Positions 1 to 64,000 of a DNA stretch of 64,000 nt are shown piece after piece. The DNA comes from Eubacteriales bacterium (lineage in GTDB: Bacteria; Bacillota; Clostridia; Oscillospirales; CAG-272), in NCBI GenBank assembly GCA_045656985.1, contig JAZOSH010000017.1, forward strand, positions 17,886 to 81,885. Direction: 5' to 3'. Positions within the stretch are counted from its first letter, which is position 1. Every line of letters begins with the position of its first letter. The notes beneath the pieces are model-generated. The model worked only from the letters and a program-made list of their open reading frames with translations. It was not told where the DNA came from and did no database searches. A program made the position numbers and the translations under genes.

Positions 1-231
1 GCAGACAGTGAGAATATTTATGAGGAAGTAGGTGACCTGCTTTTGTCAATCACATCACTTTGTCGCAAGCTTTCTGTAAATCCTGAAAGGGCACTTAATG
101 ATGCTACAGATAAATTTATTTCACGATTTGAAAAGGTAGAGAATGAAGTAATTTCTGAAGGAAAAAATATAAAAGAGCTTGGCATGTGCGAGCTTGATGC
201 AATATGGGATAAAATCAAGCATATACCTTAA
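1..231 (+). CDS. mazG: MazG-family nucleoside triphosphate pyrophosphohydrolase, C-terminal fragment (5' end outside window)
   Basis: Frame 1 is open from base 1 (ADSENIYEEVGDLLLSITSLCRKLSVNPERALNDATDKFISRFEKVE...). MazG-like C-terminal pattern. Sits upstream of hup-yabO-yabP-yabQ-divIC as in Bacillus and Clostridia. Confidence 0.7.
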   Translation, partial: ADSENIYEEVGDLLLSITSLCRKLSVNPERALNDATDKFISRFEKVENEVISEGKNIKELGMCELDAIWDKIKHIP

Positions 232-271
232 TATTTTTGTAAAAAAAATGCAAAAATTGCAAAAAAAGCTA

Positions 272-300
272 TTGAAATTATGAAAAATATATGATATAAT
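272..300 (+). promoter_or_regulatory. Sigma-A promoter of hup (TTGAAA, 17 nt spacer, TGaTATAAT)
   Basis: -35 TTGAAA at 272-277 and extended -10 TGATATAAT ending at 300. A-rich UP-like tract upstream. Confidence 0.7.
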
Positions 301-354
301 ACTATATGTAAAATATGTCGGTAGTTTATCCGACAAAAAGAAAGGTGAAAAGTT

Positions 355-627
355 ATGAACAAGACACAGATAATTGAAGCTGTAGCTGCAAAGGCTAAAC
401 TCACAAAGAAGGACGCAGAGGCTGCTGTAAATGCTCTTACCGCTGTTATCGCAGACACACTCAAGGCTGGCGACAAGGTTCAGCTTGTTGGTTTCGGTAC
501 ATTTGAGGTTAAGGTTAGAGCTGCTAGAGAGGGTCGTAACCCCAAGACTGGTGAGAAGATCACAATCGCTGCTTCCAAGCACCCCACATTCTCCGCTGGT
601 AAGGCTCTTAAGGATTCTGTAAACTAA
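355..627 (+). CDS. hup: HU-family DNA-binding protein
   Basis: 90 aa: [11 protein letters not shown]...[42 protein letters not shown], a canonical HU signature. SD AAAGGTGAAA upstream. Confidence 0.95.
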
Positions 628-639
628 TAAATCCCATAA

Positions 640-667
640 AAGAGGCAAATTAAAATTTGCCTCTTTT
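640..667 (+). terminator. Intrinsic terminator after hup
   Basis: AAGAGGCAAA (640-649) pairs with TTTGCCTCTT (656-665), followed by a T-run. Confidence 0.85.
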
Positions 668-679
668 AAGTTTAATGCT

Positions 680-922
680 ATGAGACTCGATAAATTTTTA
701 AAAGTATCAAGAATTATCAAACGCCGCACAGTTGCAAATGAGGCTTGTGATTCACAGCATATAAGTGTAAACGGTAGACTTGCAAAGGCATCGTATGATG
801 TTAAAATTGGAGATATAATTGAGGTCACCTTTGGACAAAAAACACTTAAGCTACGAGTGCTTAATATTAAAGACTCAACACTCAAGGCAGATGCGGCTGA
901 TATGTATGAGATAATTGAATAA
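680..922 (+). CDS. yabO: S4-domain RNA-binding protein, YabO-like
   Basis: [22 protein letters not shown]...[19 protein letters not shown] is an S4 fold motif. 80 aa. Conserved position before yabP. Confidence 0.85.
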
Positions 923-934
923 AAAAATACCTCT

Positions 935-967
935 GCGCATATTCTTAAATGAATATGCGCATTTTTT
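935..967 (+). terminator. Hairpin / partial terminator between yabO and yabP
   Basis: GCGCATATTC (935-944) pairs with GAATATGCGC (951-960), then ATTTTTT. Confidence 0.6.
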
Positions 968-977
968 GGAGGTATTT

Positions 978-1256
978 ATGGATAATCAAAGGGAACGGGG
1001 AGAGCATCATATTGAGCTTGACATCAGAAAGCATCTTGAGATAAGTGGAGTAAGAGAGGTCTTGTGCTTTGATGATGTAAGTGTTTTACTTAAAACAAAC
1101 TACGGTGAATTAAATATTGATGGCAGAGAGATAAAGGTCTCTGTTCTTGATACTGACAAGGGAGTAGTTATCCTTGACGGACGAATTGATGCAATATATT
1201 ACACCGATGATAAACAGGAAACAAAGCACGGATTTTTTGGAAGGCTTTTAAAATAA
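978..1256 (+). CDS. yabP: Sporulation protein YabP
   Basis: ATG at 978 follows GGAGG (968-972); the track ORF starts earlier at 915. Sequence ...LEISGVREVLCFDDVSVLLKTNYGELNIDGREIKVSVLDTDKGVVILDGRIDAIYY is YabP-like. Confidence 0.85.
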   Translation: MDNQRERGEHHIELDIRKHLEISGVREVLCFDDVSVLLKTNYGELNIDGREIKVSVLDTDKGVVILDGRIDAIYYTDDKQETKHGFFGRLLK

Positions 1257-1874
1257 ATGGAAATATCGCCAATATTACTGTCAAAGCTTTTGTTTTTTTC
1301 TATACTATTCGGTATCTTTATGGGATGTTTAAATGATATAAACAGAATAGTGCGAGTTTTCCTTGGAGAAAGATATTCCAAACGAAGCTTTGAGAAGCTA
1401 TATAATTTTTTCAGAATGTCGCAGGAAATGCCCAAAAAGAAAAATCAGACTTTATTTAATACAGTTATATTTTTTCAAGATATTATATTTATGATCATGG
1501 CTGCTATTGGCCTTGTCATTCTTAATTTTTATCTTAATGACGGACACTTCCGGGTTTATACTGTATTTTCTGCATTTATAGGATTTTTAATATATTTTTT
1601 TACCTTTGGGAAGGCTGTTATAGGTGTATCCGAGCCAATCGTAATTATTCTGCGTTTCGCTATAATTACACTTGTAAAAATGATAATAATGCCGTTTAAA
1701 TTGTTTGGCTTATTTGTGTTGAGAACAAACAAAAAAATTTCGTATATGATAATAAAAAGACTTGAAAAAAGGACAAATATAAGGTATAATAATGTAAAAG
1801 TAAAAATTTACCGTGAGCTTTCAGCAAGTGGGTTTGTAAGCACATCTTATAAGGATTGTATAAATGAAGCTTGA
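1257..1874 (+). CDS. yabQ: Spore cortex biosynthesis membrane protein YabQ
   Basis: Starts directly after the yabP stop. Polytopic hydrophobic 205 aa. Conserved yabP-yabQ-divIC order. Confidence 0.7.
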   Translation: MEISPILLSKLLFFSILFGIFMGCLNDINRIVRVFLGERYSKRSFEKLYNFFRMSQEMPKKKNQTLFNTVIFFQDIIFMIMAAIGLVILNFYLNDGHFRVYTVFSAFIGFLIYFFTFGKAVIGVSEPIVIILRFAIITLVKMIIMPFKLFGLFVLRTNKKISYMIIKRLEKRTNIRYNNVKVKIYRELSASGFVSTSYKDCINEA

Positions 1875-2172
1875 ATTTTCAAAATACTTTGATAAGGAAA
1901 AAAATAATTTCAAGACCGCTGTAAAGGTGTTTGTTGCGCTTCTTTTTGTCTTTGCACTCATATTTTTTATCTGGAGCACAATGAAATACAATAAGCTTCT
2001 TGAAGAAAAGGCTGATAAAGAGGCTTACATTTCTGAACTAAACGAAAAAATTGATGAGCTTGAATACCTTGTTGAAATGCCCCTTGACGATGAGTTCAAG
2101 ATAAGGGTAGCACGCGAAAAGCTTGGGATGTGTTTTCCTGATGAGATAATCTTCTATACTGATGTTGAATAA
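1864..2172 (+). CDS. divIC: Septum formation initiator (DivIC/FtsB family)
   Basis: Single N-terminal TM, then a coiled coil (LLEEKADKEAYISELNEKIDELEYL) and ...IRVAREKLGMCFPDEIIF. Overlaps the yabQ stop by 11 nt. Confidence 0.8.
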   Translation: MKLEFSKYFDKEKNNFKTAVKVFVALLFVFALIFFIWSTMKYNKLLEEKADKEAYISELNEKIDELEYLVEMPLDDEFKIRVAREKLGMCFPDEIIFYTDVE

Positions 2173-2204
2173 AAATAAGATATAAATTTAAACGGAGGTC
2201 AATA

Positions 2205-3680
2205 ATGCACAGAATATTCAAATTTCTTTCTCTCTTACTTGCGATAATTATGCTTGCATCTTGTGTTATCGCTTGTAATAATACCCCCGCAGATGACACT
2301 ACATCTGATAATGCAGATACTATTCCCGACGCAGATGTGGTAGTATCAAATCTTCCTGAAATGGATTGGGAAGGCGCTGAATTCAGAGTTCTCGGACGCG
2401 ATGGCGGCGCAGAATATAGCACAATCTTTTCAAACTTTGAGATCACGCGCGACGAGATGCCAGAGGATGTTGTTGGTCAGGCGATATATGAAAGAAACCG
2501 AGCACTATATAACAAGTACAATTTTAAGGTTGTACAAAATCTTCTCATTGATCCTGTAAACGAACACATTCAGGTAATGTACGAGTCGGGTGATGATGTA
2601 TATGATCTTGTAATGGATGTGCCAAAGTTTTGTCAGTCACACGCTCAAAGCGGTTATCTTTTGAATATCAATTCTGACCTCAAATACATAGATCTTGATC
2701 ACCCAAGTTGGAACTCATATGTCAATAAGCAGCTTACTATTGGCGGAAAGCTCTACTATACAATAAGTGATTTTATGCTTCATGATAAGCATAGAACACA
2801 GTTTTTGTTCTATAACAGAGACCTTGCCGCAGACCTTAATCTTGGCTTCTTTGAAGATTTTGTTGATAATAACACATGGACACTTGCCAAAATGAAGGAA
2901 GTTACAAAGGCTGCTTATGCTGATATTGATGGAAAGCAGGGGATAACGCAGACCGACCGTTTTGGACTTGGAATGGAGAACTACGGAAACTTTGCTGGAA
3001 TTATTTATTCTGCTGGATTCCGTCTTACCGAAATGGATAAGAACGGCTATCCCAAACTTGTTGGTGCTACCGATCTTATATTAAATATCGTTGGTGCTTC
3101 ACTTGATATAACAGGTAATAAGCAGATAACCTATGTAATGGAAGACTATTACTATACAGGTGCAAATCCTGCCCATGAGTATCTCTTCAATTACTTTCTT
3201 GAAGGAAATGTACTTATGCTTACAGAGTTTACATCATTTTACGATGAATGGCTCCATCAGGCTACAATAGAGATAGGTGCACTTCCTAATCCCAAATACG
3301 ATAGCTCACAGAGCCAGTACTGCACCTATCCATACGGAACGATCTTTGCAGTACCTTACACAGTGCTTGATACTGATAAGGTTGGTTTCTGTCTTGAGGC
3401 ACTCACTGAAGCTTCCACTGATACAACATATATCACTTATAGAGATACAAAGTGCAAGTATCAGGATGCTTATGATGAGGATTGTGCAAGAATGCTTGAT
3501 CTCTGCTTTGACGGTACGATATATGATGTTGGCGCATTCTGTAATTTTGGAGGCATGCACAGTGGTGTCAGTGTAACCCTACAAAAGGCCGGAACCAATT
3601 CATATAAGAGACTTTACGATACATATAGGAAGTCGGCTCAGAAAGCGATAGACGCTCTCATTGAAGATTATTCAAAATAA
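2205..3680 (+). CDS. Large extracellular solute-binding-protein-like lipoprotein (orphan, no adjacent permeases)
   Basis: Signal peptide plus lipobox (LLLAIIMLASC). 491 aa. Resembles the large family-1 sugar SBPs of Clostridia. SD ACGGAGG upstream. Confidence 0.55.
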   Translation: MHRIFKFLSLLLAIIMLASCVIACNNTPADDTTSDNADTIPDADVVVSNLPEMDWEGAEFRVLGRDGGAEYSTIFSNFEITRDEMPEDVVGQAIYERNRALYNKYNFKVVQNLLIDPVNEHIQVMYESGDDVYDLVMDVPKFCQSHAQSGYLLNINSDLKYIDLDHPSWNSYVNKQLTIGGKLYYTISDFMLHDKHRTQFLFYNRDLAADLNLGFFEDFVDNNTWTLAKMKEVTKAAYADIDGKQGITQTDRFGLGMENYGNFAGIIYSAGFRLTEMDKNGYPKLVGATDLILNIVGASLDITGNKQITYVMEDYYYTGANPAHEYLFNYFLEGNVLMLTEFTSFYDEWLHQATIEIGALPNPKYDSSQSQYCTYPYGTIFAVPYTVLDTDKVGFCLEALTEASTDTTYITYRDTKCKYQDAYDEDCARMLDLCFDGTIYDVGAFCNFGGMHSGVSVTLQKAGTNSYKRLYDTYRKSAQKAIDALIEDYSK

Positions 3681-3688
3681 AACAGATA

Positions 3689-3726
3689 ACCTCTGCCTCG
3701 CAGGAATGTGGGGCAGAGGTTTTTTG
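3689..3726 (+). terminator. Intrinsic terminator
   Basis: ACCTCTGCC (3689-3697) pairs with GGCAGAGGT (3712-3720), followed by TTTTT. Confidence 0.85.
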
Positions 3727-3876
3727 TTAATAATAAATTAACATATATAAAATAAGGTAAGTGCTTGAAATTTTATGTAAAAAAAGGTATAATAATCTTA
3801 TAATTGGGGTAGAATGGTTCATTAAATGTATGACAAATTTTTATCACGAAATATTATAAATTTATGGAGGCGGATT

Positions 3877-5253
3877 ATGGCGCAGAACAACACTTTAGTG
3901 TGCGGCGAGACAAGAGAAAAGCTTGCGTCTTTCTTTGATGCAGGAACATTTGTTGAGCTTTCCGCATACACGAAGCGAAGAACAGCTCCCGAGGAATACG
4001 AGGGCGTAATTTGCGGATACGGAGCGATCAATGGTAAATTAGTTTTTACTTTTGCTCAGGACTCATCAAGAAGCAAGGGTGCATTTGGAGAAAGACAAGC
4101 AAAAAAGATTTGCGAGCTTTATTCTCTTGCAATTAAGAACGGAGCACCCGTTATAGGAATTTTCGACAGCCATGGTGCCGTTGTTTATGACGGTGCAGCA
4201 GCTCTTTCGGCTTATGCAAGACTTATGAAATGTGTATCCGCTGCTTCCGGTATAATTCCTCAAATTGCACTTATTGACGGCATATGCGCAGGTTCATCTG
4301 CTGTTATTGCGTCTATGTTTGACTTTACTGTTACAATAAAGGATAAGTCAAAGCTTTATGTGAATTCTCCCTTTGTGGTAGGAGACGAACTTAGGGAAAG
4401 CGATTTTGCTACAAAGAACGGTACTTCGGCATACTGTGCAGAAAGTGATACAGATGCAACGGACTTCATAAAGAAGCTTGTTGATATTCTCCCCTCAAAT
4501 AATTGTGAGGGTGCGTTCTCGGGCGATGTAGCAGATAATCTTAATCGTAAAATAGACCTTGATGCAAGTAATTATGTTACAGATGAGCTTATCACAAAGC
4601 TTGCAGATAACGGAAGCTTCCTCAAGCTTTACGCAAGCTATACAAATCAGCTTTCAGCAGGACTTGCAACATTTGGTGGAATTACCGCCTGCATTCTTGC
4701 AAGTAATGGCGAAGGTGTGCTTGACATAAAGAGCGCCCGTGTGGCCGCAAGACTTGTTTCGTTCTGTGACAGCTTCAATATTCCTGTTATAAATCTTGTT
4801 GACAGTATTGGTCTTGATATTTCTCTTGAGGCGGAATATGATGCGTATTCCTCCGAGCTTGCAAGACTTGCAACTGTGTATGCTTCTTCAACAAATGCAA
4901 AGATATCTGTTGTTATCGGAAAGGCATACGGTGCATCGTTTGCTCTTCTCGGTTCAAAAGCACTTGGTGCTGATATGGCTTATGCACTTGAAGGAGCTGT
5001 AATAAGCGTGCTTTCTCCCGAAGCATCTATTGCCTTTGTTCTCAATGACAAGGTAGGAGAGAAGAGTCGTGAGGAGCTTGAGGCAGAATGGAAGGAAAAG
5101 CTTGCATCAGCTGACGAGGCTTGTGGTCTCGGTGAAATTGACGATGTTATTGAACCTTCAGAGCTTCGTCAGAGAATATGCGCGGCTCTTTCAATGCTTG
5201 CTTACAAGGCAGAGAATACACCTGTCCGCAAGCATTCAAATCTTCCTCTCTAA
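3877..5253 (+). CDS. Acyl-CoA carboxyltransferase-fold subunit (MmdA/GcdA/12S-like, divergent)
   Basis: ATG 3877 after GGAGG (3866-3870). Two-domain crotonase-like carboxyl-transferase pattern (...GVICGYGAINGKLVFTFAQD..., ...IGKAYGASFALLGSKALGADMAYAL...). The Gly-rich motifs are altered (see findings). Confidence 0.7.
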   Translation: MAQNNTLVCGETREKLASFFDAGTFVELSAYTKRRTAPEEYEGVICGYGAINGKLVFTFAQDSSRSKGAFGERQAKKICELYSLAIKNGAPVIGIFDSHGAVVYDGAAALSAYARLMKCVSAASGIIPQIALIDGICAGSSAVIASMFDFTVTIKDKSKLYVNSPFVVGDELRESDFATKNGTSAYCAESDTDATDFIKKLVDILPSNNCEGAFSGDVADNLNRKIDLDASNYVTDELITKLADNGSFLKLYASYTNQLSAGLATFGGITACILASNGEGVLDIKSARVAARLVSFCDSFNIPVINLVDSIGLDISLEAEYDAYSSELARLATVYASSTNAKISVVIGKAYGASFALLGSKALGADMAYALEGAVISVLSPEASIAFVLNDKVGEKSREELEAEWKEKLASADEACGLGEIDDVIEPSELRQRICAALSMLAYKAENTPVRKHSNLPL

Positions 5254-5265
5254 TTGGAGGTAAGT

Positions 5266-5667
5266 ATGAATAACGTAATCTTACTTACAGCACAGGGAGA
5301 GCTTGGCGGTGCGTTTTCACCCGAGAGAATATCGTATTCTCTGGAGATGACGGCTCTTGGTTTGCTTGCGGTTTTTGCGGTTCTCGCAATACTTTGGGGC
5401 GTGCTTGCGCTCTTTAAGGTGATTATGTACGATATGCCGCAAAAAAAGGCAAAAGCCGAGCCTAAGGAAGAGCCCGCTGTTGCATTTGAGCCCGTCGCAC
5501 CCGTTCCTGTAATAGCGCAGAACGACGACGAGACAGTAGCCGTTATTATGGCGGCAATTTCCGCTTATATTGCGGCAGATCCCGCTCTTGCAGAGGAGTA
5601 TGCCGGTGGCTTTAGAGTTGTGTCCTTTAAGCGTGTACGCGATAAGGCATCATGGAACAAAAAATAA
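5266..5667 (+). CDS. OadG/MmdD-like small membrane anchor subunit
   Basis: ATG 5266 after GGAGG. One TM (ALGLLAVFAVLAILWGVLALF), then an Ala/Pro/Glu-rich tail. Sits between the CT and BCCP genes. Confidence 0.6.
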   Translation: MNNVILLTAQGELGGAFSPERISYSLEMTALGLLAVFAVLAILWGVLALFKVIMYDMPQKKAKAEPKEEPAVAFEPVAPVPVIAQNDDETVAVIMAAISAYIAADPALAEEYAGGFRVVSFKRVRDKASWNKK

Positions 5668-5688
5668 TTGATTGAGAGGATTAAAATT

Positions 5689-6087
5689 ATGAAAAAATAT
5701 AATGTGACCGTAAACGGTGTAGTATATGAAGTAGAGGTTGAAGAGGTAGGCGCAGTTGCATCTGCCCCCGTAGCAGCACCCGCGCCCGTGGCAGCATCTG
5801 CTCCCGCAGCAGCTCCTGTAGCTCCCAAGGCAGCGCCCGCACCCGCTCCCGCAGCAAAGCCCGCAGCGGCAGGTGCAGTTACCGTTAAGGCTCCTATGCC
5901 CGGTAATATTCTCAAGGTAAATGTTAAGGCAGGCGACGCTGTTAAGAAGGGCGATGTTCTTTGCATCCTTGAGGCAATGAAGATGGAAAACGAGATCTGC
6001 GCTCCCGCTGACGGAACAGTAGCAGGTGTAAACGTTTCTCAGGGCGCAACAGTTCAGACCGACGACGTTATCTTGTCGCTCAACTGA
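5689..6087 (+). CDS. Biotin carboxyl carrier protein (1.3S/MmdC/GcdC-like)
   Basis: ATG 5689 after GAGAGGA. Long Ala/Pro linker. Biotinyl domain with LCILEAMKMENEI (AMKM biotinylation motif). Confidence 0.9.
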   Translation: MKKYNVTVNGVVYEVEVEEVGAVASAPVAAPAPVAASAPAAAPVAPKAAPAPAPAAKPAAAGAVTVKAPMPGNILKVNVKAGDAVKKGDVLCILEAMKMENEICAPADGTVAGVNVSQGATVQTDDVILSLN

Positions 6088-6127
6088 TAACTCCTTTTGA
6101 ATATTTTGAAAGGAGGCATAAAAAGAA

Positions 6128-7315
6128 ATGCTTGAAAGCATATTGAATTTTTTAAGTACGACCGGTATAGCCAAGCTTTTCGGAATGGAGCCCCTTGACA
6201 CTTTCAAATGTCTCTTAATGCTCTTTATCTCATTTGTGCTTGTTTATCTTGCAATCGTCAAGAAATTTGAGCCGCTGCTTCTTTTGCCCATAGCTATCGG
6301 TATGCTGCTTACCAACCTTCCCGGAGGTACACTCTTCCATCTTGATTTCTTTATTCAAGAGGAAATAAGCTATAGCCAGATACTTCATGATGGAGGATTT
6401 CTTGATCTGCTTTATCTTGGTGTTAAGCTTGGAATATATCCTTCGCTTATATTTATGGGTATAGGTGCTATGACAGATTTTACACCTCTTATATCCAATC
6501 CTAAGAGTTTGCTTATTGGTGCCGGCGCACAGCTTGGCGTTTTCGTTGCATTCTCAGCGGCGCTTATCTCTGGTGCATTTACCCCCGAGCAGGCTGCGGC
6601 AATAGGAATTATCGGAGGTGCTGACGGACCTACGGCGATCCTTGTAACAAAGACACTCGCCCCCGCGCTACTCGGAGCTATTGCTATTGCGGCGTATAGC
6701 TACATGGCACTTATACCTATGATACAGCCTCCCTTTATGAAGCTCCTTACCACAAAGAAGGAGAGAATGATAAAGATGGAGACACTTCGCCCCGTATCAA
6801 AGACCGAGAAGATCCTTTTCCCAATAGTCGTAACTGCGGTTGTAGGTCTTATCGTTCCCGATGCGCTTCCTCTTATCGGTTGTCTTATGTTTGGTAATCT
6901 CCTTAACGTTTGTGGAGTTACTGATAGACTCTCGAAGACAGCTCAGAACGAGCTTATGAACATAGTAACGATCTTCCTTGGAATATCTGTAGGTGCTACG
7001 GCAAGCGCTGATAACTTCCTTCGTGGAGAAACAGTGCTTATAATCCTTTGCGGACTTGCCGCATTTATCGTGTCTACGATAGGCGGACTTCTTACTGCAA
7101 AGATAATGAACGCTATTACCGGTGGTAAGATAAATCCCCTTATTGGTTCTGCGGGCGTATCGGCCGTTCCTATGGCGGCAAGAGTTTCGCAGAAAGTTGG
7201 ACAGGCAGAGGATCCGTCGAACTTCTTACTTATGCACGCTATGGGACCTAATGTTGCAGGCGTTATTGGCTCTGCGGTTGCTGCGGGAGTATTTCTTTCG
7301 TGGTTTGCCGCATAA
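6128..7315 (+). CDS. oadB: Na+-translocating decarboxylase beta subunit (OadB/MmdB/GcdB family)
   Basis: 395 aa polytopic membrane protein with OAD_beta-like sequence (...[13 protein letters not shown]..., ...[15 protein letters not shown]...). SD AAAGGAGG upstream. Confidence 0.85.
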
Positions 7316-7332
7316 TAATGTGAGGTATTGAA

Positions 7333-8730
7333 ATGAATAAAGTTAAAATTACAGAAACAGTTCTTCGCGATTCGCATCAGTCGCTTATCGCAACAAGAAT
7401 GACAACGGAAGAGATGCTTCCGATACTTGAAAAGCTTGATAAGGTTGGCTACCATTCGCTTGAGGCATGGGGAGGTGCTACCTTTGACTCCTGTATGCGT
7501 TTCCTTAATGAGGATCCTTGGGAGAGACTCCGTAAGATCCGTGAAGCAGTAAAGAACACAAAGCTTCAGATGCTTTTCCGCGGACAGAATATTCTTGGCT
7601 ACCGTCATTATTCCGATGATGTTGTTGAGTATTTTGTTCAGAAGTCAATTGCTAACGGAATTGATATACTTCGTATCTTTGATGCCCTCAACGATCCTAG
7701 AAATCTTGAGACAGCTATCAAGGCAACAAAGAAGGAGAACGGACATGTTCAGGCTGCAATAAGCTACACAACAGGTCCCGTTTATACCACCGAGTATTTC
7801 ACGGGTTACGCAAAGACACTTGAGAATATGGGAGCTGATTCCATTTGTATCAAGGATATGGCAGGACTTCTTAAGCCTTACGATGCGTATGAGCTCGTAA
7901 AAGCCCTCAAGGAGACTGTTAAGGTTCCGATCCAGGTGCACACCCACTATACCTCCGGTCTTGCTTCTATGACACTTCTCAAGTCTATTGAGGCAGGTGC
8001 GGATATTGTTGATACCGCTATCTCGCCTATGGCTATGGGAACATCCCAGCCTCCTACAGAGTCTCTTGTGGCAACTCTTGCAGGAACTGAATATGACACA
8101 GGAATTGATCTTGCTTCGCTTGATGAGATAACCAAATATTTCGCACCTCTCCGTGAGAAGTATCTCGCATCGGGACTTCTTGATCCCAAGATGCTCAAGG
8201 TCGATGTAAACGCGCTTATCTATCAGGTTCCCGGTGGAATGCTCTCTAATCTTGTTTCTCAGCTCAAACAGGCAGGGAAGTCGGATAAGCTTACAGAGGT
8301 GCTTGAGGAAGTTCCGAGAGTAAGAGCAGATGCAGGATATCCACCTCTCGTAACACCTTCGTCACAGATCGTCGGAACACAGGCGGTATTCAATGTAATC
8401 GGCGGTGAGAGATATAAGATGGTTACAAAGGAGTTTAAGGGACTCATTCAGGGTCAGTACGGTAAAGCTCCGGTAGAAATTGATCCCGAATTTACAAAAA
8501 AAATAATCGGAGATACAGAGCTTATAACCTGCCGTCCCGCAGACAAACTTGCTCCCGAGCTTGATACACTTCGTGCACAGATAGCACAGTATATTGAGCA
8601 GGACGAGGATGTGCTTTCATACGCACTCTTTGAGCAGGTTGCCATCAAGTTCTTTGAGTATAGAAAAGCAAAGAAATACGCGCTTGACGCAGAAAATTCT
8701 GACGCTACACTCGGAGTTCATATTGTCTAA
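7333..8730 (+). CDS. oadA: Oxaloacetate decarboxylase alpha / transcarboxylase 5S-like carboxyltransferase, no biotinyl domain
   Basis: MNKVKITETVLRDSHQSLIATRMTTEEM...EAWGGATFD...CIKDMAGLL...VHTHYTSGLA is an HMGL-like TIM barrel plus a PYC_OADA region. The 465 aa protein ends without an AMKM domain. Confidence 0.85.
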   Translation: MNKVKITETVLRDSHQSLIATRMTTEEMLPILEKLDKVGYHSLEAWGGATFDSCMRFLNEDPWERLRKIREAVKNTKLQMLFRGQNILGYRHYSDDVVEYFVQKSIANGIDILRIFDALNDPRNLETAIKATKKENGHVQAAISYTTGPVYTTEYFTGYAKTLENMGADSICIKDMAGLLKPYDAYELVKALKETVKVPIQVHTHYTSGLASMTLLKSIEAGADIVDTAISPMAMGTSQPPTESLVATLAGTEYDTGIDLASLDEITKYFAPLREKYLASGLLDPKMLKVDVNALIYQVPGGMLSNLVSQLKQAGKSDKLTEVLEEVPRVRADAGYPPLVTPSSQIVGTQAVFNVIGGERYKMVTKEFKGLIQGQYGKAPVEIDPEFTKKIIGDTELITCRPADKLAPELDTLRAQIAQYIEQDEDVLSYALFEQVAIKFFEYRKAKKYALDAENSDATLGVHIV

Positions 8731-8737
8731 AATGTAA

Positions 8738-8770
8738 AACAAGCCGTTGCTTTGCAGCGGCTTGTTAATT
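8738..8770 (+). terminator. Hairpin terminator after the decarboxylase operon
   Basis: AACAAGCCGTTGC (8738-8750) pairs with GCAGCGGCTTGTT (8754-8766). The T-tract is weak. Confidence 0.6.
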
Positions 8771-8793
8771 TATAAAGAAAATTCAAAAATCTA

Positions 8794-8822
8794 TTGCAAA
8801 AACAGAGAAAATCTGTTATACT
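8794..8822 (+). promoter_or_regulatory. Sigma-A promoter of SRP RNA (TTGCAA, 17 nt spacer, TATACT)
   Basis: TTGCAA at 8794-8799 and TATACT at 8817-8822. Confidence 0.7.
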
Positions 8823-8828
8823 ATATGT

Positions 8829-9131
8829 ACTGGGTAAATCATAGCCCAGAGCAGCCGCAAGCTGTAAAATAAGGCCATACCAGCCGGGGAATTAGCGGTG
8901 CCCTGTACCTGAAATCCGCTACAGCAGGGGTTCATTCCTTTTTTGAGGGTTGAGCCTTCTACGGTCAAGAGCCGTCCCTGTTGCGTTGACGAGCGGGTCT
9001 TGCGCAATTGGTGATTGTGAACCATGTCAGGTGGGGAACCAAGCAGCATTAAGCAATTTAACTGATGTGCCGCGAGGGCGCCTGCTCCGAGCAATCGGTA
9101 CGGAAATCGCGTAGGGGTAACACTCGATTTT
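8829..9131 (+). ncRNA. ffs: Signal recognition particle RNA, large Bacillus-type with Alu domain (ends approximate)
   Basis: Domain IV core GTCAGGTGGGGAACCAAGCAGC...GATGTGCCGCGAGGG matches the conserved GUCAGGUCCGGAAGGAAGCAGC...AUGUGCCG pattern. The 5' part carries Alu-type elements (UGUAA, GGUGCCCUGUA). Lies immediately upstream of dnaX, as scr does in B. subtilis. Confidence 0.85.
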
Positions 9132-9183
9132 AAGGTGTATGGTCTTATTTTGCAGCTTGCTTATTTTTATGGAGGTGAAAAAA

Positions 9184-10788
9184 GTGCATCAGGCTTTGTA
9201 CAGAAAATGGCGTCCGCAGATCTTTGATGATGTCTACGGTCAGGAGCATATTACCTCCATACTTAAATATGAAACAGAAAAATCTCGTTTTTCCCACGCG
9301 TACCTTTTTTGCGGTTCAAGAGGAACGGGAAAGACAACCTGTGCAAAAATACTTGCAAAGGCTGTTAACTGTGAGGCGCCTGTAAACGGAAATCCCTGTA
9401 ATGAGTGTCCCTCCTGTCGTGCTATTGACGCAGGGACTGTTACCGATATCCTTGAAATGGACGCAGCATCAAATAACAGTGTTGACAATATAAGAGAAAT
9501 TCGTGACGAGGTAATATACACTCCATCTGTTCTGAAATGCAAGGTATACATTGTTGATGAGGTGCACATGCTCTCTTCCAGCGCCTTCAACGCGCTTTTA
9601 AAAACGCTTGAGGAGCCGCCTTCACATGTTGTATTCATTCTTGCCACCACCGAGCTTCATAAGCTTCCTGCAACGATTATCTCGCGTTGTCAGCGTTTTG
9701 ACTTCAGACGTATAAATGTTTCGGATATAATGGCAAGACTCTCACATATCGCGCAAAAAGAGGGAATAAAGGCAGAGAATGATGCACTTCGCCTTATTGC
9801 AAAGAATGCACAGGGCGGAATGAGAGATGCGATAAGTCTTTTTGAGCTTTGCGCGGGTTCAAATGATACTCTCACTGCAGCTGCGGTAGCAGATATCATA
9901 GGAATTAGTGGAAATCAAACGGTTGCAAAAGTTCTTACTGCAATTCATACACAGGACTACGATACAATATTTAGTGTGATTGACGATATCGTTTCTTCAT
10001 CAAAGGATATCTCTGTATTTTGGAATGATGTGATCGCATTTTGCCGCGATATGCTTATTTACAAGACTACAAAGAGGCCTGAGGAATATCTTGATATTAC
10101 TGAAAGTGAAAAAAAGCTTCTTTCCGATACTACTTCGCTTTTTACAAAGGACACACTGATCTATTTTATGCGTCTTTTGAATGACTCTCTTTATACAATG
10201 CAAAGAGCAGGTGGCGCAAAACGAAATATTGCGGAAATGACACTTATCAAAATGGGAGACGAGGGTTTAAGCTTCTCGGAGGATGCATTGCTTTCAAGAA
10301 TATCAAAGCTTGAGGCTCAGCTTGCGGGTGCAAATGTTACCTACAATGCACCAAAGATAATTGAGGAGCCTGTTGAAACAGCTGATAAGGCTCCAAAAAA
10401 TCCCGATAAGCCACAGAAAGCAGAAACACAGCCTGTTGCCGTGTCAAAAGACCAAACGCCCCAGAAAGAAGAAATTTTGCCCGTTACAGAGGAAAAGATT
10501 ATACGGGGATGGCATGATATATGCAATAAGACTTGCGCGGATAATCCGTCTGTAAACTCGCTTATGAAGCAGGCGAGAGGTTATTCAAAAAATGACGGAA
10601 GTGTTGTTATAAAATTCCCAACAGCATTTCCTATGAATATGGTCAAGCAGTCTTCTGTACCTGCCACACTTCCTTCCATTCTAAGTGGCGTACTCAAAAG
10701 GGAAATAACCGAATCTCAGATTGAATATACAGTGTCGCAGATAATTGAAGATGCTGATGATTTTGATGATCTGACCGAAAATAATTAA
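9184..10788 (+). CDS. dnaX: DNA polymerase III subunit gamma/tau
   Basis: GTG 9184 sits 7 nt after GGAGGTG (alternative ATG at 9169). Walker A GSRGTGKTT, zinc module CNECPSC, Walker B IVDEVHML. Confidence 0.92.
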   Translation: MHQALYRKWRPQIFDDVYGQEHITSILKYETEKSRFSHAYLFCGSRGTGKTTCAKILAKAVNCEAPVNGNPCNECPSCRAIDAGTVTDILEMDAASNNSVDNIREIRDEVIYTPSVLKCKVYIVDEVHMLSSSAFNALLKTLEEPPSHVVFILATTELHKLPATIISRCQRFDFRRINVSDIMARLSHIAQKEGIKAENDALRLIAKNAQGGMRDAISLFELCAGSNDTLTAAAVADIIGISGNQTVAKVLTAIHTQDYDTIFSVIDDIVSSSKDISVFWNDVIAFCRDMLIYKTTKRPEEYLDITESEKKLLSDTTSLFTKDTLIYFMRLLNDSLYTMQRAGGAKRNIAEMTLIKMGDEGLSFSEDALLSRISKLEAQLAGANVTYNAPKIIEEPVETADKAPKNPDKPQKAETQPVAVSKDQTPQKEEILPVTEEKIIRGWHDICNKTCADNPSVNSLMKQARGYSKNDGSVVIKFPTAFPMNMVKQSSVPATLPSILSGVLKREITESQIEYTVSQIIEDADDFDDLTENN

Positions 10789-10807
10789 ACTTGAAGGAGA
10801 AATAAAT

Positions 10808-11140
10808 ATGAGAGCAAATGTACCAAAGGGACCTAGCATGAACTCCATGCTTCGCCAAGCACAAAAAATGCAGGAGGATATGGCGGCACTTCAGGAGGAC
10901 CTTGATTCCCGTGAATATGATATAAGCGCGGGCGGAGGAGTTGTGTCTCTGAAAATAAACGGAAAAAGGGAGATACTTTCAATTGATATCAAGCCCGAAA
11001 TCGTTGATCCCGACGATATAGAGACTCTTTCGGATATTCTTGTTGCTGCAGTTAATGAAGCTATCAAGAGAGTTGACGATACAAACAATGCAGAAATGTC
11101 AAAGCTTACGGGTAGCGTAGGTCTCCCCGGTATGTTCTGA
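10808..11140 (+). CDS. ybaB: Nucleoid-associated protein YbaB/EbfC
   Basis: 110 aa: ...MLRQAQKMQEDMAALQEDL...GGGVVSLKINGKREILSIDIKPEIVDPDD. Conserved dnaX-ybaB-recR order. Confidence 0.9.
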   Translation: MRANVPKGPSMNSMLRQAQKMQEDMAALQEDLDSREYDISAGGGVVSLKINGKREILSIDIKPEIVDPDDIETLSDILVAAVNEAIKRVDDTNNAEMSKLTGSVGLPGMF

Positions 11141-11141
11141 T

Positions 11142-11741
11142 ATGGCAGATTACATTGAATCTCTTGAGCGCCTTGCCGAGCATTTTGCCCGTTTACAGGG
11201 TGTAGGAAAAAAATCAGCTATGCGAATGGCTTTCTCAATTATTGCACTTGATGATGAGGCTGCGGCAGATTTTGCAACATCAATTATTGATGCAAAAAAT
11301 AAGATACATGAGTGTCCCGAGTGCGGTAATCTGACAGATAAAAGCCTTTGCTCGGTCTGCTCTGATCTAACAAGAGACAAGAGTGTCATCTGTGTAGTTG
11401 AGGATGTAAAGGCTGTTCTCTCACTTGAAAAGGTGCGCGAATATCGCGGTGTTTACCATGTTCTTCACGGAGCGATCTCACCCGTAAACGGAATTACTCC
11501 CGATAAAATAAGATTCCGTGAGCTTATTGAGCGCGCAGGAAGTGATGAGGTCAAGGAGGTCATCATAGCTACTAATCCCACTCCGGATGGAGAGGTGACT
11601 GCTATGTATATCTCAAAGTACTTAAAGCCGCTTGGCATCAAGGTAACAAGGCTCGCATACGGAATTCCTGTAGGCTCTGATTTAGAGTATGCAGATGAAG
11701 TAACACTTGGACGCGCTATTGATGGCAGACGTGATATATAA
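11142..11741 (+). CDS. recR: Recombination protein RecR
   Basis: HhH N-terminus, C4 zinc finger CPECGNLTDKSLCSVC, Toprim region VICVVED...YHVLHG. Confidence 0.95.
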   Translation: MADYIESLERLAEHFARLQGVGKKSAMRMAFSIIALDDEAAADFATSIIDAKNKIHECPECGNLTDKSLCSVCSDLTRDKSVICVVEDVKAVLSLEKVREYRGVYHVLHGAISPVNGITPDKIRFRELIERAGSDEVKEVIIATNPTPDGEVTAMYISKYLKPLGIKVTRLAYGIPVGSDLEYADEVTLGRAIDGRRDI

Positions 11742-11744
11742 CCT

Positions 11745-11770
11745 AAAAAGGAGGCAATGCCTCCTTTTTT
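11745..11770. terminator. Bidirectional terminator between convergent recR and the PBP gene
   Basis: AAAAAGGAGGC-AAT-GCCTCCTTTTTT, a perfect hairpin with A- and T-runs on both sides. Confidence 0.85.
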
Positions 11771-14246
11771 ATTCTTTATTTTCATTCTTCCACGCGAAGT
11801 AATTAAAGTGCTCAGAGCAATACCTGTTGTATTGCTTGCCGCCGTAGGATATGCCCGAATATTCGTTTTCTTTTAAGAGATTAGAATAAAAGGGAAGCTC
11901 TGATACAGTGGAGGGAAGTATTCTAGTTGAAATATCTCGCCAAGTGTATTGCGCATCTGTGACATATACCTGCATGGGGAAGCTTCTCTTAACATTTATA
12001 AGACCTATTGAGGATATATTTTCCTTTGGGCAGTAGGGACATGCCACGCCACCGTAAAGGGTGTCGTAGTCAACAAGAAGGTGAACATCGCAATATTGAT
12101 GTGGCTCATCTCCCTTTACAAAATATCCCGTTTCGGAGCGTGCTCCTCTCGGGTCACTTAAGCATGCCTCGGTCATAAGCTTACCTGAGTCCTTACAAAA
12201 GGTTGCTTTTATTATATTATCACTCAAAGAAAAGGATATATTTTTTTTGCTTGTTATATTTTCCTCATTAAGTGTTGTCATAACTTTGTTCCATACCTTG
12301 TGGCACAGCTCCCCTGCTGAATTATCAAGTGTTTTTGGATATTCAAATCCAAGCCAGATGCCGCAGATATATTCGGGAGTATAGCCGATAAACCATTTAT
12401 CAAAATTACTTTGTGTTGTTCCTGTTTTTCCTGCAACATCAATTTTTTTAGCAAGAGCAATGTCTGTTGCCGTTCCACCAACCAGTACATTTTTTAGCAT
12501 TAATGTCATAATTGATGCATTTTCCTCGCTAATAACCGATTCGCCGTGATAAGGATTTGATAAGATTTCCTTTCCTTGACTGTCGGTGACCTTTATATAT
12601 GAGCGATATTCGTTATAAATTCCCTCGTTGGCAAAAATAGAGTATGCTGCAGTAGTTTCGCGTAGCGTAACGCCGTAGTTAAACTGTCCGAGAGCAAGGG
12701 CAGCAATATCTTTATCAGTTACAATACTTCCGTCTGGTGTGGTTCCGTACGGTATAAGGCTTTTCATATAAAGTTTATCATAAAGAAAATTAAATGATGC
12801 ATCAAGTCCAAGGTCATCAAGAACCTTTATTGTTACAGTATTTATTGAATGACTTATCGCATAATTAATATTTGTAAGTCCACGATATATTCCATTTGCA
12901 TTTTTAGGCCATGCTACACCCTTTGGGTTTCTTGAGTTGTAATTTGAAAATTTTATCGGTACATCATCATAAACTGTCGCCCAATCAATAATTCCTTCTT
13001 CAAGAGCAGGGGCGTAAACCGAAAGAGGTTTTATTACAGAGCCTGCCGGTCGAACCGTTTGTGTTGCAAAATTTTGAATTCTGTTTGCCGTCTTTTCACC
13101 AACACCGCCCGCAACACCGAGAATATCTCCCGTTAAAGGATCAATAACTATCATAGCCGATTGAGGTCTCTCACCCGTTTCATCTAAAAGAAAATTCTTT
13201 TCGTTTTCATAATACTCTTCAAGTAAAGCCTGCACCTCAATATCCATTGCCGTATATATCCTGAGGCCGCCCGTATATACAGCTAGACTTGCTGCTGCAC
13301 GGCTGTAGCCTTTTATCGCAACCAAGTCATTAATAACATCATCTATTACCATGTCTATATACCAGGAATTGACTGTTGTTCTGCTATCCTTCTCGGGAGG
13401 GGATGTTATAAGCTCCTCCGAGACAGCCTCGTTATATTCACTTTCATTGATATAGCCTTGTGATAACATCTGTGCAAGAATGAGATTCCGTCTCTTGATA
13501 TTGTTATCGGGATTTTTAATTGGATCATAGTAGGTGGGACTGTTTGTTATCGAGGCAATGCTTGCGCATTGGGCAAGTGTAAGATCAGCTACATCCTTTG
13601 AAAAATAATACTCGGAGGCAGCTCCTACACCAAAGCATCCATTTGAAAGATTTATTACATTGAGATACATTGTGATGATCTCTTTTTTATCAAATTTCTT
13701 TTCAAGATCAAGCGCCCAAAATATTTCCTGAAGCTTACGTTGAAAGGAATAGTCGTCATTTTCGGTAACATTTTTTATTAGCTGTTGTGTAATTGTTGAT
13801 CCACCAAAGCTATCATTAAATTTGAGAAAATAGTTCACAGAGGCTGCTGCAGTTCGTTTCCAATCAACACCACTGTGCTCCATAAAGCGTTTATCTTCAA
13901 TGCATATAAATGCATTTATAAGATTTTCAGACAGATCATCGTAACTAGTACTCTTACATCTGTATGCACTATAAAGCTCTTTATCCGAGAGCTCACACAC
14001 TGTCCCTATTCTGTTTTCTCTGTCTTCAAACTCGTAATAATAAAGCTTTGTTGAAGCCCCTGTGCCGATTGAGGTGAACATACTCTCATCAACTGTCTTA
14101 TCTATCTTTTTTTCAACATATATAGCAAAAACAAGCGCTACCGTCAAGACAACCATGCACAATACTATAGCTACTGTAAGTATAAACTTAAGCAAAATGG
14201 CGAGAAATCGACTTTTAGTTTTTGTTTTCTTCATTGGCTTCTCCAT
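11769..14246 (-). CDS. Class A penicillin-binding protein (glycosyltransferase + transpeptidase)
   Basis: N-terminal TM. GT51 motif CIEDKRFMEHSGVD. SxxK (GSVIKP), SxN (SHSINT), KTG (GKTGTT). Cys-containing C-terminal extension. Alternative start at 14234 (MKKTK) has the better SD (GGAG). Confidence 0.9.
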   Translation of the reverse strand: MEKPMKKTKTKSRFLAILLKFILTVAIVLCMVVLTVALVFAIYVEKKIDKTVDESMFTSIGTGASTKLYYYEFEDRENRIGTVCELSDKELYSAYRCKSTSYDDLSENLINAFICIEDKRFMEHSGVDWKRTAAASVNYFLKFNDSFGGSTITQQLIKNVTENDDYSFQRKLQEIFWALDLEKKFDKKEIITMYLNVINLSNGCFGVGAASEYYFSKDVADLTLAQCASIASITNSPTYYDPIKNPDNNIKRRNLILAQMLSQGYINESEYNEAVSEELITSPPEKDSRTTVNSWYIDMVIDDVINDLVAIKGYSRAAASLAVYTGGLRIYTAMDIEVQALLEEYYENEKNFLLDETGERPQSAMIVIDPLTGDILGVAGGVGEKTANRIQNFATQTVRPAGSVIKPLSVYAPALEEGIIDWATVYDDVPIKFSNYNSRNPKGVAWPKNANGIYRGLTNINYAISHSINTVTIKVLDDLGLDASFNFLYDKLYMKSLIPYGTTPDGSIVTDKDIAALALGQFNYGVTLRETTAAYSIFANEGIYNEYRSYIKVTDSQGKEILSNPYHGESVISEENASIMTLMLKNVLVGGTATDIALAKKIDVAGKTGTTQSNFDKWFIGYTPEYICGIWLGFEYPKTLDNSAGELCHKVWNKVMTTLNEENITSKKNISFSLSDNIIKATFCKDSGKLMTEACLSDPRGARSETGYFVKGDEPHQYCDVHLLVDYDTLYGGVACPYCPKENISSIGLINVKRSFPMQVYVTDAQYTWRDISTRILPSTVSELPFYSNLLKENEYSGISYGGKQYNRYCSEHFNYFAWKNENKE

Positions 14247-14337
14247 AAATTTTCCGTTACTGTTATTATTGTACAGAAAAAGAATATATAATCATTTTTT
14301 AGGCGATAATATAGTTATTAAGAAAAAGGAGCAGAAA

Positions 14338-14733
14338 ATGAAAAACGAAAATAAAGCAATGATGGTTGTGGCAGCTTATATTTTGATAATGCTCATAGTT
14401 TCACTTGTTGCTATAAGCACTGTAAAAAAGAATGCCACAGAAGATATAATACCGGAGAAGAATCTTGAAACTGATATGCAAATTGTATATATTCCCATAT
14501 ATAAAACAACCGAGGAATATGAGAGTGATGAAGCGGAGCCTATAGAAAAAACATATATTTTAAAAGAATATCAGGGTAAAATAGGTATTTACTCTGATGG
14601 AGGAGTTCTTATTGATGTGCTTGAGGTTTATATAAAGCTTCTCCCCGAGACAGACAGAAATCTGCTCGGGGAGGGAATCAAGGTGTCGGGTGAAGCAGAG
14701 CTCCACGCACTTATTGAGGATTATATGGGATAG
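14338..14733 (+). CDS. Small membrane-anchored protein with BofC C-terminal-like domain (tentative)
   Basis: ATG 14338 after AAGGAG; the track ORF from 14062 overlaps the PBP gene. One TM. C-terminal YILKEYQGKIGIYSDGG...LPETDRNLLGEGIKVSGEAELHALIEDY resembles the BofC-type domain from memory. Confidence 0.4.
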   Translation: MKNENKAMMVVAAYILIMLIVSLVAISTVKKNATEDIIPEKNLETDMQIVYIPIYKTTEEYESDEAEPIEKTYILKEYQGKIGIYSDGGVLIDVLEVYIKLLPETDRNLLGEGIKVSGEAELHALIEDYMG

Positions 14734-17700
14734 TCAGCGAAGAACAACATTTTCCTTGCCAAGAATATCGTATAGCTCGGAAAGGACCGAGTTCGTAATG
14801 CCAATACCCTTTGAATACGCAATGTATTTTCCGCTTTCCATATTGTAAAATATTACACGGGTCGTTCCTTCAAAAATATCAACAAGATTAAGTGCTTTTT
14901 TATACTCTCTGCACTCCATATTCTTTACACGAAGATAAATTTTTTCAGGTTCAGAAGAAGCTTGCATTTGGGGCTTTGCCTCGGAGGCAGGCTTTTTTTC
15001 TGGCAGTTTAAAATGTGCATTTTCTATAAGCTCGCTGACAGATGAAACAATTATCTTCGGTGCTTCATCGTCGCGAACCGAAAGAGAACCTTCAATTAAA
15101 AGTGCATTGTCCTTACGAAGCAGATGCATAAAGTTTGAATAGCGAGCGGAGAAGAATATACACTCTATCTCGGCATATCTGTCCTCAACTGTAACAAATG
15201 CCATTCTGTCATTCTGTCGGGTGTTTTTGACCGTTATTGAGGTAACTACCGCTGCAATTTTGACATATTTTCTGTCACTTACTGTATCATCACCTATAAT
15301 GTTTGCAAGAGAGGATGCGCCAAGAGAGTCAACATGATTTGAATAGCTGTCAATTATATGTCCTGAGAAATACATGCCCGAGCTTTCTTTTTCAAGCATA
15401 AGCTTTTCTTTAAGTGTAAATTCGGGAATATTCGGGTACTCAAATGCAGGAGCTACAGACTCACTTGCAGGGAGAGCAGAGAACATATCAAGCTGACCTA
15501 TGATATTATTTCTGTTTTTGGCATTTAGAATATCAATAAGTCGTTCGTAGGAGGCAAGAAGTTTACTTCTGTATATGCCGAGCCCGTCAAAGGTACCTGC
15601 TTTAATAAGCGTTTCAACCATTCGCTTATTGAGGTCGCTCTCACTCATTCTTTCCAGAAAATCTTCAAAGCTTTCAAAGGGCTTGCGTCTTCTCACTGTC
15701 ATCATGTTTTCAATAAATTGCTTACCAACATTTTTGAGTGCAAGCAGACCAAAAACAATATCATTGCCCTTTGCGGTAAAGTAGATACCACTCGCATTTA
15801 TATCTGGCGGAAGAACTCTTATTCCATATTTTGAGCATTCTGAAATATATTCTGCAAGCTTTGTCATATTTCCAAGTACAGAGGTCAGAAGAGCAGCCAT
15901 ATATTCTGTTGTATAATGAGCCTTAAGATAGGCAGTTCTATATGATATCACAGCATATGCGGCAGCATGACTCTTATTGAATGCATAATTCGCAAAGGAT
16001 GTCATATCCTCAAAGAGCAATCTTGCAGCATCCTCGGGAATACCCTTACTGGTAGCACCGCAAACAAAGCTTTCTCGCTCTGCTTCAAGAAGCGCTGCCT
16101 TCTTTTTTGACATTGCGCGTCGTACAATATCAGCATGTCCAAAGGAAAAGCCTGATATCTCGCGGCAGATACTCATAACTTGCTCCTGATAAACTGTACA
16201 GCCATATGTGGATCTCAAAATCGGCTCAAGCTGGGGAAGAGCATATTTTACTTTATCGGGATTATGTCGACCTTCAATATATTTTGGAATAGAATCCATA
16301 GGACCGGGACGGTAAAGCGCAATAGCGGCGATGATATCCTCAAAGCGAGAGGGAACAAGCTCTGTGAGCATCTGTCTCATGCCTGCAGATTCAAGCTGAA
16401 ATAGTCCAAGAGTATTTCCGCTTGACAAAAGCTTGTATGTGTCGGGATCGTCAAAGGGGATCCTTTCTATATTAAAGCTTGGATCACTCTCCTTGATAGC
16501 CTTTACAGCATCATCAATTATAGTGAGGTAACGCAAACCGAGGAAGTCAAATTTAAGTAATCCAAGGTTAGCAACGGTATTCATATCAAACTGCGTTACA
16601 ACAGCATCTTTACTTGTAGCCAGCGGAACATGGTCGGAAAGAGGTTCGTCTGTTACAACAAGCCCTGCGGCATGAATTGTAATATTTCGTGGCATTCCTT
16701 CAAGTGCCATAGCGGTATTAACAAGCTTTTGCACCTCATCAGAGCTATTATAGAGCTCCTTGAGAGCGGGAAGCTTGAGTGCAGCTTCAATAGTTATTCC
16801 AACATCCTTTGGTACTGTGCGCGCTACCTTGTCTACATCTGAATATGACATACCAAGTGCACGGCCCACATCTCTTATCGCCGCACGGGCAGCAAGAGTA
16901 CCGAATGCAGCTATCTGCGAGACATTGTCATTTCCATATTTCTCAAACATGTAAGAGATGACCTCATCTCGTCTGTTATAGCAAAAATCCACATCTATAT
17001 CGGGCATGCTGACTCTTTCAGGGTTAAGAAAACGCTCAAAAAGAAGATCAAATTTGATTGAATCAACATCTGTAATTCCAATAAGATAAGCAACAAGGCT
17101 ACCTGCACCCGAGCCTCTGCCTGGACCTACAGGAATAGATTTTGATTTTGCGTAATTAACATAGTCCTCAACTATAAGGAAATAGTCGGAATAGCCCATC
17201 TTTGATATAACAGAAAGCTCATAGTTTATTCTTTCAAGATATTCTTCCTTTGAGTGCTCGCCAAAAACAATATCACAAGCTTCTACCTTCTTGTCAAAGC
17301 CCTCATAAGTAAGCTTTTTGAGATATTCATCGGATGAAATTCCGCCGGGTGTCTTATAGCTTGGCAATCTTGTATTTTCAAATGAAAAATCAAAATTGCA
17401 CATATCAGCTATCTTTACAGTGTTCTCAAGCGCTCCATCGTACTGGCCGAAAAGCGCTCTCATTTCGTCACTTGTTTTATAATAAAACTCATCTGTTTCA
17501 AAGCCAATAGGTCTACCATTTGTGATGACATTATCTGTCTGTATGCACATAAGTATAGCCTGTGTTTCGGAATCGGCGCGGCGTAGATAGTGACAGTCAT
17601 TCGTCGCAACAAGACCTATGTCGCACTCATTGGCAAGGCGTACAAGAGAGGGAAGTATCTGTGTCTGCTCTGCAAGTCCGTGATTTTGTATCTCAATATA

Positions 17701-18210
17701 AAAATTCTCCTTGCCGAATATGCTTTTCATTTTAAGAGCATAAGAACGCGCAGCATCATAGTCTCCGCGCGAAAGGTCACGGGGGATTCTGCCCGCAAGA
17801 CAGGCAGAGAGAGCAACAAGACCCTCTGAATGTGACATGAGAAGCTCGTCGTCAACTCTGGGCTTTGAATAAAATCCTTCTGTAAAGCCTTTGGAGACAA
17901 GATAAATAAGATTTCTGTATCCTACTTCATTTTTACAGAGCAGCACAAGGTGATACGGTTTTGCATCAGCAGGGGTTTTTCCAAATCTTGAATTTGGTGC
18001 TACATACACCTCACAGCCAATAATAGGCTTTATATTTTCAGCTTTGCAGGCGCGATAAAAATCCACCACGCCATACATAACTCCGTGGTCGGTGATAGCA
18101 ACTGCAGTATGACCGCATTCCGCAGCCCGCTTGGGAATTTCGGTAATTCTGCAAGCGCCGTCAAGCAAGCTGTATTCACTATGAAGATGAAGGTGTACGA
18201 AATCAGACAT
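14734..18210 (-). CDS. dnaE: DNA polymerase III alpha subunit (DnaE type)
   Basis: ATG 18210 after GGAG; the track start at 18222 is TTG. PHP motif FVHLHLHSEYSLLDG. About 1158 aa with palm/fingers and an OB region. Confidence 0.95.
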   Translation of the reverse strand: MSDFVHLHLHSEYSLLDGACRITEIPKRAAECGHTAVAITDHGVMYGVVDFYRACKAENIKPIIGCEVYVAPNSRFGKTPADAKPYHLVLLCKNEVGYRNLIYLVSKGFTEGFYSKPRVDDELLMSHSEGLVALSACLAGRIPRDLSRGDYDAARSYALKMKSIFGKENFYIEIQNHGLAEQTQILPSLVRLANECDIGLVATNDCHYLRRADSETQAILMCIQTDNVITNGRPIGFETDEFYYKTSDEMRALFGQYDGALENTVKIADMCNFDFSFENTRLPSYKTPGGISSDEYLKKLTYEGFDKKVEACDIVFGEHSKEEYLERINYELSVISKMGYSDYFLIVEDYVNYAKSKSIPVGPGRGSGAGSLVAYLIGITDVDSIKFDLLFERFLNPERVSMPDIDVDFCYNRRDEVISYMFEKYGNDNVSQIAAFGTLAARAAIRDVGRALGMSYSDVDKVARTVPKDVGITIEAALKLPALKELYNSSDEVQKLVNTAMALEGMPRNITIHAAGLVVTDEPLSDHVPLATSKDAVVTQFDMNTVANLGLLKFDFLGLRYLTIIDDAVKAIKESDPSFNIERIPFDDPDTYKLLSSGNTLGLFQLESAGMRQMLTELVPSRFEDIIAAIALYRPGPMDSIPKYIEGRHNPDKVKYALPQLEPILRSTYGCTVYQEQVMSICREISGFSFGHADIVRRAMSKKKAALLEAERESFVCGATSKGIPEDAARLLFEDMTSFANYAFNKSHAAAYAVISYRTAYLKAHYTTEYMAALLTSVLGNMTKLAEYISECSKYGIRVLPPDINASGIYFTAKGNDIVFGLLALKNVGKQFIENMMTVRRRKPFESFEDFLERMSESDLNKRMVETLIKAGTFDGLGIYRSKLLASYERLIDILNAKNRNNIIGQLDMFSALPASESVAPAFEYPNIPEFTLKEKLMLEKESSGMYFSGHIIDSYSNHVDSLGASSLANIIGDDTVSDRKYVKIAAVVTSITVKNTRQNDRMAFVTVEDRYAEIECIFFSARYSNFMHLLRKDNALLIEGSLSVRDDEAPKIIVSSVSELIENAHFKLPEKKPASEAKPQMQASSEPEKIYLRVKNMECREYKKALNLVDIFEGTTRVIFYNMESGKYIAYSKGIGITNSVLSELYDILGKENVVLR

Positions 18211-18227
18211 ATATTTCTCCAAAAAAA

Positions 18228-19130
18228 TCAGTTATCAATTTCTTCTGCCTCGCGGCAAAGCTTTTCAAGTCTGTGGTTAAGTCCCGATTTTGAAATCGGC
18301 GGATTGTGAAGCGCGGCAAGCTCTGTAAGAGATGCTTCTTCGTTTTCAATTCTAATTCTCGCTGTTATCTGAAGCTCCTCGGGGAGCGAGTCAAGTCTGT
18401 GTGAATCAATAAGTGATCTTATTGCAACGATCTGCTTTCTTGAAGCATTAACAGCCTTTTTTATATTACTTGTAACGCAGTTTACGCCTCTGTTTATATC
18501 ATTTCTCTCCTCATTTTCCATAGCTATTTCAGTAAGTCTGAAGCTGAGCTTCACTGCACCTATAAAGTAAAGAAGATCGGAGATCATTACATTTGATTTG
18601 AAATAAAGTCCGCTTGAATTTGCTCTGTTGGTTATTCGTGGCACGAAGCCTGCTACAGAAAGAAATCTGTATAGCTTTGAGGCTCTTGAGAGGTTTTCCT
18701 TTGAGAGAGAAAATTCAAGATTAAGGCTCTTTTGAGGATCGTTTAGTTTTGCAATAGCAATAAAGGCTCCGCGCAAGAACATCTGCTCACACATCGGACA
18801 GTTAAGCGGAATGGCTTCTGCTATTGAGATCTCGGGATCGTTATCTATAAGCTCAAAGATCCTTGATATGGAATTTGAACGAAAGTCAAGCCTGTGATAC
18901 TCCTTTCCGGGTTTTTTGGTAATTGAATATCTTGGCTTACAGTTATAAATTGACTGTAAAAGACTACTTGCGGCATCACATGCTTCTTTAAAGGAGAATT
19001 CAAGTGAAAAATCACTTTCACCAAGCCTTTTAGTATTTATGAGAAGACCTATAAGAAAGGCTTTCTTGCAACAGGTCTTTTTTATTTGATTTTCAAGCAA
19101 CTCGTGCTTGAGCTCATTAGCAAACGACAC
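18228..19130 (-). CDS. whiA: DNA-binding protein WhiA
   Basis: MSFANELKHELL...KKTCCKKAFLIGLL, degenerate LAGLIDADG domains, C-terminal HTH (...SKSGLNHRLEKL). Confidence 0.9.
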   Translation of the reverse strand: MSFANELKHELLENQIKKTCCKKAFLIGLLINTKRLGESDFSLEFSFKEACDAASSLLQSIYNCKPRYSITKKPGKEYHRLDFRSNSISRIFELIDNDPEISIAEAIPLNCPMCEQMFLRGAFIAIAKLNDPQKSLNLEFSLSKENLSRASKLYRFLSVAGFVPRITNRANSSGLYFKSNVMISDLLYFIGAVKLSFRLTEIAMENEERNDINRGVNCVTSNIKKAVNASRKQIVAIRSLIDSHRLDSLPEELQITARIRIENEEASLTELAALHNPPISKSGLNHRLEKLCREAEEIDN

Positions 19131-19149
19131 TTGTTTTCTCCTTTCTTTT

Positions 19150-20049
19150 TTAATCTATGTATTTTACTTCACTTTCAAGCAAAACGCCGTATTTTTTATA
19201 AACGGCATCTCTTACTTGATCGGCCAGTGTTAGGACATCACGAGCTGTAGCGCCGCCCATATTTACAATAAATCCTGCATGCTTTTCTGAAACTGTTGCA
19301 CCACCAACAGTAAGACCTTTCAAGTTACAATCATCAATAAGCTTTGCAGCAAAATATCCTTCAGGACGCTTAAAATAGCTTCCACAGCTGGGTTTATCAA
19401 GTGGTTGCTTCTGGCGTCTGCTTTCAGCGTTTTCGCGCATACGAGCATCTATAAGTTCTTTTTGTGAAGGTTTAAGATCAAAATTTACAAGCGTACAGAC
19501 AAGGTCTTTCTTTTCGGTAAAAATACTTTTTCTGTAGCTAAATGCAAGCTCATCACGCCCCAAAAGGAGAACTTCGCCTGTATTGGTATTGATAGCTCTT
19601 ACGCTGATGACCACCTCTGACATCTCGCCACCATATGCACCCGCATTCATAGCAATAGCTCCGCCTACGGTGGCAGGAATTCCTTGGGCAAACTCAAGCC
19701 CTGAAAGAGAAGAGTCGCGTGCAAGCGCTGAAAGCAGGGAAGTCTTAACCCCACATTGGGCTGTGATATTAGTGCCGCTTTGTGAGAGATAGCTCATCTT
19801 TTTTGTACAGATTATAAGTCCACGGTAGCCTTCATCTGAAAAAAGAATATTTGAGCAGTTACCAACCACCTCGAATTTAACGCTATTTTCCTTTGCAAGC
19901 ATAATAGCGCTTGTTAGTTCACATTCATTTTTAGGGTATGCAATACAATCTGCCACACCACCAATACGAAATGTAGAAAGGGAAGAAAGCATTATTTTTT
20001 CTGTAAATTCAATATTAAGCTTTGTAAGCTCTTCACTGATTTTTATCAT
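19150..20049 (-). CDS. murB: UDP-N-acetylenolpyruvoylglucosamine reductase
   Basis: ATG 20049 (MIKISEEL...) lies 1 nt after the upstream gene stop. FAD-binding PCMH pattern (FRIGGVADC..., GIPATVGGAIAMNAGAYGGE) and C-terminal SGSYFKRP-like CGSYFKRP. Confidence 0.9.
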   Translation of the reverse strand: MIKISEELTKLNIEFTEKIMLSSLSTFRIGGVADCIAYPKNECELTSAIMLAKENSVKFEVVGNCSNILFSDEGYRGLIICTKKMSYLSQSGTNITAQCGVKTSLLSALARDSSLSGLEFAQGIPATVGGAIAMNAGAYGGEMSEVVISVRAINTNTGEVLLLGRDELAFSYRKSIFTEKKDLVCTLVNFDLKPSQKELIDARMRENAESRRQKQPLDKPSCGSYFKRPEGYFAAKLIDDCNLKGLTVGGATVSEKHAGFIVNMGGATARDVLTLADQVRDAVYKKYGVLLESEVKYID

Positions 20050-20050
20050 A

Positions 20051-20749
20051 TTATTTTTCACCGTCTCCTGTAATAATAGAATATATATTATCAAAGGAGT
20101 CTGCAATATATGTTATTTCCATGTTTTCAGGTGTAGATTTTTTATTAGGATTATACCAACATGTATCAATTCCAAAAGCGATACCACCCTTTATATCAGA
20201 GGTAAGCGAATCTCCAACTATCAAAGCATCTCTCTTTGAGAAATTAGGGATGCCTTTTTCAACAAATTCAAAGTATCTTACATCGGGCTTTTCATAGCCA
20301 ATAGACTCAGATATAAATACCTCTTCAAAGTACTTATCCATACCACTTACAGCCATTCTGCCTTTCTGTACGAAATCAATTCCATTTGTAACTATATACA
20401 TTTTAACCTTACCGGATAAGGAATCACAAAGCTCTCTTGCTCCGTCAATAAGACAGCCCTTTGTAGCGAGTCTTGAAGTATATGTTTCCGCTATTTTTTT
20501 ATAATCACAAACGAAGTTATATTTTTCGCAAAACATCTCAAATCTGCGGTATCTTAAAACATTTTTTTCAATTTCTCCGCGTTCAAGAGCCTTCCAAAGA
20601 CTATCATTTATTGCACTGTATACCGATACCTTTTCGTCATCAGGCTCTATATTATAGATTCTCAAAGTTTCACGAAGGGCCTCATCCTCTGCACGAAGAA
20701 AATCAAAAAGAGTACCGTCCGCATCAAATAAAATCGTTGTATATTTCAT
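20051..20749 (-). CDS. HAD-IA family hydrolase (YjjG-like nucleotidase/phosphatase)
   Basis: ATG 20749 after GAGG. Motif I LFDADGTLFDF, motif II VTNG, motif IV VGDSLTSDIKGG. Confidence 0.8.
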   Translation of the reverse strand: MKYTTILFDADGTLFDFLRAEDEALRETLRIYNIEPDDEKVSVYSAINDSLWKALERGEIEKNVLRYRRFEMFCEKYNFVCDYKKIAETYTSRLATKGCLIDGARELCDSLSGKVKMYIVTNGIDFVQKGRMAVSGMDKYFEEVFISESIGYEKPDVRYFEFVEKGIPNFSKRDALIVGDSLTSDIKGGIAFGIDTCWYNPNKKSTPENMEITYIADSFDNIYSIITGDGEK

Positions 20750-20897
20750 AATAACCTCATTTACATACCATATTGTTATAATTATACTATGAAAAGATAA
20801 ATTTTTCAATGTTTTATTCGATAAATATTGTTAAAAATGACATTTCCATATTTTCTTCACAAGATATTGACTTTATCCATTAAATTTGGTATAATAA

Positions 20898-22397
<1,500 letters not shown>

Positions 22398-22403
22398 TTA
22401 ATT

Positions 22404-22432
22404 AAAAGCCACCCACATGGGTGGCTTTTTTT
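22404..22432 (+). terminator. Intrinsic terminator after guaB
   Basis: AAAAGCCACCC-ACAT-GGGTGGCTTTTTTT. Confidence 0.9.
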
Positions 22433-22459
22433 ATACCTTGCTTTAAATAATCGTTTAAT

Positions 22460-22491
22460 AAAAACAGCACTCTATTGAGTGCTGTTTTTTA
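22460..22491 (-). terminator. Intrinsic terminator after clpX (symmetrical, could act on both strands)
   Basis: AAAAACAGCACTC-TATT-GAGTGCTGTTTTTT abutting the clpX stop codon. Confidence 0.85.
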
Positions 22492-23820
22492 TTCAAGATT
22501 TCCTGCAACGCTTGTATCTCCAAGCTTAACAGTTTCTTTGAGAATATATCTGGGTTCGCCCTTTGAATTAACGCAATCTGCCGTGATAACGACTTCAACA
22601 ACATCTGTTCTTGAGGGAATCTCATACATTATATTCATCATAAGGTTCTCCATTATTGAACGAAGCCCGCGAGCACCTGTATTTCTCTCAATTGCAAGAG
22701 ATGCGATTGCCTCAAGTGCATCATTTTCAAAGGAAAGGGAAACGCCGTCCATCTCAAAGAGCTTGACATACTGATTGATAAGCGAGTTTTTAGGCTCTGC
22801 GATTATTCTCACAAGTGCATCCTTGTCAAGGTCATCAAGTGTTACTGTTACAGGAATTCTACCGACAAGCTCGGGTATAAGACCAAACTTTACGATATCA
22901 TGAGGAACTACATCTTTGAAAATTCCTTTTTTCTTGCGTTCTTCCTTTTTCTTTATCTCACTTGCAAATCCAACAGTCTGATTTCCTTGACGGCGTTCAA
23001 TTATCTTATCAAGCCCCTCAAATGCGCCTCCGCAGATGAAAAGAATGTTAGAAGTATTGATCTGGATAAACTCCTGATTAGGATGCTTTCTGCCTCCTTG
23101 AGGGGGAACATTTGCAACTGTGCCCTCAAGAATCTTGAGAAGCGCCTGCTGAACGCCCTCTCCCGAAACATCACGGGTAATAGAGCGATTTTCGCTCTTT
23201 CGAGCGATCTTGTCTATCTCGTCAATATAGATTATACCATGCTCGGCAAGGTCAATATCGTAATCAGCAGCCTGAATAAGACGGAGAAGAATATTTTCTA
23301 CATCCTCGCCCACATAACCTGCTTCGGTAAGTGTTGTAGCATCTGCAATAGCAAAGGGCACCTTGAGTGTTTTTGCTAGGGTCTGTGCAAGATATGTTTT
23401 ACCAACACCTGTAGGTCCTATAAGAAGAACATTGCTTTTCTGGAGCTCTACATTATAAGCTTCCACATCATCCTTCTTGGAATTCTTATTTTTCTCAATA
23501 TTCTGTTTGTTAAGGATGCGCTTATAGTGATTATATACCGCAACAGACAAAGCTACCTTGGCATCATCCTGACCGATAACATATTCATCAAGACTCTTCT
23601 TTATCTGAACAGGCTTTGGAAGGGAAGCAAAGGAAAGTCCTTCAGCGTTCTCAATATCTACAGTATTCTCATAAATAAGCCTGTCACAAGCGTCAACACA
23701 AAAGTCACAAATATAAATTCCCGTTGGAGAAGGTATCAAGAAATTAACCTGATTTTCCTTGCGTCCACAGAATGAGCAATATCTCATCTGGGGCATATTT
23801 CCTCCATTATTGTTTGCCAT
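22489..23820 (-). CDS. clpX: ATP-dependent Clp protease ATP-binding subunit ClpX
   Basis: Zinc-binding N-terminus CSFCGR...CDFC. Walker A GPTGVGKT. Walker [10 protein letters not shown]. Confidence 0.97.
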
Positions 23821-23843
23821 TGATTAAGTCCTTTCAAATCCAA

Positions 23844-24455
23844 TTAAGCACGCTTGTCGTAGATCTTGTCAATAAGACCATACTCAAGTGCCTGCGCCGA
23901 GGTCATGAAGTTATCTCTTTCGGTATCACGAGCGATCTCCTCAATAGAACGGCCTGTGTTTTCAGCAAGGATTCTGTTGAGATTATCTCTTGTACGAAGG
24001 ATAAGCTCTGCCTGGATCTTTATGTCAGTAGCCTGGCCCTTTGCGCCGCCGAGAGGCTGGTGTATCATTATCTCGCTATTAGGGAGTGCAATTCTCTTAC
24101 CCTTTGTTCCTGATGAGAGAAGGAACGCGCCCATGCTTGCAGCCATACCTATACATATAGTGGAAACATCGCACTTGATGAACTTCATTGTATCGTAGAT
24201 AGCCATTCCTGCAGTAACAGAACCGCCGGGGCTGTTTATATAGAAAGAGATATCCTTATCGGGGTCCTGCGCCTCAAGAAAGAGAAGCTGCGCCACAACA
24301 AGAGATGCAGTGGTGTCATTGACCTCATCAGACAAAAAGATAATTCTGTCATTGAGGAGTCTTGAAAAAATATCGTATGAGCGCTCACCTTTGCTCGTCT
24401 GTTCAACGACCATTGGAACTAGTGCATCATACATTCCGTTATTACCGTAAAGCAT
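23844..24455 (-). CDS. clpP: ATP-dependent Clp protease proteolytic subunit
   Basis: Catalytic Ser in [11 protein letters not shown] and His in IMIHQPLGG. 203 aa. Confidence 0.97.
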
Positions 24456-24537
24456 AAATTATCTCCATTCTGCGACTTATGCTTCGCCACTGTTACATGA
24501 CGAAGCATAGGTGCTATATATTATTAAATTAGATAAA

Positions 24538-25947
24538 TCAGTTAGTTTCTTCTGTTGCCTTAGGCTTTCTTGTTTTCTTGGGCTTGGGAGCTTCCTCTGT
24601 GGTTGTCTCCTCAGCTTTTGCCTCTTCGCTAACAGGTGCTTTGGGAGCTCTGGGCTTTCTGGGCTTCTTAACCTTAATAGCAGCCTTCTCCTTAACAAGC
24701 TCCATAGCTTTCTTTACCTTCATATCCTCAGCAATAGCCTCAACAGGAAGCTGTGCCTTGACATCCTCAACCTCAAGACCGTACATCTTTGCGATATTCT
24801 CAAACTCTGCTGCAATATCCTCCTCGGTAGCCGAGAGATTTTCAAGAGCTGCGATCTTCTCAAGCGCAAGTCTTACCTTTACCTGGCGCTCAGCCTGAGG
24901 TCTCATCTGTGCGCGAAGAGTATCAAGGGTGAGACCTGTGTACTTAAAGTAGGTAGCAAGATCAAGTCCGCTTGCGCGAAGTCTGTTGTCGTAGTCACGA
25001 ACAAAGTTCTCGGTCTCTGCCTCAAACATAGGCTCGGGAATATCAGCCTCAAGCTTCTCCATAAGTGCCTCTGCAAGCTTATCCTCAACGGATGCATCTG
25101 CCTCTGACTCATGTCTCTTCTGGATTTTTGCCTTAATATCTGCCTTATATTCATCAAATGTATCAAATTCAGAAACATCCTTTGCAAACTCGTCATCAAG
25201 TTCAGGAAGCTCTACCTTTGTTATTGCGTGAATCTTTACCTTAAATACAGCTGCCTTTCCAGCAAGCTCTGCTGCGTGATACTCCTCGGGGAAGGTAACA
25301 TTTACATCAAACTCTTCGTCAACCTTCTTGCCAACTATCTGCTCTTCGAATCCGGGGATGAAGGAGCCCGAACCAAGCTTAAGAGCATAATCTGTGCCCT
25401 TACCGCCCTCAAACGCAACACCGTCAACAAATCCCTCAAAGTCGATAACTGTTGTATCATCAAGCTCTGCTGCGCGATCTGTAACATCTATCTCACGGGA
25501 GTTTCTTTCTCTTACAGTCTTGATCTCATTATCTACTTCCTCATCAGTAACGGGAGCGATAACCTTTTCAACCTCTATTCCAAGGTAATCCTTGATCTCT
25601 ACCTCAGGCTTTGTGTAAACCTTTGCAGAGAGAACAAGACCATTGTCATCAATAGAAACAACATCAAATTCAGGCTGACCAACTACCTCAAGTCCGGACT
25701 CCTCAAGAGCCTGGGCATATGCAGAGGGAATAAGATCGTTGATGGCATCCTCGTAGAAGATTCCGCTTCCGTACATCTTCTCAATAATAGAACGGGGAGC
25801 CTTACCCTTTCTGAATCCGGGTACATTTATCTTTGCTGCCTGTCTTTTGTAGACCTTTGTTACAGCTGCATCAAAGGTCTCCTTGTCTACCGAGAACTGT
25901 AATTCATATCTGTTCTTTTCGATAGATTCATTTTTTGTCAAACTCAT
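24538..25947 (-). CDS. tig: Trigger factor with extra Lys/Pro/Glu-rich C-terminal tail
   Basis: Ribosome-binding motif GFRKGKAP. FKBP-type PPIase region. tig-clpP-clpX order. Confidence 0.95.
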   Translation of the reverse strand: MSLTKNESIEKNRYELQFSVDKETFDAAVTKVYKRQAAKINVPGFRKGKAPRSIIEKMYGSGIFYEDAINDLIPSAYAQALEESGLEVVGQPEFDVVSIDDNGLVLSAKVYTKPEVEIKDYLGIEVEKVIAPVTDEEVDNEIKTVRERNSREIDVTDRAAELDDTTVIDFEGFVDGVAFEGGKGTDYALKLGSGSFIPGFEEQIVGKKVDEEFDVNVTFPEEYHAAELAGKAAVFKVKIHAITKVELPELDDEFAKDVSEFDTFDEYKADIKAKIQKRHESEADASVEDKLAEALMEKLEADIPEPMFEAETENFVRDYDNRLRASGLDLATYFKYTGLTLDTLRAQMRPQAERQVKVRLALEKIAALENLSATEEDIAAEFENIAKMYGLEVEDVKAQLPVEAIAEDMKVKKAMELVKEKAAIKVKKPRKPRAPKAPVSEEAKAEETTTEEAPKPKKTRKPKATEETN

Positions 25948-26053
25948 TTTTTAGTTCCTCCAAAATATAAAAATGCATTTTATTTACATACCTAATTATT
26001 TTACTTTTTTTTACCTCATTTGTCAAGAGATATTAAAAGAATTATCTATATTT

Positions 26054-26773
26054 TTATATATGTAGTGGTATAAAATCAAGAAAATCGGCAGATATCAGTA
26101 TGAATTTGATGTCATCATGCTCAAATATACCTGAATTATAATAGTTGCCATGGATATGACCAAAATAAGCGCGCTTTATTCCGTATTCCCGTAACAACTC
26201 AATAATTCGCTCATTCTTGAAATCATTCCAAATAACAGGGAAGTGAAAAAAAGATATTATATCCTTGTCTCCTTCTTTTTCTTGAAGCTTTTTTGCTTCC
26301 TCAAGTCCTATCTTAAGGCGAATTGCCTCACGATTGTTTATTTTTTCAAAATCAGCCGTGACATTTTTAGTCTGTGTTGAAGGGTCAACAAACCACCCTC
26401 TGCTGCCAGTAATGATAAAATCCTCAACAACAAGAGCGTTATTATTGAGAATATCTATAGTATTAAACCCCTCTTTTTCAAAAAGCTCCTTCATTTTTTT
26501 TACAGAGGTCCACCAGAAATCATGATTTCCCTTCATGATTATTTTTTTACCCGAGAGGGAATTAAGAAAGCGGAGATCAGATACAGCATCTTTTAAGGAA
26601 AGCGCCCACGATATATCGCCCGGGATAATAACTGTATCGTTATCATCTACAAGACGATTCCAATTATTTTCAATTTTCTTTTGATAGTCCTGCCATCTGT
26701 TACCGAATATCTCCATAGATTTTGAGGCATTATCGGTAGAGAGATGCAGATCAGCGATCACATAGACAGACAT
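26054..26773 (-). CDS. Metallophosphoesterase (calcineurin-like)
   Basis: ATG 26773 after GGAGAA; the track ORF extends to 27121, antisense to the next gene. Motifs IADLH, GDISW, GNHDFWW, GHIHG. Confidence 0.8.
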   Translation of the reverse strand: MSVYVIADLHLSTDNASKSMEIFGNRWQDYQKKIENNWNRLVDDNDTVIIPGDISWALSLKDAVSDLRFLNSLSGKKIIMKGNHDFWWTSVKKMKELFEKEGFNTIDILNNNALVVEDFIITGSRGWFVDPSTQTKNVTADFEKINNREAIRLKIGLEEAKKLQEKEGDKDIISFFHFPVIWNDFKNERIIELLREYGIKRAYFGHIHGNYYNSGIFEHDDIKFILISADFLDFIPLHI

Positions 26774-26863
26774 CTGTTTCTCCAAAAAAATTATTTTAAT
26801 ATGATACATAAACCTCAATCGGTTGGATACAATAATAGTATTCTTATCAAGGAGGTAAAGGTA

Positions 26864-27064
26864 ATGAACAATGGAACTACCGAAAAACGCGGTTGCTGCA
26901 CGGATAAGTCCGTAAAGCACATCCAAGGAATAAAGTGCGATGTAAAGAACTGTGTTTATCACGACTGTGATACCTATTGCACAGCCGGACAGATTGCCGT
27001 TGGCCCAAGCTTTGCAACAAGCAGTGCTGATACAATCTGTGCTACCTTCAAGGAAAGAAAATAA
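26864..27064 (+). CDS. DUF1540-type small cysteine-rich protein
   Basis: ATG 26864 after AGGAGG. IKCDVKNCVYHDCDTYCTAGQIAVGP matches the DUF1540 CxxxxC..H...C pattern. Confidence 0.7.
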   Translation: MNNGTTEKRGCCTDKSVKHIQGIKCDVKNCVYHDCDTYCTAGQIAVGPSFATSSADTICATFKERK

Positions 27065-27143
27065 CAGTGTATGAAGGTGCTGTTGGGTTGATAAGACGGT
27101 AATTTTATACGAGAGTGGCATCTGTTGACTGATACCTGACTTC

Positions 27144-27200
27144 GAGGACTTGTTTGCAGGAAATTACGCGCGTTTTCTGCAAACGGTCCTCTTTTGTTTT
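27144..27200 (+). terminator. Intrinsic terminator after the DUF1540 gene
   Basis: GAGGACTTGTTTGCAG (27144-27159) pairs with CTGCAAACGGTCCTC (27177-27191), then TTTTGTTTT. It abuts the thrC stop, but the minus strand has no U-tract. Confidence 0.75.
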
Positions 27201-28677
27201 ACATAAATTTGTAAACCTCGTTAAGCATATCCTCGGCGTTAATTACAGTTGTAAAGTTGACCTTACGCTCGGTAAGATTACAAAGGGGGTAGGTTATCTC
27301 TGTACCGGTAAGCGCAGAGAGTTGCTCAAGCGCATCGGTATCGGATTTAGCGGGAGCTCCGGTAATTGACTTGTAAACATCTGCAGCAAACTTATAAGGG
27401 CTTGCAGTAGAAGCAACAATCATCTTTCTTGTGTCACCGGTGCTTGAGATATATTGCTCAGCACAATCAAGGGCAACAGAAGTATGAGTATCTGCAAGGT
27501 ATCCGAATTCGTCGTAATATTTTTTAAGTACCTTTGCAGTAGCTGCTTCATCTGCGCAGTATCCAACAAAGTTATCGGAAATAGCCTTTTTCACTTCGTC
27601 AGAGACTGTATAGCAGCCGTTCTTTGAAAGCTCGTTCATATATCTTCTTGTTTCGTCCGTGCCTGCCGTAAATGAAAGGAGGCGCTCAAGATTACTTGAA
27701 ATAAGTATATCCATTGAAGGCGACATTGTAAGATGGAATTTACGGTTCCTGTCATAAGTACCTGTGCGCAGGAAATCTGTAAGTACATTATTTGCATTTG
27801 AAGCACAGATAAATTTATTTATTGGCAATCCCATAAGCTTTGCAAGATATGCAGCAAAAATGTTACCAAAGTTACCTGTGGGAACGCAGATATTTACAGT
27901 CTCACCATACTTTATCTCGCCTGAATTTATTAGGTCACAGTATGCCGAAACATAATAAACTATCTGCGGAGCAAGGCGGCCCCAGTTTATGGAATTCGCG
28001 CTTGAGAGTGTGTACTTATTATCGGCAAACACCTCATGTGCCTTTGCATCGGAGAAGATTTTTTTAACACCTGTCTGAGCATCGTCAAAGTTTCCGCGGA
28101 TAGCACAGACATTAACATTGTTTCCTGTCTGTGTGGTCATCTGAAGCTTCTGTACCTTGCTTACACCATCAACAGGATAAAATACCATTATCTTGACTCG
28201 GTCAATGTCCTTGTATCCCTCAAGTGCGGCTTTACCTGTATCTCCCGAGGTCGCAACAAGAATAAGTGCTGTCTTATCCTCACCGGTCTTTACAAGCGCG
28301 CGGGAGAGAAGTCGCGGCATTATCTGAAGCGCCATATCCTTAAAAGCAGCGGTAGGACCGTGCCAAAGCTCAAGAGAATAAAGATTATTCTTTACCTTTA
28401 CAAGAGGTGCTGCGCCTCCTCTGAAGGAATTATCGCAATATGCCTCTTTACAGTCTCCAAGGAGCTCCTCATATGTATAATCAGTGAGATACATTGAAAG
28501 TATTTTAGCAGCTCTTTCGGGGTATGATTTTGAGCAAAGATCAACTATATCGCTCTCGGTAAGAGAGGGAATTGACTCTGGAATAAAGAGACCGCCATCG
28601 TCAGCAAGTCCCTTTTTTATGATAAAAGCTGAATCATATTTTACTTTTGATGTGTCTCTTGTACTGTAAAATTTCAT
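27199..28677 (-). CDS. thrC: Threonine synthase (long form)
   Basis: ATG 28677 after GGAAGG. PLP-lysine context GPTAAFKDMALQ. About 490 aa. Confidence 0.9.
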   Translation of the reverse strand: MKFYSTRDTSKVKYDSAFIIKKGLADDGGLFIPESIPSLTESDIVDLCSKSYPERAAKILSMYLTDYTYEELLGDCKEAYCDNSFRGGAAPLVKVKNNLYSLELWHGPTAAFKDMALQIMPRLLSRALVKTGEDKTALILVATSGDTGKAALEGYKDIDRVKIMVFYPVDGVSKVQKLQMTTQTGNNVNVCAIRGNFDDAQTGVKKIFSDAKAHEVFADNKYTLSSANSINWGRLAPQIVYYVSAYCDLINSGEIKYGETVNICVPTGNFGNIFAAYLAKLMGLPINKFICASNANNVLTDFLRTGTYDRNRKFHLTMSPSMDILISSNLERLLSFTAGTDETRRYMNELSKNGCYTVSDEVKKAISDNFVGYCADEAATAKVLKKYYDEFGYLADTHTSVALDCAEQYISSTGDTRKMIVASTASPYKFAADVYKSITGAPAKSDTDALEQLSALTGTEITYPLCNLTERKVNFTTVINAEDMLNEVYKFM

Positions 28678-28698
28678 TTTATACCTTCCTGTAATCAT

Positions 28699-29592
28699 TT
28701 AGAAATTTTTGCTTATAAATATTTCAGCATTTTTACTGAATATTTTTTCAATTAATTTGTCTGTATAGCCAAGCATTGCCATTTTATCTGCTATCAGATA
28801 AAGATCAGAAATAGATTTTAGGTGAGATGTGGTAAGTGCGCCATCAAAATCGCATCCAAAAGCAATTGTATCCTCCCCACCGAGGGAAAGATAATGCTCA
28901 ATATGCTCAATGACCTTCTCAATGTCCTTTGGTGAATCGGGAGCAATTCCAAGATGCTCACAATAGAGATTTATTCCAACAAGTCCTTGACAGTCCTTTA
29001 TCTTAATAAATTCATCATCTGTAAGATTTCTTGGGTGCTGATGTACTGAAAATGCATCAGAATGCGATGCAATTATTGGTTTATTAAGTGTATTTAACTC
29101 AAAAACTCTCTCGGCAGTATGTCTTGATGCATGGGAAATGTCCGGAACAATAGAAAGTTCAAAGCATCGCTTTACCACTTGTTCACCAAAATCGGTAAGT
29201 GAATCGGTCGTGTCAAAGGCGCCGCCTATACATGAGCTTCCACTCCATGTGAGCGTCAGAATTTTCACTCCGCAGGCTGCAAGATAGTCAAGTCTGTTAA
29301 TATCTACACCAAGAAGTCTTGCGTCTTCTACGGCTAAAATAAAGTGTCGAGAGGGGGATATCTCCGCTCTTGAAATATCGTCAAGAAAATATTCGTGTAT
29401 CTTCTTGAAATCTTCAAACGCCTCATCATCAGTCAACGAGTGAGCAGACCATATAGCCATTACCTGGCAGTATTTTTTATATTTTTCCGATTTTTTAAGC
29501 GATACAGCAAGATCATTATCCCAAATTGATTTCTTTTGATGATATATGTTGTAAGCTGTGTCACAGTGCAGATCAAAAAGAGATAGCTCCAT
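28699..29592 (-). CDS. Membrane-dipeptidase (peptidase M19)-family protein
   Basis: N-terminal FDLHCDT and overall M19-like amidohydrolase pattern (...ASHSDAF..., ...FGCDFDG...). Product call is tentative. Confidence 0.55.
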   Translation of the reverse strand: MELSLFDLHCDTAYNIYHQKKSIWDNDLAVSLKKSEKYKKYCQVMAIWSAHSLTDDEAFEDFKKIHEYFLDDISRAEISPSRHFILAVEDARLLGVDINRLDYLAACGVKILTLTWSGSSCIGGAFDTTDSLTDFGEQVVKRCFELSIVPDISHASRHTAERVFELNTLNKPIIASHSDAFSVHQHPRNLTDDEFIKIKDCQGLVGINLYCEHLGIAPDSPKDIEKVIEHIEHYLSLGGEDTIAFGCDFDGALTTSHLKSISDLYLIADKMAMLGYTDKLIEKIFSKNAEIFISKNF

Positions 29593-29600
29593 GTACTCTC

Positions 29601-29996
29601 CTATCGTGCAAAATATGCATTTCTTATATGATTTATCTCGGTAAGCTTGCGAGTGTTCTTATCAAGATACACTTCGATGACATCCATACGCGGCTGCTTA
29701 TTTGTAGGATTTTGTGCCATATAAGCGCGTGCTGCATAAATTAGATTAGACTGCTTTCGTTTATCAACCGCTGAGGCAGCCGTTCCATAATTATCTTGCC
29801 TGTCAGATGATATACCACGGGTCTTTACCTCAACAAAAACAATATATTCCTTGTCGCTAGCTATAATGTCAAGCTCCTTATGCGACTGATGCTTATTTGC
29901 AGCAATTATTTTATAGCCGTTTCGTTTTAGATATTTTGCAGCAAGCTTTTCGCCAAGCCTCCCTGTTTCAATAGCCTTAAGACTTTTTATCATCAT
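29601..29996 (-). CDS. yraN: YraN-family (UPF0102) endonuclease-like protein
   Basis: GEKLAAKYLKRNGYKIIAANKH...ELDIIASDKEYIVFVEVKTR. Overlaps the rnhB 3' end, the usual arrangement. Confidence 0.85.
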   Translation of the reverse strand: MMIKSLKAIETGRLGEKLAAKYLKRNGYKIIAANKHQSHKELDIIASDKEYIVFVEVKTRGISSDRQDNYGTAASAVDKRKQSNLIYAARAYMAQNPTNKQPRMDVIEVYLDKNTRKLTEINHIRNAYFAR

Positions 29997-30600
29997 CTAA
30001 AAACCTGATAAATTTTGTTCTATATATTGGGGCAGGACCGTACTCACGAAGTGCGTCCATATGAGCCTTTGTGCCGTAGCCCTTATGCTTTGCAATACCG
30101 TACATAGGATATTGTCTGTCAAGCTCCTCACACATTCTGTCTCGTGTTACCTTTGCCAGAATCGATGCGGCGGCAATAGAAGGCGAGAGGGCATCTCCAT
30201 GAACCACTGCATGGCAGGGAAGAGTAAATCCTCTTGTCACATTTCCGTCAATAAGTGCGTAATCCGCAGTAATATTTAAGGAAGATATTGCTCTGCGCAT
30301 AGCAAGAAGGGTGGCAGAAAGAATATCAGTATCATTTATTTCATCAACAGATGCTTCGCATATAGAGTATGCTAGTGCTTCCTTTGTGATAATGTCAAAT
30401 ATTTTCTCTCGCTTTTTCTCTGTTAGCTTTTTGGAGTCGTCAAGCCCCTCTATATGAAGTCCGATCGGCAATATGACAGCTGCAGCAACAACAGGACCGC
30501 AAAGTGGTCCTCTACCTGCCTCGTCAACGCCGCAAACCTTCATATATCCGCGAGCATTCATTTCAGCTTCAATGCTATAATCAAGCATCACGCGTTCCAT
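29977..30600 (-). CDS. rnhB: Ribonuclease HII
   Basis: CGVDEAGRGPLCGPVVAAAV...DDSKKL. Start uncertain (30600 MERVM or 30588). Overlaps the rbgA stop. Confidence 0.9.
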   Translation of the reverse strand: MERVMLDYSIEAEMNARGYMKVCGVDEAGRGPLCGPVVAAAVILPIGLHIEGLDDSKKLTEKKREKIFDIITKEALAYSICEASVDEINDTDILSATLLAMRRAISSLNITADYALIDGNVTRGFTLPCHAVVHGDALSPSIAAASILAKVTRDRMCEELDRQYPMYGIAKHKGYGTKAHMDALREYGPAPIYRTKFIRFLDDDKKS

Positions 30601-31474
30601 CCTTATCAAAATAGTTTTTGTCAAGAGAGATACGACCAATCTTTCCTTGTCTATATTCATCAATAAGCATATTTGAAACCCTCTCGGAGTCTACCTCGCC
30701 TCCTGAAATAAGACAACCTCTCTTACGACCTATAAGAAGTAAAAGATCATAATCGGAAAGCTCATCATATTTATCAATTGAGTCAAGCTTATATCTTGCA
30801 GAAATCTCGGCAGGATACGAGTGACGAAGTCTTGAAACAAGTGCGGTCGCTATAGTCTCAATATCAAGAATATCGTCTTTAATAGCACCTGTTATAGCAA
30901 GATTTTCGCCGATAAATCTATCCTCAAATTTAGGCCAAAGAATACCCGGCATATCAAGCAAAAGAATACCTATGTTGGTTGATACCCACTGCTTATCAAG
31001 AGTAACTCCGGGGCGGTTTTCAACTTTTGCCTTTTTATTGCCGCAGATCTTATTTATTAGCGAGGATTTTCCGACATTAGGAATACCAAGTACCATCGCC
31101 TTAACACTCCTACCGCTCATACCTTTGCTGTCATATTTCTCAAGCTTATGCGAAAGAAGTCTTTTTATAGCTTCAGGAAGCTTCTCTATACCTTTTCCGG
31201 TAATACAGTCTGTCTCAATGCATATGGTGTTTTCGTTAGTATATCTTTCTGCCCATTGCTTTGTGACATTGGGGTCAGCAAGAGAGGCTTTGTTGAGAAG
31301 TATTATTATAGGCTTATTGGCGCAAAGCTTATTTATTACTGGATTTCTTGAGCTATGGGGGATACGGGCATCAAGTATCTCGATTATTACATCAACATTT
31401 TTAAGATTTTCGGAAATAAGGCGCTTTGTCTTCGCCATATGTCCCGGAAACCACTGTATTTCTTGTGAGGGCAT
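30581..31474 (-). CDS. rbgA: Ribosome biogenesis GTPase A (YlqF)
   Basis: Circularly permuted GTPase: IQWFPGHMAKT, DARIPHSSRNP, LLNKASLAD, P-loop GIPNVGKSSLIN. Confidence 0.92.
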   Translation of the reverse strand: MPSQEIQWFPGHMAKTKRLISENLKNVDVIIEILDARIPHSSRNPVINKLCANKPIIILLNKASLADPNVTKQWAERYTNENTICIETDCITGKGIEKLPEAIKRLLSHKLEKYDSKGMSGRSVKAMVLGIPNVGKSSLINKICGNKKAKVENRPGVTLDKQWVSTNIGILLLDMPGILWPKFEDRFIGENLAITGAIKDDILDIETIATALVSRLRHSYPAEISARYKLDSIDKYDELSDYDLLLLIGRKRGCLISGGEVDSERVSNMLIDEYRQGKIGRISLDKNYFDKDGTRDA

Positions 31475-31492
31475 TAATTTTCTCCTAAAATA

Positions 31493-32083
31493 TTATTCAA
31501 CTGTACCGAATCTATCGATTGGTAAGATCCTTACAATTACCTTTCCAAGCACTCGTCTCTCATCAACAAGTCCAATGGAAGACAAACGACTATCCGCGGA
31601 ACGGTTTCTATTGTCACCCATAACAAAGAGGTATCCCTCCGGAACATAGAGAGGATATTGCTGATCGGAGTGAACATAATAGTATTCATCAAGATGAATA
31701 TAAGGCTCGTCTATAACCCTTGACACGCCGTTTTTGTCTGTAACAGTTACTTTCCATGTAGCAAAATCAATGTTGATCGTCTCTCCGCCAACAGCTATTA
31801 CGCGTTTTACGATGGGTTCATTGTAGAATTCACCTGTCTGGTGAAAAACAACTATGTCACCTTGCTTAGGCTCATAAAACACATTGGAAATAAGAAGCCT
31901 CTCCTTATTATGCAAAGTGCCGTACATTGAATCCCCCGAAACCGCACAAACACGGAACAAAAAGGAGAAAAGCAGTACAACAATTACTATAGCGAAAACA
32001 AAGGTCTCAACATATTCAAGAATAGCAAGAGATGCCCTGTTTTTTTTTGCAATTTCTTGTGTCGTATTTGTATTTTCAGACAT
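31493..32083 (-). CDS. lepB: Signal peptidase I
   Basis: ATG 32083 after GAGGAGG. TM, then SGDSM (catalytic Ser), KRVIAVGG and GDNRNRSADSR boxes. Confidence 0.9.
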   Translation of the reverse strand: MSENTNTTQEIAKKNRASLAILEYVETFVFAIVIVVLLFSFLFRVCAVSGDSMYGTLHNKERLLISNVFYEPKQGDIVVFHQTGEFYNEPIVKRVIAVGGETINIDFATWKVTVTDKNGVSRVIDEPYIHLDEYYYVHSDQQYPLYVPEGYLFVMGDNRNRSADSRLSSIGLVDERRVLGKVIVRILPIDRFGTVE

Positions 32084-32105
32084 ACCGAATACCTCCTCGG
32101 TAATT

Positions 32106-33320
32106 TTATTTTTCAATAAGAATATCCATCAATGTATATCCGTCGGGAATATAATAATTTTTTGCAGTACAGCTGTCCTCATCAAATCTCTCAACACCTG
32201 ATGCATCTTCCCTTGAAGAGTAGATCATAAAGGGAACAGGATCTATTGTGTGAGTACGCAATCTTATAGGAGTAGGATGATCAGGAAGAATCATTATCTT
32301 AAAGTCTTCGCCCGATGCTACAAGATACTCATATACGGGAAGAAGTATCTTTTTATCAATAAGCTCTATTGATAGCACCTTGTTTTCAAGCTCAGCGCGA
32401 TGACCGCATTCATCGGGAGCCTCAACATGTACATAGACAAGTTCAGCACCATTCTTGAATGCCTCAATCGCAGCATTTGCCTTGCCTTCATAATTAGTGT
32501 GTACATTTCCTGTAGCACCTTCAACATCGATTGACTTCATCTCGGCGCAAAGACCTATGCCCTTGATAAGATCAACTGCAGAAATGACTGCTGCCTCAAG
32601 TCCCCATTTTTCTTTAAAAGAGGGAAGCTGCGGCTTTTTTCCAGGGCTCCAGAGCCAAGCAGAATTGGCAGGCTTAAGACCTCTTGCCTTTCTGTCAAGA
32701 TTAACGGGATGATCCTTGAGTATTTCATAGCTGTCCTTCATAAGTTTGAGGAATTTCTCACCACCGTCCTCGACTCTCGGCAGAAAATCTCCTATACGCT
32801 TTCCAAGAATATCATGTGGACGCATAAAATTATATTTATCGTCAGAATTTTTCCAAATAAGACAATGACGGTAGCTTACGCCTGTATAGAATTTTCTATA
32901 TTCATCACCAAGCTTTTCCTCAAGTGTTTTAATAAGCTTATCTGCCTCGGGAGTACTTATCTCATCTGCACTATGGTCAAGGATTATTCTGTCTTCATAT
33001 ATTTCTTCATCTTCAGTAAGTGTTACAACATTACATCTGTATGCTGTTTCGTCAGGCATCATAGTTATGCCCATACTTACAGCTTCAAGCGGTGAACGAC
33101 CCTTTGAATATATTTTGGGGTCAAAAGAAAGTATAGCCATGTTTGCGGTATCACTTTCAGGCACCATTCCGTAGGGAACATTTGATACTGTGCCAACAAG
33201 TGCTCTTGCCGCAAGCGAATTCATAGTAGGTTTGTCTGCCTTTGCCATGGGCGAAAGGCCGCCTAATTCTTCAATGTGTTCATCAGCCATTCCATCAGGA
33301 ATTAAAACTAAATACTTCAT
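32106..33320 (-). CDS. apgM: ApgM-type cofactor-independent phosphoglycerate mutase family protein (function ambiguous)
   Basis: MKYLVLIPDGMADEHIEELGG...KP.MNSLA is an ApgM/metalloenzyme-superfamily pattern. 404 aa. Confidence 0.75.
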   Translation of the reverse strand: MKYLVLIPDGMADEHIEELGGLSPMAKADKPTMNSLAARALVGTVSNVPYGMVPESDTANMAILSFDPKIYSKGRSPLEAVSMGITMMPDETAYRCNVVTLTEDEEIYEDRIILDHSADEISTPEADKLIKTLEEKLGDEYRKFYTGVSYRHCLIWKNSDDKYNFMRPHDILGKRIGDFLPRVEDGGEKFLKLMKDSYEILKDHPVNLDRKARGLKPANSAWLWSPGKKPQLPSFKEKWGLEAAVISAVDLIKGIGLCAEMKSIDVEGATGNVHTNYEGKANAAIEAFKNGAELVYVHVEAPDECGHRAELENKVLSIELIDKKILLPVYEYLVASGEDFKIMILPDHPTPIRLRTHTIDPVPFMIYSSREDASGVERFDEDSCTAKNYYIPDGYTLMDILIEK

Positions 33321-33508
33321 AAAAACAATTCACCTTCATAAAAAAAAATATCCATATTATTATATCATAAATACTTTCAAATTTCAATGAGAAATATCAA
33401 TAAAATATCAAAAAACTTTGATATTTATAGTAAAATGGCGGTTGAATTTCCTTTAAAAATATGTTATCATATATGTAATGATAAATTTTGGGGGAATCAA
33501 AAGTGAAA

Positions 33509-34177
33509 ATGAAAGATGATATCACCAAAAAAAATGAAAATACTCCCAGAAGCAGAGAGGGAATTAAAATAAAAATAATTGTAGCGATGATTATTGCTAT
33601 ATGCGTTATTTTATTCCTTTTTGTCGCTGTTGCTGTGCTCGATCTGATACTTGTTAATCTTCAAAATGATGAACCTACATACGATTTTAATTTCTACGAA
33701 GCGGATTACAACGAGAATATCTTTGAAGATGAAGAGTATCTTGAACTTATTAAATATGGATATCTTTCATACAACAACGGAGAGGGAGTTACAGTAAGTA
33801 TTACCGAAAAAAGCTCCCACGAATACGGTGATGCAGTGGCGTTTTTAGTAGATCTTGTAAATCTTATGATAAACGGTGATACAGAGGGATATAATGCCTG
33901 CTTCAGTGAATTATATTACCAAAAGGAATCTCCAAAAGAAAGATTTACCATGCAAAAAATATATGATGTTACTATTACAAAGATTTCAGAAGAAAATCTT
34001 AATAACAACGGCATATCATATACACAATGCGTCTTTGCTTTAAGCTATAAAATACACGAAAACAACGGAACATTGCGAGATGATTTTCTGACAGGCTCAA
34101 AAACACAGTATGTATACATGAATAACGAAAGTGGTAATTTTAAAATTGACGGTATAACAACTCTTCGGTATAAATAA
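33509..34177 (+). CDS. Hypothetical membrane-anchored protein
   Basis: ATG 33509 (GTG 33503 also possible) after GGGGGA. One TM (IIVAMIIAICVILFLFVAVAVLDLILV), then about 170 aa soluble domain. No motif recognised. Confidence 0.55.
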   Translation: MKDDITKKNENTPRSREGIKIKIIVAMIIAICVILFLFVAVAVLDLILVNLQNDEPTYDFNFYEADYNENIFEDEEYLELIKYGYLSYNNGEGVTVSITEKSSHEYGDAVAFLVDLVNLMINGDTEGYNACFSELYYQKESPKERFTMQKIYDVTITKISEENLNNNGISYTQCVFALSYKIHENNGTLRDDFLTGSKTQYVYMNNESGNFKIDGITTLRYK

Positions 34178-34201
34178 AACGGAGACGCACTGCGTCCCCG
34201 T
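34171..34201. terminator. Hairpin terminator between convergent genes (U-tract only on the minus strand)
   Basis: ACGGAGACG...CGTCCCCGT imperfect stem. Minus-strand reading is followed by TTTTATTTAT. Confidence 0.6.
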
Positions 34202-34214
34202 CAAAATATTTCAG

Positions 34215-34649
34215 TTATTGAATATTATCAACTATCTTGTGCGCCCATGCAAGGAAGTCGGTCTTCTCATCATCGGAAATTTTACCGCCAAGGAAGGGAA
34301 GTCCACCTATCTTGATGTAGTATATATCGGAACTTACATTTGCGCCCGCGATAGAGAGTGCCTCAAGAAGCTTTGTTGCTATCTTCTCATCACCATCAAC
34401 CAAAAGGGCTATATTCTGGGCCTTCTTCTTGTTGAGCTCGGAGCAGAAGCGTCTCAATACATCGTCAGGCTCGCCTTTGCCGGATACAGCAAGAATGACA
34501 AGTCTCTCATTCTCACAGGAGTAAGCAGGGGGAATTACATCAATTGCATTATAATTCTGCCCAAGGTCAAACTCGTTTTTGATAAGCTCTGCCATAGCCT
34601 TCATCTTTGCCTTTTTCGAATAGTAAAGAAATCTCATTTTAAGTGCCAT
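34215..34649 (-). CDS. Hypothetical protein (flavodoxin-like alpha/beta pattern, no FMN loop recognised)
   Basis: ATG 34649 after AAAGGAGG. 144 aa with alternating beta/alpha hydrophobic pattern. No diagnostic motif. Confidence 0.5.
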   Translation of the reverse strand: MALKMRFLYYSKKAKMKAMAELIKNEFDLGQNYNAIDVIPPAYSCENERLVILAVSGKGEPDDVLRRFCSELNKKKAQNIALLVDGDEKIATKLLEALSIAGANVSSDIYYIKIGGLPFLGGKISDDEKTDFLAWAHKIVDNIQ

Positions 34650-34869
34650 AATTTTCTACCTCCTTTTTCTTTCATCACCATTATACCACACTGTAGAGCA
34701 TAATGGAATGCTTTTACAGAAAATTATCTTTTTCATATAAAAAAAAGGTGAAGAGGACGAAACAGACTACTTTTGGCAAAAACACCGACACAATTATACA
34801 AAATGCAAATTTTGTATAATTTAGGGAAGCGAAATATAGCTAAAAACATCACTTTTTCGGAGTTATACT

Positions 34870-35550
34870 ATGTTAGAGCTTGATTTACCCATTGTAATAC
34901 CGTCTTATATTTGCACATCAAAGCATTTCAACGGATTCATAAATGATCTGCACTCTATAGGCGTGAACAAAGTTATTGTTATTCACGATTTCAATATTTC
35001 TGTACAAAGCTTGTCAGCTCATCGTAATGAAATTAAAAATCTTCGGCGCACTCTTGGACCTATCTTCAAGCAGGCTTCTGTTAAATTCACAGTCCTTCCA
35101 AATGTGCTTCTTGAACCTATAGTTTATTCAATTGCTGATTTGTCCAGTTTCATTTGCGATCAATCTGAATATTGCTTTGTAACCATACCTTTATCAACGG
35201 ATCCTCAAATTGCTATAAAAAATATTTTTAGCATAAAGAATCTTGGAATACACCCCATAATATCATCATTTGAGGATATTACTGCATTTTTTCCAAAAGC
35301 GTTTTGTCAGGCTCTACTTACAACAGAAAAAATTTCATTTATTTTTGACACTTCATCGCTTTACTCTTCTAAAGTGAAATCGTATATATCAACTGCAACA
35401 AATGCTGAAAATAACATCTTTTTTTCGGTATCACATTTCACATCGTCTGTTATTAATCGTGAGCTTAAATTAATTACAGATGAACTGTCCAAGGCTCAAA
35501 AAATGACGCTTGGATATCTTTCTTATAGTACTTATAATCGCTTGTACTGA
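34870..35550 (+). CDS. Hypothetical protein, possible degenerate CpsB/YwqE-like PHP-fold protein
   Basis: 226 aa. Block-wise resemblance to CpsB-type PHP phosphatases, but the His motifs are replaced (see finding). Confidence 0.4.
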   Translation: MLELDLPIVIPSYICTSKHFNGFINDLHSIGVNKVIVIHDFNISVQSLSAHRNEIKNLRRTLGPIFKQASVKFTVLPNVLLEPIVYSIADLSSFICDQSEYCFVTIPLSTDPQIAIKNIFSIKNLGIHPIISSFEDITAFFPKAFCQALLTTEKISFIFDTSSLYSSKVKSYISTATNAENNIFFSVSHFTSSVINRELKLITDELSKAQKMTLGYLSYSTYNRLY

Positions 35551-35557
35551 ACTATGT

Positions 35558-35812
35558 TTATCTCATTTTATACTTGTTTTTAGTAGCCTCCCCGCCTCGG
35601 AGATGTCTCTCTTTTTTATTGATTTCAAGCACTGCCTTGACCTCGTCATAGAGACTGTGATTTACTTTTTTTAGTGTTTCGGTTATATCCTTATGTACAG
35701 TGCTTTTGCTAATACCGAATTTTTTGGCAACAGCTCTTACTGTAGCCTTGTTTTCAACAAGATATAAGGCGAGTGTTATGCACCTTTCCTTTTCTGACGA
35801 AATATACATCAT
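35558..35812 (-). CDS. spoIIID: Stage III sporulation protein D (mother-cell transcription factor)
   Basis: ...VENKATVRAVAKKFGISKSTVHKDITE...KKERHLRGGEATKNKYK closely follows the SpoIIID HTH and basic tail. Confidence 0.92.
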   Translation of the reverse strand: MMYISSEKERCITLALYLVENKATVRAVAKKFGISKSTVHKDITETLKKVNHSLYDEVKAVLEINKKERHLRGGEATKNKYKMR

Positions 35813-35891
35813 AATGAGCTATTCTCCGTTAAGTTTACTTAACACAGTATATGTTAAATGTCAAATAAAAAATAACAAAAATAGGTAAAAT

Positions 35892-36668
35892 ATGGAAAAT
35901 ACAATTATACAAAATCAATACAAAATAATTATAGAGGGATTGACAGCAATATCTGCTCTAATTTCTGCCATAGAAAGTGGCAAGAATACTAGAAAAATAC
36001 ATAAAATACTCTTTGATAAATCAAAAACCAGAACAAAAAACCGTGAATTCTCCTTCTTGCGTGCTAAATCAAGCGTTCTTGGATACGAATTATCCCTTTC
36101 AACACGAGAAGAGATTGAATCACTTACAAGTGGAAGTACACACGGCGGAATAATTGCTATATGCAGTGAAAGAGAGCTCCCTACCCTTTCCCCAGAGCTT
36201 ATCAAAAAAGACGGTATTTATTACATTTTTGAAGGTATTGAGGATCCTTATAATTTTGGATATGTAATAAGATCAGTGTATGCTGCAGGTGCTGACGGAA
36301 TTATTTTAAGCCCACGAAACTGGCTTTCAGCTGCATCTGTTGTAGCAAGATCATCCGCAGGAACATCTGAGGTCATTGATATGCTTGTCGCAGAGCCATC
36401 AGATGCTGCAGATATTTTCAAATCGCTTGGATACACTGTCGTTGGTGCAGGAATAAGGGATTCAGAAACTATTTATGAATCTGAACTTAAAAAGCCTTTG
36501 CTTATTATTGTTGGCGGTGAAAAAAGAGGCATCTCAAGGTCACTTCTTGACAAATGCGATAAGGTAGTAAGGATAGACTATGGACGCACCTTCAAGGGCT
36601 CGCTTCCCTCTGTGGCCGCTGCCTCAATAATTGCTTTTGAGGTATTAAGAAAAACAAAAGAAAATTAA
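35892..36668 (+). CDS. TrmH/SpoU-family RNA 2'-O-methyltransferase
   Basis: SPOUT motifs: FEGIEDPYNFGYVIRSVYAAGADGIIL, LIIVGGEKRGIS, LPSVAAASIIAFE. Confidence 0.85.
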   Translation: MENTIIQNQYKIIIEGLTAISALISAIESGKNTRKIHKILFDKSKTRTKNREFSFLRAKSSVLGYELSLSTREEIESLTSGSTHGGIIAICSERELPTLSPELIKKDGIYYIFEGIEDPYNFGYVIRSVYAAGADGIILSPRNWLSAASVVARSSAGTSEVIDMLVAEPSDAADIFKSLGYTVVGAGIRDSETIYESELKKPLLIIVGGEKRGISRSLLDKCDKVVRIDYGRTFKGSLPSVAAASIIAFEVLRKTKEN

Positions 36669-36736
36669 CAATATTGTAATTATATCTGCTATATAGTATG
36701 GTATAATTATCATATTCGGACGAAGGAGTAAATAAA

Positions 36737-37543
36737 ATGTCAAAAAAGATTGCAGTTATAGGTGTTGGAAATATGGCAAAAGCCATTATAGGTGGAATAA
36801 AAAATTCTTCACTTGATGTATCAGAATTTTTTCTTTATGATATTTATCCTTCGCAATATGAATCTCTTGTTGGCGATTACTTTACTCCTGCTTCATCTAT
36901 TGCAGATGCAGTCAAGAATGCAGACTGCGTACTTTTGTCGGTAAAACCGCAGAATTTTCCGGAGGTACTTGCCCAAATCAGTGAAGTTCCCTCTTCAAAA
37001 GATAAACTTTATATTACTATAGCTGCAGGAATTACGGTTGATTCGGTATCTGAGGCACTTGGCACAAAGCAGGTTATAAGAGTTCTTCCCAATCTTCCTA
37101 TGATCATTTCAATGGGCGTTTCGGTAATATGCTATAACAAAAACATATTGCAGGAGGATTTCGATTTTATTGTTGATATCTTTAAATCCTCGGGCGGCGT
37201 TATCAAGATAGATGAGTGTGATATGAATAAAATAATTTCTGTCACATCATCATCCCCTGCTTATGTCTTTAAATTTATTCAGGCAATATATGATGGCGCT
37301 GTGGCACAGGGGCTCCCTGAAGAAGGTCTTACTGAAGCTATATGCGATATGATGATCGGCTCTGCAATGCTTATTAAAAACGGTTCTCACAAACCCGATG
37401 AAATGGCACAGGCTGTTGCATCAAAGGGCGGAACTACAGAGAGAGCTCTTTCTGTTCTTGCTCAAAATAATTTTAATCAAATAATAATTGATGCAATGCT
37501 TGCTTGTACAAAACGCGCAGATGAGCTTGGCGAAAGAAAATAA
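36737..37543 (+). CDS. proC: Pyrroline-5-carboxylate reductase
   Basis: Rossmann N-terminus KIAVIGVGNMAKAI. C-terminal VASKGGTTERAL motif. Confidence 0.92.
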   Translation: MSKKIAVIGVGNMAKAIIGGIKNSSLDVSEFFLYDIYPSQYESLVGDYFTPASSIADAVKNADCVLLSVKPQNFPEVLAQISEVPSSKDKLYITIAAGITVDSVSEALGTKQVIRVLPNLPMIISMGVSVICYNKNILQEDFDFIVDIFKSSGGVIKIDECDMNKIISVTSSSPAYVFKFIQAIYDGAVAQGLPEEGLTEAICDMMIGSAMLIKNGSHKPDEMAQAVASKGGTTERALSVLAQNNFNQIIIDAMLACTKRADELGERK

Positions 37544-37607
37544 GTCGGTATAACTGTTAATTTTGTCTCATATTATTTATTAAATTAAATTTTATGAGGC
37601 AGGAAAA

Positions 37608-38255
37608 ATGAAAAAACAAAAAGAATTCTCTAAATATCAATTTGCGTATTCATCAGTATCTCGATGCGACAAGCATCGAATATTTATTCGTCACGCAGTA
37701 ACGCTTATTTTATCACTCATATTTGGTGTTTTATTTGGAGGAATACTTGTAAGTGGCATTTTTGTTGCAAAAAACCACTTGCGCGCACTTGAATATGTCA
37801 ATACACTTGCAGTAGATTATAAAAATGCAGCGGAATTTCTTTTATCAGTAATCAAGGATTTATATTTAGAAATAACAACCATTCTCTTTATTCTTTTCGC
37901 TACATTTACCGTGTCAAGAGTTTTTATTACAGATCTATTACTTTTTGCATATAGTTTCATAAATGCATTTATCTCCTTGTTTATGTTAAGAAGTTCTTTG
38001 AATGAATTTCTTTTGCCAAGGCTTTCCGGCAGATATGCACTTGCATATGCAATTTCAAGGTTAATCATTCATATAATGTTATTTTGTTTTATATGTCGCA
38101 TCTCTCTTGTCCAGAGTGAGCTTAAATATGTTGGAGATGACGGCAATATAAAAATAAACAAAAAAAAGGTGTTTTTGCTTGTTGCCTATTCCCTTTCAGA
38201 GCTTGGCGCTATAATATTAGTTGGTATAATTTACCGTTTGATAATTTTTTTATAA
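37608..38255 (+). CDS. Hypothetical polytopic membrane protein
   Basis: 215 aa with about 5 hydrophobic segments. A faint SpoIIM-like impression only. Confidence 0.45.
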   Translation: MKKQKEFSKYQFAYSSVSRCDKHRIFIRHAVTLILSLIFGVLFGGILVSGIFVAKNHLRALEYVNTLAVDYKNAAEFLLSVIKDLYLEITTILFILFATFTVSRVFITDLLLFAYSFINAFISLFMLRSSLNEFLLPRLSGRYALAYAISRLIIHIMLFCFICRISLVQSELKYVGDDGNIKINKKKVFLLVAYSLSELGAIILVGIIYRLIIFL

Positions 38256-38272
38256 AGTAAGGAAATATAAAA

Positions 38273-39232
38273 TTGAAAGACTACAAAGAAACAGAAACAA
38301 AAAAGAAATTCCGCCTTTTTGATATGAATAGAGACGGAAAGGGCGTTTATGAGGTTGAAGACAGAAAACCGACATTAGGTTTCTTCTTTAAGCTTCTTTG
38401 GAGAAAATTATCTGCTATCCTCCAACTAAATATTCTCATGCTGATCCATGTTATACCGATTTTGCTGTTAGCTCTGGCATATTTTTCGGGAGATAAAACG
38501 CCTACCATAACCGGTATATCTTATCCAGCACTCTATGGCATTAACAGCATAGTAGCAACGGGAAGCACACCATTGCTTGATATATCAAGTATAAATATGG
38601 GAATTCCTGTTTTTTCTCCAACATTTATTTGGATAGTAATGGCTTTTGCTGTTATTTGGGTTGCTACATTTGGATGGCAATGTGTTGGCTCTGCATATGT
38701 TCTTCGCGGACTTTTCAGAGGAGATCCCGTATTTGTATTTTCAGACTTTTTTTACGGAATAAAGAAAAATTTCAAGCAAGGATTTGTAATGGGGCTTATT
38801 GATGCTTTAATAATTACTGTTCTTGCAGTTGACTTTATTTTCTTCCGTAACAATGGAATGGGTATTATGTATTTTGTAATATTTGCGTTGATAATTATTT
38901 ACTTGGTTATGCGCTTCTACATATACCTGCTTCTTATAACCTTTGAACTGAAGACTTTCAAAATTTTGAAGAATGCACTTATATTTACAGTACTTGGAAT
39001 TAAGCGAAATTTGATTGCATTTTTAGGAATTATTCTCCTATTACTCCTAAATGTTTTCCTTATCGTATGGCTTATCCCTATAGGTATTGCTCTTCCTCTT
39101 ATTCTTCCCCTTGTATATCTTTTTGGTACACTTGGGTTTATAACAACTTATGCAGCATACCCTGTAATTGATAAATATATGATCGCTCCTTATGTGGGAG
39201 AAAATAAGGAAATAAATGAAGTAGATAACTAA
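38273..39232 (+). CDS. DUF624 (YesL-like) membrane protein
   Basis: TTG 38273 after AAGGAA. N-terminus ...FRLFDMNRDGKGVYEVEDRKPTLGFFFKLLWRKL..LNILML and FFYGIKKNFKQGF match DUF624 hallmarks. Confidence 0.6.
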   Translation: MKDYKETETKKKFRLFDMNRDGKGVYEVEDRKPTLGFFFKLLWRKLSAILQLNILMLIHVIPILLLALAYFSGDKTPTITGISYPALYGINSIVATGSTPLLDISSINMGIPVFSPTFIWIVMAFAVIWVATFGWQCVGSAYVLRGLFRGDPVFVFSDFFYGIKKNFKQGFVMGLIDALIITVLAVDFIFFRNNGMGIMYFVIFALIIIYLVMRFYIYLLLITFELKTFKILKNALIFTVLGIKRNLIAFLGIILLLLLNVFLIVWLIPIGIALPLILPLVYLFGTLGFITTYAAYPVIDKYMIAPYVGENKEINEVDN

Positions 39233-39273
39233 AAAAATACCCCGCAGGTAAATTACCTGCGGGGTATTTTTTT
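39231..39273. terminator. Bidirectional terminator (YesL-like gene / rhaA)
   Basis: AAAAAAATACCCCGCAGGT-AAATT-ACCTGCGGGGTATTTTTTT. Confidence 0.9.
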
Positions 39274-39275
39274 AA

Positions 39276-40523
39276 TTATGCTCTTGTTGAAAGAACATCT
39301 GTTTCGTATTTTTTAATCTCGTCAAACCATTCGGTGCCTGAAGGAACTCCACAAACGCGGCAGTATTCCTCCCAAACATCGCCCCAAGGAAGCTCCTGAA
39401 GCTGCTCCTGAAGAACAAAGAGCTCTGTGAAGTTTTCAGCATCCTGGAGAGCCTTAAGCTTAGCATGAGGCGCAAGCATTGCAATAAGCATTGCCTTTCT
39501 GAAATTGCGAAGACCAAGAGTCCAAGCGGCTACTCTGTTGATGCTTGCATCAAAATAGTCAAGAGCTATAAAGATGTCGTCAAGTCTTCCGCTTGCAACG
39601 ATCTCTTTGGCAATCTCCTTAGTCTCATCGTCAAGACGAATTACATGATCACTATCCCATCTTACTGCTCGGGTTACATGAAGTGCAAGCTTCTTTGAGT
39701 AAAGAAGAAGTGCTGCGATTTTATCAGAAACGACCTCAGTGGGATGGTAGTGGCCGTTATCCATAAGCGGAACTATGCCACGGCTGAGAGTGTATCCCAT
39801 ACAGAATTCAGAAGATCCAACGGTTGTAGACTCAAATCCAATACCGAACACCTTGGACTCAAGGGTTACGAATACCTTGGACTTGTCATAGGGTATAGAA
39901 AGGATCTCATCAAGAGACTTGAGATAACGCGCTCTCGGACCAAGTCTATCTGCAGGAATATCCTTAAAACCGTCGGGAATCCATATGTTCATTACGCAGG
40001 GCTTACCTGTCTCATTTGCAAAATACTCTGCAATTCTTACGCATGCCTGTCCGTGTCTTACCCAGAATGCGCGTATCTCCTCGTTTGCCGAAGAAAGTGT
40101 GAGCGAGGAAGCCTTGGGGTGCGAGAAGAATGTGGGGTTAAAATCAAGGCCCATGCCCTTTGCTTTTGCAAACTCTACCCATTTAGAAAAGTGTTTGGGA
40201 AGAAGTGCATCTCTGTCTGCCCACTCGCCATCCTCAAAGATTGCGTAACAAGCATGAACATTTATTTTCTTTGCGCCGCCATCAAGCTTCATAACCATTT
40301 CCATATCGGCAAAAAGCTCATCAGGAGTGCGTGCACGACCGGGATAGTTACCCGTTGTCTGAATACCGCCGCTGAGCTCAGAATCGCTATCAAAGCCTCT
40401 TACATCGTCGCCCTGCCAGCAATGCATGGATACTGGAATATTCTTAAGCTTGTTGATTACCTCATCGGTGTCAATACCGTAGGCAGCGTATTTTTCCTTT
40501 GCAAGTGAATATGCTGTGTTCAT
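39276..40523 (-). CDS. rhaA: L-rhamnose isomerase
   Basis: 415 aa: ...IPVSMHCWQGDDVRGF...NVHACYA..., RhaA-like throughout. Confidence 0.9.
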   Translation of the reverse strand: MNTAYSLAKEKYAAYGIDTDEVINKLKNIPVSMHCWQGDDVRGFDSDSELSGGIQTTGNYPGRARTPDELFADMEMVMKLDGGAKKINVHACYAIFEDGEWADRDALLPKHFSKWVEFAKAKGMGLDFNPTFFSHPKASSLTLSSANEEIRAFWVRHGQACVRIAEYFANETGKPCVMNIWIPDGFKDIPADRLGPRARYLKSLDEILSIPYDKSKVFVTLESKVFGIGFESTTVGSSEFCMGYTLSRGIVPLMDNGHYHPTEVVSDKIAALLLYSKKLALHVTRAVRWDSDHVIRLDDETKEIAKEIVASGRLDDIFIALDYFDASINRVAAWTLGLRNFRKAMLIAMLAPHAKLKALQDAENFTELFVLQEQLQELPWGDVWEEYCRVCGVPSGTEWFDEIKKYETDVLSTRA

Positions 40524-40538
40524 CTTAATACCTCTCTA

Positions 40539-41924
40539 TTATTTTATTATTTTAATTTCAAAAGAATTTCTTATTGCCTCTCTTGCCTCTTCAACCGATG
40601 CAAACTCACCGTTTGCAATCATAAGACAAAGAAGATTTCCAAGAGAAGTTGCCTCAACGGGACCCGCGTATACCGTCATATTACAGTGTTTAGCAGTAAG
40701 CTCGTTAAGGAAGTTGTCCTGGCAACCGCCACCGAAAATATTTATGGTTTCATATCTGACACCCGACATTTCGGAGAGCTCTCTTATGGTATCAGCATAG
40801 CTTATAGCAAGACTGTGATATACGCAGCAAAGAAGCTCGTCAATAGGTAGCTCGGGAGCATTGCAATAATCGCGAATAGCACCTATCATCGTTTTGGGGG
40901 CGAGGAAGGCTTTATCATTAACATCAATTCTGTAGCTTGTATCACCAACTGCTCTTGCCATATCGCAAAGCTCTCCAAAGGAGTACTTATCGAGCTCCTT
41001 CTTAATGGATTGAATTATCCAAAGTCCCATAATATTCTTAAGAACTCTGTATGTATGGTTATATCCACCCTCGTTAGTTACATTGTTTTTCTCTGCAATC
41101 TCTGTTGCATAAGGAATCTTTGATTCAATGCCCATAAGTGACCATGTTCCGGAGCTGAGGTAAATTGACTTATCTGTGACAGCAGGAGACGCAAGATAAG
41201 CAGAAGCAGTGTCATGAGACGGAGCATGAAGAACAGTAAGATTGTAACCTACCTTCTCAGCAATTGCATCAGAAAGTTTTCCTACAACCTCGCCGGGCTG
41301 TGCAAGCTTGTGGAAGAGGCGTGTGGGATAGCCAAGCTTCTCAATAAGCTCTATATCCCATTCTCCTGTCTTGATATCAACAAGCTGTGTTGTTGAAGCA
41401 TTGGTATATTCTTGCGATTTAACACCCGTGAGACAGTAATTAAGAAGATCCGGTATCATAAGCAGGTCATCAGCAGTCTCAAGTTGCTCGGGAGACTCTG
41501 TCTTAACTGCCATAAGCTGATAAATGGTATTAAATATCTGCTTCTGTATTCCTGTTCTTGCGTAGACCTCGGAGGCAGATACTATCTTATATACCTCGTT
41601 GTCCATTTCGTCTGTTCTTGAATCACGGTATGCAACTGTATCACCTATAATAGCTCCGTTCTTATCAAGAAGCGCAAAGTCAACTCCCCATGTATCTATA
41701 CCAAGAAATTCAGGCTGTTTGCCTATTTCCTTACACTTTGCGATACCCGCAATTACATGAGAAAGAAGTCCGTCAAAATCCCAACATTTTTTGCCATTCT
41801 TTTCGGATGCACCGTTCGGAAAACGATAAACCTCCTCAAGAACTATTTTCCCGTTTTCAATGTGACCAAGTATGTGACGACCGCTTGATGCACCTATGTC
41901 AACAGCGAGATAATATGTAGACAT
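40539..41924 (-). CDS. rhaB: Rhamnulokinase
   Basis: FGGY kinase N-terminus YLAVDIGASSGRHILG and C-terminal INIFGGGCQDNFLNELTA. Adjacent to rhaA. Confidence 0.88.
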   Translation of the reverse strand: MSTYYLAVDIGASSGRHILGHIENGKIVLEEVYRFPNGASEKNGKKCWDFDGLLSHVIAGIAKCKEIGKQPEFLGIDTWGVDFALLDKNGAIIGDTVAYRDSRTDEMDNEVYKIVSASEVYARTGIQKQIFNTIYQLMAVKTESPEQLETADDLLMIPDLLNYCLTGVKSQEYTNASTTQLVDIKTGEWDIELIEKLGYPTRLFHKLAQPGEVVGKLSDAIAEKVGYNLTVLHAPSHDTASAYLASPAVTDKSIYLSSGTWSLMGIESKIPYATEIAEKNNVTNEGGYNHTYRVLKNIMGLWIIQSIKKELDKYSFGELCDMARAVGDTSYRIDVNDKAFLAPKTMIGAIRDYCNAPELPIDELLCCVYHSLAISYADTIRELSEMSGVRYETINIFGGGCQDNFLNELTAKHCNMTVYAGPVEATSLGNLLCLMIANGEFASVEEAREAIRNSFEIKIIK

Positions 41925-42096
41925 AAAAACCTCCTATATATAATAAATATACTTTTCTATAGTAAATTTTACCATATAATGAAGACATGTAAAAGGACTA
42001 ACTTTAGCAATATTTGTGTCTTTTTTTGCACTAGAAGTATTGATTTTTTATTATTTAGTGATATAATTAGCATATATCAATCATATGGAGGATAAG

Positions 42097-43080
42097 ATGA
42101 ACAAGGAAATACTTGCTAAACTCTCCGAAATAACCGAGGAGGAGCGCGGACTCTTAAGTACGGAAAAGAAAATAAAAACCAATATTTATTGGGGTGCAGG
42201 AAATTCCCAGGTTGAGATGTGTCGTGTTGCATTAAGCTCGGAGGGAGCTTCAAATTCTCCTGTTCTTGTAAGAACACATACCCGGTTTTCTGACTTCCCT
42301 GTCCATTCGCATGACTACATTGAGATGATGTATGTCTGTAGCGGGAATATTACACACATTATAGGCGAAAAAGAAATAAAGACCGAAAGTGGTGACATAA
42401 TTCTTCTTGGACGAAACACCCGTCATTCTCCAAAGCGTGCCGAGAGCTCTGACATTGGAATAAATATTATTATTTCTGCAGATTTCTTTGAAGCACTTAT
42501 AAATAAAATGAGGCTTGAAAATCTGATATCAGATCACCCGATTGACAACCTTCTGCAAAACGACGACTCTCAATATTATCTCTTTCATACAAAAGAGCTT
42601 TCTCATATAGAAAACCTTCTTGAAAATATTATCTCGTCAATTATTAACGAAAAAAGGATAATGCCATATATACTTGAGCGTGAGATGGAACTTCTTCTTT
42701 GTTATCTTTGCTTTATTCCCGAAGAGCTTACAGAACACTCAACTGTTATGATTTATTCAAACGAGATAAAAAGGATTGTTACAAATTATATTCAGACTAC
42801 ATATAAAAACGCCAATCTTGGTGACCTCGCTGTTCTTGTAGGCTTTACTCCAACCTATATGAGCCGCTGGATACGGAAGAATATGGACACTACATTTAAG
42901 GAGCTTTTACTTGAACAGCGCTTTGCTGTAGCATCTGATCTGCTTATAAGAACCAACATGTCGGTCAGCGACATACTCAACAGCGTAGGATATGAAAACA
43001 GCAGTTATTTTCATAAACAATTCATTGCCAGATTCGGTTTGACACCGAGAGAATTTAGAAAGCATCAAAACAACAAATAA
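42097..43080 (+). CDS. AraC-family transcriptional regulator (cupin + HTH), likely rhamnose regulator
   Basis: ATG 42097 after GGAGG. Cupin region (HSHDYIEMMYV). C-terminal AraC HTH (...GYENSSYFHKQFIARFGLTPREFR). Divergent from rhaBA. Confidence 0.85.
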   Translation: MNKEILAKLSEITEEERGLLSTEKKIKTNIYWGAGNSQVEMCRVALSSEGASNSPVLVRTHTRFSDFPVHSHDYIEMMYVCSGNITHIIGEKEIKTESGDIILLGRNTRHSPKRAESSDIGINIIISADFFEALINKMRLENLISDHPIDNLLQNDDSQYYLFHTKELSHIENLLENIISSIINEKRIMPYILEREMELLLCYLCFIPEELTEHSTVMIYSNEIKRIVTNYIQTTYKNANLGDLAVLVGFTPTYMSRWIRKNMDTTFKELLLEQRFAVASDLLIRTNMSVSDILNSVGYENSSYFHKQFIARFGLTPREFRKHQNNK

Positions 43081-43083
43081 AAA

Positions 43084-43117
43084 GAGTGCGCAGCAAAAGC
43101 TGCGCACTTCTTATTTT
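43084..43117. terminator. Bidirectional terminator (AraC gene / galM)
   Basis: AGTGCGCAGC-AAAA-GCTGCGCACT, then TCTTATTTT. Confidence 0.85.
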
Positions 43118-44172
43118 ACGGAAAATTTATATATCGTCGTATAATCGTATGTTTCACCTGCAGAAAGATAAACATTATTGAAATTATCATGATTTACGCT
43201 ATCAGGCATTTTTTGTGTTTCAAGACAAACAAGGGAGTATAAAGGCAAAACAGTTCCCTTCTTGAAGGGACAATCTTTAGGAGTAGCTTCATTAAAGCTA
43301 TAGATTTGTACACAAGGCTGATTTGTAAAAAGCTCCATATAGCGGCCGCTTTTTTTATCGTAAAGAGAACCGCGAAGCACAGGGGCTTTTGTCTCTCCTC
43401 CTGAAAAGACAAAGCAATGGTCATATCCGTTTGCATATTTAATACATATGTCCTCTGACTCAATATCCTTACCTATTTCCTTGGGGACTCTAAAATCAAA
43501 AGGTGTACCTTCAACTGATCTTATCTCTCCTGTAGGAATAAGCTCTTCGTCAGTAGGTAAAAAGCAATCTGCATCAAGCATCATTATCTGTTCGCGTATG
43601 CTACGGCTATCGTATCCGGCGAGATTGAAGTAGGCATGGTTAGTCATATTTATAGGAGTTTTTTTATCGGTAGTCGCTTTGTAATCAATGTACAATGAAT
43701 TATCTGCCTTAAGTGTGTATGTGACCTTGATTTTTAGTGTGCCTGGATAACCCTCCTCACCGTCAGGAGATGTATAGCTTAACACAAGAGAGGGCTCATC
43801 TCCGTCTATTTCTTGGGCATTCCATATTTTTTTATCAAACCCATTTTTTCCACCATGAAGATGGTTCCTACCGTCATTAGTGTAAAGAGTATATTTTTTT
43901 TCATCAAGAGAAAACTCTCCTTTTGCTATCCTGTTTGCATAACGACCGACGATTGCACCCTGATAGCTCTTACCACGAATGTACTCTTCAAGGGTATCAT
44001 AACCTGCAATTACATCTGCAAATTTACCCTCTCGGTCAACAACAGAGATAGAAACCAAGGTTGCCCCATAGTTCATTATTTTTATCTCACTATCAAGCGT
44101 ATTTTTTAAGGAAAAAATATATACATCTTGTCCGTCAGGACATTTGCCAAACAATTCTTTTTTTATGCTCAT
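43111..44172 (-). CDS. galM: Aldose 1-epimerase (galactose mutarotase)
   Basis: ATG 44172 (MSIKKELFG...) lies right after the galE stop. ...VGRYANRIAKGEF...NHLHGG...TNHAYFNL. Confidence 0.88.
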   Translation of the reverse strand: MSIKKELFGKCPDGQDVYIFSLKNTLDSEIKIMNYGATLVSISVVDREGKFADVIAGYDTLEEYIRGKSYQGAIVGRYANRIAKGEFSLDEKKYTLYTNDGRNHLHGGKNGFDKKIWNAQEIDGDEPSLVLSYTSPDGEEGYPGTLKIKVTYTLKADNSLYIDYKATTDKKTPINMTNHAYFNLAGYDSRSIREQIMMLDADCFLPTDEELIPTGEIRSVEGTPFDFRVPKEIGKDIESEDICIKYANGYDHCFVFSGGETKAPVLRGSLYDKKSGRYMELFTNQPCVQIYSFNEATPKDCPFKKGTVLPLYSLVCLETQKMPDSVNHDNFNNVYLSAGETYDYTTIYKFSVK

Positions 44173-44174
44173 AT

Positions 44175-45191
44175 TCAGTCTTCTCCATATCCGTCGGGAT
44201 TTTTGCTTTGCCAATTATAAGAGTCACGGCACATTTCGTCAATGCCGTATTCAGCACGCCATCCAAGTACCTCAAATGCTTTACCGGGATCTGCGTAGCA
44301 CTCGTCAATATCGCCTGCACGCCGGTCTGTGAACTTATAATTTATCTTTATTCCACTCGCTTTTTCATATGCAGCAACAATGTCAAGAACAGAGTATCCG
44401 TTGCCTGTTCCAATATTAAAATATTCAACGCTAGATACTTTTTCAGCCCTGTTAAGCGCACATACATGTGCTCTTGCAAGATCTACAACATGAATATAGT
44501 CGCGCACTCCTGTTCCGTCATGAGTCTTATAATCATTTCCAAATACGGATAGGCATTCTCTCTTACCTGATGCTACCTGCATAATATAAGGTAAAAGATT
44601 GTTTGGTATTCCCTTGGGATCCTCGCCTATCAAGCCACTTGAATGTGCACCGATAGGATTGAAATAACGAAGAATTGAAATACTCCACTCATTATCAGAT
44701 TTCCAAATGTCAGAAAGTATTCTTTCAATTACGAGTTTAGTCTCTCCATAAGGATTTTCGGTTGAAAGGGGGAAATCCTCACGAACAGGTACCGATGCAG
44801 GTCTACCATAAACAGTTGCTGATGAACTAAAAACAATTCTCTTGGCACCATATTTCTGCATCAGCGCACAGAGATTGAGCGTGCCTGTAATGTTATTATG
44901 ATAATACCAAAGTGGCTTCTGGCATGATTCTCCTACAGCCTTAAGACCAGCAAAATGGATACAGCTGTCTATCTTGTTTTCCTTGAAAACAGTCTCAAGA
45001 GCATCATAATCAAGAAGATCTATCTTATAGAACTTGAAGTCCTTACCTGTAATATCCCTTACTCTGTCAAGCGCTGTTTCCTTGCTATTTGAAAGATTGT
45101 CAACACAAATGATCTCTCTGCCAGAATTAAGGAACTCAACCATCGCATGCGTTCCGATATAGCCTGCTCCGCCCGTAATTAAAATTGCCAT
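44175..45191 (-). CDS. galE: UDP-glucose 4-epimerase
   Basis: ILITGGAGYIGTH Rossmann motif, YGETK (YxxxK), 338 aa. Confidence 0.95.
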   Translation of the reverse strand: MAILITGGAGYIGTHAMVEFLNSGREIICVDNLSNSKETALDRVRDITGKDFKFYKIDLLDYDALETVFKENKIDSCIHFAGLKAVGESCQKPLWYYHNNITGTLNLCALMQKYGAKRIVFSSSATVYGRPASVPVREDFPLSTENPYGETKLVIERILSDIWKSDNEWSISILRYFNPIGAHSSGLIGEDPKGIPNNLLPYIMQVASGKRECLSVFGNDYKTHDGTGVRDYIHVVDLARAHVCALNRAEKVSSVEYFNIGTGNGYSVLDIVAAYEKASGIKINYKFTDRRAGDIDECYADPGKAFEVLGWRAEYGIDEMCRDSYNWQSKNPDGYGED

Positions 45192-45209
45192 ATTTTTTTT
45201 CCTTTCCTT

Positions 45210-46106
45210 TTAGTTAAGCATTGACGGATAAACGCCGTTTGAAACAAGCTTGCTTATTCCGTCCTTAACATATTCTTTGTCTTCCTTATAGGTTACTCCG
45301 TACCAAAGATCGTCTGTTCTGTACACAAAAACATCACATATTTTTGTTGATATCATTTCTTCTACCGCAAAGGGCAGATAATATTCTGAATCGATCTCAT
45401 TTCCGTGCTTTTCAAGAAATTTTTTAAATCCATTATAAACATGGTCAAAAACATCTGGAGTAAAGCCCCAACAATTCATTGAAACAGTTGTTTTAGGAGA
45501 TATAACATATTCGCTTCCATCAAGTTCATAAAAAATAACTCCGTCTTTTATTGATATCTTCTTTCTCTCAACTATCCCTGTAAGCTTATTATCTCTTGAT
45601 AAGGTGCAGACCCCCCTTGAAACACTTCCATTTTCGGTCAGTGTGTTTTCAACCTCATAGCCGATCATACAGTAGCGTGGTTTTCTTGTTCGCTTACCTG
45701 ACGAAAAATGCTCAGCAAGTCTCAAAAATGCTGTTCTGCCATAAAAATCATCTGAATTTATAACTGCAAATGGCTCTTTCACAAGATGTCTTGCAGCCAG
45801 CATTGCGTGTGATGTTCCCCATGGTTTCACTCTTCCTTGCGGCACTGTGAATCCTTCAGGAAGATCATCAAGTGATTGGAAGACATATTCAACATTTATC
45901 TTATTCTCAAACCTTTTTCCAATGGTGTCCTTGAATGTGTCATAATTCTCTTTTTTTATTACAAAAACTACTTTGTCGAATCCTGCTCCGATGGCATCAT
46001 AGACAGAAAAATCAATGATAAATTCACCGTTTTTTCCTACAGGATCTATTTGCTTAAGTCCGCCGTAACGGGAGCCCATTCCTGCTGCTAAAATAACAAG
46101 AGTCAT
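45210..46106 (-). CDS. Sugar-phosphate nucleotidyltransferase (non-GalU type, substrate unknown)
   Basis: N-terminal LVILAAGMGSRYGGLKQ nucleotidyltransferase loop. 298 aa. First gene of the string with galE-galM. Confidence 0.7.
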   Translation of the reverse strand: MTLVILAAGMGSRYGGLKQIDPVGKNGEFIIDFSVYDAIGAGFDKVVFVIKKENYDTFKDTIGKRFENKINVEYVFQSLDDLPEGFTVPQGRVKPWGTSHAMLAARHLVKEPFAVINSDDFYGRTAFLRLAEHFSSGKRTRKPRYCMIGYEVENTLTENGSVSRGVCTLSRDNKLTGIVERKKISIKDGVIFYELDGSEYVISPKTTVSMNCWGFTPDVFDHVYNGFKKFLEKHGNEIDSEYYLPFAVEEMISTKICDVFVYRTDDLWYGVTYKEDKEYVKDGISKLVSNGVYPSMLN

Positions 46107-46274
46107 ATTCGTCTCCTAACAATAAAATACATATAAATTATATCACAGTAGCTTATTATTTGAGTAAGCTTTGATTCTTTGTTTACATTTTGTTTACATC
46201 TTTTTTATACACCCTATTGACTGTCTTTTTAAAATATGTTATAATGTCTCAAATGAGACACTCACGGAGGTCGT

Positions 46275-46949
46275 ATGAATATCTATGATATAATTCCAAG
46301 TATATCTCAAAACGGTATTTTTAAAGGCGCAGACAAGGAAATTGTTTGTAAATATCTTTCAGACAAAAGTTTATCAATATGTAAGTACACCTCAAAAGAA
46401 ACTATCATTTCTCCTGATACAAAGGATGTAAAAATAGGTATAATTTTAAATGGAACAGTGGAGATCACCTCGCTTGAGTCTTCAAGCAAGGTCCTTTTAA
46501 AAACGGCAGGACGGGGTGCTATGTTTGGTGTAGCAAATCTATATGCAAGGGATTCACTATTTCCCACTTGTATAACTGCAAGATGTGACACAGAGGTGCT
46601 TTTAATTGCTCCTGATGCCTTTAGAAATATGCTTGAATCCTCTCCCATTTTAATGAAAAATTTTCTTGAATTTCTTACTAAAAAGATAGTTTATCTTAAT
46701 AAAAAGATAGTTTCCTATACTGCTGGAAATGCAGAGCAAAAGGTTGCTTATTTTCTTTGCGAAAATGCGGTTGAGGGTGTTGTTGAGACCGACATGAGTT
46801 TTTGTGATATAGCTATAATGCTAAATATGGGGCGCGCCTCATTGTACCGTTCCTTTGATTCCCTTGAAAAAGAGAAAATAATTGAGAGAAACGGACGAAT
46901 AATAAAAATTCTAGATAAAACAAAATTAAAAAATATATATTCAATTTAA
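46275..46949 (+). CDS. Crp/Fnr-family transcriptional regulator
   Basis: cNMP-binding-like beta-roll, then a C-terminal HTH (...DIAIMLNMGRASLYRSFDSLEKEKII). No N-terminal Cys cluster. Confidence 0.85.
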   Translation: MNIYDIIPSISQNGIFKGADKEIVCKYLSDKSLSICKYTSKETIISPDTKDVKIGIILNGTVEITSLESSSKVLLKTAGRGAMFGVANLYARDSLFPTCITARCDTEVLLIAPDAFRNMLESSPILMKNFLEFLTKKIVYLNKKIVSYTAGNAEQKVAYFLCENAVEGVVETDMSFCDIAIMLNMGRASLYRSFDSLEKEKIIERNGRIIKILDKTKLKNIYSI

Positions 46950-46964
46950 AAGGAGACACACAAA

Positions 46965-47954
46965 ATGAAAACAACTACAAAGCTTTTATCCCTTATTATG
47001 GCGGTTATACTTGCGCTTACAATGGTGGCGTGTACAAATAATGCCGATACTTCCCTTGAAATAAAGATAAATATGCTTAACGGAACAACCGCACTTGGTA
47101 TGGCCCAAATGATAACCGATGCCAAAAACGATGCAGATGATATGAATTACAACATTGAGCTATTTCCTTCGGCAGACGGCATCACAGGTCCTATTGTTTC
47201 GGGTGAATGTCATATTGCCGCCCTTCCCACCAATGTTGCCGCAAGACTTTACAAGGCGAGTGGAGGAAAAATACAGCTTCTCGCTGTAAACACACTTGGT
47301 GTTTTATATCTCTTGCAGAATGGCGTGAGCATCAACGATTTCAATGACCTCAAGGGCAAAACAATATATCTCCCTGGAGGCGGTTCAAATCCTGAATATA
47401 TAACAGCAGCACTTCTTGAAGCAAACGGGCTTACAGTAGGTGAGGATGTTTACCTTGACACAACCTCTTATCCCTCTCCCGATGCGCTTCAAACCGCTCT
47501 TGTAAGTAATATTGAAGGTGTCGAACTGGCGGTTCTCCCCGAGCCTAAGGTTACCGTTACAAGAATAAATAATTCTTCTGTTGAGGTTGCAATGAACTTT
47601 ACAGAGAAATGGGAAGCAGTGTACGGCAAAAACACACTTGTTCAGGGATGTCTTGTAGTAAATACTGAATTTGCCAAAGCTCACCCTGCAGAAATTGAGA
47701 AATTCCTTGAGGATTACAAAGCCTCTGTGGAATTTATCGCAGCAGGAAGTGATGAGGCTATCGCAAACATTGTTTCTGCAGGTATTCTTCCCAAGGAAGC
47801 TATTGCCAAGAAAGCCCTTCCAAACTGCAATATCTGCTTTATTAATGGCGAAGATATGAAAACAGCCATATCTGTATTTTACGAAAAGCTCTACGAGGCT
47901 GATAACTCGTCTATCGTTGCCATTCCCGACGATGGATTCTATTACTCTAAATGA
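46965..47954 (+). CDS. ABC transporter substrate-binding lipoprotein (NMT1/SsuA-like)
   Basis: Signal peptide plus lipobox LTMVAC. 329 aa. Followed by permease and ATPase genes. Confidence 0.75.
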   Translation: MKTTTKLLSLIMAVILALTMVACTNNADTSLEIKINMLNGTTALGMAQMITDAKNDADDMNYNIELFPSADGITGPIVSGECHIAALPTNVAARLYKASGGKIQLLAVNTLGVLYLLQNGVSINDFNDLKGKTIYLPGGGSNPEYITAALLEANGLTVGEDVYLDTTSYPSPDALQTALVSNIEGVELAVLPEPKVTVTRINNSSVEVAMNFTEKWEAVYGKNTLVQGCLVVNTEFAKAHPAEIEKFLEDYKASVEFIAAGSDEAIANIVSAGILPKEAIAKKALPNCNICFINGEDMKTAISVFYEKLYEADNSSIVAIPDDGFYYSK

Positions 47955-48727
47955 ATTTTAAACCACAAAAAATACTTCAAGCTCTCTTTTCAATTCTCTT
48001 TTGGGTGGCAATATGGGCAATAATTGCCTATAAAATAGGTATTACCTTTTTATTGCCATCGCCAAAGGAGACACTTGACGCACTTATTGAGCTTATTTCC
48101 ACAAGTGACTTTTGGAGCATCTCGTTACATTCAATAGTAAGAATATTTTACGGAATAGTAATTGCAATACTGTTCGGTATTTTACTTGCTGTTTTTACAA
48201 CCCAGTTTTCCATTATTGATACCCTAATGGCTCCTGTAATGAGTGCGGTAAAAGCTACACCGATAGCTTCCTTTATAATTCTTGCTTTTTATTGGTTTGA
48301 TAAAAGTCAACTTCCGGTATTCATAACAATACTTATAGTTTTACCTATCGTATTGACAAATATAGGTACAGGAATTCGCACCGTAAACAAAGAATTAACA
48401 GAGGTTTCGAATGTATACGGACTTGGATTACTAAAGCGCTTGACAAAGCTATATATACCTAGCATTATGCCCTATTTCCTTTCCGCTTGCCGTTCAGCAC
48501 TTGGTATGGCATGGAAAGCGGGTATTGCGGCAGAGGTCATATGTTGTCCCAAATACGCAATAGGAACAGAGCTTCAAAATGCCAAAACATATATGAAGAT
48601 GCCTGAAATGTTTGCATGGACAGTAACGGTCATCATTTTCAGTCTTATAATTGAAAAAATATTTATATATCTAATTACAAAGCTTTCGGCAAGACTTCAT
48701 ACTTCCTCAGAGGAGGTAAAGTTATGA
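47951..48727 (+). CDS. ABC transporter permease (SsuC/TauC-like)
   Basis: Six hydrophobic segments. ATGA overlap with the SBP gene. Confidence 0.8.
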   Translation: MNFKPQKILQALFSILFWVAIWAIIAYKIGITFLLPSPKETLDALIELISTSDFWSISLHSIVRIFYGIVIAILFGILLAVFTTQFSIIDTLMAPVMSAVKATPIASFIILAFYWFDKSQLPVFITILIVLPIVLTNIGTGIRTVNKELTEVSNVYGLGLLKRLTKLYIPSIMPYFLSACRSALGMAWKAGIAAEVICCPKYAIGTELQNAKTYMKMPEMFAWTVTVIIFSLIIEKIFIYLITKLSARLHTSSEEVKL

Positions 48728-49350
48728 TATCCATTAATAATGTTTCTGTAGCTTATCAGAATAAGTCTGTTTTAGATGGTCTTTCTTTTATCTTTGAAGA
48801 TGGAAGAAAATATGCTATTATGGGGGAGTCTGGCTGTGGAAAGACAACTCTACTCAACACCATAGCTGGTTTGATAAAACCTAATAAGGGCAATATTATT
48901 TCTGATAAACAAAAAATAGCTTATGTCTTTCAGGATCCCCGTCTCTTCCCTTGGCTCACTGTTATGCAGAATATAACGCTTGTCAGTTCTCTTCCACCAA
49001 AAGAGGCACAAGAAAAAGCGATGGATATTCTTCGTAATTTGGGACTTGAGGACTCTGCCGATAAATATCCGGAGGAGCTTTCGGGCGGAATGAAGCAACG
49101 AGTGTCAATTGCACGAGCTCTTGTATATGACTATGATATACTTTTACTCGACGAGCCATTCCGTGCTTTAGACGAAGACACCGCCCAAAAAACGGCAAAG
49201 TATATCTTCACAGACGCAAAGGAAAAGACTGTAATATTTGTTACTCATGACAAGAACGACATAAAATATGCTGACTGTCTGCTTCTCACCAACAGCTCGC
49301 CAATATCTAGATTTGATATGGTAAAAAGTGACACCCCAACTACTGAATAA
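48724..49350 (+). CDS. ABC transporter ATP-binding protein (short, 208 aa)
   Basis: Walker A GESGCGKTT, signature LSGGMKQR, Walker B ILLLDEP. Confidence 0.9.
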   Translation: MISINNVSVAYQNKSVLDGLSFIFEDGRKYAIMGESGCGKTTLLNTIAGLIKPNKGNIISDKQKIAYVFQDPRLFPWLTVMQNITLVSSLPPKEAQEKAMDILRNLGLEDSADKYPEELSGGMKQRVSIARALVYDYDILLLDEPFRALDEDTAQKTAKYIFTDAKEKTVIFVTHDKNDIKYADCLLLTNSSPISRFDMVKSDTPTTE

Positions 49351-49368
49351 TAAATAAAGCCGTAAGGC

Positions 49369-49415
49369 AATACTCCCGATAAGAGCGAAAATAATCGCTT
49401 TATCGGGAGTATTTT
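49369..49415 (+). terminator. Strong hairpin: terminator of the ABC operon that also contains the sigG Shine-Dalgarno
   Basis: AATACTCCCGATAA (49369-49382) pairs perfectly with TTATCGGGAGTATT (49400-49413), plus a 4-bp inner stem, then TTT and ATG. Confidence 0.8.
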
Positions 49416-50189
49416 ATGTATTATAATAAGGTTGAAATTTGCGGTGTAAACACATCAAACCTCAAGGTATTGTCAGATGAAGAAAAGAAGGTGCTTCTTG
49501 AAAAAACAAAGGAAGGCGATACAAAAGCAAGACAGGAACTTATATACGGAAATTTAAGACTGGTATTAAGTATAATTCAACGCTTCAGCAATCGCAAGGA
49601 GAATATGGATGATCTTTTTCAGGTAGGATGCATAGGGCTTATTAAAGCGGTAGACAATTTCAAGACAGAATTTGATGTAAAATTCTCAACCTATGCAGTA
49701 CCAATGATAATAGGAGAGATAAGACGCTATCTGAGGGATAATAACACCATTAGAATAAGTCGTTCTGTAAGGGACCTTGCATATCGCGCTTTGCAGGCGC
49801 GCGAGGAGCTTGTGGGAGAAAAAGAAAGTGATCCTACCGTTGAAGAAATAGCTAAAAGGCTTGGTGAGAGCAAAGAGGCTGTTGTACGCGCTATGGATGC
49901 TATAATTGAACCGATCTCACTTTATGAGCCTGTATACAGCGAGAATGGTGATTCTATATATGTCATGGATCAGTTGAGCGACAGTGATAGCTCCGACGAA
50001 ATATGGCGTGAAAATATAGTTTTAAGGGAAGCAATGAGCAAGCTCACCGAAAGAGAGCGCACAATTATCAATATGAGATATTATAAAAATAAAACTCAAA
50101 TGGAGATAGCTGAAGAGATAGGCATTTCTCAAGCGCAAGTATCAAGACTTGAAAAGGGTGCGCTTGAGCATATGAGAAAGCAGCTGTAA
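49416..50189 (+). CDS. sigG: Forespore RNA polymerase sigma factor SigG
   Basis: MYYNKVEICGVNTSNLKVL...GNLRLVLSIIQRF...DDLFQVGCIGLIKAVDNF...FSTYAVPMIIGEIRRYLRDNNTIRISRS closely parallels B. subtilis SigG (MSRNKVEICGVDTSKLPVL...). Confidence 0.9.
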   Translation: MYYNKVEICGVNTSNLKVLSDEEKKVLLEKTKEGDTKARQELIYGNLRLVLSIIQRFSNRKENMDDLFQVGCIGLIKAVDNFKTEFDVKFSTYAVPMIIGEIRRYLRDNNTIRISRSVRDLAYRALQAREELVGEKESDPTVEEIAKRLGESKEAVVRAMDAIIEPISLYEPVYSENGDSIYVMDQLSDSDSSDEIWRENIVLREAMSKLTERERTIINMRYYKNKTQMEIAEEIGISQAQVSRLEKGALEHMRKQL

Positions 50190-50193
50190 AATA

Positions 50194-50228
50194 AGCGCGG
50201 CACATAATTAGTGCCGCGCTTGTTTTTA
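50194..50228. terminator. Bidirectional terminator (sigG / gltS-like)
   Basis: AAGCGCGGCAC-ATAATTA-GTGCCGCGCTT, then GTTTTTAT. Confidence 0.88.
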
Positions 50229-50229
50229 T

Positions 50230-51615
50230 TTACTTTTTATTTTTTCTTTTGAATATCTTGCTTCTGAAAAGAATTATATTCATTAAAGTAAAGAATGCAA
50301 CAAATATTATAAGTGTCATAATTGGCTTTACAGGAGCAAGTGTAGCAAGGAACATCATTGGGAATCCAAAGATTATTGCGGGAAAATTCTGATAGACCAT
50401 ATTATCTGCCGCCGGAGTTTTGAAATCTTTATCAATCTCACGAAGAAGAATTGTTCCTGTGCTTGCTGTACCTGTAAGCATTCCATACATCATAAGGAAC
50501 TGCTGCTGACTATACTTCGGGAATAGTGTCTTGGCAACAATAAGATTATAGATATAAGTGATGACAAGACCAACAATACCAAGAATGAGCATAATTCCCC
50601 AGTAATTCTCAAGTATATCAAGTCTTATTGCTGCAATTCCCGCGACAACCATTATATCAAAGAAGAAGTTACTTACTCTCGTAAGAAGGAAGTTGTTGGT
50701 ATATTCCTTTTTAACAAACTTTATCTTCTTTAAAACATTGAATACAAGTTTAACAAGTGTAGCAGCAAGGACACCAAGCAAGAAGTTAAAGCCGTAGATT
50801 ACCGATTTCATTCCTGGAAGAAGTGAACCAAGAAATGCCATAAGTCCATATGCAAGAATATAAGCAACGGCAACAAGTGCAAACTGAATTGTCATCTTAT
50901 CTATGCTCTCCTGCATAGGTATCTCATTCTGCTCCTCAATATCAGTCATATTGAGTGTAGCCTCATTGTCATCGTATTTTCTGATTCTTGACTTTTTCTT
51001 AATAATGTTAAGGTGAATAACACCTCCTATACTTGCGCTGAGGAAGCCAAGAGCAGCTATTGTAAGGCCAAAGCTCTTTCCGCCGTCAAAACCGAAATCG
51101 GTTTCGTATATTGTTCCGTAATTCAGCGCCTGGCCTGTTCCCTGTCCATATCCGAAGGGCAGAAGAACACCTGCTGCGGGAAAGAAATCAGCTATAATAA
51201 GAGCAGCTATTAGCGTAATTCCAAAGCCTAAAATAGCTTGTAAAAGATATGTAGCTACTGTTGTAACTCCGGTGTTAAAAATCTCTGTAACCCTTTTTTT
51301 AGAAAGCTTATTTTTAGAGCTTTTTAGGGTGGATGCAATAAATCCAAGTGCTAAAGTATGATATGTAATTATCTCAAGATTCGCCATCCCGTTTCCACCA
51401 AATATCTGTGTGTTAAAAAATATCTCACCTGTTATTGCATTGAATATTGCTGAAACGATGAGAAGAATTCCGCCTCCGATTACCGATGTAGGAATAAGCG
51501 AGTTTTTGAGGAAAGGAACGGTTTTTCTCAATACATTACCTAAAAGCAGGCTTCCAAGAATAGCAGCGAAGATCATTATAAAGCCCCATACATTAGAGTC
51601 CCAAAAATTTGACAT
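50230..51615 (-). CDS. gltS: Sodium/glutamate symporter-like (GltS/ESS family) transporter
   Basis: 461 aa polytopic. N-terminus ...LLLGNVLRKTVPFLKNSLIPTSVIGGGILL is GltS-like. SD AAAGGAG. Start overlaps the upstream gene by 23 nt. Confidence 0.55.
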   Translation of the reverse strand: MSNFWDSNVWGFIMIFAAILGSLLLGNVLRKTVPFLKNSLIPTSVIGGGILLIVSAIFNAITGEIFFNTQIFGGNGMANLEIITYHTLALGFIASTLKSSKNKLSKKRVTEIFNTGVTTVATYLLQAILGFGITLIAALIIADFFPAAGVLLPFGYGQGTGQALNYGTIYETDFGFDGGKSFGLTIAALGFLSASIGGVIHLNIIKKKSRIRKYDDNEATLNMTDIEEQNEIPMQESIDKMTIQFALVAVAYILAYGLMAFLGSLLPGMKSVIYGFNFLLGVLAATLVKLVFNVLKKIKFVKKEYTNNFLLTRVSNFFFDIMVVAGIAAIRLDILENYWGIMLILGIVGLVITYIYNLIVAKTLFPKYSQQQFLMMYGMLTGTASTGTILLREIDKDFKTPAADNMVYQNFPAIIFGFPMMFLATLAPVKPIMTLIIFVAFFTLMNIILFRSKIFKRKNKK

Positions 51616-52825
51616 TATTTTCTCCTTTCATCATCTGATTTCTATGTCTGTGATATATATTTACATATTTGAGAGCATTAAAATGCTTATCGCCCTTGAG
51701 CTGATATACATGCTTGTTATGATATATATTGAGCTTGTTTCTGCCGAGAACAGAAAGAGCCATAGTCTCCTCAAAGAGAAATACTATTTCATCTTCGCTT
51801 CCCTCGTCAACAACTATCCTGTCTCCGTAAAGTGATATGATGCTCTCTTTTCGTAGAAGTTCTTTGTTTTTATAGACAATAACCTCTGAAAGTTGTGCTG
51901 TATCTCGATAGATTGGCTTATCAATATATTCGGTTGCATTGAGCTGATTTACAAAATCATTCTGGTATTCGTACCAATCATTTACAAACTTGAATGGGAA
52001 GCTTTGCTCTATACCTTCAAATTCCTTTGTGGGAAGATAGCGGGCTGCCAATCCGCATTTTTTACATTTAACAGTATCTCCATGACTTTCGAAGGTAGAA
52101 AGCCCGCATTCAGGGCAAACATAGAATACTCTTTCAAGGTATTCAGCATTTTTCTTTGAGTAGTAAAATCCGTCAACACACGCCTCATTTACATAAAGCT
52201 CTTTTTGAACCATCTCATATATCTCGTCATTTGACATTTCGGCATATTCTTCAGGCTCAACAACACGGGAGACATATCCACGCATCTTTCCCTTTCTGAT
52301 TTTATCACACCATCTGGGCTGAACTCCGTAGCCGCCCTCAAGACGGTAAAAAGCGAGGGGCAGATTGAGCTTTTTAATAAGCATGGATATTGACGGGTTC
52401 ATATATTCAGTCTTGCCGCTGTATGTTCTGTTTCCCTCGGGAGCAATAGCTATTGTTCCTCCCTCCTTGGCAACACGAATACAGTTAATAACCGCGTGAA
52501 CATCTGTAGTCTGTTTTTTTATCGGGATAGGAGCTACAGCATATTTTATGAGAGAAGATACCCAGCCATTTGAGAATATATCCTCCGTCGCTACATAATA
52601 TACGGGCCCATTGAATGCCATTCCAACAAAGAACTGATCAAAAACCGTCTGATGATTGAGAAGAATAAGGTAAGATCTTTTACCTTGATCCTTGAACTTC
52701 TCTATCTTTACGCCATATTTTATAACAGCAAAAGGCTTGAGGACCACATAAGCTAAATTTCTTATCACTCTGTGACGAAACCTAGTCCACTGCTTTTGCT
52801 TCTTCTTTTTGTTTTGCTCTTTCAT
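51593..52825 (-). CDS. PlsC-family acyltransferase with C-terminal zinc-ribbon-containing extension
   Basis: ATG 52825 after GGAGGA. HX4D motif LLNHQTVFD. PEGNRT box. CPECG...CKKCG zinc ribbon. Confidence 0.75.
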   Translation of the reverse strand: MKEQNKKKKQKQWTRFRHRVIRNLAYVVLKPFAVIKYGVKIEKFKDQGKRSYLILLNHQTVFDQFFVGMAFNGPVYYVATEDIFSNGWVSSLIKYAVAPIPIKKQTTDVHAVINCIRVAKEGGTIAIAPEGNRTYSGKTEYMNPSISMLIKKLNLPLAFYRLEGGYGVQPRWCDKIRKGKMRGYVSRVVEPEEYAEMSNDEIYEMVQKELYVNEACVDGFYYSKKNAEYLERVFYVCPECGLSTFESHGDTVKCKKCGLAARYLPTKEFEGIEQSFPFKFVNDWYEYQNDFVNQLNATEYIDKPIYRDTAQLSEVIVYKNKELLRKESIISLYGDRIVVDEGSEDEIVFLFEETMALSVLGRNKLNIYHNKHVYQLKGDKHFNALKYVNIYHRHRNQMMKGENNVKFLGL

Positions 52826-52913
52826 GATTTTCCTCCGAAACACAAGGAAATTTTTCTAAATAAAATTATATCATAAAATTGTGGACAAATCAACAATTTT
52901 AGCAATTATTATG

Positions 52914-53657
52914 TTAAAGTCGATATTTTTTTCTTAATCTGCTTACATAATTTGGATCACTATATCCAAATATCTCTGCAGCTTCATAAAGCTTGAGATT
53001 TTCCCTTTTCATGATGTCTTTTATCTTTGAAAGTTTTGTGAAATTAACAAATTTCATAAACGATATTCCGTTAGCTTTTTTAAAGACGGCGCATAGATAT
53101 TCGGGAGTTATTCCAAGCTTTTCGGCAACATCTCTCTGTGTTATCGACTCATACAGGTGTGAATATACATACTCCTTTGCCTTATCGGCATACACAGATG
53201 CTCTCATTCTCCCGGGGTGTGTACTTTGTTTTGAACACTCTGAAATAAGCTCAAGAAACATTCCCGATAAAGTCAATTCATCCTCGGGATACAGTGTATA
53301 TAATTGAATAATTTTGTCTATAAGCTCATGGCAGTGTTGATATTCAGAAAATGTAAGAGTTTCGGGCAAAGCTAAAGTATCCTTATCGTTATTTTCTACT
53401 ATGTCATATTCAAGGGTGAAGCAGACAGTATGATGCTCATGAAAACGCGGGGTAGAAATTCTTGTTTCCTTATCAAAAATATTACAAGAAATAGTGTATT
53501 TACTTTTAGATACCGCGTTAACTGTCATCTCACCTTTAGAGATATAACTTATCTCTATTCTATTGTTACGTACAGGTAGAGCTTTCTCGTATTTTTCGGC
53601 ACCAAAGGAATGTGCGAAAAGTATTTTAGGTATTGTTTTAATCTTAATATATTTCAT
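52914..53657 (-). CDS. AraC-family transcriptional regulator
   Basis: C-terminal AraC HTH (...ITQRDVAEKLGITPEYLCAVFKK...GYSDPNYVSRLRKK). Divergent from the next gene. Confidence 0.85.
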   Translation of the reverse strand: MKYIKIKTIPKILFAHSFGAEKYEKALPVRNNRIEISYISKGEMTVNAVSKSKYTISCNIFDKETRISTPRFHEHHTVCFTLEYDIVENNDKDTLALPETLTFSEYQHCHELIDKIIQLYTLYPEDELTLSGMFLELISECSKQSTHPGRMRASVYADKAKEYVYSHLYESITQRDVAEKLGITPEYLCAVFKKANGISFMKFVNFTKLSKIKDIMKRENLKLYEAAEIFGYSDPNYVSRLRKKYRL

Positions 53658-53796
53658 AGTTCCTCACCTCGTATTAATAAGAATATTTTATCAATATATC
53701 TTAATTTTGTCAAGATAATCTTAATATCGTGTATTGAAGTATTTGCTGAGTCGTTATATACTTAACTAGACAGTAATTTATTGTGGAGGTTCTATA

Positions 53797-54921
53797 ATGA
53801 AGCTTTTTGATACACATACCCTTGAGATTGAAAAACCTATTAAAAGTCCCTTTCTCAACATAATAGACATCTACCAGGATGGAACAACACCTATGTACCG
53901 CGATACAGACGGCAAGCTTTGGGCTATGAGCGGTCACTCACACAAGGGACACATCGCAATGTTTTGCGGCACAAGTCTTGACGATATGAAATATATGTAT
54001 CGCATAGAGACAAGCTTTTGCGTAGGTAACGCAGAGTATGCCTTCTCGGGCATAAAATATCCCGAAGGTGTTAAGGCGCGCGGAAGCATCTGGCCTTTTG
54101 GACTTTATATCTGCCCAGGAACGCACAGATTTTTTTGTTTGTTCCATAACGAGACTGGTTGGAACGGCAAGGGTACGGCATATGATTCCTTTGGATACTG
54201 CGAAACGCCTCATTTTGACTCGGATTTCCGTCACATAGGACTTATGCACTCGGACGATGAGGGAAAGAACTGGGTATTTGACCGTTGGGTGCTCACGGCA
54301 AATCATGTTTGCTTTACAGAAAAATTTATCCCCGACGGCATAAACGCTATCGGTCAGAAAGCGGGATCTATCGGTCTTGGTAGCGGAGACTTTTCATTCT
54401 TTGTCGAGCCTGACGGAGACTATATGTATCTTATTTATAACATCGCACAGGTCAATATGGACAAGGGCGTATGGGAGCATTGTGATACCTACATAGCGCG
54501 CACACGTAAGCGTACAGACGGTGTTATGGGTGATTTTGTAAAATACTATGACGGTGCCTTCTGCGAAGCAGGAAACCTCGGTCGCGAATCTATAATTATT
54601 CATAATACATGGCATACAAGAGTAGTTTATTCTGAAAAATATCATCTTTTCTTTGCAACCTCCTCCCCTCTCTCAACAGAGGATGAAAGGGCTTTCCCTG
54701 CTGATATTATGGAGCTTCGCACAAGTAATGATATGCTTAATTGGAGCGCTCCTATTACCATTGAATATGACGGAAAGCTTTTTGGAAATCACTATATGGC
54801 AATAGTTTCCGATGATGAGGGCGTACAGCCAAATATCGTGCTGGGAGATAACTTCTCGATACTTACTAACCACAACGGCACCGACGTTATGAGATATAAG
54901 GCAAAGATAATTGAAAAGTAA
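53797..54921 (+). CDS. Cytoplasmic Asp-box (BNR) beta-propeller-like protein, probable glycoside hydrolase of unknown family
   Basis: 374 aa with no signal peptide. Asp-box HSDDEGKNW and a degenerate TSNDMLNW. Confidence 0.5.
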   Translation: MKLFDTHTLEIEKPIKSPFLNIIDIYQDGTTPMYRDTDGKLWAMSGHSHKGHIAMFCGTSLDDMKYMYRIETSFCVGNAEYAFSGIKYPEGVKARGSIWPFGLYICPGTHRFFCLFHNETGWNGKGTAYDSFGYCETPHFDSDFRHIGLMHSDDEGKNWVFDRWVLTANHVCFTEKFIPDGINAIGQKAGSIGLGSGDFSFFVEPDGDYMYLIYNIAQVNMDKGVWEHCDTYIARTRKRTDGVMGDFVKYYDGAFCEAGNLGRESIIIHNTWHTRVVYSEKYHLFFATSSPLSTEDERAFPADIMELRTSNDMLNWSAPITIEYDGKLFGNHYMAIVSDDEGVQPNIVLGDNFSILTNHNGTDVMRYKAKIIEK

Positions 54922-54924
54922 AAG

Positions 54925-54956
54925 AAAGCAGGAGATTTATTTCTCCTGCTTTTTTA
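54925..54956. terminator. Bidirectional terminator
   Basis: AGCAGGAGA-TTTATT-TCTCCTGCT with TTTTT on the plus strand and TTTCTTTT on the minus strand. Confidence 0.88.
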
Positions 54957-55203
54957 TGTCAAGCCGTATCGTGTCGACTATTATTGAAATGAGAGTGAAT
55001 ATCTCGCAAAGTATTCCGCCTATAGAGAAGACGAGTACGTCGTATACGAGCCACGCGGGTGAACGGATAAATCCAAGTCTGCGGATAGCTTTGGGATACA
55101 ACGAAAAACTTATTACCTGATAAAGAAAATTTTACTGCGGTATCAACATGGGTGTTTCTATATTCTCCGCTATTTGCCACTAACTGCATCTTTATTTTGT
55201 GTA

Positions 55204-55232
55204 ATTATAATACGGGGATACATACTTGTCAA
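55204..55232 (-). promoter_or_regulatory. Orphan perfect sigma-A promoter (TTGACA, 17 nt spacer, TATAAT)
   Basis: Minus-strand TTGACA at 55232-55227 and TATAAT at 55209-55204. No annotated gene downstream. Confidence 0.65.
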
Positions 55233-55254
55233 TATGCTGCAAAGATGCTAATAA

Positions 55255-55289
55255 ATGTAAAAAAAATAGGCCCGGAAAATCCGGGCCTA
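55255..55289 (-). terminator. Intrinsic terminator after the GNAT gene
   Basis: TAGGCCCGG-ATTTT-CCGGGCCTA, followed by a T-run (minus-strand reading). Confidence 0.88.
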
Positions 55290-55313
55290 GGAAGGTATTA
55301 AAGGTGTATATAT

Positions 55314-55862
55314 TTATCTGAGACATTCGTAGAACTCGTAATTAACATAGCCGTGAACTCCTTCTAATGCTCCGGGTACAAGCTCTTGGATCATCAGACA
55401 ATCGGGATGTGGCAATCCCACGCTATCATCAGCAAATATTCCATAATCTGCAGATGTTGCAAATCCTCTCGGACGGTAATTTCGCGGATCACCCTCAACC
55501 ATACACAGCGTGTATCCTAATTTCTTTGCTTTGTCAAGGCCGTATTCGATGAGATCCTTGGAAATATGTTGACGCTGTAATTCTGTTTTTACGGATACAG
55601 GGCTAAGAAGCAGTAATTCATTTTCATATTTTCCTTCGATATGAAAGCGCGAAAATAAAACGTGGCCTATGATTTCTCTGTACTCATTGACCATGATCAG
55701 ATCTAATTCGGGAATGTAATATTTTTTAGAACGAATTTCAGATAATAAATTTCGGACCAAGCGTCCGTTTTCTGCATTTTCCGAATCGGTAAACACCTTC
55801 TCAACAAAGTCAAGCGTACTATTTATTTCAGTGTTTGTTACCTTTTCTATAAATCTTTTCAT
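55314..55862 (-). CDS. GNAT-family N-acetyltransferase
   Basis: ATG 55862 after GGAGAA; the track ORF runs on to 55958 through a terminator. Acetyl-CoA motif region LQRQHISKDLIEYGLDKAKKLGY. Confidence 0.8.
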   Translation of the reverse strand: MKRFIEKVTNTEINSTLDFVEKVFTDSENAENGRLVRNLLSEIRSKKYYIPELDLIMVNEYREIIGHVLFSRFHIEGKYENELLLLSPVSVKTELQRQHISKDLIEYGLDKAKKLGYTLCMVEGDPRNYRPRGFATSADYGIFADDSVGLPHPDCLMIQELVPGALEGVHGYVNYEFYECLR

Positions 55863-55920
55863 TTTGTGTTCTCCATTAATTTGTGTCGTTATTTTGTTAT
55901 GATTCTCTACAACTGAAAAA

Positions 55921-55952
55921 GGGCATAAAAATAACACACCCGAGTGTGTGTA
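55921..55952 (-). terminator. Leader terminator/attenuator hairpin upstream of the GNAT gene
   Basis: Minus strand: ACACAC-UCGG-GUGUGU, then UAUUUUUAU. About 60 nt before the GNAT start. Confidence 0.55.
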
Positions 55953-56113
55953 GCACAAATATCAGGCTATAAAACGGTGCGACAACAAAGAGGTATGACT
56001 ACCCCATTGAATTTGTCTTAGCCCTTATTCAGTTCAATTATTGATTACCTCATTATTCACAATTATCTTATTTTCTCCTTTTCTCTTCTGCATTTGCAGG
56101 TTGTTTTTTTATG

Positions 56114-56142
56114 ATTATATCACAAATTATTTGTTACTTCAA
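56114..56142 (-). promoter_or_regulatory. Sigma-A promoter (TTGAAG, 17 nt spacer, TGaTATAAT) for the GNAT leader
   Basis: Minus-strand TTGAAG at 56142-56137 and extended -10 TGATATAAT ending at 56114. Confidence 0.6.
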
Positions 56143-56369
56143 GGGCTTAAACATAATAAAATACAATGTATTACCAATTTATCACATCACGAGAAAGGGG
56201 ACAACTTGAACATGTTTCGCTTCTCTCAACTCCGAGTTTCTCACGGTGGTTAAACTCCGCTGTTTGCTTCGCAAAACGACAAACATCGGGCCCGCCGTAT
56301 TTTGTTTGATGAAAGAATAAAGTTTAGCTGGCGGTGGACGAGTTCTACGAGCTAATTTCATACCAAAAC

Positions 56370-56399
56370 AAAAACGGAGTTCAATTGAACTCCGTTTTT
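56370..56399. terminator. Terminator downstream of tRNA-Leu (symmetrical)
   Basis: AAAAACGGAGTTC-AATT-GAACTCCGTTTTT. Confidence 0.88.
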
Positions 56400-56403
56400 G
56401 TTT

Positions 56404-56487
56404 TGGTGCGAGAAACGGGACTTGAACCCGTACGGTGTAACCACACGCCCCTCAAACGTGCGCGTCTGCCAGTTCCGCCACTCTCGC
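56404..56487 (-). tRNA. tRNA-Leu (anticodon GAG), class II, CCA encoded
   Basis: Minus strand GCGAGAGTGGCGGAACTGGCAGACGCGCACGTTTGAGGGGCGTGTGGTTACACCGTACGGGTTCAAGTCCCGTTTCTCGCACCA. Folds into a cloverleaf by hand: anticodon loop TTGAGGG, long variable arm, T-loop TTCAAGT. Confidence 0.95.
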
Positions 56488-56515
56488 GTGATGTCGTTTT
56501 CGCGACAACGATATT

Positions 56516-56543
56516 ATTATACTACTTTTTTCCTAAATGTCAA
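56516..56543 (-). promoter_or_regulatory. Sigma-A promoter of tRNA-Leu (TTGACA, 16 nt spacer, TATAAT)
   Basis: Minus-strand TTGACA at 56543-56538 and TATAAT at 56521-56516. Confidence 0.75.
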
Positions 56544-56637
56544 TACCTTTTTTGAAAAAAAATAAAAAATATTTTTTAGCAAATTATTTTATCCTGTTTT
56601 CATATAATATAAGGTATTTTCAAGCGAGGTAATACAT

Positions 56638-57228
56638 ATGAAAGGTGTAAATATTAAACTTGGATTCTTCCCTACAATGTTTCTCATTGTGCTTCTTATC
56701 GCAAAAGATTACTATGCTCTCATTTCTCTTTTTGCAGTAGTAGTACATGAAGTAGGCCATATCCTCGCTGCACGAGTTTTTAAAATAAAGCTATCAGAAT
56801 TTTCCTTTGAGCTTCTTGGCGCACGCCTTAAAATATCGGAAGGAATTTACTCATACACTCAGGAAATATTTCTTTGCCTTGCGGGTCCGTTATTTAATTT
56901 CTTGTCTGTATTAATTGTGATTATTTTCTTTAACAGTAAAGCTTCTGAAAGCTTTATTCTTCTATCTCTGTGTTACGGATTACTTAATTTGCTACCGATA
57001 CGCAGCTTTGATGGCGGTAGAATTTTTGAATCATTATTGCTGTTATTTATCCCTATAACAATAGCTGAAAAAATTCTTGATTTAGCCTCCTTTATCTTCC
57101 TTTTCTCCCTTTGGTGCATCTCTGTATATTTTCTTCTTATATACTCCTCATCATTAAGTCTTTTTGTTTTTTCAGCCTCTCTCTTTTCTAATCTTTTCAT
57201 TTCAGGAGAAAACACGAGATTTTCATAA
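56638..57228 (+). CDS. Site-2 protease (peptidase M50) family, short SpoIVFB-like form without CBS domain
   Basis: HExxH inside a TM (VVVHEVGHILAA) and NLLPIRSFDGGRI (NxxPxxxxDG) motif. 196 aa, polytopic. Confidence 0.75.
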   Translation: MKGVNIKLGFFPTMFLIVLLIAKDYYALISLFAVVVHEVGHILAARVFKIKLSEFSFELLGARLKISEGIYSYTQEIFLCLAGPLFNFLSVLIVIIFFNSKASESFILLSLCYGLLNLLPIRSFDGGRIFESLLLLFIPITIAEKILDLASFIFLFSLWCISVYFLLIYSSSLSLFVFSASLFSNLFISGENTRFS

Positions 57229-57453
57229 GAATATGGGAGATTTTTGCAGAATTTTATAAAATAAATCAGCTTTTATCAAAATAATACTGTTTTATTGGAT
57301 TTTTTCACGAAATTTTGAAAAAATTTATTATTTATATTGCATTTTGTACGATTATCTGTTACAATAGTCGCAAGGCTATAAAAGTTGATGCTTTTTTGAC
57401 CTGTTTTTTTAATTTTAAAACAATATTTTCTATTCAAGGGGTATTGATGCATA

Positions 57454-58575
57454 ATGAAGACAAAACTCATCGAATTGAAAAATATCTGCAAAGCATTTGA
57501 CGGCGAGCAGGTACTCTCAAACATCAATCTTTACATTAACGACAAGGAATTTATAACACTTCTGGGACCTTCGGGTTGTGGAAAGACTACCACTCTGCGT
57601 ATCATCGGCGGATTTGAAACGCCTGATGAGGGAGAGGTCATATTCGGCGGAACAAAAATAAATGATGTTCCTGCCTATAAGCGCAATGTGAATACTGTTT
57701 TCCAGAAATATGCGCTCTTTCCCCATCTCAATGTTTATGACAATATTGCTTTCGGTCTTCGCATATCAAAAGTCGCGGAGCCCGAGATAAGAACAAGAGT
57801 TACCGAGATGCTTGAGCTCGTTAACCTTAAAGGCTTTGAAAGACGAAATGTTACTATGCTCTCCGGAGGACAGCAGCAGCGCGTTGCTATTGCCCGCGCG
57901 CTTATCAATCATCCTAATGTACTCCTTCTTGATGAGCCACTTGGTGCGCTTGACCTCAAGCTCCGCAAGGACATGCAGAACGAGCTTAAGAACATTCAGC
58001 ACAAAACAGGCATTACCTTTATATATGTAACCCACGACCAGGAGGAGGCACTTTCGATGTCCGATACCGTTGTTGTTATGGCAGACGGTAAGATTCAGCA
58101 GATTGGTACGCCTATTGACATCTATAATGAGCCTGTTAATGCATTCGTTGCAGACTTTATCGGTGAATCAAATATTCTTGACGGTGTTATGCTTCGTGAC
58201 TTCAGCGTTAAGTTCGCATCACACACATTTGAGTGTCTTGACAAGGGCTTTGCGCCCAATGAGGCAGTTGATGTTGTCGTACGACCCGAAGATGTTGATG
58301 TTGTACCTGTTGAAAAAGGCATGCTTTCGGGCCTTGTTACCTCTGTGACATTCAAGGGTGTTCACTATGAAATAATAGTTGACATCGACGGATTTAAATG
58401 GATGATACAGTCTACAGACTATGTTGCGCCTGACTCAACTATAGGTGTTTACATAGAGCCTGATGCAATACATATAATGAAAAAATCCGAATATTCCAAT
58501 ATGTTCGGTGACTATTCCACCTTTTCTGACGAGATGGACCATCTTTCCGATATTGTTGAGGAGGATGAAGAATGA
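57454..58575 (+). CDS. potA: Spermidine/putrescine ABC transporter ATP-binding protein
   Basis: Walker [37 protein letters not shown]-terminal TOBE-like domain. Confidence 0.9.
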
Positions 58576-59396
58576 AAAAAACGCGCTCTGTATTTGAACG
58601 GATAGCAGGTGCGCCTTATGTATTTTGGGCTACGATGTTTATTGTTGCTCCCCTTCTCTTCGTTCTTTATTTTGCCTTTACCGACCGAAACGGAAGCTTC
58701 ACATTTGACAATATTCTTTCGCTTTCTCAGTATTCGGAGACCTTTGTAATGTCGCTTGGCTTCTCGCTTATTGCTACGACTGTCTGCCTCCTTATCGGTT
58801 ATCCTCTTGCATACTGTATGTCAAGAACCTCCGAGAGGACGCGCGGTGTTCTTATGGTGCTTCTTATGCTCCCGATGTGGATAAGTCTTCTTATAAGAAC
58901 ATACTCACTTATGGCACTTCTTGATAACGGTGGACTTGTAAGTTCACTTCTTGTCAGTCTTGGCTTTGAAAAGCTTACCTTTATCGGTACTGACGGTGCA
59001 GTTATCCTCGGTATGATATATGACTTTTTGCCCTATATGGTATTGCCGATATACACCTCACTTACGAAGCTTGACAAGCGTTATCTTGAGGCATCGGCCG
59101 ACCTTGGATGTAATGCGCTTCAAACACTTATAAAAGTTATTCTTCCTCTTACCACGCCCGGTATTGTCTCGGGAATAACAATGGTATTCGTACCCTCTAT
59201 TAGCACCTTTTATATATCTCAGAAGCTTGGTGGCGGTTCATTTGACCTTATCGGTGACACAATTGAGCGCCAGTTCCAGAATGCTGTTACATATCACACC
59301 GGTGCTGCTATATCGCTTGTAATGATGATCCTCATTCTTATCTCACTTGCGATAATGAATAAATTTTCAGATAACGAGGAGGAGATAATAGTATGA
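58572..59396 (+). CDS. potB: Spermidine/putrescine ABC transporter permease
   Basis: Polytopic. EAA-like loop [26 protein letters not shown] overlap with potA. Confidence 0.88.
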
Positions 59397-60193
59397 AATT
59401 CCTCTCTCGCTTCTACATCTTCATTATTTTTGCGATTCTTTACGCACCGATACTCGTTGTTATCCTCTTCTCCTTCAACGCTTCCGGAAATCTTAATAAT
59501 TTCTCTGGCTTTACCCTTAAATGGTACGGAGAGCTTTTCAGAGACGGACAAGCTCTTACAGCACTAAAGAATTCGCTGATAATTGCACTTACTTCGTCAC
59601 TCTTTGCAACTGTCATGGGCACCTTTGCCGCATTCAGTATCGCTCATTCAAAAAACAAATATTATCAGAAGATCATGAAGACGGTCTCAAATATTCCTAT
59701 GATGAATCCCGACATTGTAACAGGTGTTTCAATGATGCTTCTCTTTGTTGGCGTTGCATCTATACTGGGATTTAAGAATTCTCTTGGAATATGGACGATG
59801 ATAATTGCACATACCACTTTTAATCTGCCTTATGTTATTCTTTCTGTTTTGCCTAAGTTCAAGCAGATGGATAAGAATCTTATTGAGGCGGCACTTGATC
59901 TTGGTTGCACACCTGTACAAACATTTTTTAAAATAGAAGTTCCCTGCATACTTCCGGGAATCATATCGGGACTTATGATGAGCTTCACACTATCACTTGA
60001 TGACTTTGTAATTAGCCATTTTGTAAGTCACCCCGACATACAGACCTTGCCACTTTACATTTATAACCAGACTGCTCATAATGTAAAGTTCAGCATGTAC
60101 GCGCTTTGCACAATAATTATCATCACGATCCTCTTCCTTCTTATAGCAGTAAATTTTGCGGGGTCAAAGAAAAAAGGAGGTGCGACAAGATGA
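59393..60193 (+). CDS. potC: Spermidine/putrescine ABC transporter permease
   Basis: Polytopic. EAA-like loop IEAALDLGCTPVQTFFKIEVP. Overlaps potB. Confidence 0.88.
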   Translation: MKFLSRFYIFIIFAILYAPILVVILFSFNASGNLNNFSGFTLKWYGELFRDGQALTALKNSLIIALTSSLFATVMGTFAAFSIAHSKNKYYQKIMKTVSNIPMMNPDIVTGVSMMLLFVGVASILGFKNSLGIWTMIIAHTTFNLPYVILSVLPKFKQMDKNLIEAALDLGCTPVQTFFKIEVPCILPGIISGLMMSFTLSLDDFVISHFVSHPDIQTLPLYIYNQTAHNVKFSMYALCTIIIITILFLLIAVNFAGSKKKGGATR

Positions 60194-61431
60194 AAAAAAT
60201 TATCGCTTTACTCGTACTTCTTTGCATGCTTCTTATACTCACCCTTTCCTTCTCGTCATGTTCTTCAAACGAGGAAATAGTGCTCTATGTATACAACTGG
60301 GGTGAATACATCTCCGATGGATCGGAGGGTACAATTGATACAAACGCTGAATTTGAGAAATATTGCGCAGAGGTCCTTGGACTAAATGTAAGTGTAAACT
60401 ACTCTACTTATTCAAGTAATGAAAGCATGTATGCAAAGGTAAGCAGTGGCTCGGCTGTATATGACATCATCATTCCCTCTGACTATATGATTGAGAGAAT
60501 GATTGCCGAGGATCTTCTTGCACCTCTTAATATGTCAAAAATCCCGAATTATGAATTCGTTGATGAAAAGTTCAAGGGAGACAATGTCTATTATGAGGGT
60601 GACTCTGAAGAAACATACTCTGTTCCCTATTTCTACGGAATGATAGGAATCATCTATAATACAAATATTGTTGATGAAGAGGATGCCGCAAAACAGAGCT
60701 GGGATCTTATGTGGGATGATAAATATTCTCGTGATATACTTCAGTTCAACAATAGCCGCGATGCATTTGGAACTGCTCTTTATAAGCTTGGCTACGATGT
60801 AAACAATGCAACAGACGAGGAGTGGTATGAGGCACTTGAGCTCCTCAAGTCACAAAAAGAAATCGTTCAAGGCTATGTAATGGACGAGATATTCAACAAG
60901 ATGTCTAGCGGTTCAGCAGCAATCGCAGCGTACTATGCAGGTGACTTCCTCACGATGTATGAGGATAATGATGCCCTTGCTATATACTATCCCAAGGAAG
61001 GCACAAACTCCTACATTGATGCGATGTGTATACCGAAGAACAGTACAAACTATGACCTTGCACATGAATACATTAACTTTATGTGTAAAAAGGAAATAGC
61101 CATAGCAAATGCCGAATACACTTATTATGCCTCGCCCCTCACTTCCGTCATAAATGACGATGGATATCAGCAGACCATGGCAGAGGTACACGAGGATGCT
61201 GTTGAAATACTCTATGGAGATACAGCTGCATCTGTTCCCACACAAGCATATCTTAATCTCTCTCCCGAAAGACTCTCCTTTGTCAACGAGCTTTGGGAGG
61301 AGTTGAAGGTACAGAGCGGAATTCGTCCCGGCATCTATGTAACCTGCGGTGTGATACTTGCAGCGATCCTTGTACTTACTGTATCCCATGCAGTAAATAA
61401 AAAGAAAAGAGAAAAATATTATACACCGTAA
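60190..61431 (+). CDS. potD: Spermidine/putrescine-binding protein PotD with N-terminal lipoprotein signal and extra C-terminal TM segment
   Basis: ATG 60190 after AAGGAGG; the track ORF from 60106 lies inside potC. LSFSSC lipobox-like. YNWGEYI PotD start motif. C-terminal GIYVTCGVILAAILVLTVSHAVNKKKREK. Confidence 0.88.
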   Translation: MKKIIALLVLLCMLLILTLSFSSCSSNEEIVLYVYNWGEYISDGSEGTIDTNAEFEKYCAEVLGLNVSVNYSTYSSNESMYAKVSSGSAVYDIIIPSDYMIERMIAEDLLAPLNMSKIPNYEFVDEKFKGDNVYYEGDSEETYSVPYFYGMIGIIYNTNIVDEEDAAKQSWDLMWDDKYSRDILQFNNSRDAFGTALYKLGYDVNNATDEEWYEALELLKSQKEIVQGYVMDEIFNKMSSGSAAIAAYYAGDFLTMYEDNDALAIYYPKEGTNSYIDAMCIPKNSTNYDLAHEYINFMCKKEIAIANAEYTYYASPLTSVINDDGYQQTMAEVHEDAVEILYGDTAASVPTQAYLNLSPERLSFVNELWEELKVQSGIRPGIYVTCGVILAAILVLTVSHAVNKKKREKYYTP

Positions 61432-61435
61432 AACA

Positions 61436-61471
61436 AAAAGCGCAGGGCCTTAGCCCTGCGCTTGATTTTTA
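61436..61471. terminator. Bidirectional terminator (potD / rubredoxin)
   Basis: AAGCGCAGGGC-CTTA-GCCCTGCGCTT, then GATTTTTATTT. Confidence 0.88.
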
Positions 61472-61485
61472 TTTATTAAAGAATT

Positions 61486-61671
61486 TTATTCCTCATCCTC
61501 GTAGTCATTATCTTCGTCGGCGATCTCAAAGTCCTCCTTGCCAGCCGCACAGAGCGGGCAACACCAATCCTCCGGCAGATCGTCAAATTCAGTTTCGGGC
61601 GCTATATCGTTATCGGGGTCTCCTTTAGCAACCCTATAAATGTAACCGCAAAGCTGACATACATAATTCAT
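61486..61671 (-). CDS. Rubredoxin with acidic C-terminal tail
   Basis: ATG 61671 after [14 protein letters not shown]...[11 protein letters not shown] (two CxxC pairs). Tail [10 protein letters not shown]. Confidence 0.9.
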
Positions 61672-61895
61672 ACATTTCCTCCTGAATATAAAATGGATTT
61701 GCAATATTATAATAATACCGAAATATACCTCTTGTCAAGGAATTTCTATATAAAAATAAAGCAAAAGTGCAATTTTGTAAATTATGTAAAAATGCCTCCC
61801 TTCAATATGAGAAATTTGCACAATAAATATGCCTTTCAAGTCTACCGCCAAGGTACAAATCATATTATGAAATATAATGATTTGGAAGGTGTGCT

Positions 61896-63461
61896 ATGAC
61901 AAGATTTGGGAGGTTTATTTTTAACGGAACGATACTTACAGCAGTATCGCTTTTTATAAGGGCTGTTTCCGTAGCCTTCAATGTATATGTAACAAATAAG
62001 ATAGGAGCCGAGGGAGTTGGCCTTTATACACTTATTTCAACAGTATACGGCTTTGCTCTTACGCTTGCTACATCAGGAATAAGTCTTGCTACAACTAGAC
62101 TTATTTCTGAACATCTGGGCAACGGTGCTGACGAAAAAGAAAACAGCATCCGGTGTATTATGGGCAGATGCGTAAGGTATGCCCTTGTATTCAGTATTAC
62201 TACCGCTATTATTCTATATACCTTCTCCGAACATATAGGCATTATTTTTCTACGCGATAATCGCACTGTGTCCTCCTTACGCCTTCTTGCCCTGACACTT
62301 CCCCCTATAGCGCTCTCCTCGGCTCTTGGCGGCTATTTTACGGCTATAAGACGGGTCTATAAGAATGCAGCTACACAAGTTCTTGGTCAATTCATAAAAA
62401 TATTTACAACTGTACTTTTATTTGGTAGTATATTCGCAAAGGATACAGAAAGTGCCTGTCTTGCAATGGTTATCGGAGGCGGTATCAGCGAAATTCTTTC
62501 CTTTCTTGTCCAATGGGGACTTTATGCGATTGAAAGACGTGATGCATGTCGGGATATATGCAGTCGCGATTATAAAAAACAAACATCAAAAAAACTTCTA
62601 GGAATTGCTCTGCCCGTCGCGTTCAGCGCATATGTGCGATCGGCGCTTCTGACTATTGAGCATATTCTTATCCCGATAGGACTTGAAAAAAGCGGTAACA
62701 ACAAATCTGCAGCACTTGCCGCTTACGGAACAGTACATAGCATGGTATTTCCGCTCGTTCTCTTTCCATCAGCCATTCTCTCGTCATTTGCTGGGCTTCT
62801 TGTTCCCGAGGTTTCCGAATCGAACGCGGCAAGGGATAAGGCGCGCATAGATAGAATAATTTCAAGAGTGCTCCGTGCCGCACTTATATTCTCGGTTGGG
62901 GTGGCAGGAATAATGTCTTCTTTTTCTTATGAGCTTGGCGATGTGCTATATCCAAACACTGATGCAGGAAAATATATACGAATGGTTGCTCCGCTTATTC
63001 CTGTTATGTATATAGATTCCTCTGTTGATGCGATACTCAAGGGACTTGGTCAGCAGGTATATTCAATGGGTGTTAATATACTTGACTCGGGGCTTTCTGT
63101 CATACTTGTTCTTATCCTTTTACCTAAATACGGAATAACAGGATTTATTATAACAGTATATTTTACAGAAATTATAAATGCGACCTTGAGTATAACAAGG
63201 CTTTTGATGTTGACCTCTGTCCGACCGCGAGTACTATCATGGGTAGCAAAACCACTCATTTCTGTGATATTTGCAACCATGATCATAAAGCTTTTATTCT
63301 CCGGTAATGAATGCTATATGATATCTGAAAATATCTCTCTTCTCTTTTATGTAATTGCCACACTTATAATTTATGTTATTTTATTATTTGTAACAAGAAC
63401 GGTAACTGCCGCTCAAGTGAGAAATTATAAAAGCTATCTTAAAAAAGGCTTTTCTAGATAA
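61896..63461 (+). CDS. spoVB: MOP-superfamily flippase, SpoVB-like (stage V sporulation protein B / MurJ-type)
   Basis: 521 aa, about 14 TM. N-terminus ...GTILTAVSLFIRAVSVAFNVYVTNKIGAEGVGLYTLISTVYGFALTLATSGISLATTRLISE is SpoVB-like. Confidence 0.7.
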   Translation: MTRFGRFIFNGTILTAVSLFIRAVSVAFNVYVTNKIGAEGVGLYTLISTVYGFALTLATSGISLATTRLISEHLGNGADEKENSIRCIMGRCVRYALVFSITTAIILYTFSEHIGIIFLRDNRTVSSLRLLALTLPPIALSSALGGYFTAIRRVYKNAATQVLGQFIKIFTTVLLFGSIFAKDTESACLAMVIGGGISEILSFLVQWGLYAIERRDACRDICSRDYKKQTSKKLLGIALPVAFSAYVRSALLTIEHILIPIGLEKSGNNKSAALAAYGTVHSMVFPLVLFPSAILSSFAGLLVPEVSESNAARDKARIDRIISRVLRAALIFSVGVAGIMSSFSYELGDVLYPNTDAGKYIRMVAPLIPVMYIDSSVDAILKGLGQQVYSMGVNILDSGLSVILVLILLPKYGITGFIITVYFTEIINATLSITRLLMLTSVRPRVLSWVAKPLISVIFATMIIKLLFSGNECYMISENISLLFYVIATLIIYVILLFVTRTVTAAQVRNYKSYLKKGFSR

Positions 63462-63497
63462 AAATACCCGACTGATTTTTCAGTCGGGTATTTTTTT
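63461..63497 (+). terminator. Intrinsic terminator after the spoVB-like gene
   Basis: AAAATACCCGACTG-ATTTTT-CAGTCGGGTATTTTTTT. Confidence 0.9.
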
Positions 63498-63516
63498 ATA
63501 ATTTTCTTAAAAACTA

Positions 63517-63545
63517 TTGCAAAACGAAAAAATATATGATATAAT
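63517..63545 (+). promoter_or_regulatory. Sigma-A promoter of tRNA-Val (TTGCAA, 17 nt spacer, TGaTATAAT)
   Basis: TTGCAA at 63517-63522 and TATAAT at 63540-63545. Confidence 0.75.
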
Positions 63546-63557
63546 ACCAATCGTTGC

Positions 63558-63634
63558 GGAGGCATAGCTCAGTTGGTTAGAGTACTTGCTTGACATGCAA
63601 GGGGTCACTGGTTCGAATCCAGTTGTCTCCACCA
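63558..63634 (+). tRNA. tRNA-Val (anticodon GAC), CCA encoded
   Basis: GGAGGCATAGCTCAGTTGGTTAGAGTACTTGCTTGACATGCAAGGGGTCACTGGTTCGAATCCAGTTGTCTCCACCA. Hand-folded cloverleaf with anticodon loop TTGACAT. Confidence 0.95.
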
Positions 63635-64000
63635 CGACAATATTGGTCCTTGCCGCGGATTCCCTCGCTATATAAGGCGGTTGCCTTCATAATGAACGGT
63701 AAGGAATAAATAAGAGTCAGATGTATTTGCCGATGTGGACAATTGCAGTCCATTTCTTGTCAAGTTACATCTGATTTTTTATTATAAAAAGATACGCTAA
63801 AATATATGTTCTTTTAGTTGGTAGCAAACTCTTTTCTACATAATGTTACAAATTCCGTTCTTTCTTCAAATGAAATAACTCAATCAGACTAAAGACTAAG
63901 AGCAGTTACATTTGCTCGCCAATTGCCGGGATCATTCGATGAGTAAACAGGATTTTCAATATTCAAGTACACATTGTCAAAAACATCATTCCGACACAAC

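Follow-up and report, generated by a model that had tools for sequence, protein, structure and literature searches.

A conserved five-gene operon encoding two carboxyltransferases, one biotin carrier and an OadB-type Na+ pump subunit in uncultured gut Clostridia

Five co-directional genes at positions 3877-8730 of the window (the whole 64-kb stretch of DNA analysed here) encode a divergent 12S/PccB-fold carboxyltransferase (CT), an OadG-like anchor (G), a free biotin carboxyl carrier (BCCP), an OadB-type pump subunit (B) and a 5S/OadA-type CT (5S), an arrangement that recurs in many uncultured Clostridia of the gut. We propose, with a probability of about 0.45, that the five proteins form one membrane-bound biotin complex in which a single swinging carrier serves three catalytic stations, the third of which probably leads to malonyl-CoA. 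If this is true, the same biotin carrier supplies a Na+ pump and also a path to malonyl-CoA that needs no ATP. We found no biochemical study of a complex of this kind in the literature searched.

Conservation and layout of the operon

Domain searches of the five ORFs gave Carboxyl_trans, OAD_gamma, Biotin_lipoyl, OAD_beta and HMGL-like plus PYC_OADA, the assignments that the first-pass annotation had expected. Two unrelated CT folds are indeed encoded beside a single biotin carrier, a single beta pump subunit and a single gamma anchor, and this combination is conserved across genomes. The order CT-G-BCCP-B-5S was found in 21 of 21 related GTDB loci as far as the contigs reach (5 of the 21 end early at a contig end) and, again as far as the contigs reach, in five metagenome loci (L022, L024, L025, L027 and L028) whose CTs are only 37–51% identical to that of the window. 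Such recurrence is far beyond chance. The collection lists the protein shared by L027 and L028 in 111 blocks, a human-gut sample among them, and the source habitats of the related loci are rumen and gut. In five loci a Na+/H+ antiporter gene lies divergently upstream, and L026 is a pump-less variant inside the same CT radiation. The operon is thus a widespread family in many uncultured gut Clostridia and neither a one-off chimera nor a unique mixture; pump-less relatives are already present in the literature.

The genes are separated by gaps of 12, 21, 40 and 17 nt, and ribosome-binding sites were seen when the junctions were read directly. Together with one strong upstream promoter, these gaps bear out the tight co-directional operon that had been claimed. 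The promoter (3765-3793, forward strand, as for the operon elements below) is of the sigma-70 type, with TTGAAA, a 17-nt spacer and TATAAT matching 11 of 12 consensus positions, and related loci keep equivalent -35 and extended -10 elements. A 15-bp terminator hairpin (3688-3721) lies upstream of it. Located 5' of the -35 element is a conserved A/T-rich box (3726-3746, consensus TTCAyAwAAAwTTAACAA), of which the k-mer AAATTAACA is common to 12 of 22 upstream regions with differing flanking genes; judged from the sequence, this box might serve as an UP element or bind an activator. No FapR- or FabT-like palindrome was recognised upstream of the window operon or its relatives in a comparison by eye with consensus sequences.

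The 5' leader of about 75 nt (3803-3876) begins with a conserved sequence, ATTGGGGTAGAAtGGTT, and its ribosome-binding region is conserved as well. Across 17 loci the leader keeps its 5' end and its length, which in nearly all of them is 73–77 nt. A consensus secondary structure of the leader was sought across the related loci and none was found, nor did the leader match Rfam. At the other end, the single terminator described by the first-pass annotation corresponds to a hairpin at 8746-8761, but this hairpin is weak, with only 6 bp (3 G-C) and few T residues in its tail. An SRP RNA gene (8875-9142), with a promoter-like site of its own at 8794-8822, marks the downstream limit of the operon.

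Properties of the five subunits

The first gene (3877-5253, forward strand, like the other four) encodes a 458-aa subunit with the 12S/PccB fold (Pfam Carboxyl_trans, 243 bits, E = 7e-72). Its AlphaFold model (pLDDT 89) gave TM scores of 0.88–0.90 to PccB and 12S at 31–34% identity. However, the protein scored 304 bits against TIGR01117, whose cut-off is 999, and the canonical CT motifs DSGGARIQEG, PG[YF]xPG, GIIRHGAK and YGGAY are all replaced. It was rejected as a canonical MmdA, GcdA or 12S protein on these grounds, and the earlier label of acyl-CoA decarboxylase alpha subunit is unjustified for the same reasons. Compared with three canonical CTs, it keeps 18 of 55 invariant motif residues; among those lost are the Arg and Glu of DSGGARIQEG and the R-H-G-A-K segment, which are invariant in the three.

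The family to which this protein belongs is a large radiation of uncharacterised CTs, many members of which are called "hypothetical protein" by PGAP. Its columns homologous to the canonical active-site motifs are the best conserved (entropy 0.63 versus 1.07 bits, p = 1e-5), residues at the acyl-pocket positions scarcely vary (F/Y/T), and the C-terminal ...KH-N-PL tail is kept in the window protein. A dN/dS of 0.12 against the related locus L001 points to purifying selection. By dN/dS the CT evolves 4–5 times faster than the beta and 5S subunits, and identities across loci are 36–75% for the CT, 74–97% for 5S and 65–99% for beta.

The second gene encodes an OadG/MmdD-like membrane anchor (5266-5667; Pfam OAD_gamma 56.7 bits, cut-off 27) with one transmembrane helix, a Pro/Ala/Glu-rich linker and a C-terminal tail, ...ITAAIxAY...FRVVSFKR...WN, that is conserved in the alignment across loci. 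The mechanical ORF runs from 5254, and an ATG at 5266 is preceded by a GGAGG ribosome-binding site. It is followed by a free biotin carrier of the 1.3S/MmdC/OadD type (5689-6087; Pfam Biotin_lipoyl 80 bits), which contains the N-terminal assembly motif MKKYNVTVNGVVYEVEVEEV, an Ala/Pro linker and the biotinylation site EAMKMENEI (EAMKM). This N-terminus is of the 1.3S/MmdC type and is conserved in all lineages examined. The carrier aligns to residues 479–594 of the OadA model NF010643 and reached 147 bits against the MmdC model NF047903, under the cut-off of 200.

The fourth gene (6128-7315; Pfam OAD_beta 517 bits) encodes a carboxybiotin decarboxylase and Na+ pump subunit of the OadB/MmdB/GcdB type, which passes TIGR01109 (492 bits, cut-off 191). 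It aligns to Salmonella OadB (6iva) with 390 bits, and two segments of 15 and 20 residues are identical; these presumably include D203, Y229, N373, G377, S382 and R389 of OadB. The last gene (7333-8730) encodes a 465-aa oxaloacetate-pyruvate CT of the OadA/5S/PycB type (HMGL-like plus PYC_OADA) without a biotinyl domain. Its score against NF008985, "oxaloacetate decarboxylase subunit alpha", was 804.6 bits (curated cut-off 718), whereas the 5S model NF008984 gave 596 bits, under its cut-off of 827. Among solved structures, PycB (5ks8) scored 538 bits, Vibrio cholerae OadA (2nx9) 524 and 5S (1rqb) 479. The LRDSHQS, IKDMAG and HTHYTSG motifs, which are metal and carbamyl-lysine motifs, are kept. 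The last four genes are therefore predicted to encode all parts of a split-alpha Na+ oxaloacetate decarboxylase whose catalytic and Na+-site residues are intact.

A three-station model and its alternatives

In the model that we favor, the 5S/OadA-type subunit would be the first station, transferring the carboxyl group of oxaloacetate to the biotin of the free carrier and releasing pyruvate. At the second station, the OadB-type subunit with its OadG-like anchor would decarboxylate carboxybiotin and export Na+. The divergent 12S-fold CT would provide a second exit, passing the carboxyl group to an acyl-CoA, most likely acetyl-CoA, in which case malonyl-CoA would be made without ATP. A role in malonyl-CoA formation has also been proposed in the literature for pump-less relatives: Clo1313_1523-1526 of Clostridium thermocellum, an operon version without the pump, is regarded as a putative malonyl-CoA-forming transcarboxylase, and no oxaloacetate decarboxylase activity was detected in this organism (PMC5414155, PMC8303734). 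Deletion of fapR derepresses the CT-hypothetical-BCCP-"OAD" operon of Caldicellulosiruptor bescii, for which a FapR site is predicted and which was called a malonyl-CoA biosynthesis unit (PMC7071700). The complex might thus divide the carboxyl groups of oxaloacetate between energy conservation, as a Na+ gradient, and biosynthesis. Since a pump within the same complex would compete with biosynthetic transfer, such a partition would need some control. The earlier suggestion of a membrane-tethered transcarboxylase or a switchable combination comes close to this model. Its gene content and conserved order, the intact residues of the first two stations, and the fold and constraint of the 12S-fold CT are observed; the union of all five proteins in one complex, the activity of that CT, its acyl-CoA substrate and the direction of flux are what we infer.

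Another possibility is that both CTs load the carrier, the first from methylmalonyl-, malonyl- or another carboxy-acyl-CoA and the 5S-type subunit from oxaloacetate, and that both loads are discharged at OadB, giving a dual-substrate Na+ pump. The first four genes stand in the exact order mmdA-mmdD-mmdC-mmdB, which is the characterised operon order in Veillonella parvula and Propionigenium modestum. The best NCBIfam matches are likewise mmdA, MmdD and MmdC, the pump and anchor are intact, and a Na+/H+ antiporter adjoins the operon in some loci. However, all mmd-family scores lie under their curated cut-offs (304 versus 999, 30 versus 150 and 147 versus 200), the CT has replaced the canonical MmdA/12S motifs, and the pump-less relatives could not work in this manner. 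We looked for methylmalonyl-CoA mutase or epimerase, a second BCCP and a second oadA, as the first-pass annotation had proposed, and none is present within the 64-kb window; nothing here therefore points to methylmalonyl-CoA as a substrate. A cultured relative with a CT-BCCP-5S cluster also has no identifiable methylmalonyl-CoA mutase (PMC7764203). A dual-substrate pump seems unlikely.

The CT-like protein might instead be inert, an oligomeric core or adaptor (cf. the 12S hexamer in transcarboxylase) that keeps the split OadA and the free carrier attached to the gamma-beta membrane module, and the complex would then be a plain oxaloacetate decarboxylase Na+ pump. Given that the CT evolves faster than 5S and beta, a structural role would fit as well; loss of the canonical active-site residues, retention of the C-terminal tail and overall fold, and the PGAP labels are also consistent with it. 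In Enterococcus faecalis, the extra subunit OadH is reportedly required for the interaction of OadA with OadD. OadH is the fourth subunit of that enzyme and a proposed functional homologue of OadG (PMC6193673). On the other hand, conservation in the CT family is highest at the positions that correspond to the active site and its pocket residues hardly vary, and a 458-aa enzyme fold would be a costly adaptor where E. faecalis manages with a small protein. Moreover, the complex of the pump-less relatives could turn over only via a second active CT, and the failure to detect decarboxylase activity in C. thermocellum also argues against an inert protein, which we consider doubtful.

It is quite improbable that the complex runs in reverse in a CO2- and Na+-rich gut, with Na+ influx via OadB carboxylating biotin without ATP and the two CTs forming oxaloacetate from pyruvate and malonyl-CoA from acetyl-CoA. 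A Na+ gradient is said to reverse both oxaloacetate and methylmalonyl-CoA decarboxylases in vitro, the best solved relative of the 5S subunit is a pyruvate carboxylase beta subunit (5ks8), the window contains no biotin carboxylase gene, and the rumen and gut habitats would be suitable, but the energetics are demanding (approximately 30 kJ/mol versus 1–2 Na+).

Comparison with related systems

The clusters of C. thermocellum (Clo1313_1523-1526) and C. bescii (B5X54_RS07175-07190) resemble the window operon in their order of CT, small gamma-like protein, BCCP and 5S/"OAD", and they too come from Clostridia and are biochemically uncharacterised. An OadB pump gene, which the window operon carries between BCCP and 5S, is absent from both. 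Their CTs are placed in the window CT clade by gene order and annotation only, and FapR control has been shown only for the C. bescii cluster.

Separation of OadA from its biotin carrier has a precedent in E. faecalis, and Archaeoglobus fulgidus has a similar split enzyme. Like the window operon, the E. faecalis enzyme (OadA, OadD, OadB and OadH) combines an OadA that is roughly 465 aa long and lacks a biotinyl domain with a separate carrier, an OadB pump subunit and a small accessory subunit; the two OadA proteins share the NCBIfam model NF008985, whose cut-off the window protein exceeds. In contrast, the window operon has an OAD_gamma-family anchor in place of OadH, adds the 458-aa 12S-fold CT as its first gene, and lacks a citrate lyase or citrate transporter context.

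The mmdA-mmdD-mmdC-mmdB systems agree with the window in the order alpha(CT)-delta(anchor)-gamma(BCCP)-beta(pump), in the folds of these four subunits and in the N-terminal motif of the carrier. They differ in that the window CT does not reach the MmdA cut-off and has its canonical motifs replaced, and that an oxaloacetate CT is appended as a fifth gene, with no mutase or epimerase nearby. All three component types of the Propionibacterium transcarboxylase (12S, 5S and 1.3S) are present in the window as well, including a 12S-like fold, a last gene related to 5S and a 1.3S-like carrier with its assembly motif. However, the window CT is only 31–32% identical to 12S and has a remodelled active site, the last gene falls under the 5S cut-off, and, while the transcarboxylase has no membrane subunits, the window operon encodes both B and G.

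Operon layout and the predicted oxaloacetate decarboxylase

The operon (3877-8730) consists of five co-directional genes on the plus strand, and their ORFs and Pfam domains match the account in the first-pass annotation. They are a Carboxyl_trans gene (3877-5253; 243 bits), an OAD_gamma gene (5266-5667), a Biotin_lipoyl gene (5689-6087; 80 bits, EAMKM site), an OAD_beta gene (6128-7315; 517 bits), and an HMGL-like plus PYC_OADA gene (7333-8730) whose 465-aa product has no biotinyl domain. The gaps of 12, 21, 40, and 17 nt between them, as first described, were read directly at the junctions, and a GGAGG-type ribosome-binding site precedes all five start codons. A 15-bp terminator (3688-3721) closes the gene upstream of the operon, and a near-consensus promoter (TTGAAA-17-TATAAT) lies ahead of the operon at 3765-3793. 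A terminator had also been claimed at the operon end, where we found merely a weak hairpin (8746-8761). The downstream limit is an SRP RNA gene (8875-9142) followed by dnaX-ybaB-recR. On the upstream side lie yabP-yabQ-divIC, indicating that the host is a spore-forming member of Clostridia.

Several other features of the window were also recorded. The SRP RNA gene (plus strand), directly 5' of dnaX, is of the bacterial large type (RF01854, 171.5 bits) and carries a promoter-like site of its own (8794-8822). An ORF of 491 aa without a Pfam match (2205-3680, plus strand) separates divIC from the operon; L001, the locus from the closest genome, has it twice in tandem at 4710-7806, the copies being about 64% identical to the window protein. 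A sugar-utilisation cluster at 39276-45191 encodes L-rhamnose isomerase, an FGGY kinase, an AraC-type regulator, aldose 1-epimerase, and an NAD-dependent epimerase. The G+C content of the window is about 39%; it reaches about 45% over the operon region (4001-10000), versus 35-42% in most of the window. This rise fits either highly conserved or expressed genes or a foreign origin of part of the operon.

Four of the five products are predicted to form a complete Na+ oxaloacetate decarboxylase with a split alpha subunit. The 5S/OadA-type subunit scored 804.6 bits against NF008985, the NCBI curated model of the short Firmicute OadA (cut-off 718), 538 bits against a PycB, 524 bits against Vibrio cholerae OadA, and 479 bits against transcarboxylase 5S; it retains the metal/carbamyl-lysine motifs LRDSHQS, IKDMAG, and HTHYTSG. 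The beta subunit scored 492 bits against TIGR01109 (cut-off 191) and 390 bits against Salmonella OadB, to which it is identical over two segments of 15 and 20 residues. These segments carry D203, Y229, N373, G377, S382, and R389, residues indispensable to both the decarboxylation of carboxybiotin and the transport of Na+. The gamma protein, in which a linker joins one transmembrane helix to a conserved C-terminal tail, scored 56.7 bits against Pfam OAD_gamma (cut-off 27) and 34.3 bits against TIGR01195, slightly under its cut-off of 36.05. The carrier has an N-terminal assembly motif of the 1.3S/MmdC/GcdC type (MKKYNVTVNGVVYEVEVEEV), an Ala/Pro linker, and a biotinylation site, and aligns with residues 479-594 of another OadA model (NF010643), the portion absent from the short alpha subunit.

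A divergent carboxyltransferase as the first gene

The unusual part of the operon is its first gene (3877-5253), which encodes a carboxyltransferase (CT) with the full PccB/12S fold (AlphaFold model pLDDT 89; TM 0.88-0.90). Its identity to every solved carboxyltransferase is only 31-34%, and it scored 304 bits against the MmdA model TIGR01117, whose cut-off is 998.8. When the CT family was aligned with three canonical enzymes, the hallmark motifs were found to be replaced throughout the family: DSGGARIQEG by DSxGAVVYDG, GPCAGGAVYSPA by GVC(G/A)GSSAVxAS, PG(Y/F)xPG by EGLDVS, GIIRHGAK by YASELA(R/K), and YGGAY by YGAAF, with the LGGA loop deleted. The CT retains 18 of the 55 motif residues that are invariant across the three canonical enzymes.

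The protein is not decaying: all copies are intact, and comparison with the nearest genome gives a dN/dS of 0.12. Within the family, conservation is highest in the columns homologous to the canonical motifs (entropy 0.63 versus 1.07 bits, p = 1e-5). In Methylobacterium extorquens PccB, the acyl pocket is shaped by L100, Y143, and D407; the matching positions of the CT family are nearly invariant F, Y, and T, and PDB matches to the CT include L100 variants of PccB. The CT is likely to be catalytically active.

Among the 150 nearest 50%-identity representatives, 92 lacked all three scored canonical features and one had all three, which places the CT in a large radiation of carboxyltransferases that are non-canonical and uncharacterised. 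Protein, representative, and cluster searches gave only MAG or metagenome proteins and no cultured or characterised member of the family, and an exact-sequence look-up of the window's CT returned no record. The named members retrieved all come from MAGs, under the labels "hypothetical protein", "carboxyl transferase", or "methylmalonyl-CoA carboxyltransferase". More generally, annotation pipelines are inconsistent on the operon genes (oxaloacetate decarboxylase, methylmalonyl-CoA carboxyltransferase, acetyl-CoA carboxylase component, hypothetical protein). Metabolic reconstructions of these organisms are thus probably in error at the PEP-pyruvate-oxaloacetate node and for fatty-acid synthesis.

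Conservation, regulatory region and history

A scan of GTDB with one genome per species found 21 related loci, all in uncultured gut or rumen MAGs of Clostridia, Oscillospiraceae, or Lachnospiraceae. The order CT, gamma, BCCP, beta, 5S was kept in every one of them as far as the contig extends. The same five genes, with CTs 37-51% identical, were present on five metagenome contigs (L022, L024, L025, L027, and L028), and the L027/L028 protein occurred in 111 blocks of the collection, one human-gut sample among them. The five-gene operon is thus conserved and no accident. A further metagenome locus, L026, contains the CT, a small protein, BCCP, and 5S, with no space for a pump gene. A reduced arrangement was observed in an abundant relative (P0136, a 143-member cluster; L023, 674-3914): two tiny ORFs separate the CT from a 410-aa protein that matches PYC_OADA only, without the HMGL-like barrel, and neither a BCCP nor a pump could be recognised at this locus.

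Comparison of neighbourhoods showed that the window's flanks are common only to L001. In other loci the recurrent neighbours are DUF3792, a Na+/H+ antiporter, and an XRE-type HTH protein, a functional clue that is suggestive, not decisive. Upstream of the operon, a DUF3792 membrane protein was found in 8 loci, divergent in each of them, and an NhaC-type antiporter (PF03553) in 5. Both occur in L002 (2586-4791), L004, L009, L014, and L016, and DUF3792 alone in L010, L012, L013, and L015; the pair fits an active Na+ cycle. The XRE-family protein (about 290-320 aa), co-directional and 5' of the operon in three divergent lineages (L018, 6666-7631; L019; L027/L028, 7877-8746), is a candidate regulator. 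Just ahead of it, L027 and L028 encode a stand-alone Fumerase_C protein.

The promoter region (3726-3876) is strikingly similar to the upstream regions of L001-L017, L018, and L020 despite their differing neighbours. The conserved parts are an A/T-rich distal box (TTCAyAwAAAwTTAACAA), the -35 element, and an extended -10 element, and the motif ATTGGGGTAGAAGGTTT lies immediately 3' of the latter in a leader whose length hardly varies (about 75 nt). No Rfam match was obtained for the region at gathering or E-value thresholds, and 17 homologous leaders yielded no consensus RNA structure; on these grounds a riboswitch (e.g., for Na+ or Li+) was rejected. The conserved region could act as an operator, stabilise the mRNA at its 5' end, or reflect constraint on the initially transcribed sequence. 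A FapR/FabT-like palindrome was not seen in a by-eye comparison of 22 upstream regions with the consensus sequences.

We also compared window positions 5170-8730 with L001 9280-12852. Relative to L001, the operon is a mosaic. Nucleotide identity, about 72% before position 5170, rises near there to 85-99%. Synonymous divergence (dS) has a genome-like value in the CT (1.36), as in the flanking ybaB (1.39) and recR (2.4), and is lower in the pump half (gamma 0.27, BCCP 0.43, beta 0.23, 5S 0.76). This suggests that the pump half was recently recombined or transferred, or that it is under unusually strong codon constraint.

Proposed mechanism and comparison with known systems

The first-pass annotation had proposed that two carboxyltransferases share one carrier and one pump, as a dual-substrate Na+ pump, a membrane-tethered transcarboxylase, or a switchable combination. 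The five-gene operon it observed stands, and its interpretation is borne out in part. We propose that one carrier serves three stations. Oxaloacetate would be decarboxylated onto biotin at the 5S subunit, and carboxybiotin would then be decarboxylated at OadB with Na+ export. As an alternative exit, the divergent CT would pass the carboxyl group of carboxybiotin to an acyl-CoA, most plausibly acetyl-CoA. The pump half of this scheme is highly likely, and acetyl-CoA is only tentatively named as acceptor. For the model as a whole, we estimate a probability of about 0.45.

Other readings were weighed. The enzyme might be a dual-input decarboxylase, or the CT, with most of its canonical motif residues replaced, might be an inert scaffold; the well-conserved motif columns of the family speak against the latter, and we consider both readings unlikely. 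A reversed, Na+-driven carboxylase is very improbable. Improbable, too, is a reversible three-way carboxybiotin hub, in which one carrier would join oxaloacetate/pyruvate, acetyl-CoA/malonyl-CoA, and Na+-coupled CO2 sites. In the 64-kb window we found neither the methylmalonyl-CoA mutase nor the epimerase of a succinate-to-propionate context, neither the citrate lyase nor the citrate transporter of citrate fermentation in the E. faecalis or Klebsiella style, and no acc or fab genes; the window thus offers no metabolic context to separate the models.

If the three-station model is right, these uncultured Clostridia, a common group in gut and rumen, would have one machine that ties central carbon flow both to sodium bioenergetics and to the supply of lipid precursors. 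The route would run from PEP through oxaloacetate to pyruvate and save one ATP per malonyl-CoA. It would also be the first biotin enzyme found, in the literature searched, with two unrelated carboxyltransferases and a pump on one carrier, a combination that offers a natural test bed for how a swinging carrier chooses its station. Should the hub be true, malonyl-CoA would be made without any ATP-dependent biotin carboxylase in many of these Clostridia, as would oxaloacetate at high Na+ gradient and CO2, and an ion-gradient-coupled enzyme would stand in for both ACC and pyruvate carboxylase. The operon's importance would rise if a three-way hub, above all its reversible form, were demonstrated.

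In the freely readable full-text literature, we found no characterisation of a five-subunit complex of CT, gamma, BCCP, beta, and 5S. Pump-less relatives have been described. A four-gene operon of C. bescii, annotated as methylmalonyl-CoA carboxyl transferase, hypothetical protein, BCCP, and oxaloacetate decarboxylase, has a predicted FapR site, is derepressed in a fapR deletion, and was termed a malonyl-CoA biosynthesis unit (PMC7071700). [quoted passage not shown] A caproate-producing isolate without an identifiable mutase has a CT 33% identical to 12S, a BCCP, and an OAD 52% identical to 5S (PMC7764203).

Unlike the Klebsiella and Vibrio oxaloacetate decarboxylases, whose biotinyl domain is fused to alpha, the window's alpha subunit stops at 465 aa and the carrier is a separate gene, as in the split enzyme of E. 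faecalis (OadA, OadD, and OadB plus OadH; PMC6193673). The order of the first four genes is that of methylmalonyl-CoA decarboxylase (MmdABCDE; alpha-delta-gamma-beta), whereas the CT is not of the MmdA type, with TIGR01117 far below cut-off and DSGGARIQEG, PGYxPG, GIIRHGAK, and YGGAY replaced. Compared with Propionibacterium 12S, it keeps the fold and the C-terminal tail at 31-32% identity, with the motifs remodelled. In contrast to the soluble 12S/5S/1.3S transcarboxylase, the operon contains genes for the membrane subunits OAD_beta and OAD_gamma. The C. thermocellum and C. bescii clusters (CT, gamma-like, BCCP, 5S), compared by gene order and annotation, have the same order as the window with OadB inserted in the latter, and L026 is their metagenomic pump-less counterpart. 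Overall, the operon appears to be a novel form of the biotin-dependent Na+ decarboxylases and transcarboxylases already known, and it is widespread among uncultured Clostridia of the gut.
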